From Candidatus Woesearchaeota archaeon (GTDB taxonomy: Archaea > Nanobdellota > Nanobdellia > Woesearchaeales > GW2011-AR9), in NCBI GenBank assembly GCA_018696595.1, contig JABHQW010000003.1:128001-192000 (forward strand): a stretch of 64,000 bases of DNA, in the 5' to 3' direction. Positions 1 to 64,000 of the stretch are shown here, piece after piece (the stretch's first letter is position 1; each line of letters begins with the position of its first letter). The notes under the pieces were generated by a model, which worked only from the letters and a program-made list of their open reading frames with translations, searched no databases and had not been told where the DNA came from. A program made the translations under genes and the position numbers.

Positions 1-192
1 GGCATTGGTACAAATCCGAACGTTACTAAAGAATCTCTAAAAAAGTATGGCTGGTCTGGCTTGTTAGCAGAAAAAATTTACGGCACAGTTCACTTCGCTA
101 ACGGCAATAGCGCAGGAATGGGTGGCGATAACAATGTTCCCGTACATCTTGATTGGGTTATTGAGAATGCTAAGATAGAATGGGAAAAATAA
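1..192 (+). CDS. C-terminal fragment of an aminopeptidase (M29/thermophilic metalloprotease-like), 5' truncated by window edge
   Basis: Frame 1 is open from base 1 to TAA at 190-192: GIGTNPNV...LAEKIYGTVHFANGNSAGMGGDNNVPVHLDWVI. This matches the GIGTN / EKxxGTxHxAxG / GG..HxD C-terminal pattern of this family. Confidence 0.7.
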   Translation, partial: GIGTNPNVTKESLKKYGWSGLLAEKIYGTVHFANGNSAGMGGDNNVPVHLDWVIENAKIEWEK

Positions 193-212
193 AAATAAGA
201 AAGAAATAAGAT

Positions 213-2543
213 TTACCCTTCAACCACCCAAACTTTAACAGTGAAAGGTTCTTGCTCAACAGGATCTTCAGTTACTAGAACTTCTCCAGCAGGAACGTTA
301 ACAATCCATTCTTTTGAAATTGAGTCACGGCCATCTGAAACTGTTAATTTAACTTTCTTCTTCCCACCACTAGTAAATGTTCTAGTAATTGTGTCTGTAC
401 CTTTAACTGTCTGCTGTCTTAATCCAAGATCCCATTCGTAAGTTAACTTGTCCCCATCTAAATCTTTAGCAACAACATGAAAAATTATTTCTTCACCAAC
501 CTGAGCAGTAGTTTCTTCTACAGGAATGTAATCTAGGATTTCAGGCACACGATTAGTATTCTTAATGATGACTTTAACAGGATGAACAACTTCAACTTCA
601 CCATCAGCGGCAACAAAACTTAACCACTGTTCTGTTTGTTCATCACTAAATCTTTTATTCAGATATGATGATCCAGCAACAAAATTACTCCACCAACCAT
701 CTGTTTTATTCATAACATAATTGTAACCGGGTTGCCATAAAAACACACCATCATTAAAAGATGCTCCAGGTGGAATGTTATCCAGTCTAATTTCTAACTC
801 ATCTTCAGAATCAGGATCAGACGCAGAAACAACAAACATAAACTGTTGGTTTTCATTAACCACTAAAACATCTTTCTTAATCTTCAAACTAGGTTCACGG
901 TTATTTTTAAGAACATCAATATCTACTGTCTGAGTGTTTCCAATCTTACCATCAGTTGCAGTAACAAAAACAACTTGTGTCCCCTCATCTTCATAATCAG
1001 TTTGCCATTCACCAGTTCGTTTCCCGGTAGGTTTACTATAATAAACATTAACGATATCACCATCAGGATCAATAGCTTCTGCAGTCAACTCAGCAAGTTC
1101 AGTTTCAGTAATAGTAACATCATCTAACTTACTAAACTCTGGCATTCTGTTAACATTGTAAACATACAAATCAACAGTTCCAACAGTACATAACTCTTTA
1201 CCACAAGCAGTTACTTCTAAAGGGACCATTCTTTTTTTCAAAAATAAATGTTCTAATCTTAACTTGTTCAAAACATTACTCCACCATTTACCGCTTCTTT
1301 TAATATAATCAAATGAAGGAGTCCATTCTAACACTTCTCCATCAAATTCTGCATCTGCTGGAAGGTTATGAATAGAAACTTTTACTTTGTCCCCATCAGG
1401 ATCAGAAGTCTCAACAGCCCAAGACATTTCTTCATTCTCATTAGCATATAATTTCTCAGGTAGAACCAAATCGGGAGTTCGATCAACATCAATAACTTTA
1501 ATTTCGACAACTCTTTTAATAATAAACTCGCCATCAGAAGCAGTAACATCTAATTTGTAAGTTCCTGCATCTTCGTAACCTGTTTGCCACTCTCCTTCAT
1601 CGTTCAAAGGAGTTTCAAAAGAATAACTTAAATCGTCTCCATCTTGATCTACATCAGGAAGATCTAAATAAGCGTTCTCTCCTTCTTTAACAGTTACAGG
1701 AAGAACAGTTAAATCTGGTTTTCTGTTTACATGTTCAACTTCAATGGTCCATTCTTTTTCTGTGTTAGAACTTCCATCACTAACAGTTAACTTTAAAGTA
1801 TGAGTTCCAGAAGAGTCAAAGTCAAAATAATACTTACCAGAAGATTCTTCGCCAATCGTTTCTTGATCTAATTGCCAAAGATAAGTTACTTCTTCTTTAT
1901 CATTATCTGTTGCTTGAACATAAAAAGATAGTTTCTCATCTTCTTTAACAGCAACAACTTTACCATCAGAAAAAGTGTCTACAATCTCAGGAGCTTGATT
2001 AGTGTTAAGCACATCTACCCCTACTCTAAAGTTTTGGTTAAATTCTCCATCACTAACTTTAAACTCGGCAACATAACTTCCAGCATTATTATATCCTGGA
2101 CTCCAGACACCATCTTTATCAAACGGTGCAGAAAAAACATAATTTAACGGGTCCCCATCAGGATCAGAGACCAAATCTTTCAAATCAATAATTTGTGTTT
2201 CTTTAACTGAAACTTTCTCTTCAGTTAAGTAAGGAGCTTGATTTTTATTTTCAATAACAATTTTTACAGTCTTAACTACTTGGTTAACACCATCAGAAAC
2301 AGTAACATCAACATCATACTCTCCAGCGTCATCATAACCAGTTTGCCATTCACCATTGTCATCTAAGGGGGTACTATAATAATAGAATAGCTTGTCTCCA
2401 TCGACATCTAAAGCTTCGGCTTTAACTTTCACTAAATCTGTTTCTTTAACAGTAAAAGTTTTAACAGCAGCAGTAGCAAAAGCTGTCAGTAAGAGTAATA
2501 CTAATAGTCCAGAGAGAATCAATGTTATTTTTTTGTTTACCAT
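213..2543 (-). CDS. Secreted surface protein with about 8 tandem cadherin-like/Ig-like (PKD-type) Ca2+-binding repeats
   Basis: N-terminal signal peptide; repeated V-x-E..DxDGD..Y..W.TGY.DAG.Y....SDG..N..P modules (DVDGD, DPDGD x3, DQDGD, DLDGD plus 2 degenerate). Confidence 0.8.
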   Translation of the reverse strand: MVNKKITLILSGLLVLLLLTAFATAAVKTFTVKETDLVKVKAEALDVDGDKLFYYYSTPLDDNGEWQTGYDDAGEYDVDVTVSDGVNQVVKTVKIVIENKNQAPYLTEEKVSVKETQIIDLKDLVSDPDGDPLNYVFSAPFDKDGVWSPGYNNAGSYVAEFKVSDGEFNQNFRVGVDVLNTNQAPEIVDTFSDGKVVAVKEDEKLSFYVQATDNDKEEVTYLWQLDQETIGEESSGKYYFDFDSSGTHTLKLTVSDGSSNTEKEWTIEVEHVNRKPDLTVLPVTVKEGENAYLDLPDVDQDGDDLSYSFETPLNDEGEWQTGYEDAGTYKLDVTASDGEFIIKRVVEIKVIDVDRTPDLVLPEKLYANENEEMSWAVETSDPDGDKVKVSIHNLPADAEFDGEVLEWTPSFDYIKRSGKWWSNVLNKLRLEHLFLKKRMVPLEVTACGKELCTVGTVDLYVYNVNRMPEFSKLDDVTITETELAELTAEAIDPDGDIVNVYYSKPTGKRTGEWQTDYEDEGTQVVFVTATDGKIGNTQTVDIDVLKNNREPSLKIKKDVLVVNENQQFMFVVSASDPDSEDELEIRLDNIPPGASFNDGVFLWQPGYNYVMNKTDGWWSNFVAGSSYLNKRFSDEQTEQWLSFVAADGEVEVVHPVKVIIKNTNRVPEILDYIPVEETTAQVGEEIIFHVVAKDLDGDKLTYEWDLGLRQQTVKGTDTITRTFTSGGKKKVKLTVSDGRDSISKEWIVNVPAGEVLVTEDPVEQEPFTVKVWVVEG

Positions 2544-2597
2544 TTTTTAGGTCAATTGTTTTTGATCAATATAAAAAAGTAAAAAAGTAAAAAAAAA

Positions 2598-3620
2598 TTA
2601 ATTTAAGGAAACATCAACGATTACTGGTGGCATGTTTACATCTTCTACGGTAACTGCAACTTTCTTAGTTACAGTGTCCTTACCATCATTGATAGTAATT
2701 ACAACAACATATTCACCATGATCAGTGTATCCAGTTTCCCAAACACCATCGCTACCAACAGGTTCGCTAATAGTAATAGTTAAGTCATCATTGTCTAGAT
2801 CGCTTACAACAGGTTTAACTTCAACAATTTCTCCTTCCTTAACTACAAGATCAACTAAGCCAGTAACTTCAGGTAATTCATTAACATCAGTAATAGTTAA
2901 CTTGAATACTTTTTCAGTTTCTAATTCACCATCAGAAGCTAATACTCTAACTTGGTATTCTCCTGCACTATTATGATCAGTAACTAAGTTTCCACTTTTT
3001 AACGGTTCACTAACAGTTACAGAAACAGCATCTCCGTTAGGATCTGATACTTTAGGTTCAAAGCTTACAGTGTCTCCTTCATCAACTAAAAGGTCTTTAA
3101 CACCTGTAACAACAGGAGCAACGTTAACTCTTTCTACAACAATTTTAATTTTCTTTTCAGTTGTTAATTTTCCATCAGTTGCAGTAATAGTAATAACATA
3201 CTCACCAGCGTCTCCGTAATTGGTTTGCCATTCGCCTTCCTTGTTTAAAGGCTTACTAAATGTATGAGTTACAACATCCTGATCTGGGTCTGTTACTTTA
3301 ACATTTAAGTTTACTAACTCGTTCTCTTTAACGTAAACTGCATCCATGTCTGATTCATAAACATCAACATTTTCAGGTTCTTCGGTAAGTTCAGGCAAGA
3401 TTATTTCTTCCTCAACACTATTAACTTCTTCTTCAACTTCTTCCATAGCTTCTTCTTCTAAATTTAATTCATTCTCAATTTGAGCGATCTCATCAATTAA
3501 GCTAAGATCTTCTGCAGCAACATCATCTGCTGGAATATCATACGCCTTATAATCTAAACATCCTACTAAGAATACAAACATAACTAAAACTGTTAAACTC
3601 ACCATAACTTTTTTTATCAT
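2598..3620 (-). CDS. Lipoprotein with acidic linker and 3 cadherin-like/Ig-like repeats; paralog of 213..2543
   Basis: Lipobox-like FLVGC; Glu-rich linker; repeats DPDQD/DPNGD/DLDND with YGDAGEY..ITATDG; GAGGGG SD upstream. Confidence 0.8.
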   Translation of the reverse strand: MIKKVMVSLTVLVMFVFLVGCLDYKAYDIPADDVAAEDLSLIDEIAQIENELNLEEEAMEEVEEEVNSVEEEIILPELTEEPENVDVYESDMDAVYVKENELVNLNVKVTDPDQDVVTHTFSKPLNKEGEWQTNYGDAGEYVITITATDGKLTTEKKIKIVVERVNVAPVVTGVKDLLVDEGDTVSFEPKVSDPNGDAVSVTVSEPLKSGNLVTDHNSAGEYQVRVLASDGELETEKVFKLTITDVNELPEVTGLVDLVVKEGEIVEVKPVVSDLDNDDLTITISEPVGSDGVWETGYTDHGEYVVVITINDGKDTVTKKVAVTVEDVNMPPVIVDVSLN

Positions 3621-3770
3621 TTTAAACTTCCCCCTCTTAAAGACTTCAACAAATATGAGCCTCTTTTCTCGAATTGAGTATTTTAGAATGACAACTCGTA
3701 TTTAAAGATTTATACACAGCAATGTATATTGTAGAGAGTTTATTGTAAGAAAAATGTGGCCCCACCGAGA

Positions 3771-3854
3771 CTTTCATAACAGTTCCGCTTTTTCGCAGTG
3801 CGTTGGGCTTTATGTCCAACCCGCTCTTGCGTTTCAAATGAGCGTAACCATTTG
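3771..3854 (-). other. 84-nt tRNA intron in the T-loop (position 59/60)
   Basis: Central 4-bp helix UUCA(54-57)/UGAA (intron end), 3-nt bulges AA^C and AG^U, inner stem AAUGGUU/AACUGUU. Confidence 0.85.
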
Positions 3855-3876
3855 TTTGAACTCGGGACCACCCGAT

Positions 3877-3898
3877 TTCTTCCTGAACTAAATTCAGA
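3877..3898 (-). other. 22-nt tRNA intron at canonical position 37/38
   Basis: TCTGAATTTAGTTCAGGAAGAA; inner hairpin CTGAAT/GTTCAG in bulge-helix-bulge register; central helix has 2 Watson-Crick pairs plus a tandem GA/AG mismatch. Confidence 0.88.
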
Positions 3899-4116
3899 TA
3901 TCAGTCGGGCACTCTACCAAACTAAGCCATGGGGCCAATAGCCTGTTAAAATTAGAGCTCATTTTTAAAGGTTTTGTTTAATGTTTCTCTATTTGATCAC
4001 AGGATATAAGCCAAGATCAATTTCTCTTCAAAGTAGTACTGAGACAAATCAATAAAAAGTAGTAAAACAGTTTTTCACTTCCAGAATGGTATCAGGTTAG
4101 AGAATATATTTTCAAA

Positions 4117-4124
4117 ACCAACAT
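4117..4124 (+). promoter_or_regulatory. Archaeal TATA box (TTTATAAA)
   Basis: Exact TTTATAAA about 23 nt upstream of the structured element starting near 4147. Confidence 0.55.
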
Positions 4125-4141
4125 AATTTATAAAGCAGTTC

Positions 4142-4230
4142 TTTTTCTGTAAATGTTAGATGGATGTTATCTAACAAAGCCTTGTGCTTTGGAACTGCAT
4201 TTGTAATGAATTTTACAAATACAGTAAAAA
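4142..4230 (+). ncRNA. Putative structured RNA/leader (four-way junction)
   Basis: Closing stem CTGT(4147-50)/ACAG(4221-24); hairpins TGTTAGAT/ATCTAACA (4154-76), AAGC/GCTT (4177-89), ATTTGTAA/TTACAAAT (4199-4220). Confidence 0.45.
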
Positions 4231-4250
4231 AGAGGTGTGATGTTTTTAAA

Positions 4251-4328
4251 ATGAATAAAATTTCTTACAAAGCTGCAATGAGTTGTCATACATTAAACTC
4301 TTTCTTTGAAAGTGAAGAAGAAGAGTAA
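4251..4328 (+). CDS. Putative 25-aa small protein MNKISYKAAMSCHTLNSFFESEEEE
   Basis: GAGGTG SD at 4232-4237, ATG 4251, TAA 4326-4328, followed by a T-run; below the ORF-track cutoff. Confidence 0.5.
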   Translation: MNKISYKAAMSCHTLNSFFESEEEE

Positions 4329-4333
4329 TTTTT

Positions 4334-5143
4334 TTATTTTAATTCTCGATGATAAAATTCTCTAGCCTGTTCAATAGAATGTTCTAAAGTCCCACCAACG
4401 TCCATACTAACTAATTCAACACCTTTGCGTTTAAACACTTCTCTGAAATCTGGACTATCATATTGTTTTTTCAACTTCAACTGAAATTCAAGATTCTCAA
4501 ATTCACAATCATCATCCTTTTCTCTACATTCCAATCTTCTCATAACTTCAGAAACATCTTTAATCGTAGGAATTACTAAAAAGTCCATAGGATGTTCGTA
4601 ACAAAAAGCATTTCCAGGTAATTGCAAAATTTCTTCCATACTAAAATCTCTTCCCAAATCTAAAGCCATTTGTCTTTGATAAACAATACTTGTTGAAAGA
4701 GATCTACTTTGATAAACATCAATACCTGCTTCTAAAATAGGAAGTAATAATTGTTCATATAAAATACGGCGATCTAATGCATAACCATCTGCGACCGCTT
4801 CAGGAGAATAAGTTATACCATTCTTTGCAATTAAATCATCACGAACAACTGCACCAATTCCAACAAATGTTGGTTCAGAAGTAACAATTACATCATACTT
4901 GCCAATAATTTTTTTTGGATCAGGATGGAAGCCAATTACTTTTTCCCAAGAAGGCACTTTTAAACCAACGTAACCCAATAATTTTGAAAGAATAGGATAT
5001 TTGTTTGTCTTCTTGCCCCAGAACTGATCAACATTAAAAACTTTTTTACCCTCTTTAATGGCTTCTTCTACTAAGGTGTCAATGATAACACCTTTACCAC
5101 ATCCATCTAAACCATCAACAACTATGAATCTACCTCTCGCCAT
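4334..5143 (-). CDS. tmk: Thymidylate (dTMP) kinase
   Basis: RGRFIVVDGLDGCGKG P-loop; SEPT; DR and SRSLSTSIVYQ motifs; FENLEFQLKL lid region. Confidence 0.85.
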   Translation of the reverse strand: MARGRFIVVDGLDGCGKGVIIDTLVEEAIKEGKKVFNVDQFWGKKTNKYPILSKLLGYVGLKVPSWEKVIGFHPDPKKIIGKYDVIVTSEPTFVGIGAVVRDDLIAKNGITYSPEAVADGYALDRRILYEQLLLPILEAGIDVYQSRSLSTSIVYQRQMALDLGRDFSMEEILQLPGNAFCYEHPMDFLVIPTIKDVSEVMRRLECREKDDDCEFENLEFQLKLKKQYDSPDFREVFKRKGVELVSMDVGGTLEHSIEQAREFYHRELK

Positions 5144-5193
5144 AAAAAAATGAAATCTAAACTAATTAATAAATACATCTATACTGAAAGAGT

Positions 5194-6354
5194 TCAATCA
5201 AAAAACTTAACATCCCTCAATTCTTCAGGTAAATGTTCCTGCTTGAAACTTTTCTTCTCCTCATCACTTAAGTCATGATAATATTTATAGTCTTTACCCC
5301 AACCTTGATCTTTCAAAAAAGAGGTTTCTGCATTCTTAAGATGGATTGGAACATCTAGGTTTCCAGTTTCTCTAATAGTTTGTTTAACCTTATTTACAGC
5401 AACATAAACTTTATTATTTTTCTCAGCCGAAGCAAGATAAACAATTAACTGGGCCAGAATAACTTCACTTTCTGGTAAACCAATAACTTCATGAGATTGA
5501 AAACATTTAATAGCAAATTCTAAAGCTTTGTTGTCAGCAACACCAATATCTTCAGAAGCAAACCTGATTAAACGTCTAAATACATACTTAGGATCTTCGC
5601 CACCGTTTAACATTCTAAAAGCCCAGTATAAGGCTGCATCCACATCACTATCACGTAAAGATTTGTGTAAGGCTGAAATAGTATTATAATGCCATTCCTG
5701 ATCATAAAAAACATTTTTATTAAGTAATTTCTTTGCTTCTTCTAAAGTCAAATTTTCTTTTTTGGATAAAAATTCTAAACTGTTCAAAGATTTTCTTAAA
5801 TCTCCATCTGAAATGGTACAAATGAAATCTATAATTTCTTCTTTAATCTCAATCTTTTCATTCTGACAAACATTAAGCAAATACTTCTTAATTTCCAATG
5901 GAGGAATCTTTTCAAACTTAAACACTTTTACTCTAGAAAGTAAAGCATTATTAACTTCAAAAGCTGGATTCTCTGTAGTGGCGCCGATTAAAGTCACTGT
6001 ACCTTTTTCTACATGTGGTAATAAATAATCTTGCTGCATTTTGTTAAAACGATGAATTTCATCAACAAAGAGAATGGTTTTTACTCTTGACAATAAGAAT
6101 AAATTCCTAGCTTTCTCTACATGTTCTCTTAAATCCTTTACTCCGCTAGTAACTGCACTGAGTTCAATAAAATTAAGATCAAGAACGTTGGAAATAATTT
6201 TTGCTAAAGTTGTTTTACCAGTTCCTGGAGGACCCCAGAAAAGCATGGAGAAAATATTGCTATTGTTGATATAATCTTTAAGAACAATATTCTCTGAAGT
6301 GAAAACAAAATTGTCCATCTCTTTTGGTCTGACTCGATGTGCTAACGGTTCCAT
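5194..6354 (-). CDS. rarA: Replication-associated recombination protein A (RarA/MgsA, AAA+)
   Basis: PLAHRVRP start; WGPPGTGKTT; FVDEIHRFNKMQQD; GATTENP; SALHKSLRDSD; ASEDIG; GLPE. Confidence 0.93.
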   Translation of the reverse strand: MEPLAHRVRPKEMDNFVFTSENIVLKDYINNSNIFSMLFWGPPGTGKTTLAKIISNVLDLNFIELSAVTSGVKDLREHVEKARNLFLLSRVKTILFVDEIHRFNKMQQDYLLPHVEKGTVTLIGATTENPAFEVNNALLSRVKVFKFEKIPPLEIKKYLLNVCQNEKIEIKEEIIDFICTISDGDLRKSLNSLEFLSKKENLTLEEAKKLLNKNVFYDQEWHYNTISALHKSLRDSDVDAALYWAFRMLNGGEDPKYVFRRLIRFASEDIGVADNKALEFAIKCFQSHEVIGLPESEVILAQLIVYLASAEKNNKVYVAVNKVKQTIRETGNLDVPIHLKNAETSFLKDQGWGKDYKYYHDLSDEEKKSFKQEHLPEELRDVKFFD

Positions 6355-6447
6355 ATCAACCCAGGAGTTTAAGCTTTTATTAAGATTTTCGTTATTGTGG
6401 TATTTATTATGAAAAGATTTATATATTATAGCCCGCTATAGTGCACT

Positions 6448-6666
6448 ATGGTAACAACAATTCAGATTAGTGAAGATTTGCAACAAGAATTAGCAAATAG
6501 AAAAATGTTTGCTAAAGAAACTTATGAAGATGTAATTTGGGACTTAATAGAAGATACTAAGGAACTTTCTGAAGAAACTAAAAGGAACATCAAAATTGCT
6601 GAACAACAAATTAAAGAAGGCAAGACAGTTAGCTTAGAAGAAGTTAAAAAGAAGTTGAGATTATAA
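6448..6666 (+). CDS. Archaeal RHH-type antitoxin (RelB-like)
   Basis: TTIQIS beta-strand start, ETYEDVI, and IKEGKTVSLEEVKKKL tail; directly upstream of RelE. Confidence 0.75.
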   Translation: MVTTIQISEDLQQELANRKMFAKETYEDVIWDLIEDTKELSEETKRNIKIAEQQIKEGKTVSLEEVKKKLRL

Positions 6667-6667
6667 G

Positions 6668-6919
6668 ATGTATAAAGTTGAATTGTCAAAAACAGCCGAA
6701 AAACAAATCCATAAACTAAGTAAAGATCTTCAAAAAAGAGTTATACTTACTTTGAATAGAATAAAAGTTAGACCTTATGCTTATGTTAAAAAGCTTGTTA
6801 GTTCACCCTATTTCTCATTAAGATTTGGTGATTATAGAGTAATTTTAAATATTCAAGACAATAAACTAATAATCTTTGTAATAGAACTTGGCCACAGAAG
6901 AAATATTTATAAGAAGTAA
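6668..6919 (+). CDS. relE: RelE/ParE-family toxin (ribosome-dependent mRNA interferase)
   Basis: MYKVELSKTAEKQIHKL...LRFGDYRVI...VIELGHRRNIYK, a RelE signature. Confidence 0.88.
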   Translation: MYKVELSKTAEKQIHKLSKDLQKRVILTLNRIKVRPYAYVKKLVSSPYFSLRFGDYRVILNIQDNKLIIFVIELGHRRNIYKK

Positions 6920-6935
6920 CTAATTCTCAAACAAC

Positions 6936-7493
6936 ATGAACAAAATAATTTGTTTAGTTGGAATGTCAGGAAGCGGGAAAAGTGTAGTGGCAGATGAACT
7001 TGTTAGAAACGGTTTTGAGTTCGCTCGTTTTGGTCAAATCACATTAGATATTGTTAAAGAAAGAGGCCTAGAACCTTCTGAAGAAAATGAAAGACCCATC
7101 AGAGAAGAAATGAGAAAAGAACACGGCATGGGCGCTTATGCAACATTAAACATTCCTAAATTTGATAAACTGTTAGAGAAAGCAAACTTGGTTGCTGATG
7201 GACTTTATTCTTGGACAGAATACAAAATTCTTAAAGATTATTACAAAGACCGACTAACAGTTGTTGCAGTTTTAACACCACCTGAAACAAGGTATGCAAG
7301 ATTGGCAGGAAGAACAGAAGTGGATGAAAAGATGCGTAACCGACCAGCAACAAGACAACAAGCTATCGCTCGTGACTATGCAGAAATCGAAAACATTGAG
7401 AAAGGCGGCCCAATCGCTATGGCAGATTATTATATTCTAAACGTAACTACAGAAGAAGATGTTATTAAAGAAGCAAGAAAGTTGTTGGAGTGA
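6936..7493 (+). CDS. P-loop nucleotide kinase (dephospho-CoA kinase-like/UPF0200 family)
   Basis: VGMSGSGKS Walker A; DGLYSWTEY; RDYAEIE..GGPIAMADYYILN. Confidence 0.75.
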   Translation: MNKIICLVGMSGSGKSVVADELVRNGFEFARFGQITLDIVKERGLEPSEENERPIREEMRKEHGMGAYATLNIPKFDKLLEKANLVADGLYSWTEYKILKDYYKDRLTVVAVLTPPETRYARLAGRTEVDEKMRNRPATRQQAIARDYAEIENIEKGGPIAMADYYILNVTTEEDVIKEARKLLE

Positions 7494-7568
7494 TTAGGGG
7501 TATACATCACCACAATACAACCTTTCTATTATAACAATCAATTTAAGTAAAGCAATCATTCTACAAAC

Positions 7569-8579
7569 ATGATAATCGGCATTACAGGGCTAGATGGTTC
7601 AGGAAAATCTCAAGTTGCAGAATTACTTAAACAAAGCGGTTTCTTTAAGGTTACATTCTCAGAAATTCTTGCAGAAGAGTTAAAGAAAAAGAAAAGGAAA
7701 GTTACTAAAGAAGGTTTAATTACAATCGGTAACGAACTTAGGGAAAAGTTTGGCCCAAAGATTCTAGCTAGATTAGCATTACACCGAGTTAAGGATGGAG
7801 AAAATTATGTTTTTGTTTCCATGAGGAATCCTGCTGAAGTAGAACTATTACAATCAAGACACGATTTCTTATTAGTTAATATTAATGCTCCAGATAAAGT
7901 TCGATTAAGAAGAATTATGAGAAAGAGATTAGAATCAAGTCCTAAATCATTAAAAGAATTAAGAAGAATGGACGCTTTAGAAAGTAGTTCTGATCCCAAG
8001 AAACAACAGCTACATAAAGTAACTAAGATGGCCCGGGCAGTTATTAAAAATGATTCTAGTGAAGAGAAACTTAAACAAAAAGTTGAAAGAATGTTAAATG
8101 ATTGGATGTATAAGTTACAAGATCATCGCCCAACATGGGATTATTATTTCATGAACATTGCTGAAACAGTTAAATCAAGATCAAGTTGTATGTCTCCAAA
8201 AAAAGGAGCACTAATTGTTAAAGATAAACAAATTCTTTCTACTGGATATAATGGTACACCAAGAGGAGTTAGTCATTGTACTGCAGGAGCATGTAAGAGA
8301 TGTACATTAAGACATTCTGGGAAAATTAAATCTGCAGATTACACTTCTGCAATCTGTATTTGTGCTCATGCCGAAGAAAATGCAATTGTTCAAGCTGCAA
8401 ATACAGGAGTTTCTACAAAAGGAGCTACAATTTATACCACTTTTACTCCCTGTAACATGTGTGCAAGAATGATTATTAATGCAGGCATTAAAGAAGTGGT
8501 TGCCAAAGTCACTTATCCAGATGATGTTGGCACAAGATTGTTAAAAGATGCTGGTGTTAAATTAAGAGTATTGAGGTAA
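7569..8579 (+). CDS. Fusion of P-loop NMP-kinase-like domain and dCMP deaminase
   Basis: N-terminal GITGLDGSGKS; C-terminal RPTWDYYFM..A...RS.C, STGYNGTP, Zn motifs HAEEN and PCNMC. Confidence 0.88.
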   Translation: MIIGITGLDGSGKSQVAELLKQSGFFKVTFSEILAEELKKKKRKVTKEGLITIGNELREKFGPKILARLALHRVKDGENYVFVSMRNPAEVELLQSRHDFLLVNINAPDKVRLRRIMRKRLESSPKSLKELRRMDALESSSDPKKQQLHKVTKMARAVIKNDSSEEKLKQKVERMLNDWMYKLQDHRPTWDYYFMNIAETVKSRSSCMSPKKGALIVKDKQILSTGYNGTPRGVSHCTAGACKRCTLRHSGKIKSADYTSAICICAHAEENAIVQAANTGVSTKGATIYTTFTPCNMCARMIINAGIKEVVAKVTYPDDVGTRLLKDAGVKLRVLR

Positions 8580-8581
8580 AG

Positions 8582-8965
8582 TTAATTAACTACTCTATCT
8601 CCTGAGAAAGCACGTAGGTATAAACTTAATTCGTTCGCAGATCTTTTAGAATTGTAGTTATTTACCATATCAACTAAAAGTTTTTCTTGGTCTGGAGTTA
8701 AATTTGCATCAGCAGAAACTCTTAAACCATACTGTTCTTTTTTTTCTGGAACGATTTGACCCAATAAAATACACATTAAATCTCCAGTTAAAGTAGCAAA
8801 TGTGTTATCATAAAATAACTGGTCTTGAGAATCACTAGTTTGAGAATCAGCACTAGAAGAAGGAAAATTCCCTGGAATATCCACCATAGTAAATTGATAG
8901 TCACCTTTTACTACAAAATAGCCGGGTCCGTTATCTACAAGTACTTTTTCATCTAAGTCTGCCAT
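8582..8965 (-). CDS. Hypothetical protein (orphan)
   Basis: 127-aa ORF with TATA-like element about 25 nt upstream; no recognisable motif. Confidence 0.6.
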   Translation of the reverse strand: MADLDEKVLVDNGPGYFVVKGDYQFTMVDIPGNFPSSSADSQTSDSQDQLFYDNTFATLTGDLMCILLGQIVPEKKEQYGLRVSADANLTPDQEKLLVDMVNNYNSKRSANELSLYLRAFSGDRVVN

Positions 8966-9035
8966 GAGATACTCAGAATTAGTTTCATTTATTAATGTTA
9001 CTAAAAAATTGTAAAAAGAATAAAAAATAGGGAAC

Positions 9036-9269
9036 TTACATCCCCAAAGATTTCATTAGTTCAAAGACAACAAAAGCAGGCCAAAGAAGAGCTTTAATCA
9101 CGCCAAAAGCACCGTTCCAAAATCCGGTAGCTGTTGAAATGTAGTAAACCAAAGCACCAATAAAACCTAAGCCATAAATTGCTCCACCACAAGCTCCGGA
9201 ACAACCCATTTTGTTTTCACAAGACATCTTTTTTGCTTTTACACTCTTTTTTTTATTTGTTTTTTTCAT
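9036..9269 (-). CDS. Small membrane protein
   Basis: Basic N-terminus then GGAIYGLGFIGALVYYI and ALLWPAF hydrophobic segments. Confidence 0.7.
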   Translation of the reverse strand: MKKTNKKKSVKAKKMSCENKMGCSGACGGAIYGLGFIGALVYYISTATGFWNGAFGVIKALLWPAFVVFELMKSLGM

Positions 9270-9276
9270 ACCAGAA

Positions 9277-9513
9277 CTAAACTTTTATTACTTTTAAAAC
9301 TTTCTCTCTACTCTTTTCTCCAGACTTAATTTCAATTTTCAAATTAAATTCTTTCTTAAAAAATTTGATTACTGCTTGATTGGCTTTCCCTTTCTCAGGA
9401 ACTGCTTGTAAGTATAATTTCAAGCTCCCGTTAACTTCTTTCAATTCTGTTCTCGAAGCGTTTGGAATTACTTTTATTTTAAGAAGATTGTTTTTAATGT
9501 GTTTATCAAGCAT
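9277..9513 (-). CDS. DUF167 (YggU/UPF0235) family protein
   Basis: LKIKVIPNA, PEKGKANQAVIKFF, GEKSREK motifs; start moved to ATG 9513. Confidence 0.85.
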   Translation of the reverse strand: MLDKHIKNNLLKIKVIPNASRTELKEVNGSLKLYLQAVPEKGKANQAVIKFFKKEFNLKIEIKSGEKSREKVLKVIKV

Positions 9514-9544
9514 ATATTTAGAATTGCTTTGGCATTTATTAATC

Positions 9545-9832
9545 CTACTCAACAATCTCTGCTTCATGTATCAAATAGAAGTCCATTTTTTTAACTAAAC
9601 TATCATATTCAGCAAGTTTTCCTTGATAAAGAACCTGATTTCCAAGAATAACTGCAGAAATATCTTCATCATGTTCAAACATATGATTCCAAATTTGAAC
9701 AACTCTAAGACGTAAAGATTTATTAACCTCTAATCCTGGAATATTTACAGGGAATTCTTTTGCTGTCCCTGGTTTCTCTTTAAGGAACTGACTACCAAAA
9801 TGGTCTCTATAAAATTGATATCCTAAATCCAT
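9545..9832 (-). CDS. Hypothetical protein (orphan)
   Basis: ORF; start moved to ATG 9832, about 24 nt after a TTTATA box. Confidence 0.55.
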   Translation of the reverse strand: MDLGYQFYRDHFGSQFLKEKPGTAKEFPVNIPGLEVNKSLRLRVVQIWNHMFEHDEDISAVILGNQVLYQGKLAEYDSLVKKMDFYLIHEAEIVE

Positions 9833-9925
9833 AATTTCTGTGAACGGTATATAGAATATAAACATTTTGGGTTTAGAAAGTACAATAACAAAAGTTTTAT
9901 ATCTTTCTTTAATTTAATTTAACAA

Positions 9926-10678
9926 ATGGCAGATTATGATAAGATTGCAAAACAATATTTTGAAAGAAGAGCTGATAAATCTCGGTTTGATTATAACCGA
10001 GACATAGAAGTTCCAGCTATGATTAAGGCTATTGGTGATGTTAAAAATAAAGTTATTCTTAACATGGGTTGTGGCTTTGGAGACCATTCTCAGAAATTAG
10101 CTCAGAAAGGTGCTAAAAAAATAATCAATTTTGATTTAAGTCAAGAACTAATTAAATTTGCCAATAGAAAAAATATTCCTAACTGTGAATTTGAAGTTGG
10201 GGATATGGATCAAAAGTTAAAATATAAAAACAACTATTTTGATCTTGTTATTTCGGGGCTTGCCTTACATTATGTTAAAAATGTTAACCAATTATTTAAA
10301 GAGGTAAATCGCGTGTTAAAAAAAGATGGCACTTTTGTTATTTCAACTGGCCATCCAATCTTTGATTTGTTAAGTGAAAGTATAGGTAATAATTCAGAAG
10401 CAAAGATTGCAATTAAAAGGGTTGGTAATAAAAGAATTGTTGAAGGAGATTATTTTGATGAAAGTATAAAATTAGCTAACTTAGGTTCAATCGGAAAAAT
10501 TAAAACATATAGTTACACATTTGAAACCCTAATTAAATCAGGATTAAATAATGGATTTGAATTAGTTGATTATGTTGATATGAAACCAGTTCCCAGTTCT
10601 AAGAAGTATGATTCCGAGAAATATAAGTTAACCTCAACTCTGCCAACATTTATTTTATTTAAGTGGAAAAAGAAATAA
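9926..10678 (+). CDS. Class I SAM-dependent methyltransferase
   Basis: ILNMGCGFG motif I (N replaces the usual D), FDLS, FDLVISGLALHY, RVLKKDG. Confidence 0.88.
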   Translation: MADYDKIAKQYFERRADKSRFDYNRDIEVPAMIKAIGDVKNKVILNMGCGFGDHSQKLAQKGAKKIINFDLSQELIKFANRKNIPNCEFEVGDMDQKLKYKNNYFDLVISGLALHYVKNVNQLFKEVNRVLKKDGTFVISTGHPIFDLLSESIGNNSEAKIAIKRVGNKRIVEGDYFDESIKLANLGSIGKIKTYSYTFETLIKSGLNNGFELVDYVDMKPVPSSKKYDSEKYKLTSTLPTFILFKWKKK

Positions 10679-10680
10679 TT

Positions 10681-10702
10681 GAGTAACCTTTAAAAACATT
10701 CT
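10681..10702 (+). repeat. 22-bp direct repeat copy 1 (promoter-containing)
   Basis: GAGTAACCTTTAAAAACATTCT, identical to 11372-11393. Confidence 0.85.
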
Positions 10703-10719
10703 ATCATTCTTTTTTTATT

Positions 10720-11355
10720 ATGGACCAACACGACCTATGGCAATCTAAATGGAATAAAAGAACAAAAGGTTTGCCTGAAACTGAATTTGCAAAGAGAAGT
10801 TTTTCTTTAATTAAAGATAAGAATTTTAAAAGTTTATTAGAGTTAGGTTGTGGTGACGGGAAAGATAGCTTATTTTTTGCTAAGAAAGGATTAAGAATTA
10901 CTGCTGTTGATTTTTCTGAAGTTGCAATAAACCACTTGGAAGAAAAGATTAAACAAGAGAATATTAAGAATATAACTCCGTTATTAATGAATCTAGAGAA
11001 ATTAGAATTAAATGAAACGTTTGATATTGTCTACGCTAATTTATCTCTTCATTATTTTGATGATAAAACCACTATCAAAATTTTTGATCAATTGTATGAA
11101 TTATTGAATAAAGGAGGATTCTTATTTGTTAAATGTAAATCAATTGATGACTTTAAGTATGGAAAAGGAGAAAAGTTAGGAAATGATTATTATTTATTTA
11201 AAGGACATAAAAGACATTTTTTCAGTAAAAAATATATGGAAGAAAAATTAAAAAAATTTAAGATTATTAAAATAAGAAAAACTTCTTCGAAACACTTTAA
11301 TATTGGTATGGGGACATCTCATGCATTATTTATTGAAGCAGTAGCAACTTCTTAG
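10720..11355 (+). CDS. Class I SAM-dependent methyltransferase (TehB-like)
   Basis: LLELGCGDGKD, TAVDFSE, FDIVYANLSLHYF, LNKGG, RHFFS. Confidence 0.88.
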   Translation: MDQHDLWQSKWNKRTKGLPETEFAKRSFSLIKDKNFKSLLELGCGDGKDSLFFAKKGLRITAVDFSEVAINHLEEKIKQENIKNITPLLMNLEKLELNETFDIVYANLSLHYFDDKTTIKIFDQLYELLNKGGFLFVKCKSIDDFKYGKGEKLGNDYYLFKGHKRHFFSKKYMEEKLKKFKIIKIRKTSSKHFNIGMGTSHALFIEAVATS

Positions 11356-11371
11356 TTTTAAACTATTCGCA

Positions 11372-11393
11372 GAGTAACCTTTAAAAACATTCT
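11372..11393 (+). repeat. 22-bp direct repeat copy 2 (likely leuS promoter)
   Basis: Identical to 10681-10702; TTTAAAAA box about 20-25 nt before the leuS ATG. Confidence 0.85.
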
Positions 11394-11408
11394 CTTAATC
11401 CTAATAGT

Positions 11409-14285
11409 ATGACAATCAATTTTAAAGATATAGAAAAAAAATGGCAAGCTGCTTGGGAAAAGAATAAAGTATTCCAAGTAGAAGTTGATGACTACCAAAA
11501 AAAGAAGTTCTACTTAACAACCCCTTATCCTTACATGAGTGGGTTATTACATCTAGGACATTTGTTTACTTACATGGCGCCAGAAACCCTGGCTAGATTT
11601 AAACGAATGCAAGGACATAATGTTTTATTCAAGTATGGGTTTCATTGTACTGGAACGCCGATCGTAGCAGCAGCAAAGAAAGTTGCTGAAAAAGAACCCA
11701 AACAAATTGCTGCTTTAGAAAAAATGGGCATTTCCAAAGAAGAAATTCTAAAATTTTCAGAACCAGAACATTGGATACAATATTTCCCAAAAGAAACTCT
11801 AAGAGACATTAAAAGCATGGGTTTTGTAGTTGATGAACGTTATACTTTCATCACAACCTCATTAAACAAACCGTATGATGCATTTATTAAATGGCAATTT
11901 AACAAACTAAAAGAAAAAGGCTATGCTAAGAAAGGCAAACACCCAGTTGTTTGGTGCCCAAAAGACAATGCTCCAACAGGAGATCATGCAAGGAGTGAAG
12001 GAGAAGGAGAAACACCACAAGAATATCTTCTTTTCAAACACAAATTAGAAGATGGCCGATATTTAATCACTGCAACTTTAAGACCAGATACTGTAATGGG
12101 AACAACTAATCTTTATATGAATCCAGAAGCTAAGTATACTGAGGCTGAAGTTAATGGAGAAAAATGGGTTTTAAATGATAATTGTGCTAAAAATCTAAAA
12201 GAGCAAGGCCATGAAGTTAATATTATCGAAAAGGTTTCTGGTAAAGAGTTCATTGGTAAAAAAGTCGAAGAGTTCGGTAACAGAAAAGTAATTATTCTGC
12301 CAGCAACATTCTTAGACCTAGATTTTGGAACTGGATTAGTTCATTCTGTTCCTTCAGACTCAACAGATGATCTAATTGCATTACGAGACTTACAAAAAGA
12401 TGAAACAACTTGTGAAAAATATGGCCTGGACATTAATGAAATTAAAAAAATCCAACCAATCCCTGTTTTAAATACCCCTGGATTAGGAAATATTGCTGCT
12501 GAAGCAATGTTAAAGAAATACAATATTAAGTCACAAAATGAACGAGAAAAGCTTGAGAAAATCAAAAAAGAGTTATACAAATTAAGTCATTTTACAGCGA
12601 CATTAAATGAAAAGTATAAAGAAAATTTCTCCGAAAACTTAGAAGGGAAACGTGTTGAAGAGGCTAAAGAAATTATTTCTAACGATTTAATTAAAGGTGG
12701 CTGGGCACTTAAGTATTATGAATTATCTGGAAAAGTGGTTTGTAGATGCCTAACTGAATGTATTGTTAAGATGGTTGAAAACCAATGGTTCTTAGAATAT
12801 AACGATAAAAAATGGAAAGAAGTTGCTCACGAATGTTTAGATTCCATGAAAATTTATCCAGAAGTATTAAGAAAACAATTTGACTATGTTTTAGACTGGC
12901 TACATCGATGGGCTTGTGCACGAGAGTTAGGATTAGGAACAAGATTACCATGGGATGAAAATTGGGTGATTGAATCATTATCAGATTCAACAATTCAGAT
13001 GGCTTACAATACTATCTCAAAATATTTAGAACATCCAGAAGAATATGGTTTTTCTGTAGATCAATTAAACGATGAGTTCTTTGATTATGTTCATTTGAAT
13101 AAAGGAACCGCTGAAAAAGTTGAAGCATCTACTGGAGTTCCAATAAAAATGATTGAAACAATGAAAAAAGATTTCGAATATTGGTATCCGTTCGATTTCA
13201 GAAACTCTGCAAAAGATTTAATCCAAAACCATTTAGCATTTTGTATTTTTAATCACACAGCAATTTTTCCAAAAGAACATTGGCCAAAATCGTTTATGAT
13301 TAATGGTAGAATCATGATTAACAATGAAAAGATGAGTAAATCTAAAGGAAACTTTTTCACGATGAGAGAACTTCATGATAAACACGGCGCAGATATTATC
13401 AGATTAACTGCTTCTAATGCCGGAGAAGGATCAGATGATGCTAATTATGATATGGGATTCCATGATATTGCTAAAAGAAAACTAAATGAGTTGTACGATT
13501 TTGTTAAAGAAAATTATAACAAAGGAAGAACTGACAAATTGTTAATTGATCAGTGGTTTGAATCTAAGATAAATGAAACTATCGGAAAAACCACAATAGC
13601 ATTTGAGAACATGCAATTTAAGTCCGCAATACAATTTTCATTATTAGATTTACAAAGGCATCTGAAATGGTACTTGAAAAGAACTAAAGATCAACCTAAT
13701 AAAGAATTGATAAATTTATTGATTGAGACACAAATTAAATTGTTAGCCCCAGTAATCCCTCATTTCTGTGAAGAATGTTGGGAACTAATTAAAGGAAAAG
13801 AATTTGTTTCTAACGCTGCTTGGCCTGAAGCAAATCAAGAAGCCATTAAGCCAGAATTAGATTTAGGAGAAGAATTATTGAAAAATAACATTTCTGATAT
13901 CAGAGAAGTTATGAAACTTGCTAAAATTGATCAACCAAAAGCAATTAAACTTTTTGTGGCTGCAGATTGGAAATATGGGTTTGTTGAGAAATTCAAAGAA
14001 TTGATTAAGGAAACAAGAAATCCCGGAGAAATCCTTAAAACTTTGATGCAATCTGAATTAAAACAACATGGCAAGGATATTAGCAAACTAGTTCCTGCTT
14101 TAATTAAAGACCAAAGTAAACTTCCTGCGAAAGAGTTAACCAAGAAGAATGAAATTGCGGCTTTAGAAGAAAGTAAGGGGCTAATCGCAGAAGAGTTTGG
14201 TTGTTCTGTAGAAGTTGTTATTGATTCAGATCATAATAAAGCTAAATCAGCAATGCCTGGTAAGGTTGGGATATTGGTAGAATAA
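11409..14285 (+). CDS. leuS: Leucyl-tRNA synthetase, archaeal type
   Basis: PYPYMSGLLHLGH (HIGH), TGDHARSEGEG, ATLRPDT editing domain, SLSDSTIQMAY, KMSKSKGN, AMPGKVGILVE. Confidence 0.97.
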   Translation: MTINFKDIEKKWQAAWEKNKVFQVEVDDYQKKKFYLTTPYPYMSGLLHLGHLFTYMAPETLARFKRMQGHNVLFKYGFHCTGTPIVAAAKKVAEKEPKQIAALEKMGISKEEILKFSEPEHWIQYFPKETLRDIKSMGFVVDERYTFITTSLNKPYDAFIKWQFNKLKEKGYAKKGKHPVVWCPKDNAPTGDHARSEGEGETPQEYLLFKHKLEDGRYLITATLRPDTVMGTTNLYMNPEAKYTEAEVNGEKWVLNDNCAKNLKEQGHEVNIIEKVSGKEFIGKKVEEFGNRKVIILPATFLDLDFGTGLVHSVPSDSTDDLIALRDLQKDETTCEKYGLDINEIKKIQPIPVLNTPGLGNIAAEAMLKKYNIKSQNEREKLEKIKKELYKLSHFTATLNEKYKENFSENLEGKRVEEAKEIISNDLIKGGWALKYYELSGKVVCRCLTECIVKMVENQWFLEYNDKKWKEVAHECLDSMKIYPEVLRKQFDYVLDWLHRWACARELGLGTRLPWDENWVIESLSDSTIQMAYNTISKYLEHPEEYGFSVDQLNDEFFDYVHLNKGTAEKVEASTGVPIKMIETMKKDFEYWYPFDFRNSAKDLIQNHLAFCIFNHTAIFPKEHWPKSFMINGRIMINNEKMSKSKGNFFTMRELHDKHGADIIRLTASNAGEGSDDANYDMGFHDIAKRKLNELYDFVKENYNKGRTDKLLIDQWFESKINETIGKTTIAFENMQFKSAIQFSLLDLQRHLKWYLKRTKDQPNKELINLLIETQIKLLAPVIPHFCEECWELIKGKEFVSNAAWPEANQEAIKPELDLGEELLKNNISDIREVMKLAKIDQPKAIKLFVAADWKYGFVEKFKELIKETRNPGEILKTLMQSELKQHGKDISKLVPALIKDQSKLPAKELTKKNEIAALEESKGLIAEEFGCSVEVVIDSDHNKAKSAMPGKVGILVE

Positions 14286-14405
14286 AGTATATTTTCTTTT
14301 TTTATTATTTTTATAAAGGGCTGAGCCAGCGGAATAGTCATGTTCATAGGAACAACAAGATCACAAAAAGAAAAAAATAAAGAAATAAAAGAAAAAAAGA
14401 AACTC

Positions 14406-14813
14406 TTATCTATCCATCCAAGCAACTAATCCTAGTATTACAAGGTTTGCTAACGTAGCCACATATCCAACAACTGGGATAATAGCCAATATTGGGATTA
14501 AAGACAACCAACCAGGATAATTCCTTCTTTCAAAGATTTGCCAATTCCACATAATTGCAAAAACACCGCCAACTATAGGTACTAAAATAATGAATACCCA
14601 AGGCCAAGCATTTTCTCTTTTCTTTGCCAAAATTGGTAATAAAGCAAATTGTGCCAATGGGATCCATGCTAACCATCCCTTATCGTAATCCAATTTTTTT
14701 GCGATTGTCATCCAAACAAATGCAAGATAAACGTAAATTGCAGCAAATAATAATAATCCAACACCCATCATTGCACCTGCTAAACCCGCCATTCCAAAAG
14801 ATTCTAAAGCCAT
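14406..14813 (-). CDS. Membrane protein (DUF5684-like)
   Basis: IAKKLDYDKGWLAWIP motif and 3-4 hydrophobic helices. Confidence 0.7.
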   Translation of the reverse strand: MALESFGMAGLAGAMMGVGLLLFAAIYVYLAFVWMTIAKKLDYDKGWLAWIPLAQFALLPILAKKRENAWPWVFIILVPIVGGVFAIMWNWQIFERRNYPGWLSLIPILAIIPVVGYVATLANLVILGLVAWMDR

Positions 14814-14830
14814 TTTATTTCACCTCCAAA

Positions 14831-15451
14831 TTATTTTTTATTAACTTTCTTTTTAGTATTATTTTTAACTACTTTCTTAACTGCTTTTCTACCAGCAACT
14901 ATTCTTCCGTAAAAGTCGGCAAGAAAGATGTTCTTAGTAAAAGACCCAGCAGGCCATCCGACTAGAATAATCATCATGAACAAGAAAATTATTCCTAAAG
15001 CAATGCTTTTTAGTAAAGCGATCAGATAATCTTCAAAGTTTTCAAAAACTAATTTTACAAGACTAAACTCAAAATAAGACTCTACTGTTTCCTTGTTAAA
15101 GAAGTTCATTACCAAAATAGGAATAACGAACAGTGAAACAAAGAAATTTATTAAGAAACCTATAAAAGGGATTACCATAAATACTAAGTAAAAGATAGTA
15201 TAAGCGATAACAAACGGTAATGATTTAATAAACATAAAGAAGCCAAACTTAAAATGTTCAACAAAATCAAATTTTGGTAATTCTTTAAACATGCCAGCAA
15301 AGAATTGTTGTTTAATTCTAATCGCATATCCACTTAGAGCAAACCAACCGATGATAGGTATAAAAAACCACAGAATGTTTAGTAATCCAACTGCTCGTTT
15401 AAAGGGATAACGAAAAGCATCTTCAAAAGTAAGTGTATTTGTTTTAGCCAT
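14831..15451 (-). CDS. DUF4013-like membrane protein
   Basis: FEDAFRYPF, FIPIIGWFALSGYAIR, LPKFD, GF.MFIKSLP. Confidence 0.8.
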   Translation of the reverse strand: MAKTNTLTFEDAFRYPFKRAVGLLNILWFFIPIIGWFALSGYAIRIKQQFFAGMFKELPKFDFVEHFKFGFFMFIKSLPFVIAYTIFYLVFMVIPFIGFLINFFVSLFVIPILVMNFFNKETVESYFEFSLVKLVFENFEDYLIALLKSIALGIIFLFMMIILVGWPAGSFTKNIFLADFYGRIVAGRKAVKKVVKNNTKKKVNKK

Positions 15452-15581
15452 CTTAAAAGAAATTAATCTTTAGAAGTATTTAAATGTTGTTTTTTATGTT
15501 ATAATTATCTGAACTTGATTTTAGTAAGTTTTATTAATATGTATTCTTTATAGATAAATATAACAATCAAAGAGGTAAAAG

Positions 15582-15965
15582 ATGGGATTATTTGGTAATT
15601 TATTTGGAAAAAAGAAAGTTGCAACATTATTATTTGATAAAGAATTTCAACATACAAGAATTGAAATCAATGAATCAAGAATTATGATTGGAAGAGGAAC
15701 CTATACTGGAGGATCAAGAGCAATAAAAGAAGAAAATAATATTAAAATTTCAAATAGCAATAAAAACCTTAACACAACGATTTCATCCGAACATTGTGAA
15801 TTAGTTCTAAATAATGAAAAAAAATATGTTATTACAGACAAATCTAAGAACGGAACAAAAGTCAATGGCTTATCCATTAAAGGCATTAGTAAAGTATTAG
15901 AAAACCTAGACAAGATAATTATTGTAACAAAACCAGTTGCAGAATTTCAAATCATTTATGCTTAA
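15582..15965 (+). CDS. FHA-domain protein
   Basis: IMIGRG, ISSEHC, DKSKNGTKVNG (the GR..S..H..NG phosphothreonine-binding residues); GAGGT SD. Confidence 0.85.
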   Translation: MGLFGNLFGKKKVATLLFDKEFQHTRIEINESRIMIGRGTYTGGSRAIKEENNIKISNSNKNLNTTISSEHCELVLNNEKKYVITDKSKNGTKVNGLSIKGISKVLENLDKIIIVTKPVAEFQIIYA

Positions 15966-15981
15966 TGAGGTAAATTAGACA

Positions 15982-16503
15982 ATGAAAAAAAAAGAAATTA
16001 TTATTTCAATTACAATCGCCATCATTTTCACTTTATTTGTTGGGTATGGCATTGAAGTGTTTGATAGTACTAAAAGTTATAGCGACTTCTGTCCAGAAGA
16101 ATTATATGACATTGATAACAAAGAAGAATGTCTTACAGAAGGTGGTTCTTGGAATGAATTTGAAACACCAATAGTATCACCAGAAAAAGAAGAATCAATT
16201 GTTGAACCAAATAAAAGATCGTGTTCTCCAACAAAAGAATGTCGTAAAAATTATGACACCTCAAAATCAAAACATGATAAAATCGTTTTCATTGTCAGTA
16301 TAATTGTTGGATTAATTGCTATCTTCACAGGAGTTTTTCTGAAAAAAGATGCAGTTAGTACAGGAATCTTAAGTGGCGGAGTTTTACTAATAATCTACGG
16401 AACAATGAGATACTGGCAACATGCTAACGATACTTTAAAGTTTGTCTTATTAGGAATTGTTTTAGCGGTCTTAATTTGGATTGGTTACAAGAAACTAAAG
16501 TGA
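15982..16503 (+). CDS. Membrane protein with Cys-containing extracellular loop
   Basis: N-terminal TM helix, four-Cys loop, three C-terminal TM helices. Confidence 0.7.
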   Translation: MKKKEIIISITIAIIFTLFVGYGIEVFDSTKSYSDFCPEELYDIDNKEECLTEGGSWNEFETPIVSPEKEESIVEPNKRSCSPTKECRKNYDTSKSKHDKIVFIVSIIVGLIAIFTGVFLKKDAVSTGILSGGVLLIIYGTMRYWQHANDTLKFVLLGIVLAVLIWIGYKKLK

Positions 16504-16507
16504 TAAA

Positions 16508-16960
16508 GTGAAAAGTACTCCTTGGAAAGTAAAAGAACTGAACAGAAAGATTGAACATTTTGAAGTTAGTTATCATAAGAAAGACCAAGTGGTTCTTCTT
16601 GAAGATGATAAGCACAAACTAATCATGGTAAATAAGAAGCCAGAGTTCTTTTACTACGAGGGAAAAATTGTTCCGACATTGAAACTATTGCAAGATAAAG
16701 AAGTTCTTAAAAAAATAACTGTTGACATGGGTGCGGTTAAATTTGTTGTTAACGGCGCAGATATTATGCGACCAGGGATTGTTGAGATTGAAGATGGTAT
16801 TGAAAAAGAAGGTTTCATCGTTATTATTGATGTTAACAATAAAAAACCTCTTGCTGTCGGAGTTGCTTTACTAAGTTCAGAAGAAATGCGTTCTTCTGGT
16901 GGTGGAAAAGTAATTAAGAACATTCATTACGTTGGCGATGACCTTTGGAAAAGAGAATGA
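16508..16960 (+). CDS. PUA-domain RNA-binding protein (archaeal Tma20/MCT-1-like, DUF1947)
   Basis: VPTLKLL, ITVDMGAVKFVVNGADIMRPGIV, GKVIKNIHYVGDDLW. Confidence 0.9.
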   Translation: MKSTPWKVKELNRKIEHFEVSYHKKDQVVLLEDDKHKLIMVNKKPEFFYYEGKIVPTLKLLQDKEVLKKITVDMGAVKFVVNGADIMRPGIVEIEDGIEKEGFIVIIDVNNKKPLAVGVALLSSEEMRSSGGGKVIKNIHYVGDDLWKRE

Positions 16961-17292
16961 TAACCAACAAAACAACTAACAAAGTAATCTCAAACAAAGA
17001 AGTTGTTTGTAAGAATTTCTTTACGCAAATGCTAGGATTAATGAACAAGTTAGGCAAAACAAATCTAATCATGATCTTCAACAAAGAAAGAAGAATCTCC
17101 TTACACATGTTCTTTGTCTTCTATCCTATCGATGTCTTAATTTTAGATGAAAATAAAAAAGTAATTGAAATCAAAGAAAACTTCAAACCATTTACATTCT
17201 GGACTGCAAAGAATAAAGGAAAACATCTGATTGAGTTAGGAAAAAAAGAAAGTAAAGGTAAAGTAAGTGTTGGAGATTTATTAGAATTCTAA
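16957..17292 (+). CDS. DUF192 family protein
   Basis: GLM, SLHMFFVFYPIDVLILD, LIEL; ATGA overlap with the PUA gene. Confidence 0.85.
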   Translation: MITNKTTNKVISNKEVVCKNFFTQMLGLMNKLGKTNLIMIFNKERRISLHMFFVFYPIDVLILDENKKVIEIKENFKPFTFWTAKNKGKHLIELGKKESKGKVSVGDLLEF

Positions 17293-17296
17293 TATC

Positions 17297-17998
17297 TTAT
17301 TCCAAACAATCCACAATTGCTTTAAAATATAATTCGTGTGGTTCAGAAGATTCTTTTCTAGACTCTCTTAACTTGGTAACTATATCAGAAGAACTTAATT
17401 CATTTTCTCTAAGTTTAATTGCATTATTAATAGCTACGACCCTTACTGCTTCACGATAATTAACATTATTAAATGGAGACGGACACAAATTCAATATTGC
17501 TTCATCCAATTTTTCATCCTGAAGATCTTCTTTTCCTTCCAAATAATCAGCTTGTACTCTATTGATTTCATCAGTAAGAGGATTTTGAGAATAAACCAAA
17601 TCATTCTCAGTACCATAAGGGAAAACATTGGAAGTTGCTAATTCCGCAATTGTCTCATCAATTAAGTGAGCACAAAGATAGTCTACCAAGTAACTATTAT
17701 CAGGATTCAATAATTCATTAATCAGTAAGCCTTCTTCATCCATCAAATAATGAATAAGTTCATGAAATAAAACATGCTCAGAAACTATTGGAGAAGAATG
17801 GATACTTTTGCCACTTGGAACATAAGAAGCCCCCATAGTCATTAAGTCTGAAACAACCCTAGGTTTAATATGAGGAAGATTATATTTTCCAGATAAACCT
17901 AATTCTTGCTTACAATCTTCGAGAATTTTTTCTATACTTTCTGAAGTAACATCTACTTCTTCTGATTCATGATCCAATAAAGATAAGTTATAACCCAT
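17297..17998 (-). CDS. Hypothetical acidic protein with HExxH zincin-like motif
   Basis: VLFHELIHYLM followed by a downstream LIDET Glu; own TTTATAAA box. Confidence 0.6.
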   Translation of the reverse strand: MGYNLSLLDHESEEVDVTSESIEKILEDCKQELGLSGKYNLPHIKPRVVSDLMTMGASYVPSGKSIHSSPIVSEHVLFHELIHYLMDEEGLLINELLNPDNSYLVDYLCAHLIDETIAELATSNVFPYGTENDLVYSQNPLTDEINRVQADYLEGKEDLQDEKLDEAILNLCPSPFNNVNYREAVRVVAINNAIKLRENELSSSDIVTKLRESRKESSEPHELYFKAIVDCLE

Positions 17999-18045
17999 GA
18001 GTGGTTAAAATTGAGGATTATTTATAAATGTTTGTTTAAAAAAGT

Positions 18046-19182
18046 TTAATTTAGAAAATCTACTTCAATCTCTAACTGGTCCGCAGTAGGATACTCAGTT
18101 ACAATCGCAGGTACTAAACCCAGATTAATTATTTTTGTTTTATTCTTCTTCACAACTTTCTTAGAAACTAAGATTCTTGGTTTAGATTTATCTAAAAATA
18201 TTTCATTATCCTCTAATTTTAATTTTTTCTGAACAGAAGCAAACAATTCTTTTAATTTAGAAACAACAACAGAATTATCTTCCTTCAACATTTCTCGATA
18301 ATTAAAACCAGGCTTTAACTCTGAGAAATATAAAGCTCCCCTAACAAGAAGTCCTTCTTCATCAACAATATCAAAATCTTTCTTAGCTCCTTTAGCTTCA
18401 TTCTTAATTCTGTTAGCTAATTGAACTGCATCTTTTAATTTAGCTGTACACAAATGAAGATTAAAATCAGGATATTTATTAGATACATAGTCTAATAAAT
18501 CAAGACCTATATCCATAGAACCAAGAATAGCATAACTCATTTGATCTTTAACTTTAAATCCCATATCTAACAATTTAGAACAACTATTATCGGCAACCTC
18601 TAATTCGTTAAAATTCAAAAAGTCAACTTTACCTTGAATATAATCAACAATTGCTTTAGTTTCTTTTTCTTTACCTGGTATTAAAGGAATCTCTACACCC
18701 ATATCCCAAGGGAATTTTCTAGCAATTTCTAAACGATTCCAGAATTGGTTTGATTCTAAATCTAAATGAAACCTAATTTCATCTAAACCAGCCATGAATA
18801 ATTTTTGTAAAGCATCATCATTAACTAATCTTAACGAAGTGTATAAATGAATGTGAAACTCTTTGCCAAATTCTTTTTTCAGTTTCATAATTGAACGTAC
18901 AGTTCGATCCAATTTTGATAAAGGATCTCCGCCAGTAATTCCAGCACCTTTAGCGTTCATTAATTTTGCTTCTTTAACAACATCATCAGAACAAAAAACT
19001 CTTCGTTCATTTGCAAAAGTAATATCCTTGCCCCATTTCTCATCAGAAACTGGACAGAAATAACATTTCCGAGGACAGATCCCAGTAACAAATAAAACTA
19101 ACTTCTCTCCTTTAACACAATAACGACAGCCTCGCGGCAAACTATTTAAGTTGTATGAATAATATTTGTTTTCTTTTATCAT
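18046..19182 (-). CDS. Archaeal radical SAM protein (COG2108-like)
   Basis: GCRYCVKGEKLVLFVTGICPRKCYFCP (CxxxCxxC), GAGITGGDP, HIHLYT, GLDEIRFH. Confidence 0.9.
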   Translation of the reverse strand: MIKENKYYSYNLNSLPRGCRYCVKGEKLVLFVTGICPRKCYFCPVSDEKWGKDITFANERRVFCSDDVVKEAKLMNAKGAGITGGDPLSKLDRTVRSIMKLKKEFGKEFHIHLYTSLRLVNDDALQKLFMAGLDEIRFHLDLESNQFWNRLEIARKFPWDMGVEIPLIPGKEKETKAIVDYIQGKVDFLNFNELEVADNSCSKLLDMGFKVKDQMSYAILGSMDIGLDLLDYVSNKYPDFNLHLCTAKLKDAVQLANRIKNEAKGAKKDFDIVDEEGLLVRGALYFSELKPGFNYREMLKEDNSVVVSKLKELFASVQKKLKLEDNEIFLDKSKPRILVSKKVVKKNKTKIINLGLVPAIVTEYPTADQLEIEVDFLN

Positions 19183-19203
19183 GAGCTACCTCAGTTTTAA
19201 TAG

Positions 19204-20727
19204 TTATTCTTCAGGACCGTGAAAAGGAGATTCTCTGGTGATGTGGGCCGTAGGAGTATTTCCATTGATCTGATCTAAAGCATAACCCAAAACTATATCT
19301 CCTCCTCTCTGTGGACTGTAAAGTTTAAGTTCCTTCAACAGATTACCCAAAGCATAAAATGATTGTCGCACAGCGGCAGTTTGATCAAGCGATTCGGTCC
19401 AATCTATAGTGCCTCCAACAGTTCGAAATAATCCGCCTGACACTCTTAACATCTCTGGAGCAAATCTTGTCCCTCGATGTCGTGTATCGGCGACAGGATC
19501 ATAACGATTAAAAGATGCTGCCAACTGTATAATTTTATCAATTTGATCGGTTAAAACAGAAAAGTGTCTACGACAATACTCAGATTTATTTCCTTCCAGA
19601 ACATTGTACTGAACAAATTCTTTAAGAGCACCATTCTTAAGAATCTTAATATGATCTGCCAAATCAGGATCTTGTCTTGCCCAAGCATGAGTTAAAGCGT
19701 GATATCGATGTAAATAAAATCCTAAGTTCGGGCTATCAGAGATAGGATTACTACCAAGGCCTGAAACTCCAACCAAAACACAATAACTAGCAATATCTCT
19801 GGTATCAGAACTCATACCAAAATCAACAAAATCAACAAAATTAAGATCAGAACCACTGTCTTTATCAACATCAATTTCGCCAGAAATAATTTTATTAATT
19901 GTATCAGAATCCGAAACTAGGTTTAATGAATTACAATCTCCATGTTGGAGTGCTTCAACAAAAAGTCCGGAACATTCTCTTAAATCCATTATTTCAGAAA
20001 CCCTCTCTCTAAGATCTATGCCAAACCTTTCTTGGATGTGTTTTCTTACATTCTCAGAATCATAACGGCCATCTCCTTGACGTCGGCAATCTTTGTTAAC
20101 ATTAAAATAAATTCTAGACAAGTGTTCAGTAAATAAGTATTCATCTACTCGCCGATCCTTAGTAATCATTCTAGGATGTTCAGAAACCATCTGGTCTTTT
20201 ATATGTCCACAAAAACCAGCAAATTTAGCTACAGCATCCAAACCATATTTAAAAACTTCTTCAACAGCATTGGGAAATTCCCCTTTATTCTTAGCAGCTT
20301 CACGAACCGCCCTCTTAAGATTTAAAGAACCTAAATCCGAAGTGGATAAAGCAGGATGTGCACAATAATGAGTGCCCACTAAATTTGGCAACATATCAGC
20401 ACCTAAATTTCGAAAAATATTAGGAAGTGTATCTAAAACTTCCACTTCTTTTGGATGAGTGACTCCCGGCTGATGAGCTAAATCATAATAATGATCCCCT
20501 GTATGAACCGGAAGAAATACCTTTATAACAACAGATTCTGTTTCTTCAGCCTGAATATCATCATTTGTAGAAGTAGGATTAATTAAATGAACACGATAAA
20601 GATTAGCATGGCTGCTTCCCCAACGATTAACAATTTCAAAACGTTCAAAGTCTGAATAAGTATCTGCAACTGAGGATCTTATAACTTCTTCATCTAATGT
20701 TTTATTAGGGGACGCATTAGCTACCAT
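19204..20727 (-). CDS. Protein-kinase-like (APH/choline kinase-type) phosphotransferase
   Basis: VVIKVF (beta3 Lys), KEVEVL (alphaC Glu), LQHGDCNSLNL (catalytic loop), VDFG; start moved to ATG 20727 because the TATA box abuts 20751. Confidence 0.7.
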   Translation of the reverse strand: MVANASPNKTLDEEVIRSSVADTYSDFERFEIVNRWGSSHANLYRVHLINPTSTNDDIQAEETESVVIKVFLPVHTGDHYYDLAHQPGVTHPKEVEVLDTLPNIFRNLGADMLPNLVGTHYCAHPALSTSDLGSLNLKRAVREAAKNKGEFPNAVEEVFKYGLDAVAKFAGFCGHIKDQMVSEHPRMITKDRRVDEYLFTEHLSRIYFNVNKDCRRQGDGRYDSENVRKHIQERFGIDLRERVSEIMDLRECSGLFVEALQHGDCNSLNLVSDSDTINKIISGEIDVDKDSGSDLNFVDFVDFGMSSDTRDIASYCVLVGVSGLGSNPISDSPNLGFYLHRYHALTHAWARQDPDLADHIKILKNGALKEFVQYNVLEGNKSEYCRRHFSVLTDQIDKIIQLAASFNRYDPVADTRHRGTRFAPEMLRVSGGLFRTVGGTIDWTESLDQTAAVRQSFYALGNLLKELKLYSPQRGGDIVLGYALDQINGNTPTAHITRESPFHGPEE

Positions 20728-20779
20728 TAAAAGAAAATATCTATACTCCATATATAAATGTTTCTAACCAGTTCACTAT

Positions 20780-21742
20780 TCAGTAATAGTTACCAGTGGT
20801 ATAAATTACTCGCCCCAGACTATGGATATAACCAATTAACCGCCTTAATCGGCTCATGGCGCTACTAAAATTCTCTTGAGCAAGGTATTTCTTTTCAATT
20901 TCATCAATTTCTAGATTAAACAATTTTTTACGGTTAGAGATATTTAACGCTAATTCAGCATCTTTATTATATGCCGCCTTTATAGTTTCAAGATAAAATT
21001 GTTTGATTTGTTTCATTAATTCTTCAATCCTTGACTTTTCTGCTACAGATATTTTTAAAGTTCGTAAAAAACGAGCACTTCTTCTAGCTTCATCTGCTAT
21101 TCCTTCAATGTAAAAAGATTTAGAGTAATAATACATTAAATCTATAGGAGTTAATTTAAACCGTTTAAGTGCATTTGCTGGTTTATCTAAGTTAAATAGA
21201 ATTGCCCGGTAAATCAAAAAGTATAATCGGTTTACATCCTTATCACGTTCATTAGTACTTTCATAATTATCTTCTTTAAATATCTTACAACATTCATCAA
21301 TCATTGTTCTGGTAACAATATCCATTTTGCGTAATAGTTCTTCTACAGATACTTTTTCCATATTTAGAAAATCTTTAGCCACTATAGAATCAGAAGTTTG
21401 CTCCATGATTTCTAAAGCAATTAAATTCTGAACCATACTTTGAAGTTCTTTTATTTTGTTTTTTATTTCCTTCCCCTTAAGAACGATAGTTCTAATATTT
21501 TGAATATAAGCAGAATTTACCTCTCTTACAATCATTTCCCATTTTTTCCCATCAATATCAATATTAATACTTCTTTCTTCATTTGTTTTTGCAAAATCAT
21601 GATTTGACAATAATAGATTTGGCCCACTTTCTTCAATATAAATCAAGTCGCCTTTTTTTAGTTTATTATGAGTAATCCAAGTTTTAGGTAAAGAGATGAT
21701 AAAACTACTTTTACCAAATGATATTAATTTTCTATAATCCAT
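20780..21742 (-). CDS. phoU: Archaeal phosphate-uptake regulator (AbrB-type N-terminus + PhoU domains)
   Basis: RKLISFGKSSFIISLPKTW (AbrB/SpoVT), ERDKDVNRLY, IEGIADEA. Confidence 0.85.
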   Translation of the reverse strand: MDYRKLISFGKSSFIISLPKTWITHNKLKKGDLIYIEESGPNLLLSNHDFAKTNEERSINIDIDGKKWEMIVREVNSAYIQNIRTIVLKGKEIKNKIKELQSMVQNLIALEIMEQTSDSIVAKDFLNMEKVSVEELLRKMDIVTRTMIDECCKIFKEDNYESTNERDKDVNRLYFLIYRAILFNLDKPANALKRFKLTPIDLMYYYSKSFYIEGIADEARRSARFLRTLKISVAEKSRIEELMKQIKQFYLETIKAAYNKDAELALNISNRKKLFNLEIDEIEKKYLAQENFSSAMSRLRRLIGYIHSLGRVIYTTGNYY

Positions 21743-21764
21743 TTTAATCCCTCGAAATTTTTAA

Positions 21765-21815
21765 TTAGTCACCTAAAATGGGTCTAAAAAATCTGTTGAT
21801 TTTTGCTTGATCCAT
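21765..21815 (-). CDS. Putative 16-aa leader peptide/uORF MDQAKINRFFRPILGD upstream of phoU-like gene
   Basis: GGAGGAATTAAAATG context; TAA at 21767-21765, 22 nt before the phoU ATG. Confidence 0.5.
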   Translation of the reverse strand: MDQAKINRFFRPILGD

Positions 21816-21862
21816 TTTAATTCCTCCCATGCATACAGGAAAAATTAAGAAGACATTATGCT

Positions 21863-21910
21863 TCTTATTCCACCCCTGAAATGCATATACCCGCTATATA
21901 GCATTTAGGG
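21863..21910. promoter_or_regulatory. Imperfect inverted repeat in divergent promoter region
   Basis: CCCTgAAATGCaTATA ... TATAGCATTTAGGG. Confidence 0.5.
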
Positions 21911-21984
21911 AAGGTATTTATATTTAAATGTTATGTAAGAAATATAGCTAACTTAGTGTTTAGTAAACCAAAGGGGTGGCCAAA

Positions 21985-22206
21985 ATGTTTGATCCAGTTA
22001 AACAAAAGCATGAATCGTTAGTAATGAAAGAAGGTGTTTATTCGAAAAAAGTACGAGCAAAGTTTGTTGAAGACGATATTCTTAACAGTGAAGAAGAAGC
22101 TTTCATGGAAGGATATGACATTGACGAATTTATGGATGACTATGATGAGTTAGACGAAGAGGAATTCTCATCTAAAAGCGGAGAGTTCCCTGAAAAGGTG
22201 TACTAA
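21985..22206 (+). CDS. Small acidic hypothetical protein
   Basis: GGGGTG SD then ATG 21985; EDDILNSEEEAFMEGY. Confidence 0.7.
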   Translation: MFDPVKQKHESLVMKEGVYSKKVRAKFVEDDILNSEEEAFMEGYDIDEFMDDYDELDEEEFSSKSGEFPEKVY

Positions 22207-22209
22207 GAG

Positions 22210-22407
22210 ATGTCATTAAAAAAAGTATTGGGCCTAGATGCATTTTCCTTAACGGATTCAGAGATTATGACTAAGATAGCTGAAGCTAAACGCAATAATA
22301 TTAATATTATCGAATTCTCTAATGACAATAAAAAAGTAAGAATTAATATTGGCAAAGTTGCTTCTGTGGGAATGATGACTGGCTGGTACGATTACTGGGA
22401 CGGTTAA
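22210..22407 (+). CDS. Small hypothetical protein
   Basis: 65-aa ORF 3 nt after the previous stop, so likely co-transcribed. Confidence 0.6.
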   Translation: MSLKKVLGLDAFSLTDSEIMTKIAEAKRNNINIIEFSNDNKKVRINIGKVASVGMMTGWYDYWDG

Positions 22408-22434
22408 AAAGAACTTTTTTTATTATCATTAAAA

Positions 22435-23610
22435 TTACTTTAACTTCTTACGTTTTTTTCTAATAAAAAAAAAGGTCCTTAAAAAAATTAGAATAACTAT
22501 TAAAATGATTACTGCAAAAGTAATCCAATTATTTAATCCTCTTTGATTAATTTTATTTAATATTGATTTACTATCAGTTTTAATTCGATAATCACCATAA
22601 TTCCCATTAGAATAGAATTTAAAAGTTATTTCTCTCCAATAATTTTTATTATCTTCTGGACAATTTAAAGTAAATAAAACATCCCAACTACCATCTTTTA
22701 ATAAAGTAAACTTAGGAGTACTAGAAAAATCAGAATATAATTCACAACCAAGATTATGTTTTGGAATTAGTTCATTTGATACAAGTTCCAAAACTTGATT
22801 AATTTCTGGATAATTTTCCCATTGCAAAGTGTAATCTAATTTGTGTTGAGTTATCTCAGAATCAGTAAATGTCAATTCACTACGACAAGTAAAGCAATCT
22901 CTATTTTCATATAATTTAATTTGGTTCCGATTTACTTCAATCTTACTGATTCCAACTTTTTCTTCAAACTCCACTATCTTAGGAAAATCAAACATCTGAG
23001 GTGAAAACAATTCTTTTTTTTCTAGCAAACCGGGAGTAATTAAAACAATTTTACGAAGATCTCCAGAATCTAACAAATAAACTAAAGAATCTTCTTGGAA
23101 ACCGTAAGTTTTTGACTTGACTTTTTGTTCCTTGTTGGTTAATCGAATAGATTTTTCAGAAGGGATATTCATTCCAATAATCAAGCCATCAATTGTTGCT
23201 TCGTTAGCATTTGTAACACTTAGAAAAAAACTAATTCTTTCATCATTTTCAAATTTTTTTATTTGGTTAGGAAAATCATTAAAAAAATTTATAATTTTAG
23301 TTTCATCAACTAAAATTCCTTCCTGAAAGATATGATTAATTGTGGTTTTATAACTTAATCCAATTGTAGATAAATCAGGTGAAGAAGAATAACTGACCAT
23401 AATTCTCACTTCATTATTAACCATACAATCATTAACTTTCATAGTCGTAATTTCCCAATTTGAAAAATCATTAACATCACTAAAAGTTTCAATTATTTTT
23501 TCATAATAACTGGAACTCTGTTCTAATGGTTCACATGGAATTGTTGGTTGGGAAGCAATTACCATTGTAGAAAAAAGAATAATACTAAAAAGAACTATCA
23601 AGGGCCTCAT
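22435..23610 (-). CDS. Secreted protein with C-terminal TM anchor and basic tail
   Basis: Signal peptide from ATG 23610 (MRPLIVLFSIILFSTMVIAS); C-terminal WITFAVIILIVILIFL-RTFFFIRKKRKKLK. Confidence 0.7.
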   Translation of the reverse strand: MRPLIVLFSIILFSTMVIASQPTIPCEPLEQSSSYYEKIIETFSDVNDFSNWEITTMKVNDCMVNNEVRIMVSYSSSPDLSTIGLSYKTTINHIFQEGILVDETKIINFFNDFPNQIKKFENDERISFFLSVTNANEATIDGLIIGMNIPSEKSIRLTNKEQKVKSKTYGFQEDSLVYLLDSGDLRKIVLITPGLLEKKELFSPQMFDFPKIVEFEEKVGISKIEVNRNQIKLYENRDCFTCRSELTFTDSEITQHKLDYTLQWENYPEINQVLELVSNELIPKHNLGCELYSDFSSTPKFTLLKDGSWDVLFTLNCPEDNKNYWREITFKFYSNGNYGDYRIKTDSKSILNKINQRGLNNWITFAVIILIVILIFLRTFFFIRKKRKKLK

Positions 23611-23738
23611 GATTAAAGTTAATTTCTTTTTCTTTATAAAATTTATTAAAACTTTAAACTCAATTAGAGTTAAACCCATTAACAAGATAGTTATTATACC
23701 CAAAACATATTTAAACTCAAACTTTTTCTTTAATAGAG

Positions 23739-24677
23739 ATGTATCTAAAAAGAGGGGCTAAAAGAACTTTTCAAGTAATTAGAAAAAATAAATTATTATT
23801 CATGAGTCTAATTATATTACAGATTATATTCATTGGAACGATGGCATATACTGGGTATAGCTATCAAATAAAAATATTAGAAAGTGCTAAAGGAGTCATG
23901 GATCCATTAGAAGATGCTAACTATGATCCTGAGAATATTAAAGCAGGCGGAGAATTTACGGGAGATGCATTAGCAATTTATAGAAGTTACAAAGATATGC
24001 GAACTAACGTTCTAAATATGGTCGCTTGGATGTTGGGAATATTTGTTATTATTAATGGTTTGTTATGGGCAATCACACATAGAATGTTTAAAAAAGTTAA
24101 CTTAAAAAGTTTTGGAAATCAATTATTGAAATTTTTTGTTTCTTCTTTAGTTTTCTTAGTTCCGTATATAATAATTAGTTATTCTTTACTTAAAGGTTTA
24201 TTAAAAGCAGATATGGCAATTGAAGCTGTTTCTTCTGCAGTACGAATCGTAACTTATACCTTTATGGCCTTCTATTACTTTATGATTGTTGCACTTGCAT
24301 TCATTGATGTTAAGTCCTGGAAAGAGTTTGTTAAGGTTTGGGTAAAAGTTGGAATTAAGAATTTCCCAAAAGCATTAATGTTCTTTTTATTTTGGCCATT
24401 TATATTAATTGTGTTATTAATTGCAACATTATACAAACATATTGCCAAGAAAACAGAGTCTAAATATCAGAAAGTTTATAACTTTTTAATTTCCTTAATT
24501 AACACACCATCAACAGTTTTGTTAATTAATTTAATGCTATTTTCAGCAAGTATCTATTTTTTATCTATAAATGTTGACGAAACTACTTTTGGTTTAATGA
24601 TTCTATTTTCAGTAATTTTAGTAATCGTTGTAGTCTTAACTAGAATATTCTGGATTGCTAGTTTGAAAGAGATATAG
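23739..24677 (+). CDS. Multi-pass membrane protein
   Basis: About 7 hydrophobic helices; layout resembles 35453..36271. Confidence 0.75.
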   Translation: MYLKRGAKRTFQVIRKNKLLFMSLIILQIIFIGTMAYTGYSYQIKILESAKGVMDPLEDANYDPENIKAGGEFTGDALAIYRSYKDMRTNVLNMVAWMLGIFVIINGLLWAITHRMFKKVNLKSFGNQLLKFFVSSLVFLVPYIIISYSLLKGLLKADMAIEAVSSAVRIVTYTFMAFYYFMIVALAFIDVKSWKEFVKVWVKVGIKNFPKALMFFLFWPFILIVLLIATLYKHIAKKTESKYQKVYNFLISLINTPSTVLLINLMLFSASIYFLSINVDETTFGLMILFSVILVIVVVLTRIFWIASLKEI

Positions 24678-24713
24678 AAAAAGATTATAAACCCTTAAAC
24701 AATTCTTAATTCA

Positions 24714-25085
24714 ATGAAAAATATAATCTTAGATACAAATGCTTTAATGGCAATTGCTGAGTTTAAAATAGATTTATTTTCAGAATTAGAAAGTGTTTGT
24801 GATTTCACCTATGAGATCTTCATTTTATCTGGAACCATTAAAGAATTGAAAAAAATTATGGAAGAACAACGTGGAAAATATAAAGCAGCAGCTAAACTTG
24901 CTTTAGGGATTATTCGCGTTAAAGGAATTAAACAAATTGAATCTACTGGTTATGTTGATGATGTTTTAGTAGATTATTCTAAGAAAGACTATTTAATTCT
25001 TACACAAGATGCTGCTTTGAAGAAAAGATTAGCTAAGCCGTATTTAACTATTAGACAAAAGAAAAGGATTATTATTGTTAAATAA
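24714..25085 (+). CDS. PIN-domain nuclease (Fcf1/Utp24-like archaeal family)
   Basis: IILDTNAL, EL, VDD, LTQDAALKKR, YLTIRQKK. Confidence 0.88.
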   Translation: MKNIILDTNALMAIAEFKIDLFSELESVCDFTYEIFILSGTIKELKKIMEEQRGKYKAAAKLALGIIRVKGIKQIESTGYVDDVLVDYSKKDYLILTQDAALKKRLAKPYLTIRQKKRIIIVK

Positions 25086-25123
25086 ACAAAAATATTATAA
25101 AAAAATCTCATTCTGAAAATTAA

Positions 25124-26101
25124 ATGCCTGAACTAATAGATCAAGAACTTTTATTACGCTACCGAACAGGAACCTTAACCCAGCTAGTTAATCCAGAAGG
25201 AAAAGTTGATTTAAGTAAAACTATTAAAGAAAACTGCACAGGCCAATCAAGACTTTTAGTTCAGGTTTTAAGAAGCGTTCTAGGACCAAACTGCCAAGTA
25301 GATAACTATGAATATGCTTATCCTACAGAAGAAACTCAACCCTTTGTAGATAGGTTATATCACTTACTTTTATCTGAATTTGATTTTGCTGCTTTAGCTG
25401 GAGAAATTTGTATTGACAATTATAACATTAGAAGAAAAGAAACTCACCTTTGTTTCTATTTAGCTAATCAAGACTTAATGGCAGACCAAACAATAGTTTC
25501 TTTAATTGAAGGTACAAAATTTAACCAAGACCCGTTATTCATAACTCGACAAAGTGCCCCAGATCCAGATATTGAAGTAGCAAAATTATTGGATAAAAAG
25601 GAGATTAATGTTTTAGACGCAGGAATTGGCCAATCAACAGCAATCAACGGAGTTAGGTCTAGATTAAAAAAATTAGATAAAACTGTTAATACTTACGGAA
25701 TAAACTTAATGACAATGCCAGAAGTTACTGAACTTTCAGAACCTTGTTTTGTTGGAACTTTTGAAGATTATCCTTTTCCAGTTGGATTTGACTTAATTTA
25801 TTCCCATATTAGTAGTGCTTATTATACACCTAATATTGAAAAGTATGTAAAGAAATTAGTCTCCAGCCTTAATGAAGAAGGGGTTGCAATGCTAGAAATA
25901 ACAAATCCCCAAGAGTGGGAAAGAGTTTTATCAAAATTAAATGTTGAACATGAATTTTTAATGTCAATCCCTTTTACTGAAGCCTATAAATATGTCCATG
26001 GAAAGGAATCCTCATTTCATAAATATAAACCTGGCAGAATAGATGTTCAATTAAATGGAATTGATTGTTATCAGATTGAAGGTGTGTTGATAAAAAGGTA
26101 A
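25124..26101 (+). CDS. Orphan protein with C-terminal class I SAM methyltransferase-like domain
   Basis: VLDAGIGQS, FDLIYS, LNEEGVA; unique N-terminal half. Confidence 0.65.
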   Translation: MPELIDQELLLRYRTGTLTQLVNPEGKVDLSKTIKENCTGQSRLLVQVLRSVLGPNCQVDNYEYAYPTEETQPFVDRLYHLLLSEFDFAALAGEICIDNYNIRRKETHLCFYLANQDLMADQTIVSLIEGTKFNQDPLFITRQSAPDPDIEVAKLLDKKEINVLDAGIGQSTAINGVRSRLKKLDKTVNTYGINLMTMPEVTELSEPCFVGTFEDYPFPVGFDLIYSHISSAYYTPNIEKYVKKLVSSLNEEGVAMLEITNPQEWERVLSKLNVEHEFLMSIPFTEAYKYVHGKESSFHKYKPGRIDVQLNGIDCYQIEGVLIKR

Positions 26102-26186
26102 TATACCTACTCGAGAATAATAAACTTTTTAAATGAATTCTAATCAAAGTATATAAATCATAATATATGATGGGGTGGAAAATTAA

Positions 26187-28187
26187 ATGATAGGAATAAT
26201 TGCTATAATTGTTAGTTTAATTGCTTTAGCTTACGCTGGATATCTTTCTATGAAAATCATGAAGATAAAACCAGGTACAGAGAAAATGCAAGAAATTGCT
26301 AATGCTATTAAAGAGGGAGCAATGGCTTACATGGCTCGACAATACAAAACTATTGCTATATTTGCAATAATTATCACAATTTTACTTTTCTGGCTATTTA
26401 ACATACCAATAGCTACAGGATTCTTATTTGGAGCGATCCTTTCAGGAATTTCTGGTTACATTGGAATGTCTATAGCTGTAAGAGCTAATGTTAGAACTGC
26501 ACAAACTGCTAAAAAAGGAATTAAAGAAGCATTAAGTGTTGCTTTCCAAGGTGGAGCAGTTACAGGAATGGCAGTTGTAGGTTTAGCTTTATTTGCAATC
26601 AGTGTATTTTATACTATTTTCAAAGATCCAGCAATGTTGGTTGGACTTGGTTTTGGAGCTTCTTTAATTAGTTTGTTCGCTAGAGTTGGTGGCGGAATTT
26701 ATACTAAAGCTGCTGACGTTGGAGCAGATTTAGTTGGAAAAATTGAAGCAGGCATCCCTGAAGACGATCCTCGAAACCCAGCAGTTATCGCTGATAATGT
26801 TGGAGATAATGTTGGAGATTGTGCGGGAATGGGTGCTGACTTATACGAAACTTATGTAGTTACAATTTTGGCAGCAATGCTATTAGCAATGATTCCATCA
26901 GTATCACAAATGTATAACATGACAATTGAATTGCCTTTAATGTTTGGTTCTGTAGCAATTGTTGGTTCAATTGTAGGAACATGGTTTGTTCGTTTAGGAA
27001 AATCAGGAAACATTATGGGGGCTTTGTATAAAGGATTAATTGCCTCAGGTGTACTTTCAGCAATTGGTTTCTATTTAATCATCTACTTTACTAATAACCC
27101 ATTAAATTTGTTTTTAGCAGCTGTTGTAGGTTTAGTTATCACCATCTTAATCAATGTGATTACTGAATATTACACCAGTACTAAATATAGACCAGTTAAA
27201 GCAGTTGCAGAAGCTTCCCTTACAGGAGCAGGTACAAACTTGATTAGAGGATTAGCAATTGGTTTAGAATCAACAATCCTTCCAGTATTAGTTATCTGTG
27301 GTGGAATTATTGCAGCTTACATGTTAGCAGGAGTTTACGGAATTGCAATCGCAGCAGTGTCAATGCTTTCATTAACTGGAATTATTATTGCTATGGACAC
27401 TTACGGACCAATTACAGACAATGCTGGAGGAATCGCAGAAATGGCTGGATTAGATAAGAAAGTTAGAAAGAACACTGACGCTTTAGATGCTGTTGGTAAT
27501 ACTACTAAAGCTGTTACTAAAGGTTATGCTGTTGGTTCAGCTGCACTTGGTGCTTTAGCTTTGTTCGTTGCATTTACTCAAGAAATTAAGCATGTAATTA
27601 ATGTACCAGTAAGTTTCTTGTTAACTAATCCCGCAGTTGTTGTAGGATTATTTATCGGAGCTTTGTTACCGTTTGCTTTTTCAGCAGTGTTAATGACAGC
27701 AGTAGGAACATCTGCACACGCAATCGTTGTGGAAGTAAGAAGACAATTCAAAGAAATTAAAGGTATCATGACTGGTAAAGGAAAACCAAATTATGCTAAG
27801 TGTGTTGATATTGTTACAAAGGCAGCTTTGCGTAACATGATCTTACCGGCAGTAATTGCAATCGCTGCCCCTCTTGCAGTAGGAATGATATTAGGAATCA
27901 AAGCATTAGGTGGATTATTAATCGGAGTTATTTTATCTGGATTAATGATGGCTCTGTTTATGAGTAACGCTGGAGCAACATGGGATAACGCTAAGAAATA
28001 CATTGAAGATGGCAACCATGGTGGTAAAGGTAAAGATGCACATAAAGCAGCAATTGTTGGTGACACTGTAGGAGATCCATTTAAAGATACTGCAGGACCT
28101 GCATTGAACGCTTTAATCAAAGTAATTAACACGTTTGCAATAGTTTTCGCACCGTTGTTTGTTGCTTATGGGTTGAATCTGTTTTAA
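26187..28187 (+). CDS. hppA: Membrane-bound ion-translocating pyrophosphatase, predicted K+-independent H+-PPase
   Basis: [69 protein letters not shown]. Confidence 0.96.
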
Positions 28188-28235
28188 TTTTCTTTTTTAA
28201 TTTTTTCATAAAAGTAAAATCATAGTTGAAGGAAA

Positions 28236-28841
28236 ATGACAAACACTGAATCAAAATTAAGAGAAGCTAATGAAAAACACCATCAGTTAAGTTCTGCTTT
28301 TCTGGAATTAGGTTTTTCTATCATTCATATTGATACACTTAAAGAGGATCAAGGAATAGGGTTACCTTATCCACATCAGTTCTTAAGAAAAGACTATCAA
28401 GAAGCCCCAAGCCTTTATTTACGACTAGGTATTCCTTTTAATGCCAAAGTTGAGGAGTTCATGGGAATTGAAGCAGAAGAAAGAGGAGATCCAAAAGTGT
28501 ATGAAACGGCTGGGCCTTTTAACCACGGATTATTACCATTCCTCCAATATTTATCCCATGACCCTCTACTAAAAGGAGTTATCCAAAGAATGGGTTTTGA
28601 ATTTGGAAGTAGTTCCACCAGTAAATTATACATGGGGCCAGAAGAAGAAAAAATGATGATAGAAGGATTTAATCTTTATCCTCAAGAACAGTTTCAAGTA
28701 GGAAGGAGTAGCCATTCTTATGATTATTTAAAGAATGATCCACAACTAATTGTTGTTGGAATATCACAATTGGATCAAATGTTAAAAGAGTATCATAAAA
28801 TTGCAATGATGGTAGATAAGTATAAGCATCATCCTGTTTAG
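28236..28841 (+). CDS. Hypothetical protein (orphan)
   Basis: 201-aa ORF, no recognisable motif. Confidence 0.6.
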   Translation: MTNTESKLREANEKHHQLSSAFLELGFSIIHIDTLKEDQGIGLPYPHQFLRKDYQEAPSLYLRLGIPFNAKVEEFMGIEAEERGDPKVYETAGPFNHGLLPFLQYLSHDPLLKGVIQRMGFEFGSSSTSKLYMGPEEEKMMIEGFNLYPQEQFQVGRSSHSYDYLKNDPQLIVVGISQLDQMLKEYHKIAMMVDKYKHHPV

Positions 28842-28885
28842 AATTTTTTTACTTTTTTTATTCTAAAATTCAAATAGAAATAATT

Positions 28886-29320
28886 TTAACGTTGATAACT
28901 TCTAATTAAACCGGGTTTAGAAGAATTCATAATTGCCCCAGCATAGTCACTTATAGTTACTAAACCCCTTGGCTTTGGATGAAAAGTTGCCCCACCATCT
29001 TGCCAATCTTCAGAAATCTGAGGATCTGGGTTACTTGAAGTACCAATAATTTCTCCACGGTGTAATCTCTTAAACTCAGGAACTAATTGTGGGCCATATT
29101 CTCCACCCATCAATTCAGAGTCACAAAGAATTTTATCATAAGTTCTTTCTGCCAATAATTCAACTGCTTCTACTCCACTAGTAGCTAGATCAACTCTGGC
29201 TCCTCTTAGTTCTAAATGACCCCCTACTGCTTCTAGTAATGCTTCATTATCATCTACCACTAAGATTCTAGTTTGATAGATTTTTGCAGGTACAGTTCCA
29301 AATAAATTATTTATTGGCAT
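28886..29320 (-). CDS. Stand-alone response-regulator receiver (CheY-like) domain protein
   Basis: ILVVDDNEAL (acidic pocket), ILCDSELMG (phosphoacceptor Asp), IIGTS, HPKP (conserved Lys-Pro). Confidence 0.8.
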   Translation of the reverse strand: MPINNLFGTVPAKIYQTRILVVDDNEALLEAVGGHLELRGARVDLATSGVEAVELLAERTYDKILCDSELMGGEYGPQLVPEFKRLHRGEIIGTSSNPDPQISEDWQDGGATFHPKPRGLVTISDYAGAIMNSSKPGLIRSYQR

Positions 29321-29439
29321 GAGACTAGCATTTCATCTGTTTTGTTTATAAAACTATCTGTTTCGTATATAATGTATATGTTTCTAATAAATTCAAACTA
29401 ATCATTAAATTTATAAATGAGATAAAAGATATAACTAAC

Positions 29440-30468
29440 ATGATTTGTTTCATAGCTTTAATTGTATTTGGAATCTTAGGGATCTTTTCAGCTACACATA
29501 GAAAGATTGCTTTAGAAGCTTTTGATTGTGTTTTCAGAAAGATTACTTTAAGAAAATGCTCAACTGGATTAGATGTAAGAATTAAAAGTTCTATTACGGG
29601 AAGATTCTTAAGAAAAAATCCGCGAACAGGTAAATTAATTTACAAACATTTTGAGATCATTTCTTGGATGTTTACAATCTTATTAATTGCTAGTTTAGTT
29701 TGGACAGGAATTTCTGGATATAATTATTACGTTTATGGAAATTGTAACGGCCCAAGTGTAGATGATCAGAGCGGGTTATGTTTATTTGATCCAACTGGAA
29801 GTAATGCTGAGATAACTGAATGTGATAATGAAGATTTAACTGCTCAAACAGAAGGAACAGAACCAACTATAGAAGGAATTGATTTGTCATTATTCCCAAC
29901 ATACGAACCAAAAGAATCTCAAGACCAGTTAGTTTATGTTGGCTGTTATACTTGCAGTAATACTAAGAAAGTTAATCCCACAATTAATGAGTTAGTTATT
30001 AAAAACAAAGAAAGTTTAAAGTTTACATTTATACATCTACTTTTTACTAGAGAACAGGACTATATTTCTAAAATTGAAAACTGTTTATACGAAGCTGATA
30101 AAGCTGCATTCTGGAAATTCCATAATACACTGATGCAAATGTCAGCCGAACAAGTTAAAGATAAAGAAGAGGTTCTAGGAATACTCAACAAAATTGAAGA
30201 GATAAAAGCTAGTGAAATTATTTTTTGTAGTAATACTATACAAGCAGAAGAATTATTTCAAAAACAGCTTAGAGAGATTAATAAAATTAATTTAGAAGGA
30301 ACACCAACAATCTTTGTTAATGATCAAGTGTTTATAGGACCTAAACCATTACGTGTCTATGAGAAACAGTTAAGCACAGATGTGGACTGGTTTGGAATTG
30401 GATTAATTGGCTTAGGTGTTTTGATTATATTAATTATGATTTACTTTGCTGTGTTTAAGAGAGAATAA
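29440..30468 (+). CDS. Membrane-anchored DsbA/thioredoxin-fold protein
   Basis: CYTC (CxxC), FWKFHNTL, EGTPTIFVN cis-Pro loop; N- and C-terminal TM helices. Confidence 0.78.
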   Translation: MICFIALIVFGILGIFSATHRKIALEAFDCVFRKITLRKCSTGLDVRIKSSITGRFLRKNPRTGKLIYKHFEIISWMFTILLIASLVWTGISGYNYYVYGNCNGPSVDDQSGLCLFDPTGSNAEITECDNEDLTAQTEGTEPTIEGIDLSLFPTYEPKESQDQLVYVGCYTCSNTKKVNPTINELVIKNKESLKFTFIHLLFTREQDYISKIENCLYEADKAAFWKFHNTLMQMSAEQVKDKEEVLGILNKIEEIKASEIIFCSNTIQAEELFQKQLREINKINLEGTPTIFVNDQVFIGPKPLRVYEKQLSTDVDWFGIGLIGLGVLIILIMIYFAVFKRE

Positions 30469-30470
30469 AT

Positions 30471-31730
30471 ATGCTAGAATCAATCTTTGGAAAGAAAATA
30501 GATTTCAATGAACTTAGAAAAGATTTCACAGTTCTAAATAGAACTATCAATGATAAACCAATAATTTATTTTGATAATGCGTGTATGTCCTTAAGACCAA
30601 AACAAGTTCTGAAAGTAATGAATGAATATTATAATAAGTTCCCTGGTTGTGCAGGAAGAAGTAACCACACAATAAGTGAGGAAGTTAATAAAGCAGTAGA
30701 AAAAGCAAGAGAAAGTATTGCTAAATTTTTTCATGCCAAGCCCGAAGCAGTTGTGTTTACAAAAAACTGTACAGAAGCAATCAATCTTGTTGCCAACGCT
30801 TTTCCATTTGAAAATGGTGATGTTGTATTAACAACAGACAAAGAACATAATTCAAACTTAATCCCCTGGTTACGTTTACAAAAGAAATGGTTGATTAAAC
30901 ATGATGTTATTAATTCTGAACCTAAAAATATATTTTCCACAGACGAGCTGATTAAGAAACTTAACCAGTATAAAGGAAAAATAAAATTGGTTAGCGTTGT
31001 TTATACTTCCAATTTAGATGGAGTAAGCAACCCAGTAAAAGATATTATTAGAATTTGTCATAAACATAAAGTAAAAGTTTTATTAGATTGTTCTCAATCT
31101 GCTTTACATCATGAGATAAATATTAAAAAGTTAGATGCAGACTTCATTGCAGTTTCTTCTCACAAAATGTTAGGACCAAACGGAGTTGGCGCCTTAATTT
31201 CTACAAAAGAAAACCTAGAGATGTTAGATCAGTTCTTGGTTGGCGGAGAGACAGTACAAGATTCAAGTTATGATGATTTTGTGGTTGAAAAAATTCCTGA
31301 AAGATTTGAAGCAGGATTACAGAATTATCCTGGAATAATTGGATTTGGAGAAGCAATAAAATATTTAGACAAAATTGGGTTTAAGAATATTCATGAACAA
31401 TTAATCAAACTCAATTCAGTAGCAACTGCTGGCCTGTCTGAAATTAAGAATGTTAAAATCTTAGGTCCAATTAATGCTTCTAAAAGATCAGGAATTATTT
31501 CTTTTGTAATAAAAGGAAAGAAAGTTCACGAAGTTTCTTTATTATTAAATAACATGCATAACATTATGGTTAGATCTGGAGCTCATTGTGTTCATTCTTG
31601 GTTTAATAAAATTGAAAATAAAGAATCTGTGTTTAAAGATGGAACTGTTCGTGCTAGTTTTGGTTTCTATAATACAATTGAAGAAGTTGAAATCTTTGTT
31701 AAAGCTGTTAAAGAGATTAGCGAATTATAA
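30471..31730 (+). CDS. sufS: Cysteine desulfurase (SufS-like, class V PLP enzyme)
   Basis: IYFDNAC, FTKNCTEAINLV, EHNSN, SSHKMLGP (PLP Lys), RFEAG, RSGAHC (catalytic Cys), RASF. Confidence 0.88.
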   Translation: MLESIFGKKIDFNELRKDFTVLNRTINDKPIIYFDNACMSLRPKQVLKVMNEYYNKFPGCAGRSNHTISEEVNKAVEKARESIAKFFHAKPEAVVFTKNCTEAINLVANAFPFENGDVVLTTDKEHNSNLIPWLRLQKKWLIKHDVINSEPKNIFSTDELIKKLNQYKGKIKLVSVVYTSNLDGVSNPVKDIIRICHKHKVKVLLDCSQSALHHEINIKKLDADFIAVSSHKMLGPNGVGALISTKENLEMLDQFLVGGETVQDSSYDDFVVEKIPERFEAGLQNYPGIIGFGEAIKYLDKIGFKNIHEQLIKLNSVATAGLSEIKNVKILGPINASKRSGIISFVIKGKKVHEVSLLLNNMHNIMVRSGAHCVHSWFNKIENKESVFKDGTVRASFGFYNTIEEVEIFVKAVKEISEL

Positions 31731-31832
31731 AGATATGTTTTCTTAATGTTGTTACTAGATGAATTACTGATTTATCATTAATGAGTGATGAACTGCGAAA
31801 CATTTATAAATGAATTACGTCATTTTAAGGTT

Positions 31833-32945
31833 ATGCCTAACGATCAAACTGAATTGGAAGATCTTGTAGAATCTCCAAGTAAAGAACAAGATAGTGAGAA
31901 CCGAAAAAGAAGAAGAGCAGATATTCTTGAAGATTTAAGAGATAAATCAAACCGAGTAGAAAGTGCCAGTGAAGTTGTAAAATTAGTTTTAGATACATTA
32001 AGTGAACGAGGCTATAAAGGTACAAGAATGTGGGCTAAAGATGGAGAAAAATATAAACTGATAGCAGCTGCAGATTTTCCTAATGTCCTGTTAGAAAAAG
32101 AGCCAAGTTTTATACCAAATAATGGTTTATTAGAAAAAATACTTCAACGCGAAGGCAAGTCTACTTATTTTAAAGATGCTACAAAAGAAAATACGTTAAT
32201 GACTGGCCCTTTTGATCCACTTAATTCTGTTTTGGCTAGGTATCCTCAAGCAGTTAATATGTTAGCTTTTCCATATTCCAGTTTCTCTAATCTTAAAACA
32301 TTAAAAGATTTTAAAGGATTAATGGTAGTAAATTATGATCCTGCAGATCCTAGAGATATTGAACTAGATGAAAATGGGAAAGTATCTTCTAATGAAGATA
32401 GATTTTTAGGAAGAATTGCCAAATGGGTAGTAGCAGACAAAGTTGTACGAATGATGGAGCTTAACAGAGAAGGACTAACTGGTTTATACGAAGTAACAAA
32501 ATTCCACAGAGATTGGCACAGATATGTTAACCGTTTTCATCTTACTGGCGAAACACAAGGATTGATAACAATTGATATTGATCATTTTAAAGAAATCAAT
32601 GATACTTATGGTCATTTAGTTGGAGACGAATTTATTCAAGGTCTTGGAAAAATGTTTAGAGGGATGGAAAGTAAAGATATCCGACTATATCATCCAGGAG
32701 GAGATGAATTCGCTGTAATTGTTAGAGGAAATATTGAATATGTTAAACAGTTAGGAGAAGAAATCTTACAAAAAGTTAAAACAGTTTGGGTACCTAAGGG
32801 AGCAGAACCGCGAACAGCAAGTATTGGAATAGCGATGACAGAACCTAGTATAATGAATGGTGAGGAGTGGGCCAAAGGAGCAGATGATGCAGTTTATATG
32901 GCCAAGGAAAACGGCCGAAACCAAGTTTGTATTTATCAAAAGTAA
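31833..32945 (+). CDS. GGDEF-domain protein (diguanylate cyclase-like) with N-terminal GAF-like region
   Basis: LTGLY, IDIDHFKEINDTYGHLVGD, GGDEF, ASIG, ADDAVYMAKENGRN; start moved to ATG 31833 (TTTATAAA at 31803-31810). Confidence 0.9.
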   Translation: MPNDQTELEDLVESPSKEQDSENRKRRRADILEDLRDKSNRVESASEVVKLVLDTLSERGYKGTRMWAKDGEKYKLIAAADFPNVLLEKEPSFIPNNGLLEKILQREGKSTYFKDATKENTLMTGPFDPLNSVLARYPQAVNMLAFPYSSFSNLKTLKDFKGLMVVNYDPADPRDIELDENGKVSSNEDRFLGRIAKWVVADKVVRMMELNREGLTGLYEVTKFHRDWHRYVNRFHLTGETQGLITIDIDHFKEINDTYGHLVGDEFIQGLGKMFRGMESKDIRLYHPGGDEFAVIVRGNIEYVKQLGEEILQKVKTVWVPKGAEPRTASIGIAMTEPSIMNGEEWAKGADDAVYMAKENGRNQVCIYQK

Positions 32946-33006
32946 TAGAAAGTTATATTAGATAATTCTGTTTTAATAATTAAGTATTGCTAATTATTAA
33001 CTAAAA

Positions 33007-33639
33007 ATGAATCTTAACTACAAACAAATATTCTCAATTCTTGAAAAAGACCATCAAGAAACAATGCTAGAACAGTTTAAACATTATAGCAAATTTCAAA
33101 TGTTAATTGCTACAATGTTAAGTGCTAGAACAAAAGATACAACTACAATCCCGATTGTTGTAAGGATGTTCAGAAAATGGAGAACTCCTGAAGATTTTCT
33201 TAAAGTAAATTTTTTAGAGTTGGAAAAAGAATTATATGGTATTGGATTTTATCGCGTGAAATCTAGGAACATTCAGAAGTTAAGCAAAATGATTATTTCA
33301 GACTTTAATGGAAAAGTTCCAGACACTCTTGAAGGGATGGTTAAACTCCCCGGTGTTGGTCGTAAGACTGCCAACTGTATGTTAAATTATGCTTTTGGTA
33401 AATCAGCAGTAGCGGTTGACATTCACGTACATCGCATTTCTAACAGATTAGGTTGGGTGAAAACTGGAAGTGAGTCTGAAACAGAATTGAAGTTAATGAA
33501 AATTCTTCCAAAAGAATTATGGAACAAAGTTAATATGCTACTTGTTAATCATGGCCAAAATGTTTGTTTTCCTATAAAACCGAATTGTAAAGAGTGTAAA
33601 ATTGTTAAATTATGTAAATTTGAGAAGAAGAATTTATAA
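33007..33639 (+). CDS. nth: Endonuclease III (HhH-GPD, 4Fe-4S)
   Basis: LIATMLSART, LPGVGRKTA, AVDIHVHR, CFPIKPNCKECKIVKLC. Confidence 0.95.
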   Translation: MNLNYKQIFSILEKDHQETMLEQFKHYSKFQMLIATMLSARTKDTTTIPIVVRMFRKWRTPEDFLKVNFLELEKELYGIGFYRVKSRNIQKLSKMIISDFNGKVPDTLEGMVKLPGVGRKTANCMLNYAFGKSAVAVDIHVHRISNRLGWVKTGSESETELKLMKILPKELWNKVNMLLVNHGQNVCFPIKPNCKECKIVKLCKFEKKNL

Positions 33640-33663
33640 ATTAGAATCACCCTAAATTATTTA

Positions 33664-34593
33664 ATGGTAACAGATAGCCGGATTGAAAAGTTATGTGGTG
33701 TTTATGAAGTTTCTCCAAGATATTTTCCGTTATCAGGAACTAATGAAAATAATAATAAAGAAAATGTTATCAACAATATCTCAAGTTTCTTTAGTAATGG
33801 TTATGTAAGAAAATTATTGTTAGAAGCTAAAGATACAATTTTTTCAAGAATAGACACACCAAATCCGAAATCAAGGTTTCGTGAAACATTAGAAGAAATC
33901 ACTAAGTTCATGTACGGAATATCTACTGAAAAAGATTTTTCAGTTATTAGAAGTTCAGGTGAAATGCGTAAAGAATTAGCTCGTTATAATAGAATTGATA
34001 AAAAGTCTAGTGCCACAGCAAAAAGAATTAAGAAACGTCTTATTGATTTATTTGGGGCTTATCAGGAAGAGTTTGTAAAATATGGCATTAGACCATGCGT
34101 TTTTGGATCATTACGTTACGGTGATGCATCAGAATATTCTGACATTAATTTAATGTTTTTAGTATCATCTCCAAAGAATATGGGAGATAATGAAGAATAT
34201 CAGAATAAAGTAAAAGTAATTGTAGAAGAAGCTGAAGCTAGAATCAATAATTTTTATGGGAATGAAGATAAAAATAAAATAAGAGATGTAGAAAGGGCTG
34301 AACAACTTATTGTAGATTTAAACGATTTAAATTCAGTATTAATTGATGTTGAGGAAGGAGAAACAACCTGTTTTGAAGACTACCAATTTGAGGATAATGA
34401 CTTTTATCCATACAGTTGGATCATTGAAGGAATTCCAATGACTTCAAGGTTGGGCCACATAGAACGTGAAACCAATTATATTAAAAATAAAATGAAAAAA
34501 TGTGCAAGTAAAGATCCAATCTTTGAATTATTATTATGTTTAAGTTACTATTTCTCATTAGAAAAAAGAAAACAAAATTTATGCAGAACGTAA
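33664..34593 (+). CDS. Orphan protein with degenerate nucleotidyltransferase (Pol beta-like) motif
   Basis: CVFGSLRYGDASEYSDINLMF (GS-x10-DxN instead of DxD). Confidence 0.6.
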   Translation: MVTDSRIEKLCGVYEVSPRYFPLSGTNENNNKENVINNISSFFSNGYVRKLLLEAKDTIFSRIDTPNPKSRFRETLEEITKFMYGISTEKDFSVIRSSGEMRKELARYNRIDKKSSATAKRIKKRLIDLFGAYQEEFVKYGIRPCVFGSLRYGDASEYSDINLMFLVSSPKNMGDNEEYQNKVKVIVEEAEARINNFYGNEDKNKIRDVERAEQLIVDLNDLNSVLIDVEEGETTCFEDYQFEDNDFYPYSWIIEGIPMTSRLGHIERETNYIKNKMKKCASKDPIFELLLCLSYYFSLEKRKQNLCRT

Positions 34594-34824
34594 AATCCTT
34601 ACTAACTTAAAACCAGCCACTGTTAACCAAACAACGTTAAGAATTATAAACGGCAAAGAGTTTAATGAAAAAGCGTAATAGATTAATAGGAAAGCACCAA
34701 TGATATTAAGAACATTATATTGAACAGTATCTTGATTAAACTTTCTTACAAATTCGTCAAGAATAAAAGCAGCTAAAATAAATAACATCCCTAAAGTTCC
34801 AATAATTAAATTAATGTTTAACAT
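34579..34824 (-). CDS. Small membrane protein (CBU_0592-like)
   Basis: GTLGMLFILAAF, YNVLNIIGA, PFIILNVVW. Confidence 0.75.
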   Translation of the reverse strand: MLNINLIIGTLGMLFILAAFILDEFVRKFNQDTVQYNVLNIIGAFLLIYYAFSLNSLPFIILNVVWLTVAGFKLVRILRSA

Positions 34825-34826
34825 TT

Positions 34827-35420
34827 TTATCTTTTCTTTTTTATTTGGGTTTCCTTAATCAAAGCAACCATATGTTTCCCAATATGCCTGGAAATAGTTT
34901 TATGTTTTTTAGATGTTTGTACTAAATTATCAAGATATTTTAAGTGAGGTAAATCCATAAAGAATAAAGTTTCTTCTAATGAAAGCTTCTTATGTAACAA
35001 ATCATTAATTTCATGGTACTGACCAGAGAGGTTGGCGACTTTCTTTTCAAACTGTTGAATATCCGTTAATGTTTGTTTTAAATTCATAAAATCATCGTTA
35101 AGTAAACTGTTAGTGATTACTTTTGACTTATTCTGGTCACCATTAAAGGTAGTAAGTTTTAGTTCAATTAAATATCTGGAATAAGTTTTCAATTTATCAT
35201 TAATCATTTGATCTTGTCCTAAAGAATTAATGTGTTTATGTACTGTATCTAAACGATGTTTAAGTTCTTTTTTAGTATCTTCATCTAAGTTTTTAATGAA
35301 AGACAAATGTTTATTTGAAGTCTTTCTTAACGGTTTAATCCAATTCTTTTTGAAGTTATCAGTAGTTTCAGAAATGTTTGTTAAAGATTCAGTTTCTCGT
35401 CTAATTTCGCGTAAATCCAT
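34827..35420 (-). CDS. Hypothetical helical protein
   Basis: 197-aa ORF with own TTTTATAAA box. Confidence 0.7.
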   Translation of the reverse strand: MDLREIRRETESLTNISETTDNFKKNWIKPLRKTSNKHLSFIKNLDEDTKKELKHRLDTVHKHINSLGQDQMINDKLKTYSRYLIELKLTTFNGDQNKSKVITNSLLNDDFMNLKQTLTDIQQFEKKVANLSGQYHEINDLLHKKLSLEETLFFMDLPHLKYLDNLVQTSKKHKTISRHIGKHMVALIKETQIKKKR

Positions 35421-35452
35421 TTTATATATTAAACAAACTTGATTTATAAAAG

Positions 35453-36271
35453 TTATGTTTTACTCTCCATTGCTTTCAACAAGTAAATTCTAAACCAAGC
35501 CAAGAAAATAAAGCCAACGATAACACTAACAATTGTTAGAATGTTCTGTTGATATTGGAACTTAAGAGTGAGAGGATAAAGTATTACTGCCAAAACAATT
35601 CCTGTTAATAAAGAGAACAAATAAATCATCCCAAACTGGGACCACTTACCTTTCAATGCTTGAAAAGACTTTCTAATTGCTTTAAAGACTTGATACTCTT
35701 CTGTGAAATACTTATAGGTTAAGAAAACCATTGTTAGCCAAATAAGAGTAAACAGTAAAGTTAGTAAACTATCAAATATTGAAACAATGTTAGGGTTATT
35801 AATTAATCCAACTAAACCCACTAAAATTAATTTTATTAATAGTACAACAAACAAATAAACTAAAAAGATCACCAATAAAATTATGTTTAAAGAGTTCCAT
35901 TTCCAAAACCTTTTTTTGTTAAACTTCTTGTTTAGCAATGTATTCCATAACAAACAACGTGAAAAAGAATAAAAGATTAATGTAAAAGCCAAGAAGGCCA
36001 CTATTCCTAAGATTGAATAAATAACAAAGTGTTGTATCAGGTTAGCATAAGATTCTAATTGTTCCTCGGATGCAGTTACTAAAAACTTTTCTAAATCTGC
36101 AGAAGTATCTTGACCTTGCATTAATTCTAAAGCGTTACTTTCAATCGCTTTCGAAGAAAAGAAAAGTACCCCTATAATGATGAGAAGAAAAATAATGTCT
36201 ATTGCTATGCTAATTAAATGGTTCTTCTTAGGTTTAAAAGAGTTCAAGTAAGTTTTAATATTTTTATTCAT
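35453..36271 (-). CDS. Multi-pass membrane protein, last gene of the giant-protein operon
   Basis: 6 hydrophobic helices; starts 3 nt after the 1679-aa stop. Confidence 0.8.
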   Translation of the reverse strand: MNKNIKTYLNSFKPKKNHLISIAIDIIFLLIIIGVLFFSSKAIESNALELMQGQDTSADLEKFLVTASEEQLESYANLIQHFVIYSILGIVAFLAFTLIFYSFSRCLLWNTLLNKKFNKKRFWKWNSLNIILLVIFLVYLFVVLLIKLILVGLVGLINNPNIVSIFDSLLTLLFTLIWLTMVFLTYKYFTEEYQVFKAIRKSFQALKGKWSQFGMIYLFSLLTGIVLAVILYPLTLKFQYQQNILTIVSVIVGFIFLAWFRIYLLKAMESKT

Positions 36272-36274
36272 TTT

Positions 36275-39200
36275 TTACCAATCCTGTTTTCTTTTCACAT
36301 CTCCACCAGAAACAGAAGTTGATTCTCCTGAACTACCGTAATCATAATCAACAGAACCTTTTGTTGATTTTTTAAATTTCGTACAAACATTTCCAATAGC
36401 ATTTGGCTCAAAGTCAAATCCACTACTTCGAGAAGCAGTTAGTGGTGCTTTAAACCATTTTATACAAATCTTCTCAATTTTATACTCTGTTGCACTATAA
36501 TGATTAATTTTATCACCATCAGTTTCACCGTTATCTAAATGTACAGATTTACTGTATACTGGTTTTTCGCCAATGTAAACATTAAATGATATGGCGCCAT
36601 CCTCATCTGAGTAAGGTGTTAAAGACTCGTCAAACGGTGCAGAGACACCCCAAGTGATTTTATAAAAGTAACCAACGGTTGGTTCTTCTGCATATTCATC
36701 TTCATAACAAAACATGTCTTCTTCATTACAATAAAGTTTACTTGGACAATAAAATCCCCCTTCTTCATTCTCTACACAAAGCATTGGATTTTTTTCTAAA
36801 GTTTTTTCTGCTTGAATACTTGCTACTGCTTGAAAACTTCCACCAGGAGTTTCAATATAAGCATAATCTGTACCTTGTACATCATAACTTTCTAGTGCAT
36901 AGCAAATTGCTGAGGAATAAAATCTTTCATCTAAAACAGTTCCTGCAAACCATTGATCTATTTCGGAAGCTAATTCGGTTGCATAAGAGTCTCCTAATAA
37001 TGCCATTGAAATTGAATTCCAACCACTAAGATCTAACAAATCATAAACTTGTGCTCCTGTTTGTTGCCATTCAGTATCTCCAGCAAAGAATCTGTGTAAA
37101 GTTCTTGAGGAAGCTCTCTTATCAACATCCGCTTTACATTTATCCTCTCCATCACAAAGTTCATCGTATCCTGCTGCATCATTAGAGAACTTTTTTGAAG
37201 TTTGAGCACATTCCTCTCTGGACTTGCCTTTTTCACAATTATAAATTTCATTATTGTCAGGAGTAAAGAAAATATTCTTTTCACAACCAACCATTTTAGG
37301 ATTCTGTTTACCACAATTGCCATAACCTACCCCAGCATCAATATATCTAAATAATCCAACTGTTCGGGTTTCATAAGTTCTTACGTCATCATCACTTACT
37401 TTCTTATCTTCACCATAATTTGTATCTGATAAATAATAACCATCTTCTTCTAACACATCTGATTCAATATTACTTTCATCACATTCTCCTTCTCCACCTT
37501 TACAAAAAGAAGTCCCTTCATATTCGACATTCCCAATCTTAAATAGCCAAGTTTCAGTTCTTTCTCCATCAGAAGATTCAGTAAAGTCCATCGCTCCAAA
37601 TTCATCGGCAAACCAATTTTGTTTAGGATCATAGATTGAAATCCCTTTATAAAAATCATCACCACTCTTAAAACAAGCTTCTTGTTTTTTACAAGTTCCT
37701 GATACTTTATCAACACCATCACTTGTTTCATCTACTTCAAATTGACGATTAGAAGAATCTTTGTAACTTTTACCATCTTCTGTTGAAAGCATAAAATTAT
37801 TACCATTATAATAATCTGCTTTTTCACCTTTATAATCAATTTTGAAAATATTAGTTTCCTCACCATTCACTTCAGGATTAGTAACTTTAGCTAATTCTTC
37901 ATCTCCAATCTTAGAAGTCATAATTCCTTCTTTACTAACAAATAGTTCTCCAGTCTTTCCATCTTCTCCGCCTACTAACTTTTTAACAATGTTAGAAGGC
38001 ACAGTCATTTGTTTATCTGGATCTGGTTGAAATCCTTTCTCTTTATCAATAGGTGCTTCTGCAACAATAGTATAACCATTATCTAACGCAATAAGTGCAG
38101 TTCCTGAAGTTCCGTGTGGTTGATACCCAGAACCCGCTGTTGCGAAACCTGCCCCTTCCGGAATGTTTAAGTTTTCTAATGTTCCTTGAGGTAAAAAGTC
38201 CCCTTTGCCTGAAGTATCTTTTGCAACAAAAACTTGACCATTTTCAATCCAATATTTAGTTTCTTTTCCTGCTTCTGTTTGTATAACACAACCTGGGGGC
38301 TCACAATTATCTGGAATAACAATTTGACCTGTTTCTTCAGTGATTTTAATTTTTTCTTCGTTAAGTGTAACTAAAGATGTTTCCTGAGACGTTCTTTCTT
38401 TTAACAGATTTTGAATCTCTTCTTGTTTACTAATAAACTGAGCAGTTTCTTCTTCAACCTCTTCTTCTAATCTTAATAATTGATCAGCCAACCATTGTTC
38501 TGCTCCCTTTTGAGTTAAACCACCTTCAGTATAAGCACTAATTTCTTCTTCATATATCATCGGATCATCAAGCCAAGTACTATATCTAGCAATGTCACTT
38601 TGTTTATCATTAATATCTTCTTTAAGTTGTGATGTTTGAGTCTGCAATTCTTCAACATCAACACCAATTTGAGTAATAGCATTTTCTGTTTCTGTAATCT
38701 CTTTAGAAACTTTATTAGCCTGTGCACTCTCACTTACAATTGCTCCAAGGTGAGCTTCTTGAACACTATCATCAATTCCAAACACTTCTCCCCAACCACC
38801 AAGTTTTGCAGTCTCAGAAGTTGCGAGAGTAGCAGCTTTCGCAGCAGCAGCTTGAACTGGAGCATCAGAAGTTATTGTTGTTAGTGTAGGCACATCTTTA
38901 CCTTTTGCTATTAATTGATTCTTTGATGTTCCAGTTAATTCAACAACAATACCATCTTCATTCTGTCTGTAATATTTTCCATCTTCACTTTTCCAATATT
39001 TACATTTTTTACAACCAGCACCTTCTCCAAATAATGTCGCGCCAGTAACTGCCTTAGCTGGAACTTGTACATTTACAACAGAGTAAGAAGTTGATCTTTT
39101 CTGTCGTTCAAGTTTAGGAGGTACAGGTTGACCCTTCATCTTAGTAAGATATCCATTAATATTCTGTTGATCCTCAGGTAATCCATCATATTCCAACTTA

Positions 39201-41314
39201 AAAGCCTCCCAATTACCATTAGATGCTTCTATTGCACTAAGAGCATTATCATGATTGCCACTAAATACTTTCAAATATTTTTCTGCAATTTCTGCAGTTG
39301 CTGTCAGTTGTGCCAGTTCAGTTGCTTCACCTGCATTTTGTGTTAAAGACATATAACTCGCCGCAATCTCAGATTCATAATCTGTAGCCTTAGCAAAATC
39401 CATAATACAATCACCATCACACTCATCAGGGGTACCTGACAATAATTGATTATAAGAGGTAACTATTTCAGCAGCAACAAGTTTAGCATCTTTACCTTCA
39501 ATATAATAAGAGTAAATTGTATCTTCACTGATATCTGGAAAATAATTGTTTGTGAATTCATTTTTATATTGATCCCATTTATCTTTAGTCAATGCATCAT
39601 TCTTACTTGGTTTTATGTTGCCTTTTTTTGCCCAGACTAATTCTCCAGAAAAAGGATCATATTCTCTTATCAAATAACTGCCATCTTTTTTACTTTGTGC
39701 AATTGATCCCACTTCAAATGTAGTACCCGGCTCTTGTTCATAAACAAAATTGTCATCTTCAGAACCAACTTCAATCCCATAACCGGAGAGACTACTAATC
39801 CCAAGAGCTCCTCCTAGAAACTCCCCTATGGGATTTACTAATTTTCCATCCTCACCAATTTCTAAATCATATTCTCCATATTTGCACGTTTTTCCTTTTT
39901 CACACCCTGAAGGTATAGTTTCTAGCTCATAATGAATTGCAAGTGCACTAGTATAATCATTATTCTCCTCATACAATTTAATAGCCGTTTTATAAGCCCC
40001 TATATCTTTCATTATTTTCGCGGCAAGACCTGGATCATTATTTTTAATCGCAGTATTTATTAAATTATGCCCATATAATGTTTTATCTTCATCAGACTTT
40101 GCACGACTATATAACTCCTCATAAAGTTTTGTTGCTTCTCCCCAATCACCGTCTTTCTCTGCCTCAGTTGCTTTAGTTTGAAGAACTTTAGGACCATATT
40201 CAGCTAAAGGATTAACTGGAGCAGCAGCCTCACTTGGTTTTTTAGTTTCAGCAACAGGAGCAACTTCTTCGACAACAGCAGTCTTCGCTTTAGCTGCATT
40301 AACAACATCTACTGCTAATTTCTCTTTAGGGTTTAAAGGGGTTTTTCCTTCCGCCGCTTTAGCATTTTTTAAATGTGTAGCTGCTAAATCTGCCTTGCCA
40401 CCAGAACCTTCTATTACTGCTACTGCTAAATCCGGATCTTTACCGGCAGCATCATAAGCAGCTTGCATTTCACTAACCGTATTACCAGCACCAGAAGCAC
40501 CCTCAACTTTTTTTGCATGACCCAAGTTTCCATCAAAGGCCTCATACATATCAAAAAGAGTATCTTCTGTATTCATCCAACTTTTTTGAGAACTATAATA
40601 TGCTGCCCATTGCTTCACCACTTCTTTATTATAACTTGTTTTTTCGTAAAGTTTAAGTGAACCAGCATTACTTAACCCTAAATTTCCCATTTCTTGAACA
40701 AATTGTGCACCAACATCAACATCACCATCAAAAGTATCTTCATAATCAATTGCAGTTTGAGGATTTGTTTTTGCTCCGGGTACATCTTTCCATTTGTCCC
40801 AAGCGTTCATTCCTTCATTGGTACATGTCCCAGTCGACCCACAATTACTCTTTGAAACAAAATCATCAAATCCTTCAGTAGTTGTAGAGCTTTCCCATAA
40901 ATCATTTCCTATGTTGCCACTAAACCAAAAAAAATCCTCTGAAAATTCCATATTACCTTTAGAATTATAACTTACCCCCTTAAACACATTTGGACCAAGT
41001 TGTTTATGAAAAATCCTTGTTTCACCACCCTTTGTAACAGTACAAAAACCCCCGTAACCATCATCACTAGTAACTTTACTACAAGAAGCATATGAACCCA
41101 ATCCAGTAGCCAATGGCAACCCATCATTCCGATCGAACCAAGCAGTTCCAGCTAAAGCTCTAGCTTCAGAATCACCAACAAAAAACTTAACAGTCTTACA
41201 CCACCAGTTACAATCAGGAACATCTTCAGAAACCTCTTCAATTTCTATCTGACCCAAACTAAACGGACTTAGAACTAATAAAAACACTACAAATAACGAC
41301 ATCATTTTATTCAT
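36275..41314 (-). CDS. Giant secreted protein (1679 aa): TPR-like helices, coiled coil, Cys-rich beta regions
   Basis: Signal peptide; AEKDGDWGEATKLYEELY TPR-like repeat; heptad stretch ITETENAIT..EEEVEEET..LNEEK; many Cys pairs. Confidence 0.85.
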   Translation of the reverse strand: MNKMMSLFVVFLLVLSPFSLGQIEIEEVSEDVPDCNWWCKTVKFFVGDSEARALAGTAWFDRNDGLPLATGLGSYASCSKVTSDDGYGGFCTVTKGGETRIFHKQLGPNVFKGVSYNSKGNMEFSEDFFWFSGNIGNDLWESSTTTEGFDDFVSKSNCGSTGTCTNEGMNAWDKWKDVPGAKTNPQTAIDYEDTFDGDVDVGAQFVQEMGNLGLSNAGSLKLYEKTSYNKEVVKQWAAYYSSQKSWMNTEDTLFDMYEAFDGNLGHAKKVEGASGAGNTVSEMQAAYDAAGKDPDLAVAVIEGSGGKADLAATHLKNAKAAEGKTPLNPKEKLAVDVVNAAKAKTAVVEEVAPVAETKKPSEAAAPVNPLAEYGPKVLQTKATEAEKDGDWGEATKLYEELYSRAKSDEDKTLYGHNLINTAIKNNDPGLAAKIMKDIGAYKTAIKLYEENNDYTSALAIHYELETIPSGCEKGKTCKYGEYDLEIGEDGKLVNPIGEFLGGALGISSLSGYGIEVGSEDDNFVYEQEPGTTFEVGSIAQSKKDGSYLIREYDPFSGELVWAKKGNIKPSKNDALTKDKWDQYKNEFTNNYFPDISEDTIYSYYIEGKDAKLVAAEIVTSYNQLLSGTPDECDGDCIMDFAKATDYESEIAASYMSLTQNAGEATELAQLTATAEIAEKYLKVFSGNHDNALSAIEASNGNWEAFKLEYDGLPEDQQNINGYLTKMKGQPVPPKLERQKRSTSYSVVNVQVPAKAVTGATLFGEGAGCKKCKYWKSEDGKYYRQNEDGIVVELTGTSKNQLIAKGKDVPTLTTITSDAPVQAAAAKAATLATSETAKLGGWGEVFGIDDSVQEAHLGAIVSESAQANKVSKEITETENAITQIGVDVEELQTQTSQLKEDINDKQSDIARYSTWLDDPMIYEEEISAYTEGGLTQKGAEQWLADQLLRLEEEVEEETAQFISKQEEIQNLLKERTSQETSLVTLNEEKIKITEETGQIVIPDNCEPPGCVIQTEAGKETKYWIENGQVFVAKDTSGKGDFLPQGTLENLNIPEGAGFATAGSGYQPHGTSGTALIALDNGYTIVAEAPIDKEKGFQPDPDKQMTVPSNIVKKLVGGEDGKTGELFVSKEGIMTSKIGDEELAKVTNPEVNGEETNIFKIDYKGEKADYYNGNNFMLSTEDGKSYKDSSNRQFEVDETSDGVDKVSGTCKKQEACFKSGDDFYKGISIYDPKQNWFADEFGAMDFTESSDGERTETWLFKIGNVEYEGTSFCKGGEGECDESNIESDVLEEDGYYLSDTNYGEDKKVSDDDVRTYETRTVGLFRYIDAGVGYGNCGKQNPKMVGCEKNIFFTPDNNEIYNCEKGKSREECAQTSKKFSNDAAGYDELCDGEDKCKADVDKRASSRTLHRFFAGDTEWQQTGAQVYDLLDLSGWNSISMALLGDSYATELASEIDQWFAGTVLDERFYSSAICYALESYDVQGTDYAYIETPGGSFQAVASIQAEKTLEKNPMLCVENEEGGFYCPSKLYCNEEDMFCYEDEYAEEPTVGYFYKITWGVSAPFDESLTPYSDEDGAISFNVYIGEKPVYSKSVHLDNGETDGDKINHYSATEYKIEKICIKWFKAPLTASRSSGFDFEPNAIGNVCTKFKKSTKGSVDYDYGSSGESTSVSGGDVKRKQDW

Positions 41315-41898
41315 TTTGCGTAATTCCCCATAAATAACTTAATAATTTCTTCTTTGTCACCAAAGATGATATGATCTTTAACAATCTCTACACCTAAGTG
41401 TTCTTTTTTATTAACCAATTTTTTAAACCCAGTTAAAGTAAAGTAAAAAATGTTGACTTCAAAAGGATAACGTTTCAAAATTTCAGTAATCTTCTTACTT
41501 TTTCTTCCAATCATAATTAAATCCACATCAGAATGATCTTTAGCCAATCCTTTAGCATAACTTCCAAAAAGAATTAAAGGATAATCAGCAGACAGTTCTC
41601 TCAGTAAGAAAGCAATTTTAGAATGATGATACAAAAAGTTTATTTCTTTATAACATTCGACCATTTGAATTAGAGGATAAGATTTATTCAAATCTAAAAA
41701 GAAATATTTATTTCTGCCCGCTCGGGTATAATCTAACATATTCAATTTTTTTAAATCTTCTAATTTCCTAGCTACAGTTCTTTGAGGTTGCTTAATTAAT
41801 CTAGCAAGTTCACTAGCATGCATCTTCTTACCATAATCTCTAGTAAAAGGTACCAGTAAAACCATGTTCCCTGTAATTTTTTGGCTAATATTAGTCAT
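41311..41898 (-). CDS. wHTH + minimal nucleotidyltransferase (MNT) antitoxin-like protein
   Basis: HASELARLIKQPQRTVARKLEDL HTH; LFGSYAKGLAKDHSDVDL (GS-x10-DxD). Confidence 0.9.
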   Translation of the reverse strand: MTNISQKITGNMVLLVPFTRDYGKKMHASELARLIKQPQRTVARKLEDLKKLNMLDYTRAGRNKYFFLDLNKSYPLIQMVECYKEINFLYHHSKIAFLLRELSADYPLILFGSYAKGLAKDHSDVDLIMIGRKSKKITEILKRYPFEVNIFYFTLTGFKKLVNKKEHLGVEIVKDHIIFGDKEEIIKLFMGNYAK

Positions 41899-42334
41899 TT
41901 TTGGCTAAATCCTTTCGCAATATTTTAATTTTATCAAAATCTAGTTTGTCAGAAAGTTCTTGACACTTATGAACAAAATGTGAAACTAATTCTGAATCAA
42001 TCTCCTTTACATCTTTAAGATAATATTGAACATCAATTCTTAATTTCTTTAAATTCTTAAGGAAAGAAATTTCTTCATCACTAAAATCAAAAAGGTTCAT
42101 CAGTTCAATAGTACAATCATGAATTTCGCATTTAATTCCTGATTTCATTAAAACAGAATAAAAAGCATTATAACAAGCATAATAAGCAGTAACAATCTTC
42201 CAAGTACCTTTGTTAATTTTCATCGCCATTAAAGAATCATTTGCATCTTTTAAGTAAGCACTAGAAAGATTATCATTGGGTTCTACTAATTCAATCCCTT
42301 TATTCTGTTCCAAGCACCACTTTATCTTGTTCAT
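41891..42334 (-). CDS. HEPN-domain protein (UPF0332-like)
   Basis: AYLKDANDSL, VTAYYACYNA, IHDC, LRIDVQY; GGAGG SD; ATGA overlap with the upstream gene. Confidence 0.85.
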   Translation of the reverse strand: MNKIKWCLEQNKGIELVEPNDNLSSAYLKDANDSLMAMKINKGTWKIVTAYYACYNAFYSVLMKSGIKCEIHDCTIELMNLFDFSDEEISFLKNLKKLRIDVQYYLKDVKEIDSELVSHFVHKCQELSDKLDFDKIKILRKDLAKND

Positions 42335-45300
42335 GACCAACCTCCCTCGCCTACTTGGCTACAATAATCTTGATTCATTGATGGATAACTGTCAACTAAA
42401 CCTAATATGTTATCAACAACATCAATAGCAAATACTAATACTCCAGCGTATGTACAAAACTCATTCCCTTTATTACTTCCAGGACAAAAAGCAATACTAC
42501 ATCCAAGAGAAACTGCTTTCTTAACTAAACCAATCGGGTTTGTCAACAAATTTTTAATAAAGTCTGTAAAAATATTAATAGTTCCAGACGGGATAAACAT
42601 CGTTATCAACTCTCCCCAATAATATTTACATTCTAATAATTCAGATGTCTTTGCACATCCATCAACAGTAGTAATACCCTGGGGAACATAATTCTCTAAA
42701 CAATTAATTTTAACACACTTAATTTGTCTTAACTTTTCCAAGTTATACAAGATTCCGGGGATACATAATCCAATAACTGAAATCCAAATATTATCATACA
42801 GGGAAACAGTCTTCCTCATTCCCGCAGATTTAATTGCGTTAAAGAAATTAATTACCGATTGTTGATGTGCTCCATACCAGTTATTAGAAATAGCACTAGG
42901 ATTACAACTAAATACTTGAACAACTTTTTGTAATGTTCCAATAATTTTGTGTGGCACCTCACGCTCAATAGCACTAGTTCCCGTACAAAATAATGCTGCC
43001 GCTGGAACAGTATAAGTTGGTAAGTCATATCTCCAATCATCTCCAGTACCAGAAACAGATTCAAGGATCGTAGCTATTTTCAATAATAAATTAATGGAAC
43101 CAGACAAGTATCGTACCCATTGAATAATCTTGTTCAACCATTTTAGTTTATCTGGAATTTTATATCCCACATCATCTTTAATATCAGCAATTAACTTGTC
43201 AATATTTTCATCTTTACTTCCGAGAGCAGTAAAAGCAAACGGAACAGACACTTGCACTTCTTGATATTCAGGGAAACGAACAGCTTCTTTACCAACTTTT
43301 GAATATAACTTAAATTTACAAATATACTCTGCATAAACTTCATCAAAATCGCCTTTTGTTTCTCCTAAATTAAACATAGCCTTACCATCAAAAGGAGCAA
43401 ATTCTAAAATCAGAGTTGTTCCTGCTGGACTTCTTTTACCAGAAGCATAATTCTTTTGATATAATAAATTTCGACTAACTTCTGGATAACCAACAACAGG
43501 AGCGGCAACCGCAGTTGCAGCACCGGCCAAAGCTTGAGCAGCTTCTTCCTCAGTCACAGGAGTAGGAACCTCAGTAGCAGGAGCCGCGGAAGCAGAAACT
43601 TCTGCTTGCTCAGCAGCAACAGCATTATAACCAGTATCTGCAGGCACACAATTTCCAGGAGGTAAATCTACTGCTAAAAGTTTAACATTAGGACTACTAC
43701 TTCTAAATCTAACATTAATAGGGATTCTTGTAAAAGTGTATGGAACAGCATCCAAATCAACGAACCTAACTTTAGGATTAACTGAAGAAACTTCCCAATA
43801 ATCTGGACTTTCTTCCGTACTTAAACCAAGCAAATCAAAATCGAACGTTCCCTGTTTTCCGTCTTTACCATCAAAATCTTTAGCATTATTTACCTTCAAG
43901 TCACTAACCCATTTAGCATCATTACCAGCAGTATCTTGAACTTTAATTTCTAACGATACTTCTCCACCATCGCCACTCTTAATCGGGTCAGTATCAAATT
44001 CACAAACCCATTCATTATCATCATTACGATTACAATCATCTTCAGTAAAAGCCATCCAACCAGCACCAACTTCCCGATTCAGTTCATTAAGAGGATATTT
44101 TGTTTCTGCATCCATAACAACTTCATCTAAATTAACTAACACCACTAAACCAGAAACTTCTGCAGCTCTTAACTTAATTCTTAATACGTCTGCACTACTA
44201 AAATAATTTTTATCTTCATTACCATCAAAACCATAAATATTAAAACTTTTTACGGTTGGTCCAGTATTATCAACTATTAATTCAACAGTTTCAAATTCCC
44301 CATCATTACCAACATTATCTTCAAAAGTTTCTAAATTAATAACAGCAATACCATCAGAAGATAATTTAGCAAAAGTTTCCCAATAACAATCAATTCCTTT
44401 AATAGTTTGATTACAAGCAGTAGGCGGTTCAGTGAAACTTTTTTCTAACGCTCCCAAATTTGCCCTAATTCCACTTGAACTAATTCCCGCACCTTGTTCT
44501 TTAACTTTTAAAACAATACGTTGTTCATCAGTCCGAACATAACTCTGGCCCCCATAAGTTCTTTCACTACCAAAGAAATCAATCTTTGGTGGAGAAATAT
44601 CTTTAGTAAATGTTTTAGTGATAGTTTTTTCAATAGAATTACTATATATATCAGTTGCAACAATCTTTACAGAGATTGAACTTTCAGGATCTACATTAAC
44701 ACCATTCCATCTACATTCCCATAATCCTGGTTCATCAGCATCTTCAGTACAATCTCCTTCATCGCCATCAAGATCAACTTGTGAAGAAGAAGCTTCAACC
44801 TTAACTTCATTAGTTTCAATAACCTTAACAACAATATCTGTCTTACCAATAAATTCACCAATAAATTCTCCAAATTGAGTAAAATTCAAACTATCAGCAA
44901 CAATTTCTGGTTTAACAAAATCTCCCCTGAAACTAATAACCGGACTATAAGTAGCATGTCCTAAAAAATCTTCAGCTTTAAGTTTAATTCTTTTCCATCC
45001 TTCGCCTTCAAAAGGTACATCTAACTTATTACTAAAACCAGAATCTAAAGCGTAATGATATTTATCATATTTTCCTAACTCAAAATCTCCTAATGTTTTT
45101 AACAAATCACCAGTTTCAGAGTCAAGAATTTCTATTCTTTTAATACCAATACTAGGAGCATCAACATTCACTTTATCATTAGCAACAAAATCAAATTCTA
45201 CCCAACCTTCATTTACCTGTTTAGCATTTATCCCAGTAATACTTGGAGCAGAACCGTCAGCACTAATAACTTTTTCATCAGAGTATTTGTTCTCGGTCCC

Positions 45301-45711
45301 CAAACTTGATTCTGTATAAACTACTTGGAAATCGTGTTGTGCTTCTTTAATACCATCTGTCAAAGGACTAATATATTTACAGGTAACTCCTAATGGCCCA
45401 TCACTACAAGATCCAAATGGCGCTTCGTGATTACCAATTTTTACAACAACAGAATTAGGATCAACAGCATTACTTGCACCGGAAACATTTCCTTCAGCAT
45501 TTCCAGTTCCAACACCATTAAGTAAAGCTTCAACTGTCCAAACATCACCATCTGCGTCTAAGAATCCTTCTAGTTCTGCTTCTCCCTCATTCTTAGTAAT
45601 TTGAACATTTACTCCCGCATAAACACTAGCAGAATAAAATGGCATACTAATTACTAAAGCGATAACAAATAATCCAGCTAAACTCCATCCTTTTCCTACT
45701 TTATCTACCAT
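42331..45711 (-). CDS. Large secreted protein (1126 aa): Ig-like beta repeats plus Cys-rich helical C-terminal domain
   Basis: Signal peptide; D.SAP.I/D.TGP.V Ig-like linkers, D.AGN; C-terminal GLCIPGILYNLEKLRQIKC..CL..C..C.Y.WGE. Confidence 0.85.
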   Translation of the reverse strand: MVDKVGKGWSLAGLFVIALVISMPFYSASVYAGVNVQITKNEGEAELEGFLDADGDVWTVEALLNGVGTGNAEGNVSGASNAVDPNSVVVKIGNHEAPFGSCSDGPLGVTCKYISPLTDGIKEAQHDFQVVYTESSLGTENKYSDEKVISADGSAPSITGINAKQVNEGWVEFDFVANDKVNVDAPSIGIKRIEILDSETGDLLKTLGDFELGKYDKYHYALDSGFSNKLDVPFEGEGWKRIKLKAEDFLGHATYSPVISFRGDFVKPEIVADSLNFTQFGEFIGEFIGKTDIVVKVIETNEVKVEASSSQVDLDGDEGDCTEDADEPGLWECRWNGVNVDPESSISVKIVATDIYSNSIEKTITKTFTKDISPPKIDFFGSERTYGGQSYVRTDEQRIVLKVKEQGAGISSSGIRANLGALEKSFTEPPTACNQTIKGIDCYWETFAKLSSDGIAVINLETFEDNVGNDGEFETVELIVDNTGPTVKSFNIYGFDGNEDKNYFSSADVLRIKLRAAEVSGLVVLVNLDEVVMDAETKYPLNELNREVGAGWMAFTEDDCNRNDDNEWVCEFDTDPIKSGDGGEVSLEIKVQDTAGNDAKWVSDLKVNNAKDFDGKDGKQGTFDFDLLGLSTEESPDYWEVSSVNPKVRFVDLDAVPYTFTRIPINVRFRSSSPNVKLLAVDLPPGNCVPADTGYNAVAAEQAEVSASAAPATEVPTPVTEEEAAQALAGAATAVAAPVVGYPEVSRNLLYQKNYASGKRSPAGTTLILEFAPFDGKAMFNLGETKGDFDEVYAEYICKFKLYSKVGKEAVRFPEYQEVQVSVPFAFTALGSKDENIDKLIADIKDDVGYKIPDKLKWLNKIIQWVRYLSGSINLLLKIATILESVSGTGDDWRYDLPTYTVPAAALFCTGTSAIEREVPHKIIGTLQKVVQVFSCNPSAISNNWYGAHQQSVINFFNAIKSAGMRKTVSLYDNIWISVIGLCIPGILYNLEKLRQIKCVKINCLENYVPQGITTVDGCAKTSELLECKYYWGELITMFIPSGTINIFTDFIKNLLTNPIGLVKKAVSLGCSIAFCPGSNKGNEFCTYAGVLVFAIDVVDNILGLVDSYPSMNQDYCSQVGEGGWS

Positions 45712-45730
45712 CTTTTTTGTTAATTTTAAC

Positions 45731-48109
45731 TTATTTATATACTGGTTCTAATAAACCACGAACCAAAGGATTCTTACCAATTTGATCCATTTCTGAAATG
45801 AGCATCATATCTTCTAACACTAATGCAGGAACATTATTGGCAACTTCTCCCCGTAATCCAAGTTTATGTAAATCATAATTGAAAACGTAAAACTCAATTT
45901 CTTGTGCTGAATAAAGATCTTCAGGAGTGATTTCCATATAAAATGTTTCCACATCTAAATTAACCACCCCAGTTACAAAACTAGTAATGTTCATACCACT
46001 AATGGTTGCACAATTACTGTCTTCACATCTATCATTTTTAGGAATGTTAAACGCATTCTCAGTAATAACTGCAGCAGTAACTTCATAAATACCAGGAACT
46101 AGTTGTATGGTGGTTGTTTGATTACCTTCAACTCTGAATGAAGTTGAATATTCTTCACTAATAACATTAGGGTTTAAGTCTGCTCTCCTAATCAGTGTAT
46201 AAGTAACAGTTTCATTCTCACCCAATTGTTGAGGACTATCACTTAAATAAAATTCATGTTTCCAACTCTTGCTACCGTTTGCATAGACTGTTGCCAACGG
46301 ACCAATCAAATTTGGTTCAAACAAAGCATCGCCAAAATTGTAAAGACAATATTTATCATTTCCATTTTCATGAGTAATACATTTACTGAACTCATACTTC
46401 TTTGCAGAAACTGGTACCTCTACAATCTTATGTAATTCTATTACTTCTTGTGGATAACCAGCAACAGCATATCCAATAATTCCGGGATTCTCAGTATATT
46501 CATAAGTGTCAATAGGATAAAAATTAGTAAGATACTCATCTTTAACAAACTCAACCACTCCACCATAAGCAGGAGGATAATTGGTTTCTAACTCACCAGA
46601 ATCATCAGTAACGCCTATGATACAATTGTCCTGACTAGGAACACTAAAACCAATTTGTACTAATTCTAATGGTTCTTGATTATAACTATCAATAACTACT
46701 GTTTTGATTAATTCTGTATCCAAATGTTGTTCATCACAAAGCATTGAATCCTTTAAAGCAGTAAACTCTTCTTTAATTGCAAAATTCTCGTCTGGAACAG
46801 CATTATTAATTATTGTTCCTTCCAAAGCAAAAGATAAAGAATACCCTTCACCAGCAAAAGCGGTTTGATCAGCAACAGTAACCATAACCGGGAAACTCAC
46901 ATCATACTGAGTATAATATCTTTGAAAAGTAAAACTAAACGGAATAACTCCCAAAGGACTAGTTACACTAGTTTGAGCGGGTTTAATTTTTGTTTCTCCC
47001 TCGTTAATATCCACATAAGGTTCCCAACCAAAATAATCAAAAGAAACTTCGGTCCCTTCAGCATTTTCTAAAGGAATTATCATGTTATCGTAAGTTTTCT
47101 GGTACAATCCAGATAAGTCAGTAACAGGATATTCATATCTGTAAAAATTGTTACTGCTTAAGTGCCTCAGCATAGGAACATGAGTTGTTAATAATGACTT
47201 AAATTTCTCTTTAACATCAACATCTGTCCAATAAGTTAAACTAAATTCCTCAAAAGTTACTGCAGAAGTTGGAGGAATCTTTGAAGAATCAACATGACCA
47301 TAAATCTGGATTAATTCCAAAGCCAAATTTTCTAAAAAGGTATGATTTCTTTGTGCATTAGAAATGTCAGTCGCGACTTGATAATAATGTTTCAATTTTA
47401 AAGGAATCTTAACATAAAACTGGTCAATTTGGTGTTCTGATTCTCCCTTTGTGCCTTTAACCCGCATTTTTAACCAAAAATTAACACTTTCTTCACCAAC
47501 ACTAACAATTACCTCTTTAGTGTCCTTATCTAAGTTTTGAACTTCAAATCCTTGCTCGGAAAAAGTTTCATAATCAATTAAACATTCATTCAAACTCTCT
47601 TTAACATATCTTGCTAATTGTGATTCAATACTCATCTCAGAATCCTCTGCAGCATATAATTCTGGTCGAAGAGAAGAAAAAGTAACCGCATTTGCTTCGT
47701 TAGGATTGTTATTATAATACCAATAAGGCACTTTTAGTGGTTCTAAATCAATTCCATCAGCTTCAGTAGGATTAATTGCAGAATATTCTCCCATTAAATC
47801 GGGATGGATATAACCACCTTGCTCACCCAAAATCAATAAACCTTTCTTACCAATTTGATTTAAACAACTATCTGTAAATGTTTGTAATGGTTTAAACTCC
47901 TGAGGAACTTCAGATAAAACAGGTTCTTCAGCAGCAAGAATATCTTGTTTTGTAAAAGTTTTAGTAAAATACATGATTCCAGCAAAGGCAAACAAAATTA
48001 CAATTCCAATAATAATGAAAATGGTAACTTGAGCTCTTTTGTTCTTAAGAAAACCTTGACAGAATGTTCTAGTACTATCTCTACTAACATCACCACTTTT
48101 AATCGTCAT
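45731..48109 (-). CDS. Secreted protein (792 aa) with class III (pilin-like) signal peptide
   Basis: KNKRA-QVTIFIIIGIVILFAF basic-then-hydrophobic N-terminus; TTTTATAAA box about 26 nt upstream. Confidence 0.82.
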   Translation of the reverse strand: MTIKSGDVSRDSTRTFCQGFLKNKRAQVTIFIIIGIVILFAFAGIMYFTKTFTKQDILAAEEPVLSEVPQEFKPLQTFTDSCLNQIGKKGLLILGEQGGYIHPDLMGEYSAINPTEADGIDLEPLKVPYWYYNNNPNEANAVTFSSLRPELYAAEDSEMSIESQLARYVKESLNECLIDYETFSEQGFEVQNLDKDTKEVIVSVGEESVNFWLKMRVKGTKGESEHQIDQFYVKIPLKLKHYYQVATDISNAQRNHTFLENLALELIQIYGHVDSSKIPPTSAVTFEEFSLTYWTDVDVKEKFKSLLTTHVPMLRHLSSNNFYRYEYPVTDLSGLYQKTYDNMIIPLENAEGTEVSFDYFGWEPYVDINEGETKIKPAQTSVTSPLGVIPFSFTFQRYYTQYDVSFPVMVTVADQTAFAGEGYSLSFALEGTIINNAVPDENFAIKEEFTALKDSMLCDEQHLDTELIKTVVIDSYNQEPLELVQIGFSVPSQDNCIIGVTDDSGELETNYPPAYGGVVEFVKDEYLTNFYPIDTYEYTENPGIIGYAVAGYPQEVIELHKIVEVPVSAKKYEFSKCITHENGNDKYCLYNFGDALFEPNLIGPLATVYANGSKSWKHEFYLSDSPQQLGENETVTYTLIRRADLNPNVISEEYSTSFRVEGNQTTTIQLVPGIYEVTAAVITENAFNIPKNDRCEDSNCATISGMNITSFVTGVVNLDVETFYMEITPEDLYSAQEIEFYVFNYDLHKLGLRGEVANNVPALVLEDMMLISEMDQIGKNPLVRGLLEPVYK

Positions 48110-48182
48110 TATTTATATTAGAGAATTATTTAACATTTATAAAAGTTTGTATTTAGTTAAAGGGAAATAAAGGTAAAATATA

Positions 48183-48259
48183 GGGGCACTACGGCACGGC
48201 GCCTTAGATTTTTTCTCATTTAGTTCGAAAAAATGCGCCTCCATTGGCGGTAGTGCCCC
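48183..48259. ncRNA. GC-rich long imperfect hairpin, unassigned structured element
   Basis: GGGGCACTAC/GTAGTGCCCC (10 bp), GGCGC/GCGCC, TTTTTTC/GAAAAAA nested stems. Confidence 0.45.
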
Positions 48260-48278
48260 CGTAATAGGCAATACCAGT

Positions 48279-50351
48279 TCAATGTACTCTACAACCTTCT
48301 TTAACACCAGAAACAGTAACATCTTCAACTTTAGTGCTTAATTTCTTCTCTTTATAGAAAACATTGCCTTCTTTAACCATCATTTTAACTTTCTTGAAAT
48401 CATCAAATGTAATTTCCTTAGTTTCATTCTCCATTCCAGAAAATTGAACAGAATCACCTAGTTTAGACTTCTCAACATCCAAGATAGCCACATTTTCATG
48501 ATCATCAGCAGCAAAAATCATTCCTTCTGAAAGTTCGCCACGTAATTTAGCAGGTTTCATGTTTGCACAAAAGACAGCTTTCCTACCAACAAGTTCGTCA
48601 ACTTCAAACCATTTCTTCAATCCAGCAACAACTTGTCTCTTTCCAAGCTTTTTACCAAAATCAACTTGCATTAAGTAAAGTGAATCCGCATTAGGGTGAT
48701 CTTTAACTTCTTTTATCTGTCCAACTACCATTTGTAAAGGAAATTTTTCTGCAGTTTCAACAATTTCAACTTTCTCAACCAATTTCTCAACTTTTTTCAG
48801 TTTTCCTTTCCAAGTAAAGCCTAAATCTTTCCATAACACTTTTTTCTCTGATAAAGAAACAAATACTTTATCAGAAAATTCAGGAAGAACCGGACTAACA
48901 AGAATTGCTAAGTTCCTAGCAAGGTTCACACAAAAACCAACCTTGGCTTTGCTTTCAACAGAATCTTTATCTTTCCAAACTTCTGATTTTTGGAAGTAAG
49001 CGTTTCCCAAATCTGCAATTTGTAAAATTTTCTTTACAACAATTTTATAATCTTGTTCAGAATATGACCTTTCAATTTCAGCAAACAATTTCTCAGACTT
49101 TTTAATTAATTCTTTCTCTTCTTTACCGTCAGCAACTTCTTTAACAGCACCATAATTCTTTTCAGCAAAAGTTAATACACGATAACAATAATTCCCTAAG
49201 TTTCCCATGAGAACATTATTAGTTACAGCTTTGAAATCGTTAAGATTCAAATCAATATCAACAATTTTACGATCTAAACTTTGAGCATAGTAAAACCGAA
49301 GTGCTTCTGCAGAATAATCTTTCATAAAGTCTTTCGCGGTAAAGAATGTTCCTCTACTCTTTGACATTTTCTTCCCATTAACATTAACAAAACCGTGCAC
49401 AGTTAGTTTTGGTAAGGGAATACCAACCGCCATTAACATTGCTGGCCAAAATAGGAAGTGAAAATAAGCAATGTCTTTGCCAATAAAATGTTGTACGTTT
49501 CCTTTATACCAATAATCTTTCCAATTCTTTTTCAGATTTTTTGTTGAAGAAATGTATCCAATTGGAGCATCTAACCACACATAAAAATACTTTTTCTCAC
49601 CGGTTTCTTTCTTACTATTTGGAATCTCAAAACCATAATAAGGTTCATCACGAGAAACACACCAATCTTCTAACCCTTTTTTGATCCAGTTGTTTAACCA
49701 ATTTCTCATCTCTGGCTGAATTCCTGATTGTTTATCATTAAACCATTTCTCTAAAGTTTTTGAGAATTTTTTCAATTTGAAAAAGTAATGTTCACTTTCT
49801 TTTTGGATTGGCGTTTTACTGCATAAAGAACATTTGGGATTAATTAAATCAATCCCTTTTAGGATGATACCACAACTCTCACAAATGTCTCCATATTGTT
49901 CTGTGGTTGCGCAATGTGGACAAGTTCCCCTAACGTATCTATCAGGGAGAGACCTCTCACAACTGGAACAATAAATAACATTCATTTTCTTTGTATAAAT
50001 CAGATCCTTCTTTCTCAATTCGCTAAAAAAGTATTCAGCTAATTCTTTATTTTCTTCTGAATCAGTATGATAATAATTGTCAAAACCTATTAAAAAAGAG
50101 GCAAAATCTTTTTGGTGTTCTTTTAGAAACTTTGAAGCAAATTTCTTTGGAGACTCTCCTGCTTTTTTAGCGTTAACTTCAATTGGTGTTCCGTGCATAT
50201 CTGAAGCACAAACATATAATGCATCTTTCCCTAACGATTTTAAGAATCTAGTATAAACGTCTGCTTGAATGTATTCTAAGAGATGACCAATATGAATATT
50301 GCCGTTCGCGTAAGGCAAAGCGGCAGTTACAATTATCTTTTCTTTTGCCAT
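48279..50351 (-). CDS. metG: Methionyl-tRNA synthetase with C-terminal tRNA-binding (OB) domain
   Basis: ALPYANGNIHIGH, CASDMHGTP, two Zn knuckles, YVWLDAPIGY, KMSKSRG, NMKPAKLRGELSEGM. Confidence 0.97.
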   Translation of the reverse strand: MAKEKIIVTAALPYANGNIHIGHLLEYIQADVYTRFLKSLGKDALYVCASDMHGTPIEVNAKKAGESPKKFASKFLKEHQKDFASFLIGFDNYYHTDSEENKELAEYFFSELRKKDLIYTKKMNVIYCSSCERSLPDRYVRGTCPHCATTEQYGDICESCGIILKGIDLINPKCSLCSKTPIQKESEHYFFKLKKFSKTLEKWFNDKQSGIQPEMRNWLNNWIKKGLEDWCVSRDEPYYGFEIPNSKKETGEKKYFYVWLDAPIGYISSTKNLKKNWKDYWYKGNVQHFIGKDIAYFHFLFWPAMLMAVGIPLPKLTVHGFVNVNGKKMSKSRGTFFTAKDFMKDYSAEALRFYYAQSLDRKIVDIDLNLNDFKAVTNNVLMGNLGNYCYRVLTFAEKNYGAVKEVADGKEEKELIKKSEKLFAEIERSYSEQDYKIVVKKILQIADLGNAYFQKSEVWKDKDSVESKAKVGFCVNLARNLAILVSPVLPEFSDKVFVSLSEKKVLWKDLGFTWKGKLKKVEKLVEKVEIVETAEKFPLQMVVGQIKEVKDHPNADSLYLMQVDFGKKLGKRQVVAGLKKWFEVDELVGRKAVFCANMKPAKLRGELSEGMIFAADDHENVAILDVEKSKLGDSVQFSGMENETKEITFDDFKKVKMMVKEGNVFYKEKKLSTKVEDVTVSGVKEGCRVH

Positions 50352-50479
50352 TTCAATTAACTAAGTAAAAATAGATTTATTTAAAGGTTGCTGTATTTTT
50401 AAGGGGGCAGTAATTCACCACCCCTGAGGCAGTACAAAACAAAACATTTATAAAGGCCCCATTAAACTTAAGTTTTAAA

Positions 50480-50710
50480 ATGAAAAGAATACATCCCCTA
50501 ATGGAACAAAAAAAAACAATTGATACACATTGCCGAGGAGCAGAACAAAGCATCCCCACCTCATTTAGTGCAAGATGCCATTTAACTGAACCAAATTGCC
50601 CTCATGCTTCAGGAAATAATTATTTCCCAGTAGAAGGAAAACTGTATCCTGTATGTAGATCAGGAGTGAATTTGGATAAAGAAAGAAAAGCATATGAAAG
50701 AATTGATTAA
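50480..50710 (+). CDS. Small Cys/His-containing hypothetical protein
   Basis: TTTATAAA at 50447-50454; 4 Cys and 4 His. Confidence 0.55.
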   Translation: MKRIHPLMEQKKTIDTHCRGAEQSIPTSFSARCHLTEPNCPHASGNNYFPVEGKLYPVCRSGVNLDKERKAYERID

Positions 50711-50746
50711 CAAATCTTTTAAATACTAACAATTCTTAGAGCATTA

Positions 50747-52021
50747 ATGTTCGATTTCATAAAAAAAATATTCTCCAGTAAAGAACCAGAGCAAGTAGAA
50801 GTTGCCCTAGAAGAATTAGAATCTTGGTTTAACAAAAAAGTTTCTAAATTAAGTTACAATATTTTTCTCAAAAATTATTTTCAAGAGATTAAGAAACTAA
50901 AAAAAGAATTGAAAGAAAAAACAGAAAAACTAAGCATTGCAGAAATTAACGAGAAAGAACACAAAGGCGTTGATGACCGAGTAAGGAATGTTGTTAAAGG
51001 ACACAGAGACAATTATGTTCGAGAAGCAGAAAGGTTTGGTGAAAATATTAATGTTATTGAAAAAGAAAATTTCTCTACAATTGAAGATTATAAACAAGCC
51101 CTTGAATTTAACAAGAGAATAGACAAAAAGATTGAAGAGTTAGCGAAAAGAACTGCTAAAAGCTATCAAGCATCACAACACTTATTCTTTGAACCAGTAG
51201 AAGCAGTTTTCAAAATAATCGGACAAACTAATTTACTTGTTAAGAAGTTTACAAGAAAGATTTCTGAGAAAGAATTAACTGAATTAGAAGAGATTAAACA
51301 GAAAATAAAATCAATATTCTCAGAGAAAGAAAAAGGAAAAGATTTTGAAAAGAAAAGTAAAGAGAAAGCAGAGTTTCTTGAAGGCAAAAGAAAAGAGTTA
51401 GAAGAAAAAGAAAAAGAACTTAATGCCCTGAAAGAAAGCCCAGAACACGAACAATTATTAAAACAAAAACAAGAAATAGAGAAACTAGAAACAGAAATAA
51501 AAAAGAACGAAAACGAGATATTTACTTTCTTTTCTAAATTAAATAAACCGTTAAGAAAATATGAACGGGTTGCCCTGGATAGTAAACTAATTGCCTTGTA
51601 TTTAGAGAATGCAACTAAATCTTTCTTTAACGACGAAGAATTAAAGATTAAAGAAGTGTTACAAGGACTAAAAAGAAGCATAGATTCTTTAAATTTTGAA
51701 GAAAAACAAAAAAATAACTTTATTGAATTAATTGATAAAAGCGAAACGAGTTTCTTGAATGAATTATTATCTTCTGGCAAAAAATTGAAAGAGGACAAAG
51801 AGATTGTTGTTAAAGAGATTAATCAGAGTGAAGTCTCTAAGAAAATTGAGGAAAAAGAAAAAGAGATTGATAATTCTAAAGAAAGAATCGAAAGAATAGA
51901 GAAAGAATTGGAAGAATTAAAATCAAAATTAGAAAAAATTGATTTAGAAAAAGTAAAACAAGAAGTTAAAGAAAAACTTCAAAACTTATTCTTTGTTGAG
52001 ATTACTTTTTCTTCTTCTTAA
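50747..52021 (+). CDS. Long coiled-coil protein
   Basis: Extensive E/K heptads; no Walker motifs. Confidence 0.8.
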   Translation: MFDFIKKIFSSKEPEQVEVALEELESWFNKKVSKLSYNIFLKNYFQEIKKLKKELKEKTEKLSIAEINEKEHKGVDDRVRNVVKGHRDNYVREAERFGENINVIEKENFSTIEDYKQALEFNKRIDKKIEELAKRTAKSYQASQHLFFEPVEAVFKIIGQTNLLVKKFTRKISEKELTELEEIKQKIKSIFSEKEKGKDFEKKSKEKAEFLEGKRKELEEKEKELNALKESPEHEQLLKQKQEIEKLETEIKKNENEIFTFFSKLNKPLRKYERVALDSKLIALYLENATKSFFNDEELKIKEVLQGLKRSIDSLNFEEKQKNNFIELIDKSETSFLNELLSSGKKLKEDKEIVVKEINQSEVSKKIEEKEKEIDNSKERIERIEKELEELKSKLEKIDLEKVKQEVKEKLQNLFFVEITFSSS

Positions 52022-52412
52022 TTGCCTTAAGTTTCTTAGTTACAGGAATCTTAGCACCACAATGTTCACACTCAATAACATAAGCATCTACGCCTTTGAA
52101 CTTTTTTCTTTTGTAGACACAAGTGCCTTCCCCATCTTTACCACATTCAGGACAAGTATATTGTGCTTCTAATGTTAAAGAGGCTTCGTGTTCAGCTTTT
52201 GGTTCAGTATGGCCACACCCCGGACAAACATATTCCAAAGAACGTGGTTTCGCCCTACCTGTTTTTGGATTCACTGGTTTACCCATTTTAGCTTTTTTAC
52301 ATTTAGGACATTCTTTTCTGTAAACCCAAGCTAGAACATTGCCATTCTCGCCAATACTTCGATTTGTAAAGTATAAACATTCTTCCATTGATTCAGGAGT
52401 TTTTAGTGCCAT
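52002..52412 (-). CDS. Multi-zinc-ribbon protein
   Basis: Four CxxC pairs (CPKC, CPGC, CPEC, CEHC); AGGTGA SD before ATG 52412. Confidence 0.8.
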   Translation of the reverse strand: MALKTPESMEECLYFTNRSIGENGNVLAWVYRKECPKCKKAKMGKPVNPKTGRAKPRSLEYVCPGCGHTEPKAEHEASLTLEAQYTCPECGKDGEGTCVYKRKKFKGVDAYVIECEHCGAKIPVTKKLKAIKKKKK

Positions 52413-52451
52413 TTCTTTATTCACCTTTTTCAGTTTTCTGATAATAAAATG

Positions 52452-52691
52452 TTATAAGTAATAAACCTTTCCCCCTAATGAGTTTTTGATTGCTTTAATG
52501 GTATACCCACCAAGATTATCATTGAAAAAATAAACTAATTCTTGCTGACTAGGATTCTCATTACAAGTATCAATAGCCAATAATCTAACATCAAACTTAG
52601 CAACAAATTGTTCTAGATCAGATAAATTAAATGCTAAAGAAGATAGTTGTTCTACCGTTAAAGGATCAATTAATTCTTCGGACAAGATCAT
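52452..52691 (-). CDS. Small hypothetical protein
   Basis: ATG 52691 lies immediately after the upstream stop. Confidence 0.5.
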   Translation of the reverse strand: MILSEELIDPLTVEQLSSLAFNLSDLEQFVAKFDVRLLAIDTCNENPSQQELVYFFNDNLGGYTIKAIKNSLGGKVYYL

Positions 52692-52692
52692 C

Positions 52693-53490
52693 TTATAATC
52701 TCTTAATCTCAATTGAGATTGCTGTTTTATTTATCCGAATGTATCTAGGACATTCAGTAAATTCAAGAGAATTATTCTCGCAGTATTTAATAATCTTTTC
52801 TTTTACATCATCATTATTGAATTCAACAATTACAACAAAACCCAGATGATTTTTGTTGATAACATTGTAATCTTTCAGATCTCCAATAACTTGGGTTCTT
52901 CTTTCTGTTAGAAACTTGATTCTGTTAGGCAAATCATCAATCTTTTCATTAATAGTTTTTAATTTTTCTTCGTCTTCTAAAACTTCAAAAGTATCTTTGA
53001 TTTGGTTGAAGACAGATTCTTCTTTGCAAGAGATGAAACCACCAACTTTTGCTTCAATTAGTTTCCATCTACCAAAAGAAGAAAGCATTACGTCCGCATA
53101 ATCTCCGTTGCATAATTTAGTTCCAATCGCCCCAGAGATGTCTAGAACAACTAAACAATCATTTTCTTTACAGATTTTATAGATTTCTTCCATTTGCTGT
53201 TCAGCGTGATAACCACCAGGATTTTGATATAAGAAAACATCTGCTTCTTTTACTTTCTCTTTTAGATCTTCCAAATCAATGATTGCGTTATTACAAGCAA
53301 CTTTCTCAAAATCAATTCCCATCTTAGCAGGAAACTTCTCATAACTTAACCAACCACCTTCTTCTGGGATTAAAAGTTTCTTTTTCACTAAATGTAACGC
53401 AGACCAGATGGCTTTATCTCCTTTGAGAACTATCTCTATATGATCGTGTTTAGTTAATTCTTTCAGCTTGTTGATTATTTCTTCTTTCAT
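52693..53490 (-). CDS. Short PLP-dependent transferase (DegT/DnrJ-like fold)
   Basis: LVVLDISGAIG (PLP Asp), SSFGRWKLI (Schiff-base Lys), GGFI. Confidence 0.7.
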   Translation of the reverse strand: MKEEIINKLKELTKHDHIEIVLKGDKAIWSALHLVKKKLLIPEEGGWLSYEKFPAKMGIDFEKVACNNAIIDLEDLKEKVKEADVFLYQNPGGYHAEQQMEEIYKICKENDCLVVLDISGAIGTKLCNGDYADVMLSSFGRWKLIEAKVGGFISCKEESVFNQIKDTFEVLEDEEKLKTINEKIDDLPNRIKFLTERRTQVIGDLKDYNVINKNHLGFVVIVEFNNDDVKEKIIKYCENNSLEFTECPRYIRINKTAISIEIKRL

Positions 53491-53551
53491 TGAATATAGA
53501 ATTATCTAGTTACTTTATAAAAATAATGGAAAAAAAGAAAAGAAAAAAAAA

Positions 53552-54301
53552 CTAACTGGTTTCAGAAGTAGCTAATTCAGTGCAAGTAACCTTTAGCAAT
53601 TCAACATCTATTCCCACTGCAGGAACAATGTTATTACAAAGTTCTGGATTTTTCTTTATCTCTGCTAAACTTACAAAACAAGTAGACGTCGAAAAAGGAT
53701 CATCCATTTTGTTGCAAATAGTTTCGTCTTCCAATAATTCTGCCATTTCCCTGTAACAGTTCTTTTGAGTTACTGCTGAAGCTTCCTCGATAGAAACAGG
53801 CAATTTATCACAAATTGAAATATCTGATTTGGCTTTTGCCAAAGTTAACAAACATTTTTCATTTGTAAACTTAGAAGTAATCTTATCACAAATGGATTCG
53901 TCAAGAGTAACTTCTGCCATTGCTAAGAAACAATTATTCTTATTTAATTCTGAATCAATTAACTCACAAAAACTAGAATCCTTTTTAATAGTGGCTAAAC
54001 AATTATTCTTGATATTATTTTCAGTGATTTGATTACATAGCTTTTCATCGGAAGAGGAAAGGGCAATCTTATTTATACAAGAATTTTTCATTAACTCGTC
54101 TACCTTACCACAAACATCTACATTCCCGGTTGTTTCAGCTAAATCAAAATAACAATTTAAATTGTCTAACTTACCGGTCAACAGATCACATTTTTGGTAT
54201 TCTGATTCTAAATCAACCTCCACAACATCTTCAGCAGGACTACAACCAACAATAAACATTGCAATTACTAATAAACTTAAGAAAACAATTATCTTTTTCA
54301 T
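53552..54301 (-). CDS. Lipoprotein with about 8 helical two-Cys repeats
   Basis: MFIVGC lipobox; C-x9-18-C-x3-LA-x4-D-x3 repeats. Confidence 0.8.
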   Translation of the reverse strand: MKKIIVFLSLLVIAMFIVGCSPAEDVVEVDLESEYQKCDLLTGKLDNLNCYFDLAETTGNVDVCGKVDELMKNSCINKIALSSSDEKLCNQITENNIKNNCLATIKKDSSFCELIDSELNKNNCFLAMAEVTLDESICDKITSKFTNEKCLLTLAKAKSDISICDKLPVSIEEASAVTQKNCYREMAELLEDETICNKMDDPFSTSTCFVSLAEIKKNPELCNNIVPAVGIDVELLKVTCTELATSETS

Positions 54302-54358
54302 ATATATCAACCCCTATTTTTAAATTAAGTTAAGTTAATATTTTATTATTAATAAAGG

Positions 54359-54988
54359 TTACGTAAACCAACTAATGATAGTATAAAAACGAAACTGTTG
54401 TGCTAAATTCAAAGGTAATGTGGACCGATATAACCATATACCTATTATCGCCAGTATTAAAAAAGTTCCAATGATACTAATAATTAAACCATATCTCCTA
54501 ATGTTCTTAGGTTTAAAATATAAAATAATGCCAGATGCACTAAGCCCCAAACCAAATAATCCAATTACCAAAATAACCAAAGCCCCAAGATAAGATTTCT
54601 TCCAACCAAGAAACCATGAAGTCTGTGCCACCCACAAAAAGAAAGAAAAAATCAAACTTCCAAGCCCGCATAAAAAACTCCAGATTCCAAAATTAATTCT
54701 TTTCTTCTTATTAATCTTTTTAGGTTTCTTAACTAATTTTCCATTCTTTCTATCCTGAACATAACTATAAACATGGTAAACAATGTAAAAAAAAGTATAA
54801 GCTACTAAAAGTGGAAACAAGAAAAACCCAAAATTATCCAAAATCCGGCTAATAACAGTACATTCATTGATAAAACCACATTCAGATCTTTTTGTTGCTT
54901 GTGTATAGATTAAAAATAAATTAATTACATAAAACGAAACTAGAACGTACCATTTCAACGAAAATAATTTCTTAATTTTCGGATTCAT
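54359..54988 (-). CDS. Membrane protein
   Basis: 5 hydrophobic segments. Confidence 0.65.
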   Translation of the reverse strand: MNPKIKKLFSLKWYVLVSFYVINLFLIYTQATKRSECGFINECTVISRILDNFGFFLFPLLVAYTFFYIVYHVYSYVQDRKNGKLVKKPKKINKKKRINFGIWSFLCGLGSLIFSFFLWVAQTSWFLGWKKSYLGALVILVIGLFGLGLSASGIILYFKPKNIRRYGLIISIIGTFLILAIIGIWLYRSTLPLNLAQQFRFYTIISWFT

Positions 54989-55012
54989 TTATACACCTTT
55001 TTTTAATTTTTA

Positions 55013-55306
55013 TCATGCAGCACTTTTGATAAATATGTTAAGTATGAGTAAAACATCTAAAATAATTCCCAGAATACTAAGTATTAATGCCCATTTCTTT
55101 TTTTCAGAAGAAATACTATACAAAACAATTCCAAGAAATCCCAGAAGTAGACCTAACAATAAACCAAAAATAATTAGATTACCTAAACTATACATCAATC
55201 TTGTTACTCTTAAAACAATAAACAATAACAAAAACAAAAATGGAGCAACAATACTTCCAATACCACACCTCAAACTCCATTTCCCATAATCTTTTTTCTC
55301 AATCAC
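55013..55306 (-). CDS. Small membrane protein
   Basis: 3 TM helices; GTGA overlap with the site-2 protease stop. Confidence 0.6.
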   Translation of the reverse strand: MIEKKDYGKWSLRCGIGSIVAPFLFLLLFIVLRVTRLMYSLGNLIIFGLLLGLLLGFLGIVLYSISSEKKKWALILSILGIILDVLLILNIFIKSAA

Positions 55307-56442
55307 TTTTGTTTATGTTTCCTCTTCTTAACCTTACCCAACTTGCCAAACTTAAATTCCCACACTAACCGATGCATTACAGATTTCTTAGAAACAACAC
55401 CTAAAACTTTTTTACCATCCATTACAGGAAGAATCTCCAGCCCAGTTTCAGCAAACTTTCTAAAAGCAGTATAAGCACTATCCTTTGAACCTAAAGTCTT
55501 AATCTGATGTAAAGGGATAGAAACTTGTTTCAGTTTAATCATTTCTTGCATTTTTACAGGCATCTTATTGATCTGTTTCAAATCTATTATACCAACAAAC
55601 CCCTTTCCCTTAACAATAAACACTTCTTCATCTTTATTAGCGTACTTCTTAACAAAATCAACGAACTTCATTGAAGGAGAAAGTTTAGCATACTTTTTCT
55701 TAAGTAATTCTTTAACACGAATATCTGCAAGAACTTCTCTCATCGCCACTTGTTCATAACTAGCACCAGCAATAAAGAATAAGAACCCCCCTAAGAAAAC
55801 AAACCATAACCCTGCACCAATCCCATTAAATAATCCAATAACACCTAAAACTATCAAGAATCCAGCAAAGAATTTCCCAATACTAACCGCAATCTTTGTC
55901 GCTTTTCTCAAATCTTTAAAATACCAATAAAGAATTGCTCTGAAAGCTCGACCACCATCTAAAGGAAATGCTGGGATTGAATTGAATACGGCCAAGATCA
56001 AATTTAATTGATACAAATAAAAACTAATCGCAGTAATAAATACACTAAAACCATTCTGGTTAACTAAATAAAATACTCCAGCCAACAATAAAGAAAATAT
56101 GGGCCCAGCAATCGCCATTTGAAATTCTGAACTTGGTTTCATATCTTCACGAGTAATTCCAGCGACACCACCAAAAAAGAATAATGTGATTGATTCAACT
56201 TTAATCCGTTTAGCTTTAGCAACTAATGAATGTGATAACTCATGTAATAAAACTGAAACAAATAATAGTAAAGAAGCAGTTATGCCCATCGACCAATACA
56301 TCTCTTTAGACAGATCTGGAAAGAATTCTGGAAAAAAGCTAGCAGATAAACTCCAAGCTAGTAAAGCAAACACAAACCACCAAGTGAAATGTAATTTTAT
56401 ATCTATCCCAAATATTCTAAACAGCTTAGTCGAACCTCTCAT
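55303..56442 (-). CDS. Site-2 protease (M50) with CBS domains
   Basis: LLHELSH (HExxH), AIAGP, FNSIPAFPLDGG (NxxPxxxxDG), C-terminal CBS pair. Confidence 0.93.
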   Translation of the reverse strand: MRGSTKLFRIFGIDIKLHFTWWFVFALLAWSLSASFFPEFFPDLSKEMYWSMGITASLLLFVSVLLHELSHSLVAKAKRIKVESITLFFFGGVAGITREDMKPSSEFQMAIAGPIFSLLLAGVFYLVNQNGFSVFITAISFYLYQLNLILAVFNSIPAFPLDGGRAFRAILYWYFKDLRKATKIAVSIGKFFAGFLIVLGVIGLFNGIGAGLWFVFLGGFLFFIAGASYEQVAMREVLADIRVKELLKKKYAKLSPSMKFVDFVKKYANKDEEVFIVKGKGFVGIIDLKQINKMPVKMQEMIKLKQVSIPLHQIKTLGSKDSAYTAFRKFAETGLEILPVMDGKKVLGVVSKKSVMHRLVWEFKFGKLGKVKKRKHKQK

Positions 56443-56519
56443 TAAGAAGAATTATTATTTTTAATTATATAAATGTTTGTTTTAAAGAAAAAAAAGAAAA
56501 AAAGAAAAAAAGGTTTATT
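56382..56519. repeat. Direct repeat copy A (site-2 protease 5' end + promoter + T-rich terminator)
   Basis: Aligns with 57832-57959; 56461-56519 is identical to 57901-57959. Confidence 0.9.
56488..56511 (-). terminator. Oligo-T terminator of the 416-aa lipoprotein gene
   Basis: T-tracts separated by single C residues on the minus strand, just after the stop; repeated at 57928-57951. Confidence 0.65.
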
Positions 56520-57750
56520 ATGGACAACCAGCACCAGCAATTTCTCCAACCATCTCCCAACCGGAATTAGTATCACATTTAGGAACTCCGTCAGAAATCC
56601 AACCAAATTTTTTCATTGTACCATTTGCTTCACAGATTGGTATGCCACATTCCTTACATAACGGTTTTTGATAATACGAATTGAAACCTTCTCCAGCCTC
56701 ATAACAGGTCCCGTTATTTTCGTAAAGAGGACGACAATCCTTAGGGATTTCAAACTCTTCCCCAGGGAAACAAGAACTACTAGTAAGATTAACAAAGTTA
56801 TCCCCGTCACAATAAGTATCAATTTGTCCTATATTACAACATCCTGTACCCTCCAAACAATAGTTTTCGGTAGGCCCACAGTATTGATCTGTTTCATAAG
56901 TACTACAACTTTGGTTGTAGTATTCTGTATACGCAAGCCAATAACCATATGGTTTTTTACAAGTAATCTCTCCAGTTGCTTGACCTTGTTCACAATTAGG
57001 TGATTCTACACAAACACTATCTACACAAGTTCCGCTTTCGCAAACCACACCACAAGCACCACAATTATTAGAGTCTGTTGCAATATAATTATCACAAGCT
57101 AAACTACCATCATTATCTTGACAGTTCTTCCAGCCATTATCACAAGCACAGTTGGCCCCATTAGTACTATCAGAATTTACAAGGCAGTATGAATTTATAC
57201 CACAATCTTGCTCAAAACCACCACAATTTTCATTGGTTGTACAATAAGCAGTCACAATCATTTCTATCCCTTGATTAGCATAATTATAATATTCTTCTTC
57301 ATTAAGAACAACTTTGCCATCGACAGTAACAACTGTTTTATCAACCCAACCGTCCCCGTCATTATCTACTCCATCACAAATTTCAGCTTGAACACAAGTG
57401 CCAGCAGCAATATCACACCCATTCTCGCAAGCTAACCAAGATCGAGAAATAGTATTTCCACTTCTACCAGAATTACAATAATATTCTACAATTTTTCCTT
57501 TATAACATCGATCCGTATAAGGACCATAATCTTTTCCATATCTTGTAAAAGTTAAACTTCCTTTTACAAATACGCTAGAGTCAGCATCAGGACTTTTATC
57601 ACAAGAATCTACAGGGGAAAAAGAAGCCTGTCCGGCAAGAGCACCAGAGTCTCCTTCAAAACCTTCCTCTGCAGGAAGTTCTTCAGCACAACCAACAATA
57701 AACATTGCTATAACAAGCAGAATCAACATAATTAAAACATTTCTTTTCAT
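56518..57750 (-). CDS. Cys-rich mosaic lipoprotein, copy 1
   Basis: GAGGAG SD, ATG 57750; MFIVGC lipobox; EICDGVDNDGDGWVD and DSNNCGACGVVC motifs; CEQGQATGEITC module. Confidence 0.85.
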   Translation of the reverse strand: MKRNVLIMLILLVIAMFIVGCAEELPAEEGFEGDSGALAGQASFSPVDSCDKSPDADSSVFVKGSLTFTRYGKDYGPYTDRCYKGKIVEYYCNSGRSGNTISRSWLACENGCDIAAGTCVQAEICDGVDNDGDGWVDKTVVTVDGKVVLNEEEYYNYANQGIEMIVTAYCTTNENCGGFEQDCGINSYCLVNSDSTNGANCACDNGWKNCQDNDGSLACDNYIATDSNNCGACGVVCESGTCVDSVCVESPNCEQGQATGEITCKKPYGYWLAYTEYYNQSCSTYETDQYCGPTENYCLEGTGCCNIGQIDTYCDGDNFVNLTSSSCFPGEEFEIPKDCRPLYENNGTCYEAGEGFNSYYQKPLCKECGIPICEANGTMKKFGWISDGVPKCDTNSGWEMVGEIAGAGCP

Positions 57751-57809
57751 TTTCACATCACTCCTCATTTTTTACTAAATTAAATTAAATTAAGTAGACT
57801 TTATTCCTT

Positions 57810-57882
57810 TATAACTTTTCCCCTATCATAAAAGTGAAAAGTAATTTTATATCTATCTTAAAAATCTTAGTTGAACCTCTCA
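57810..57882 (-). pseudogene. Remnant of the site-2 protease 5' end
   Basis: GTG-RGSTKIFK---IDIKLLFT.. versus MRGSTKLFRIFGIDIKLHFT; reaches a stop after about 24 codons. Confidence 0.7.
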
Positions 57883-57959
57883 CTAAAAAGAATTATTTTT
57901 TTAATTATATAAATGTTTGTTTTAAAGAAAAAAAAGAAAAAAAGAAAAAAAGGTTTATT
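57832..57959. repeat. Direct repeat copy B
   Basis: Same as copy A but with a 9-nt deletion and a 1-nt indel. Confidence 0.9.
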
Positions 57960-59631
57960 CAATCAGACTACAGTCTCCACCCTCACACAAGTAACCATCT
58001 GGACACCCCTCACCAGGATAATATTGATAACCAAATCCATTTTCATTACAAATTGTAGTGTTATAATTATATGTATTATAATTTGCATAACATTCTATGG
58101 ACGTATCTCCTGGATTACAAGGATCCTGACAACCGGCTTCATTGTTCACGATTTCACAAACGAGAGGTTCTCCACTAATTGGACTGATTTTACTAGAACA
58201 ATCAGTAACAAAAGTTGTATTCACCCCTGGACAATCGTAGATGTTTGTGAAAATGTAATTATCTCCTTCACAACTATACTTATACTCTTTATGTTTACAA
58301 CATCCGAACCCATCTAAACAATTATGTGGTTGAGACCCATAACCACAGAATTTATCTTGTTCATAAGTACTACAATTTTGGTTGTAATATGTAAGAGTCG
58401 CATAAGTTTTTGGCCCTTTTGTCCCACAAGTAATCTCTCCAGTTGCTTGACCTTGTTCACAACCAGGTTTTTCCACAGCAACACAATTATTAGCCTCACA
58501 ACTATAATCTGAAGGACATTCTAAACCCCCCTCATACTGTTGATAATTACAGTTAACTGTTCCACCACAACCATCATCAATAATGCCACATTCTTTGATT
58601 CCCCCTGCATAATCTTGATAAATACATTCTTTTGGAACACACTCAGCACAAACATGTTTAATGTCAAAATCACCAACAAGAGCATTAGAAGCATTAACAA
58701 AGTTGTAAGTGATTCCCCCATGCTTCAAATTAAAAATTACTTCCCAAGAATTGTCATTAAAACTTAATGGCCTTGTATGTGTGTCCCCAGTTTGAAAATC
58801 CTTAAACAGTATATTCTTACCATAAAGGTCATCAACTTCATCTGCACCTTTATACCCAAACACGTTCCCGTCAGCAGTAATAAAGTTTCCTTTATGTTTG
58901 ATTATAGTATTCTCAGTACAATCTCCCAACTCAATTGGAATTTGTTCTACACATTCAACTTCATCAGCTGCACAATCACTTTTACAGGAAGACCACAAAT
59001 CATCACAATTGTTTTCTCCTTCTTCTTCACAGTCATATAAATCTTCACCACAATCTTTCTCACACTTCTGAAGAGCTGCAGTACATTCTGCGGTATTAAC
59101 CTTTGCAACACAAACTCCCTCAGCATTACATTTGTAATCTGATCCACATTGACTATCAGAACTACACTTACAAGCCCAAGCAACATAATTCTTAGTCATC
59201 GGGTTTTTAATGTCTCCGTATTGAAGTTTAAGTGGTACACTAACAAACTCATTACAACCATGATTGCTTACTTTACTATAATCAACAGAAGGTAAATCTC
59301 CAGAGCAACGTCGCTCATAAAATTTATTTTTTCTACCATTGTAATAATCTGTCTTTGAAAAAACTTTTTGAACACCATACTTTTCTTTAAGTACAGTAAT
59401 GTAACCAGGAACATAGATATTACTTCCACCGTCTGAATCTTCACAAGAGACATAAGTGGTGCTTCTTATTTTAGTTGCCTGACCAGCCATTGCTTCGCCT
59501 TCTTCTTCATCAAATCCTTCTGGGAATTCCATGTCATCCGGATCAACTTCTTCATCAACTTCTGAACCACAACCAACAATAAACATTGCCATAACAAGCA
59601 TACTTAATAGAATTAAAAAATTTTTTTTCAT
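57955..59631 (-). CDS. Cys-rich mosaic lipoprotein, copy 2
   Basis: GAGGTTGA SD, ATG 59631; MFIVGC lipobox; CEDSDGG, CGIIDDGCGG and CEQGQATGEITC modules. Confidence 0.85.
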   Translation of the reverse strand: MKKNFLILLSMLVMAMFIVGCGSEVDEEVDPDDMEFPEGFDEEEGEAMAGQATKIRSTTYVSCEDSDGGSNIYVPGYITVLKEKYGVQKVFSKTDYYNGRKNKFYERRCSGDLPSVDYSKVSNHGCNEFVSVPLKLQYGDIKNPMTKNYVAWACKCSSDSQCGSDYKCNAEGVCVAKVNTAECTAALQKCEKDCGEDLYDCEEEGENNCDDLWSSCKSDCAADEVECVEQIPIELGDCTENTIIKHKGNFITADGNVFGYKGADEVDDLYGKNILFKDFQTGDTHTRPLSFNDNSWEVIFNLKHGGITYNFVNASNALVGDFDIKHVCAECVPKECIYQDYAGGIKECGIIDDGCGGTVNCNYQQYEGGLECPSDYSCEANNCVAVEKPGCEQGQATGEITCGTKGPKTYATLTYYNQNCSTYEQDKFCGYGSQPHNCLDGFGCCKHKEYKYSCEGDNYIFTNIYDCPGVNTTFVTDCSSKISPISGEPLVCEIVNNEAGCQDPCNPGDTSIECYANYNTYNYNTTICNENGFGYQYYPGEGCPDGYLCEGGDCSLIE

Positions 59632-59661
59632 TTTCACATCAACCTCATTTTTTACCAAATT

Positions 59662-59690
59662 TTAAATTAAATTAAATTAAATTAAATTAA
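59662..59690. repeat. (TTAAA)n pentanucleotide tract between TATA box and SD
   Basis: 5 full + 1 partial units here, versus 2 full + 1 partial (plus one CTAAA) at 57775-57793. Confidence 0.85.
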
Positions 59691-59719
59691 GTAAACTTAA
59701 TTCCTTTATAACTTTTTCC

Positions 59720-60436
59720 TTACCCTATAGTATAAACCATTTCCTGAATGCCACCAGCATAAGCCTGGTAAGTGATTTCAATAATGTTTAATTTAACCCC
59801 ACCATAAGTCAGATTTTCACCCATAGCAACAAAATTACTTTTGTGATCGTCAATGATAATTCTTGCCCCTTCTTCACTCAGAATATAAAGAGTAACATTA
59901 TGTTCAACATCACCAACAGTAATTTGGGTAGTCTCACCAACTTTCAAAAGAAGAGTAGGGTTTTCTGCTTCTTCATCATCATCAACGGGTTCAACAACTT
60001 CAACAGGTTCTGTATAATTCTCTGGCATAGGATTACATTTCCCATCTAAACAACCAAAATCACAATCTTCTTTCTTAATCCAACCACAATCTTCTTTTTT
60101 ATAACCTCTACGAGATTCGTCAATACATTTAAATCCAACATCACAAACTTCTGCTGGCTTACAAACACCATCAACACAAGAAGTTTTACAATCTTTTTTA
60201 TCGCCAAAAGTACAATCAGAATTCCGATAAACCATTTTATCGCTACTTAGACAAACCCAACCAGCTTGACAATCTCCTGCAACTTCAGTTTCAGATTCTT
60301 CATTAGAATCATTAACCGCATCAACATCAACAGAATCATCAGTTTCATTAGTATCATCTTCAACAGAGTCACAAGAAACAAGTAATAAACTAAAAATAAA
60401 AACCATAAATAATAAAATTATTTTTTTAATCATCAT
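59720..60436 (-). CDS. Cys-rich lipoprotein with two short repeats and a C-terminal beta domain
   Basis: LLLVSC lipobox; two C..G..C....Y...C.....C...C..G.C repeats. Confidence 0.8.
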   Translation of the reverse strand: MMIKKIILLFMVFIFSLLLVSCDSVEDDTNETDDSVDVDAVNDSNEESETEVAGDCQAGWVCLSSDKMVYRNSDCTFGDKKDCKTSCVDGVCKPAEVCDVGFKCIDESRRGYKKEDCGWIKKEDCDFGCLDGKCNPMPENYTEPVEVVEPVDDDEEAENPTLLLKVGETTQITVGDVEHNVTLYILSEEGARIIIDDHKSNFVAMGENLTYGGVKLNIIEITYQAYAGGIQEMVYTIG

Positions 60437-60527
60437 TAAAACACCCCTTTTAATATTTAAAGTAATATTTTGTCATTTATATTTGTTTTGGAAAAGTTAA
60501 TTAAAGAAACCCTTGTTCAAACAATTT

Positions 60528-60854
60528 ATGTTTTGTAAAACCTGCGGCTCTTTACTAAGACCAAAAACTACTCCTTACGGAAAATGGATGGCTTGCCCTA
60601 ATGGGCATTCTCAACCAAAACTAAATCAAGAAGACACTAAACTTCAAACCAAAAACACAAACGAAGGAAAATTATTAGAAGTTAATCTAGGAGAGAACCC
60701 CTTATCTGTGCATGACCATATCTGTCCAAGATGTGGACATAACAAAGCAGAACTGATTGAAATTAGTGCAAACTATTCTGACGAAGATAACATTTACAGA
60801 ATGAAATGTGGCAAATGCAGTTTTGTTGTCCAGTTAGAAGGTAAGACCACTTAA
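60528..60854 (+). CDS. tfs: Transcription factor S / RpoM-like two-zinc-ribbon protein
   Basis: MFCKTCGSLL; C-terminal CPRC-x24-CGKC with acidic hairpin SDE. Confidence 0.78.
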   Translation: MFCKTCGSLLRPKTTPYGKWMACPNGHSQPKLNQEDTKLQTKNTNEGKLLEVNLGENPLSVHDHICPRCGHNKAELIEISANYSDEDNIYRMKCGKCSFVVQLEGKTT

Positions 60855-62332
60855 CCTTTAACATTACCAATTGGAACCAACTTAACAACTTTCTTAGCAA
60901 TACCTAACTGGCTAGATGTTTCCGCAACAATTTCTATATCTTTGTATGCACCACCTGCTTCTTCAGCAAGACCTCTCATGCTAACCCCATGAACATAAAT
61001 TCCTTTCTTCAACATGCTTTCTTGTAACTGAGCACCATCAAATTGTCTTTTAGCAGCAGCACGACTCATAATCCGACCAGCACCATGAGCAGTAGAAGCA
61101 AAAGTTTCTTGATCTGCTTTATCGTTACCAACCAAAATGTAAGATCCAGTTTCCATACTTCCTGGAAGAATTACTGGTTGACCAATTTCTTTATATCTGT
61201 CAGGCAACTCCTCATTCCGAGCAGGACCAAAAGCACGAGTTGCTCCTTTTCTATGTACAACTAACTCTTTCTCTTTACCATCAACAACATGTTTCTCTAA
61301 TTTAGCAATATTATGACAAACGTCATACACTAAATTAATCTCGGTTGATTCTCCAAAAATTTTCTTAAAAACTTCTCTAACTCTGTGCATGATAACTTGA
61401 CGATTAGCAAATGCCATGTTTGCAGCACAAGCCATAGCAGAATAGTAAGCTTTCCCATCAGGAGAATTCATTGGTGCACAAGCTAGTTCCTTATCCAGAA
61501 TATTAATCCCATATTGTTTCATTACTCCTAAAAATTTACGCATGTAATCTGTTCCAACTTGATGCCCTAAGCCCCGAGAACCACAATGAATCATTAAACA
61601 AACTTGCCCATCCCCAGTAATTCCCATAGTTTTAGCAATTTCCGGATCAAGAATATTTTCTTCTTTAACTTCTTGAATTTCTAAAAAATGATTACCCGAA
61701 CCAAGAGTTCCAACTTGATCAAATCCTCTTTTGATTGCTTTATCAGAAACATCTACAGGATTAGCGCCAGGTAATTTACCGCTACTTTCAGTATTAGCAA
61801 CATCATCTTCTGTAGCATAACCATTTTCTAAACACCACTGAGATCCTTTAATTAAAACTTGTTTGAATTCTTCTTTAGTAACTTTTACAAAACCAGTACA
61901 GCCAACACCTGCTGGAACTTCTTTGAAAAGTGTGTCAACTAATTCTTTAATTTTTGGTTTAACTTGATCAACAGTAAGGTTTGTGGTAACTAAACGAACT
62001 CCACAATTAATATCAAATCCAACACCGCCAGGAGAAATCACTCCACCTTCTTCTGGATCAAAAGCAGCTACGCCGCCAATGGGGAAACCGTATCCCCAAT
62101 GTCCGTCTGCCATACAAGCAGCATACTTTTGAATACCTGGAAGAGAAGCAACATTTGCCAGTTGATCAAAAACTCCACGATCCATTGAATCTAAAAGAAC
62201 TTTGTTAGCGTAAACTCTACCTGGAACATTCATCCCTTGTTTATATGAAGTAGGCAATTCCCAAATATTATCTTCAATTTTCTTTATACATTCTGGTGGA
62301 CCCATTTTAATTTCTTTTTTATGACCATTCAT
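60851..62332 (-). CDS. rtcB: RNA-splicing ligase RtcB
   Basis: DGHWGYGFPIGG, GFDINCG, GTLGSGNHFLE, HCGSRG, HN, HRKGAT, PGSM, HGAGR, EE..GAYKD. Confidence 0.96.
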   Translation of the reverse strand: MNGHKKEIKMGPPECIKKIEDNIWELPTSYKQGMNVPGRVYANKVLLDSMDRGVFDQLANVASLPGIQKYAACMADGHWGYGFPIGGVAAFDPEEGGVISPGGVGFDINCGVRLVTTNLTVDQVKPKIKELVDTLFKEVPAGVGCTGFVKVTKEEFKQVLIKGSQWCLENGYATEDDVANTESSGKLPGANPVDVSDKAIKRGFDQVGTLGSGNHFLEIQEVKEENILDPEIAKTMGITGDGQVCLMIHCGSRGLGHQVGTDYMRKFLGVMKQYGINILDKELACAPMNSPDGKAYYSAMACAANMAFANRQVIMHRVREVFKKIFGESTEINLVYDVCHNIAKLEKHVVDGKEKELVVHRKGATRAFGPARNEELPDRYKEIGQPVILPGSMETGSYILVGNDKADQETFASTAHGAGRIMSRAAAKRQFDGAQLQESMLKKGIYVHGVSMRGLAEEAGGAYKDIEIVAETSSQLGIAKKVVKLVPIGNVKG

Positions 62333-62399
62333 TTTAATTACCTCAATATTAGTATAGTATCAATTAACAGAAAATCAGCATAATCTTATTTAAAAGTTT

Positions 62400-62876
62400 C
62401 TAACTAAAAAACATCCCTATCCAAGTACCAACAAAATGAGTAATAACAATAACAATAACAGCAATAAATAAATGTTCAGCAATCATTTTCCAAGGACTTC
62501 TTTTATTTTTCCAAGCCAAGTAATAATTTAACACAACTAACAAAAACATACCCCAAATAATTGCAACAATCATTGCAGTAAACAATTCAAATAACAACAC
62601 AGGAATAATAAAAGTTAACGCAAAAACTAATTTAGTAAAAAAAGTAGCAAAAGTTGATTCCCAGACTTCTTTATGAGTTTTACGATGATCTGATTCCTCA
62701 GACATATGAATACCTAAGGCATCAGAAAAAGCATCAGCAATTGCAATGGTTAAGATTCCACCAAGAACAACTAATTTGGAACTTGTTCCGGCATTTAGGC
62801 CAACCATTAAACCAAGAGTAGTAATAACTCCAGAAGTTAAACCAAAACTAAAACCTGTCCTCATTGAGCTTTTCAT
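62400..62876 (-). CDS. VIT1/CCC1-family transporter
   Basis: FGLTSGVITTLGLMVG, IADAFSDALGIHMSEE. Confidence 0.82.
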   Translation of the reverse strand: MKSSMRTGFSFGLTSGVITTLGLMVGLNAGTSSKLVVLGGILTIAIADAFSDALGIHMSEESDHRKTHKEVWESTFATFFTKLVFALTFIIPVLLFELFTAMIVAIIWGMFLLVVLNYYLAWKNKRSPWKMIAEHLFIAVIVIVITHFVGTWIGMFFS

Positions 62877-62973
62877 GAAATAAAAGGAAAATTTTAAGGT
62901 TTATAATATTTTGGTTGTTATTATGCCCACCTAATTCCACAAATCTTTTAAAACCAACCACAAAAAAGCAAAT

Positions 62974-63255
62974 ATGTATAACCCATTAGCAAAAGAGCAT
63001 CCAGCCGAAGTATTTAAGACCTATATCAGCCACAAAGCGGACGAGTTAGGAAGACAGTTAGCAGAACCATTAGCCAAAGCAGTGGGAACAACAGCAACTG
63101 CCTACGCTATGTTAGCATCTCCTTTAATAATTGCTTCTGGATTAATTAATGGTTCAGATAAACCGGTAGAATTATTAGACAAAACAGTAGTCGTTCCTTT
63201 TAATGTACTTGAAAGTTTAGAAGGAAAATTAAGAGATTATTTTACTCGCCCATAA
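62974..63255 (+). CDS. Hypothetical protein
   Basis: 93-aa ORF with TTTTAAAA box upstream. Confidence 0.5.
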   Translation: MYNPLAKEHPAEVFKTYISHKADELGRQLAEPLAKAVGTTATAYAMLASPLIIASGLINGSDKPVELLDKTVVVPFNVLESLEGKLRDYFTRP

Positions 63256-63623
63256 ATATCTTCATAACGAATAATATCATCTTCTTTATACTCACCTTTA
63301 GAAACTTCTAAAACAAAAGCAGAACCTTCACCAGTACTTTTCATTGTGTGCACATGCTTAACAGGAATAAAAATATTATCTCCAGCAGATAAATTAAATG
63401 TTTCTAAGTTCTTTTTAATAACATCAAGACCCTCATGAACCGGTCCACGTAAAACTTCAATTTTACCAGAAATAACGTACCATGATTCTTCACGATAATT
63501 GTGGCTTTGTAAAGAAAGTTGTCCAGAAACTTCAAGAATTTTAACAGAGCATTGTTCATTATCAGCAAATAAAGTATAATTACCCCACGGCCGTTTCTCA
63601 GAATAAAAATCTTTGTCTTTCAT
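63237..63623 (-). CDS. Cupin protein (type II mannose-6-phosphate isomerase C-terminal-like)
   Basis: EKRPWGNY, LSLQSHNYREESW, H, LEVSKGEYKEDDIIRYEDIYGR. Confidence 0.88.
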   Translation of the reverse strand: MKDKDFYSEKRPWGNYTLFADNEQCSVKILEVSGQLSLQSHNYREESWYVISGKIEVLRGPVHEGLDVIKKNLETFNLSAGDNIFIPVKHVHTMKSTGEGSAFVLEVSKGEYKEDDIIRYEDIYGRVK

Positions 63624-63728
63624 TGATTAAAGAACGTAGTAATCATTTATTAATTTTGTTTAATTGAATTCTCTAATTAAGTACAATATATACATAACTA
63701 TTATAAAACCATCAAGTAAAAACACCCT

Positions 63729-64000
63729 ATGCTTAGTAAAACTGAAATAAAGCGACAATTGTTTCATTTAGCCTTAGGTTTAGCACTAGCGGGATTATAC
63801 TATTTAGACATTATCGGCCCCTTAACCATGTTCTTAGGAATAATTTGCGGTGGCCTATTAAGTTTCATTAGTAAAAGAGTAGATATACCAATCTTCAGCA
63901 CTTTCTTGGATCACTTTGAAAGAAAAGAAGTTAGAAAAAAATTTCCAGGAAAAGGAATGATTTTTTATTTTATTGGAACATTATTTGTAATGCAACTTTT
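63729..64000 (+). CDS. Dolichol/phytol kinase-like (CTP-transferase family) membrane protein, 3' truncated by window edge
   Basis: MLSKTEIKRQLFHLALG...FERKEVRKKFPGKGMIFYFIG: ExxRxxxH motif with hydrophobic helices. Confidence 0.7.
   Translation, partial: MLSKTEIKRQLFHLALGLALAGLYYLDIIGPLTMFLGIICGGLLSFISKRVDIPIFSTFLDHFERKEVRKKFPGKGMIFYFIGTLFVMQL

Follow-up and report, generated by a model that had tools for sequence, protein, structure and literature searches.

A tRNA-Ile(GAU) gene with two predicted introns in a small Woesearchaeota-type archaeon, one a probable recent copy of a structured intron family spreading among tRNA genes

The minus strand between positions 3936 and 3757 of a 64,000-nucleotide stretch of a Candidatus Woesearchaeota contig (the whole stretch that was analysed is called the window below) appears to hold a functional tRNA-Ile(GAU) gene, the only one detectable in this small marine Woesearchaeota-type (DPANN) genome. 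We consider it very probable, judging from sequence comparison, that this gene is interrupted by two introns removed by BHB splicing, of which the first is old and the second was recently acquired from a family of introns that moves between tRNA genes within the order.

Results

The 180-nt precursor (3757–3936, minus strand) ends with a discriminator A at 3757 and does not encode CCA. A preliminary description of this DNA had placed the feature at these coordinates, which proved right, with minus as the strand, and had proposed that a cloverleaf forms only after removal of a 22-nt insert at position 37/38 and an 84-nt insert at position 59/60. Cutting both inserts out in silico indeed yields a perfect 74-nt cloverleaf with the T-loop UUCAAAU and the anticodon loop CUGAUAA, which ARAGORN calls tRNA-Ile(gat); when intron 2 is retained in the sequence, ARAGORN finds nothing. 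All segments lie on the minus strand. In-silico splicing assigns tRNA positions 1–37 to exon 1 (3899–3936) and, together with orthologue comparison, positions 38–59 to exon 2 (3855–3876) and positions 60–73 to exon 3 (3757–3770), with intron 1 at 3877–3898 and intron 2 at 3771–3854 between them. Homology to the G018 and G020 orthologues stops or resumes precisely at the boundary of exon 1, and in metagenome run X19 the Ile gene of one relative diverges exactly after position 59. A putative TATA-like box (TTTAAAAAT, 3961–3969, minus strand) lies 25–33 nt upstream of tRNA position 1, and a T-run (TTTTTCTT, 3747–3754, minus strand), read as the likely terminator, lies 3 nt past the discriminator; a sigma-70 promoter scan of the locus is not relevant to archaea.

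The spliced tRNA differs from the intronless G020 orthologue at 8 of 73 positions and from the orthologues G007, G018, G037 and G020 at 5–20 positions, and some of these differences are compensatory, changing both partners of a pair in the acceptor, anticodon and T stems. Such agreement greatly exceeds what chance would produce. As had been anticipated, standard finders miss the unspliced gene: both ARAGORN, with and without its intron options, and the Rfam tRNA model, at the gathering and E ≤ 10 thresholds, pass over it, and standard tools see only 13–15 tRNAs in the genome. The search for a second Ile(GAU) gene, which the preliminary description had called for, returned none by BLAST similarity in the 97%-complete, 8-contig assembly (1.19 Mb, 32% GC, Woesearchaeota-type), and single-copy status therefore rests on BLAST; when additional GAU anticodon arms were sought with loose settings, 83 matches appeared, mostly random. 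The intron-bearing allele is present in independent seawater DNA metagenomes (four examined), in which no contigs joined across intron 2 were found.

Intron 1 (22 nt, inner hairpin of 5–7 bp) occupies the canonical position 37/38, where a 7 × 7 internal loop separates the anticodon stem from the intron hairpin. We class it as a relaxed BHB, because its central helix (C-G, U-A, G.A, A.G) holds only 2 Watson–Crick pairs in addition to a tandem G.A. The earlier proposal of two BHB introns therefore stands with regard to geometry, in which both inserts sit, but the central helix of intron 1 is not clean. Orthologues carry introns of 19–26 nt with the same ...AGAA/...UGAA tail at 37/38, except G020, which has no intron there. 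We read intron 1 as an apparently old intron that is common to other genera and conserves its relaxed motif.

Intron 2 (84 nt) lies in the T-loop at 59/60 within a near-strict hBHBh' motif. The motif had been recognized beforehand by its UUCA/UGAA helix with bulges, and all of its parts are present: the T stem CCGAG/CUCGG, the 3' bulge AG|U, the central helix UUCA/UGAA and the 5' bulge AA|C, beyond which lie an A.A mismatch and an inner helix of 7 bp. The first intron base opens hairpin H1 (3835–3854, minus strand), in which CAAAUG and CAUUUG enclose the loop GUUACGCU. It is followed by the linker ACGCAAG (3826–3832, minus strand), by hairpin H2 (GUUGGAC/AUAAA/GCCCAAC, 3802–3820, minus strand), by the lineage-specific hairpin H3 (CUGC/GAAAAA/GCGG, 3785–3798, minus strand) and by a 3' tail (3771–3784, minus strand), which consists of A'' (AACUGUUA), the UGAA of the central helix and the AG of the 3' bulge. 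A'' pairs with the 5' segment AAUGGUU to form the inner helix of the BHB.

Comparative evidence is found for most of these elements. Five of the six H1 pairs are changed on both sides, with 31 compensatory cells compared to 8.4 ± 2.1 in shuffles, and slid controls collapse. Across 36 copies, columns 27–32, which lie in the linker, show either no variation or conservation of 90% or more. Family-wide, covariation is seen in the H2 stems (GUGGAAC/GUUCCAC, GUCCAGC/GCUGGAC and others), which enclose a recurring AUAAA loop, and A'' tracks the 5' segment across the family with 5.65 versus 3.0 consecutive pairs. RNAalifold recovers the T stem, the central helix, H1 and H2, and a central-helix pair covaries with T-loop position 57 in its alignment. 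H3 is present in the tRNA-Thr copy of G016 and missing from all three tRNA-Ala copies.

The intron had initially been described as a branched fold of three hairpins. Of these, GUUGGAC/GCCCAAC is backed comparatively, whereas CGCUC/GAGCG finds no comparative support and CUGC/GCGG is lineage-specific; the best-supported hairpin, CAAAUG/CAUUUG, was missing from that description. We also considered a pseudoknot between CGCUC, which falls within a conserved loop, and the downstream GAGCG, and rejected it because the loop changes are uncompensated. Readings of the core as a T-loop mimic or as a K-turn were ruled out on sequence reading. The branched fold does occur in one thermodynamic conformer, but a second conformer is nearly isoenergetic (−26.3 and −25.6 kcal/mol; MFE −26.9 kcal/mol), and according to these models the 5' segment of intron 2 can pair in two nearly isoenergetic ways.

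Both enzymes expected for BHB splicing are encoded. The RtcB RNA ligase gene, already reported for the window, lies at 60854–62164 on the minus strand (PF01139, E 1e-168) and is the only copy in the genome. EndA is a single 207-aa ORF (G000:C7:39444-39935); at E ≤ 1, one PF01974 and one PF02778 match were obtained, both within this ORF, which makes it a single subunit gene, and no beta subunit and no tandem fusion were found. Its residues 38–207 align with HMMER to residues 4–171 of the M. jannaschii alpha4 enzyme (PDB 1A79) free of gaps (E 3e-35), the motifs around the catalytic His and Lys align, and the N-terminus carries an additional 35-residue Lys/Ser-rich tail. Broad-specificity EndA enzymes are marked by L1/CSL, L2/ASL and L3 inserts (PMC5829648). 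Pairwise HMMER alignment to 1A79 reveals none of these, and at the place of their inserts the protein is 6 residues shorter than the N. equitans alpha subunit and also shorter than the ARMAN-2 enzyme. The typing of EndA that had been suggested thus gives a probable alpha4-like enzyme, without the N. equitans and ARMAN-2 inserts.

Two earlier expectations are to be revised. First, non-canonical intron sites had been held to need a broad-specificity EndA, which finds no support here, the sole EndA gene being colinear with a strict alpha4 enzyme. An alpha4 EndA needs a strict motif (PMC3239211), and heavily interrupted tRNA genes are not expected under a strict alpha4 EndA (PMC3239211, PMC5829648). 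The 59/60 intron keeps a near-strict hBHBh', so that a strict enzyme should accept it at any position. Intron 1 would require either greater tolerance of this alpha4-like enzyme than its type shows or an additional factor. Second, multi-intron genes and introns at non-canonical positions had been described as known mainly from Thermoproteales and some ultrasmall archaea, but within its genome this gene is not unusual: a targeted T-arm scan for strict 59/60 BHBs yields ~17 candidate introns of 16–84 nt in the genome, counted as candidate T-arms and not as whole-tRNA calls, among which intron 2 is the longest. A SPLITS-like census over 60% of the genome, which misses three-intron and relaxed cases, gave few genes.

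Intron 2 shares its structured core with many other introns. In order, the family core consists of a 6-bp covarying hairpin with the GUUACGCU loop, ACGCAAG and a second hairpin with an AUAAA loop, after which come a variable stretch and a 3' tail with complementarity to the 5' segment. We found the core in 121 of 401 sampled genomes of the order, with up to 19 copies each, and in none of 28 genomes from other orders of the class; a control with the reversed pattern over the sampled genomes gave almost no matches. Core-bearing tRNAs at 59/60 cover at least 13 different anticodons, and among 23 solved family cases, 17 are located at 59/60 and 3 at 37/38. Host tRNAs in other genomes are Thr, Gly, Val, Met, Glu, Gln, Ser, Arg and Ile(UAU). 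In the same genome, tRNA-Ala(GGC) contains a 77-nt intron that is 90% identical to Ile intron 2 over the first 61 nt. The 3' tails are matched to each host loop (UGAA, CGAA, AGAA).

The T-loop is intact in the Ile(GAU) genes of G007, G018, G020, G037 and G016, and the T-loop introns in those of G021 (46 nt) and G030 (31 nt) are unrelated to intron 2. Five orthologous Ile genes are therefore free of the 84-nt intron, which points to a recent gain; the same-genus genomes G001 and G002 (81–84% complete) returned no tRNA-Ile match, so that the gain is undatable within the genus. The pattern is reciprocal between the genome under study and G016, whose tRNA-Thr(GGU) carries an 84-nt intron (85% identical) where the genome under study has one of 35 nt. 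In this comparison, homologous introns in non-orthologous tRNA genes are seen, as is a presence/absence pattern apparently at odds with descent. We conclude that intron 2 most probably entered the gene recently, as a copy from a structured intron family spreading among tRNA genes of the order. The conserved core sequence and the covarying stems show selection on the intron itself, which would suit the earlier suggestion of a circular RNA with its own role but fits selfish mobility equally well.

Selection could also act through the host. A nearly invariant loop and linker with covarying stems implies purifying selection on an RNA or a single-strand fold, and the intron might be kept either because the excised, probably circular 84-nt RNA serves as a small or protein-binding RNA or because the two pairings of its 5' segment form a switch for the timing or regulation of tRNA-Ile maturation. 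Archaea are known to contain circular tRNA introns (PMC3326292), and the near-isoenergetic conformers, both of whose pairings track the 5' segment family-wide, are compatible with such a role. We regard it as unlikely, though not negligible. The family is patchy (missing from 70% of the sampled genomes of the order), its copy number ranges from 0 to 19 per genome and its host tRNA varies between genomes, all of which is more readily expected of a selfish element than of an intron with a host function, and the five orthologous Ile genes mentioned above do without the intron. At L040, the inner helix is formed by a separate segment, and no switch is needed there. Intron 2 matches no Rfam family down to E 10, snoRNA families included, stand-alone core copies have no Rfam match either, and no C (RUGAUGA)/D (CUGA) box pair was found by reading in 3771–3854.

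The core is not confined to tRNAs: further copies lie between genes or ahead of them, where 12–58-nt duplications flank them, and identical copies are located at contig ends in high-copy genomes. Together with the hairpin-led, non-coding and multi-copy character of the family, these features recall DNA-level repeats of the REP, PATE or MITE kind, in which case a Y1 transposase (IS200/IS605- or RAYT-type) or another nuclease would handle the hairpin in trans and copies in tRNA genes would survive where they can be spliced. Y1_Tnp is found in 7 of 9 high-copy and 1 of 5 zero-copy genomes, a tiny sample uncontrolled for kinship and general mobilome load, but the genome under study, with two core copies, has no Y1_Tnp match. 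In G159, an IS200-like element next to a core copy has its own, unrelated terminal hairpins, and this core copy sits in the intron of a neighbouring tRNA. IS200/IS605 insertion makes no target duplication, unlike what is seen around the non-tRNA copies, and a fixed DNA end would not give a 3' tail matched to each host loop. We therefore consider a DNA repeat of this kind unlikely. Regarding other carriers and enzymes, reverse transcriptase was found in 1 of 5 high-copy genomes and not in the genome under study, and among the at least 120 pattern matches listed in viral contigs, one had the hairpin and looked like chance, so that these matches give no hint of a viral carrier.

At L043, L044, L045 and L061, an orphaned 5' fragment is followed by the element and then by a complete gene. 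Such arrangements, as well as the introns, could be footprints of a homing-endonuclease cassette that invades tRNA genes with a replacement gene and of which the family would be the non-coding remnant; a comparable, recombinase-bearing arrangement has been published for Caldiarchaeum tRNA-Thr (PMC3293823). This origin is quite improbable, given that Pfam recognises no LAGLIDADG or other endonuclease among 10 ORFs next to core copies, that the neighbours of the Ile gene encode Ig/PKD-domain proteins and a thymidylate-kinase-like product, and that most copies are exact BHB introns without a duplicated fragment. Candidate BHBs that would splice out the element together with the duplicate exist at L043, L045 and L061; they rest on wobble pairs and repeats and are unproven.

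That the locus is a pseudo-tRNA or integration scar, inactivated by the 84-nt insert while another gene decodes isoleucine, is barely credible: its rejection by standard finders and the orphaned gene fragments left elsewhere by elements with the same core would agree with decay, but similarity searches reveal no further Ile(GAU) gene, comparison with intronless orthologues shows conserved exons with compensatory changes, both inserts have BHB geometry and their removal restores the loops exactly, ~17 other T-arms of the genome are arranged alike, and EndA and RtcB are both encoded.

Discussion

In the explanation that we favour, BHB splicing of a two-intron gene, the T-loop would act as a universal landing site for BHB introns of this kind. 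For a 59/60 BHB, nothing would be required of the host beyond the T stem and the universal T-loop UUCR, and the intron would bring YGAA and the inner helix. Pairing of the 3' tail with the 5' segment would open the 5' hairpin and generate a 3-4-3 BHB, the single alpha4-like EndA would cleave in both bulges, and RtcB would ligate the exons and most likely circularise the intron.

For the spread of the family, we tentatively propose a model that is possible, if on balance doubtful: the conserved module may be the cis-acting part of a non-autonomous mobile BHB intron (an 'intron MITE'). The 5' segment would then toggle between the conserved hairpin, representing the recognition or mobility state, and the pairing with the 3' tail, representing the splicing-competent BHB. 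The T-loop would be a universal docking site, because the intron carries everything that a BHB needs except the T arm. The duplication-flanked copies in front of genes would be by-products of RNA-end-defined insertion, for example if transcript 5' ends were ligated, or served for template switching, before recombination took place. Three such copies were read, two at protein genes and one at a tRNA gene; in each, no more than ~3 nt separate the beginning of the duplication from the start codon or tRNA position 1, and at L061 a TATA-like box upstream suggests a leaderless transcript.

Introns at 59/60 have been described in ARMAN-2 (Ca. Micrarchaeum), namely a 13-nt intron in pre-tRNA-Cys(GCA) and introns at 53/54 and 59/60 in pre-tRNA-Pro(GGG) (PMC3239211). 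Both systems share a DPANN host, a T-loop intron at 59/60, some multi-intron genes and genes missed by standard finders. The ARMAN-2 introns, however, are short (13 nt for Cys) and in part relaxed (hBH), whereas intron 2 is 84 nt long, structured and near-strict (hBHBh'), and the three-unit epsilon2 EndA of ARMAN-2 with its specificity loop contrasts with an alpha4-like enzyme without the insert. The M. jannaschii alpha4 EndA is colinear with the latter without insertion and shares its aligned catalytic His/Lys motifs, but the enzyme described here differs by its 35-residue basic N-terminal tail and by the heavily interrupted tRNA genes that it would serve.

A close parallel to the spread of the family is found in Thermoproteales, with their families of transposed tRNA introns (Fujishima et al. 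2010, Mol Biol Evol 27:2233), for which we rely on the accounts given in PMC4090602 and PMC10714607. As far as these accounts go, near-identical introns in non-orthologous tRNA genes, the use of canonical and non-canonical sites and presence/absence among orthologues are common to both. The hosts differ (Crenarchaeota compared to Woesearchaeota-type DPANN), as do the EndA types, and, to the extent that the Thermoproteales families are described there, what sets the present family apart is its long core, structured and conserved in the H1 loop, the linker and the H2 loop while the stems covary, together with core copies outside tRNA genes, beside duplicated gene 5' ends.

The euryarchaeal pre-tRNA-Trp intron, which encodes a box C/D RNA (as cited in PMC4090602), is likewise long and structured and contains a conserved internal RNA, which, for Trp, has a role of its own. 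According to that citation it lies at 37/38, and Ile intron 2 differs from it by its position at 59/60 and by having neither a C/D box pair nor an Rfam snoRNA match. In the tRNA-Thr(GGU) disruption locus of Caldiarchaeum subterraneum, a 1.8 kb element encodes a recombinase (Sugahara et al. 2012, PMC3293823). There, too, intron gain and an orphaned 5' tRNA fragment are tied to a mobile element, in a pattern that resembles L044 and similar loci. The element described here is 50–100 nt long and non-coding, and the Ile locus is without an orphan fragment.

Annotation pipelines will list this genome, and many alike, as lacking tRNA-Ile. A heavily interrupted tRNA set served by what appears to be a plain alpha4-type EndA also puts to the test the relation that has been published between inserts in EndA and the disruption of tRNA genes. 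How BHB introns enter new tRNA genes has been an open question since the 'transposition' reported for Thermoproteales in 2010, as it is presented in PMC4090602. The Ile locus offers a clean example of such a gain: the tRNA gene is essential and single-copy, five orthologous T-loops from other genera are empty, and a donor-like copy exists within the genome itself. The recognisable, covarying core of the family can be traced over more than 100 genomes and several kinds of insertion site. If true, the reading of this core as part of an intron MITE would give a sequence-defined handle on the movement of introns in archaea.

The tRNA-Ile(GAU) gene and its splice junctions

The tRNA-Ile(GAU) gene runs from 3936 to 3757 on the minus strand, with GGCCCCA at its 5′ end and UGGGGCC-A at its 3′ end. 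It is interrupted at 37/38 by intron 1 (22 nt; precursor bases 39–60, window positions 3898–3877, minus strand) and at 59/60 by intron 2 (84 nt; precursor bases 83–166, window positions 3854–3771, minus strand). Removal of both introns by script left 74 nt that ARAGORN folds into a perfect tRNA-Ile(GAU), whose anticodon loop is CUGAUAA and whose T-loop is UUCAAAU, bearing out the preliminary description of a two-intron gene whose cloverleaf is complete only after their removal. The precursor retaining the 84-nt insert gave no ARAGORN call, and the unspliced gene was missed by ARAGORN in the window, by ARAGORN with introns allowed in the whole genome and by the Rfam tRNA model, just as had been anticipated for standard tRNA finders. 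A TATA-like TTTAAAAAT lies 25–33 nt upstream of position 1, and a T-run is located 3′ of the discriminator. BLAST with the precursor against the whole genome (1.19 Mb, 97%-complete) returned no second Ile(GAU) gene, the uninterrupted copy that was to be looked for; the sole relative is tRNA-Ile(UAU) on another contig. The gene is real and necessary, belongs to a kind already known and is ordinary for its genome. Neighbouring genes (window 213–3620, minus strand; 4334–8579) encode two secreted-looking Ig/PKD/cadherin-like repeat proteins of 776 and 340 aa; further neighbours are a thymidylate-kinase-like gene, an MgsA-type AAA+ ATPase, a small P-loop kinase and a P-loop kinase fused to a dCMP-deaminase domain.

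Ile(GAU) genes closely orthologous to the spliced tRNA occur in related genomes and carry an intron at 37/38 only (G007, 5 differences, 23 nt; G018, 9 differences, 19 nt; G037, 20 differences, 26 nt) or no intron at all (G020, 8 differences). Paired changes among the orthologues include CCCGA/UCGGG versus CACGA/UCGUG and GGCCCCA/UGGGGCC versus GGCUCCA/UGGAGCC. Because 37 joins 38 and 59 joins 60 directly in the uninterrupted G020 gene, both junctions are fixed with no need of a motif.

The splice motif of intron 2 is a textbook bulge-helix-bulge (BHB) arrangement: (i) T stem CCGAG/CUCGG, (ii) 3′ bulge AG|U, (iii) central helix UUCA/UGAA, (iv) 5′ bulge AA|C and (v) an inner part of one A·A mismatch followed by seven pairs (AAUGGUU with AACUGUU), the last adding to the central helix and 3-nt bulges already described. 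Intron 1 has the right geometry, with seven unpaired bases per side between anticodon stem and intron hairpin, and a central helix of C32–G, U33–A, G34·A and A35·G. Its AGAA tail is common to the G007 and G037 orthologues (UGAA in G018), and reading of the G007 orthologue showed matching geometry; because these features are kept, the relaxed motif is conserved and evidently functional in the lineage.

Introns at 59/60 across the tRNA gene set

ARAGORN detects only 13 tRNA genes in the genome and Rfam, above its cut-off, only 15; published surveys describe DPANN tRNA genes as heavily disrupted and partly undetected (PMC5829648). A targeted scan of the genome, in which every hit had to combine a T stem and UUCR with a 4-bp central helix and a 3-nt bulge, yielded 17 T-arms as candidates for carrying a 59/60 intron (16–84 nt), including small families of ~35, 41–42 and 48 nt. 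Introns at this position are also documented in ARMAN-2 tRNAs (PMC3239211), a likeness to the present genome. The longest are those of Ile(GAU), Ile(UAU) and Ala(GGC) at 84, 80 and 77 nt.

The tRNA-Ile(UAU) gene (G000:C5:82010-82189, plus strand, outside the window) shares the acceptor stem of Ile(GAU) and carries introns of ~27 nt at 37/38 and 80 nt at 59/60. The latter resembles the 84-nt intron in layout, with a 5′ hairpin CAGUU/AACUG whose 8-nt loop is AUUUCGCC, a second hairpin that is strong and a GCUCGC tail, but is without the conserved core described below. The UAU anticodon suggests that AUA is read without the agmatidine route.

A family of structured introns

The first 61 nt of the 84-nt intron, together with the 5′ half of the T-arm, recur at 90% identity in tRNA-Ala(GGC) on the same contig (locus L019, G000:C6:257155-257296, minus strand, outside the window), a G3·U70 tRNA whose T stem is identical to that of Ile(GAU) and whose 77-nt intron at 59/60 lacks the third hairpin. 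This intron is likely an intragenomic relative of the Ile copy. Searches in 40 relatives, combined with the intron-removal script, located further members at 59/60 in Ala(GGC) (three genomes of the genus), Thr(GGU), Gly(CCC), Val(GAC, CAC, UAC), Met(CAU), Glu(UUC), Gln(CUG), Ile(UAU), Ser(UGA) and Arg(CCU), and at 37/38 in Glu(CUC) and His(GUG). Members consist of hairpin 1, a linker ACGCAAG, hairpin 2, a variable part and a 3′ tail, and the family has no match in Rfam. The Ala(GGC) intron of G001, from the same genus (L007:1425-1563), is 139 nt long, the extra length being a ~60-nt A/T-rich double-hairpin element that interrupts the conserved hairpin 1 loop; a second small repeat is here nested within a family intron.

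We described the core by a 23-nt pattern made of GGTTACGC, nine free bases and ACGCAA, with one mismatch tolerated. Of 401 genomes sampled from the order, 121 have it, with a maximum of 19 copies per genome and two in the genome under study; the reversed control gave 0–2. The tally counts four unpublished genomes (G267, G230, G154 and G396) and becomes 117 of 397 without them; none of the analysed loci comes from these four. With no mismatch allowed, none of the 28 genomes sampled from other orders of the class contains the pattern.

Conserved fold and alternative pairing

In a gap-free alignment of 36 core copies, the six pairs of hairpin 1 are ~99% paired and five of the six vary on both sides: the stem is CAAAUG/CAUUUG in the Ile(GAU) intron and CAGCUG/CAGCUG, CGAUUG/CGAUCG, CAACUG/CRGUUG or CGACUG/CRGUCG in other copies. 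We counted 31 compensatory cells versus 8.4 ± 2.1 after shuffling, and sliding the partner by one column lowered pairing from 86% to ~40%. The eight-base loop GUUACGCU shows little or no variation, and so does the linker ACGCAAG. Conservation of loop and linker sequence beside covarying stems means that the core is under selection as a folded single strand and that its copies are not merely young. RNAalifold on 12 full-length members recovered the T stem, central helix, hairpin 1 and hairpin 2, whose loop is AUAAA in many members; the last central-helix pair changes from A–U to G–C in step with T-loop position 57.

The 3′ tail, which frequently reads CGCAA-YCA-..., can base-pair with the 5′ segment and the opening bases of the loop (UGGUU/AAYCA), with a mean of 5.65 consecutive pairs within a copy versus 3.0 between copies of different stem classes. 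Because hairpin 1 covaries and the 3′ tail tracks the 5′ segment, the latter has two conserved, mutually exclusive partners. Predicted energies for the Ile precursor are −26.3 kcal/mol for the BHB state, −25.6 for the hairpin 1 state and −26.9 for the minimum. The three-hairpin junction proposed earlier corresponds to the interior of the predicted BHB state; of its hairpins, GUUGG/CCAAC gained support, CGCUC/GAGCG did not (a loop base change is uncompensated), and CUGC/GCGG has a counterpart only in the tRNA-Thr copy of G016.

Splicing enzymes

The splicing endonuclease EndA is a single 207-aa ORF with both EndA domains (L001:1474-2097 = G000:C7, minus strand), with no second hit in the genome at E ≤ 1. 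Among solved structures, its best matches are N. equitans alpha (7e-39) and M. jannaschii alpha4 (3e-35). The alignment to the M. jannaschii enzyme is gap-free, and the additional residues found beside the catalytic histidine in N. equitans and ARMAN-2 EndA are missing. The expectation that non-canonical introns need a broad-specificity EndA found no support, the enzyme being typed as alpha4-like. Under the scheme published for these enzymes (PMC3239211), an alpha4 EndA requires a strict 3-4-3 motif, which fits the strict 59/60 motifs seen here and may account for the retained complementarity of the 3′ tail; the scheme does not account for the relaxed intron 1. Unlike the M. jannaschii and N. 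equitans enzymes, EndA has a Lys/Ser-rich N-terminal tail of 35 residues, which could add RNA affinity and is variable, since matches to relatives begin anywhere from residue 1 to 40. The sources of the closest EndA relatives (62–85% identical) are titled Candidatus Woesearchaeota, Nanoarchaeota or Nanoarchaeia archaeon. Many MAGs with an EndA 70–85% identical are titled 'uncultured Methanosarcinales archaeon', probably label errors from bulk submission, because the closest named kin are Woesearchaeota/Nanoarchaeota. The gene for the RNA ligase RtcB does lie in the window, as reported, at 60854–62164.

Core copies outside tRNA introns

At four loci the core lies between an orphaned 5′ fragment of a gene and a complete copy of that gene: at the start of a triosephosphate-isomerase (TPI-like) gene (L061, ~1400–1560, minus strand), at an ATP-synthase-D-like start (L043), at an ORF with two tandem units (L045) and at a tRNA (L044). 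In L042 it separates an orphaned 5′ fragment from a complete tRNA-His. The flanking duplications at these five loci measure 12–58 nt and, in the cases read, start within ~3 nt of the start codon or tRNA position 1. The orphan copy in L061 encodes GDWKMN, the complete gene the catalytic GNWKMN. Stand-alone cores with a long third hairpin occupy the same intergenic place, between an Lrp/AsnC-type regulator gene and its neighbour, in two genomes of one family (L033, ~1400–1530, minus strand; L035, ~1480–1640, plus strand). In L034 and L035 a partial core is joined in tandem to a full core.

No candidate mobility enzyme for the family found clear support. A reverse transcriptase was not found in the genome, an endonuclease was not found among ten ORFs adjoining core copies, and a viral carrier was not found in viral contigs among the matches listed. 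Y1 transposases are commoner in high-copy genomes (7/9 versus 1/5), a suggestive association; the present genome has none, and the single element inspected has different hairpins. That element, IS200/IS605-like with a Y1 transposase and its own terminal hairpins (L183:~1300-2020, minus strand, in G159), lies directly upstream of a tRNA gene with a family intron in the D-loop region.

Gain of the 84-nt intron

The T-loop of Ile(GAU) is intact in G007, G018, G020, G037 and G016, and holds unrelated 59/60 introns of 46 and 31 nt in G021 and G030. An 84-nt family copy 85% identical to the Ile intron over its whole length sits in tRNA-Thr(GGU) of G016, where the present genome has a 35-nt intron. 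The Ala copy is common to all three genomes of the genus and therefore appears to be the older one; the Ile copy has been seen in no genome but the one under study. From these comparisons, the 84-nt intron in tRNA-Ile(GAU) is best read as a recent gain.

The intron-filled allele is present in metagenome contigs from independent studies, and no contig in four metagenome runs joins 3770 to 3855; many foreign contigs pile up at the intron core. A 35-kb contig of a related population (run X19) keeps the Ile gene up to position 59 with 12 differences, beyond which (window 3715–3855) it has 150 unrelated letters versus 139 here; this may represent a different 59/60 intron that occupies the site in a closely related population.

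Because a BHB in the T-loop takes only the near-universal T stem and UUCR from the host and the rest from the intron, we infer that the T-loop is a natural hot spot for the family. The 84-nt Ile intron represents a new and well-defined version of the 'transposing' tRNA intron of archaea.
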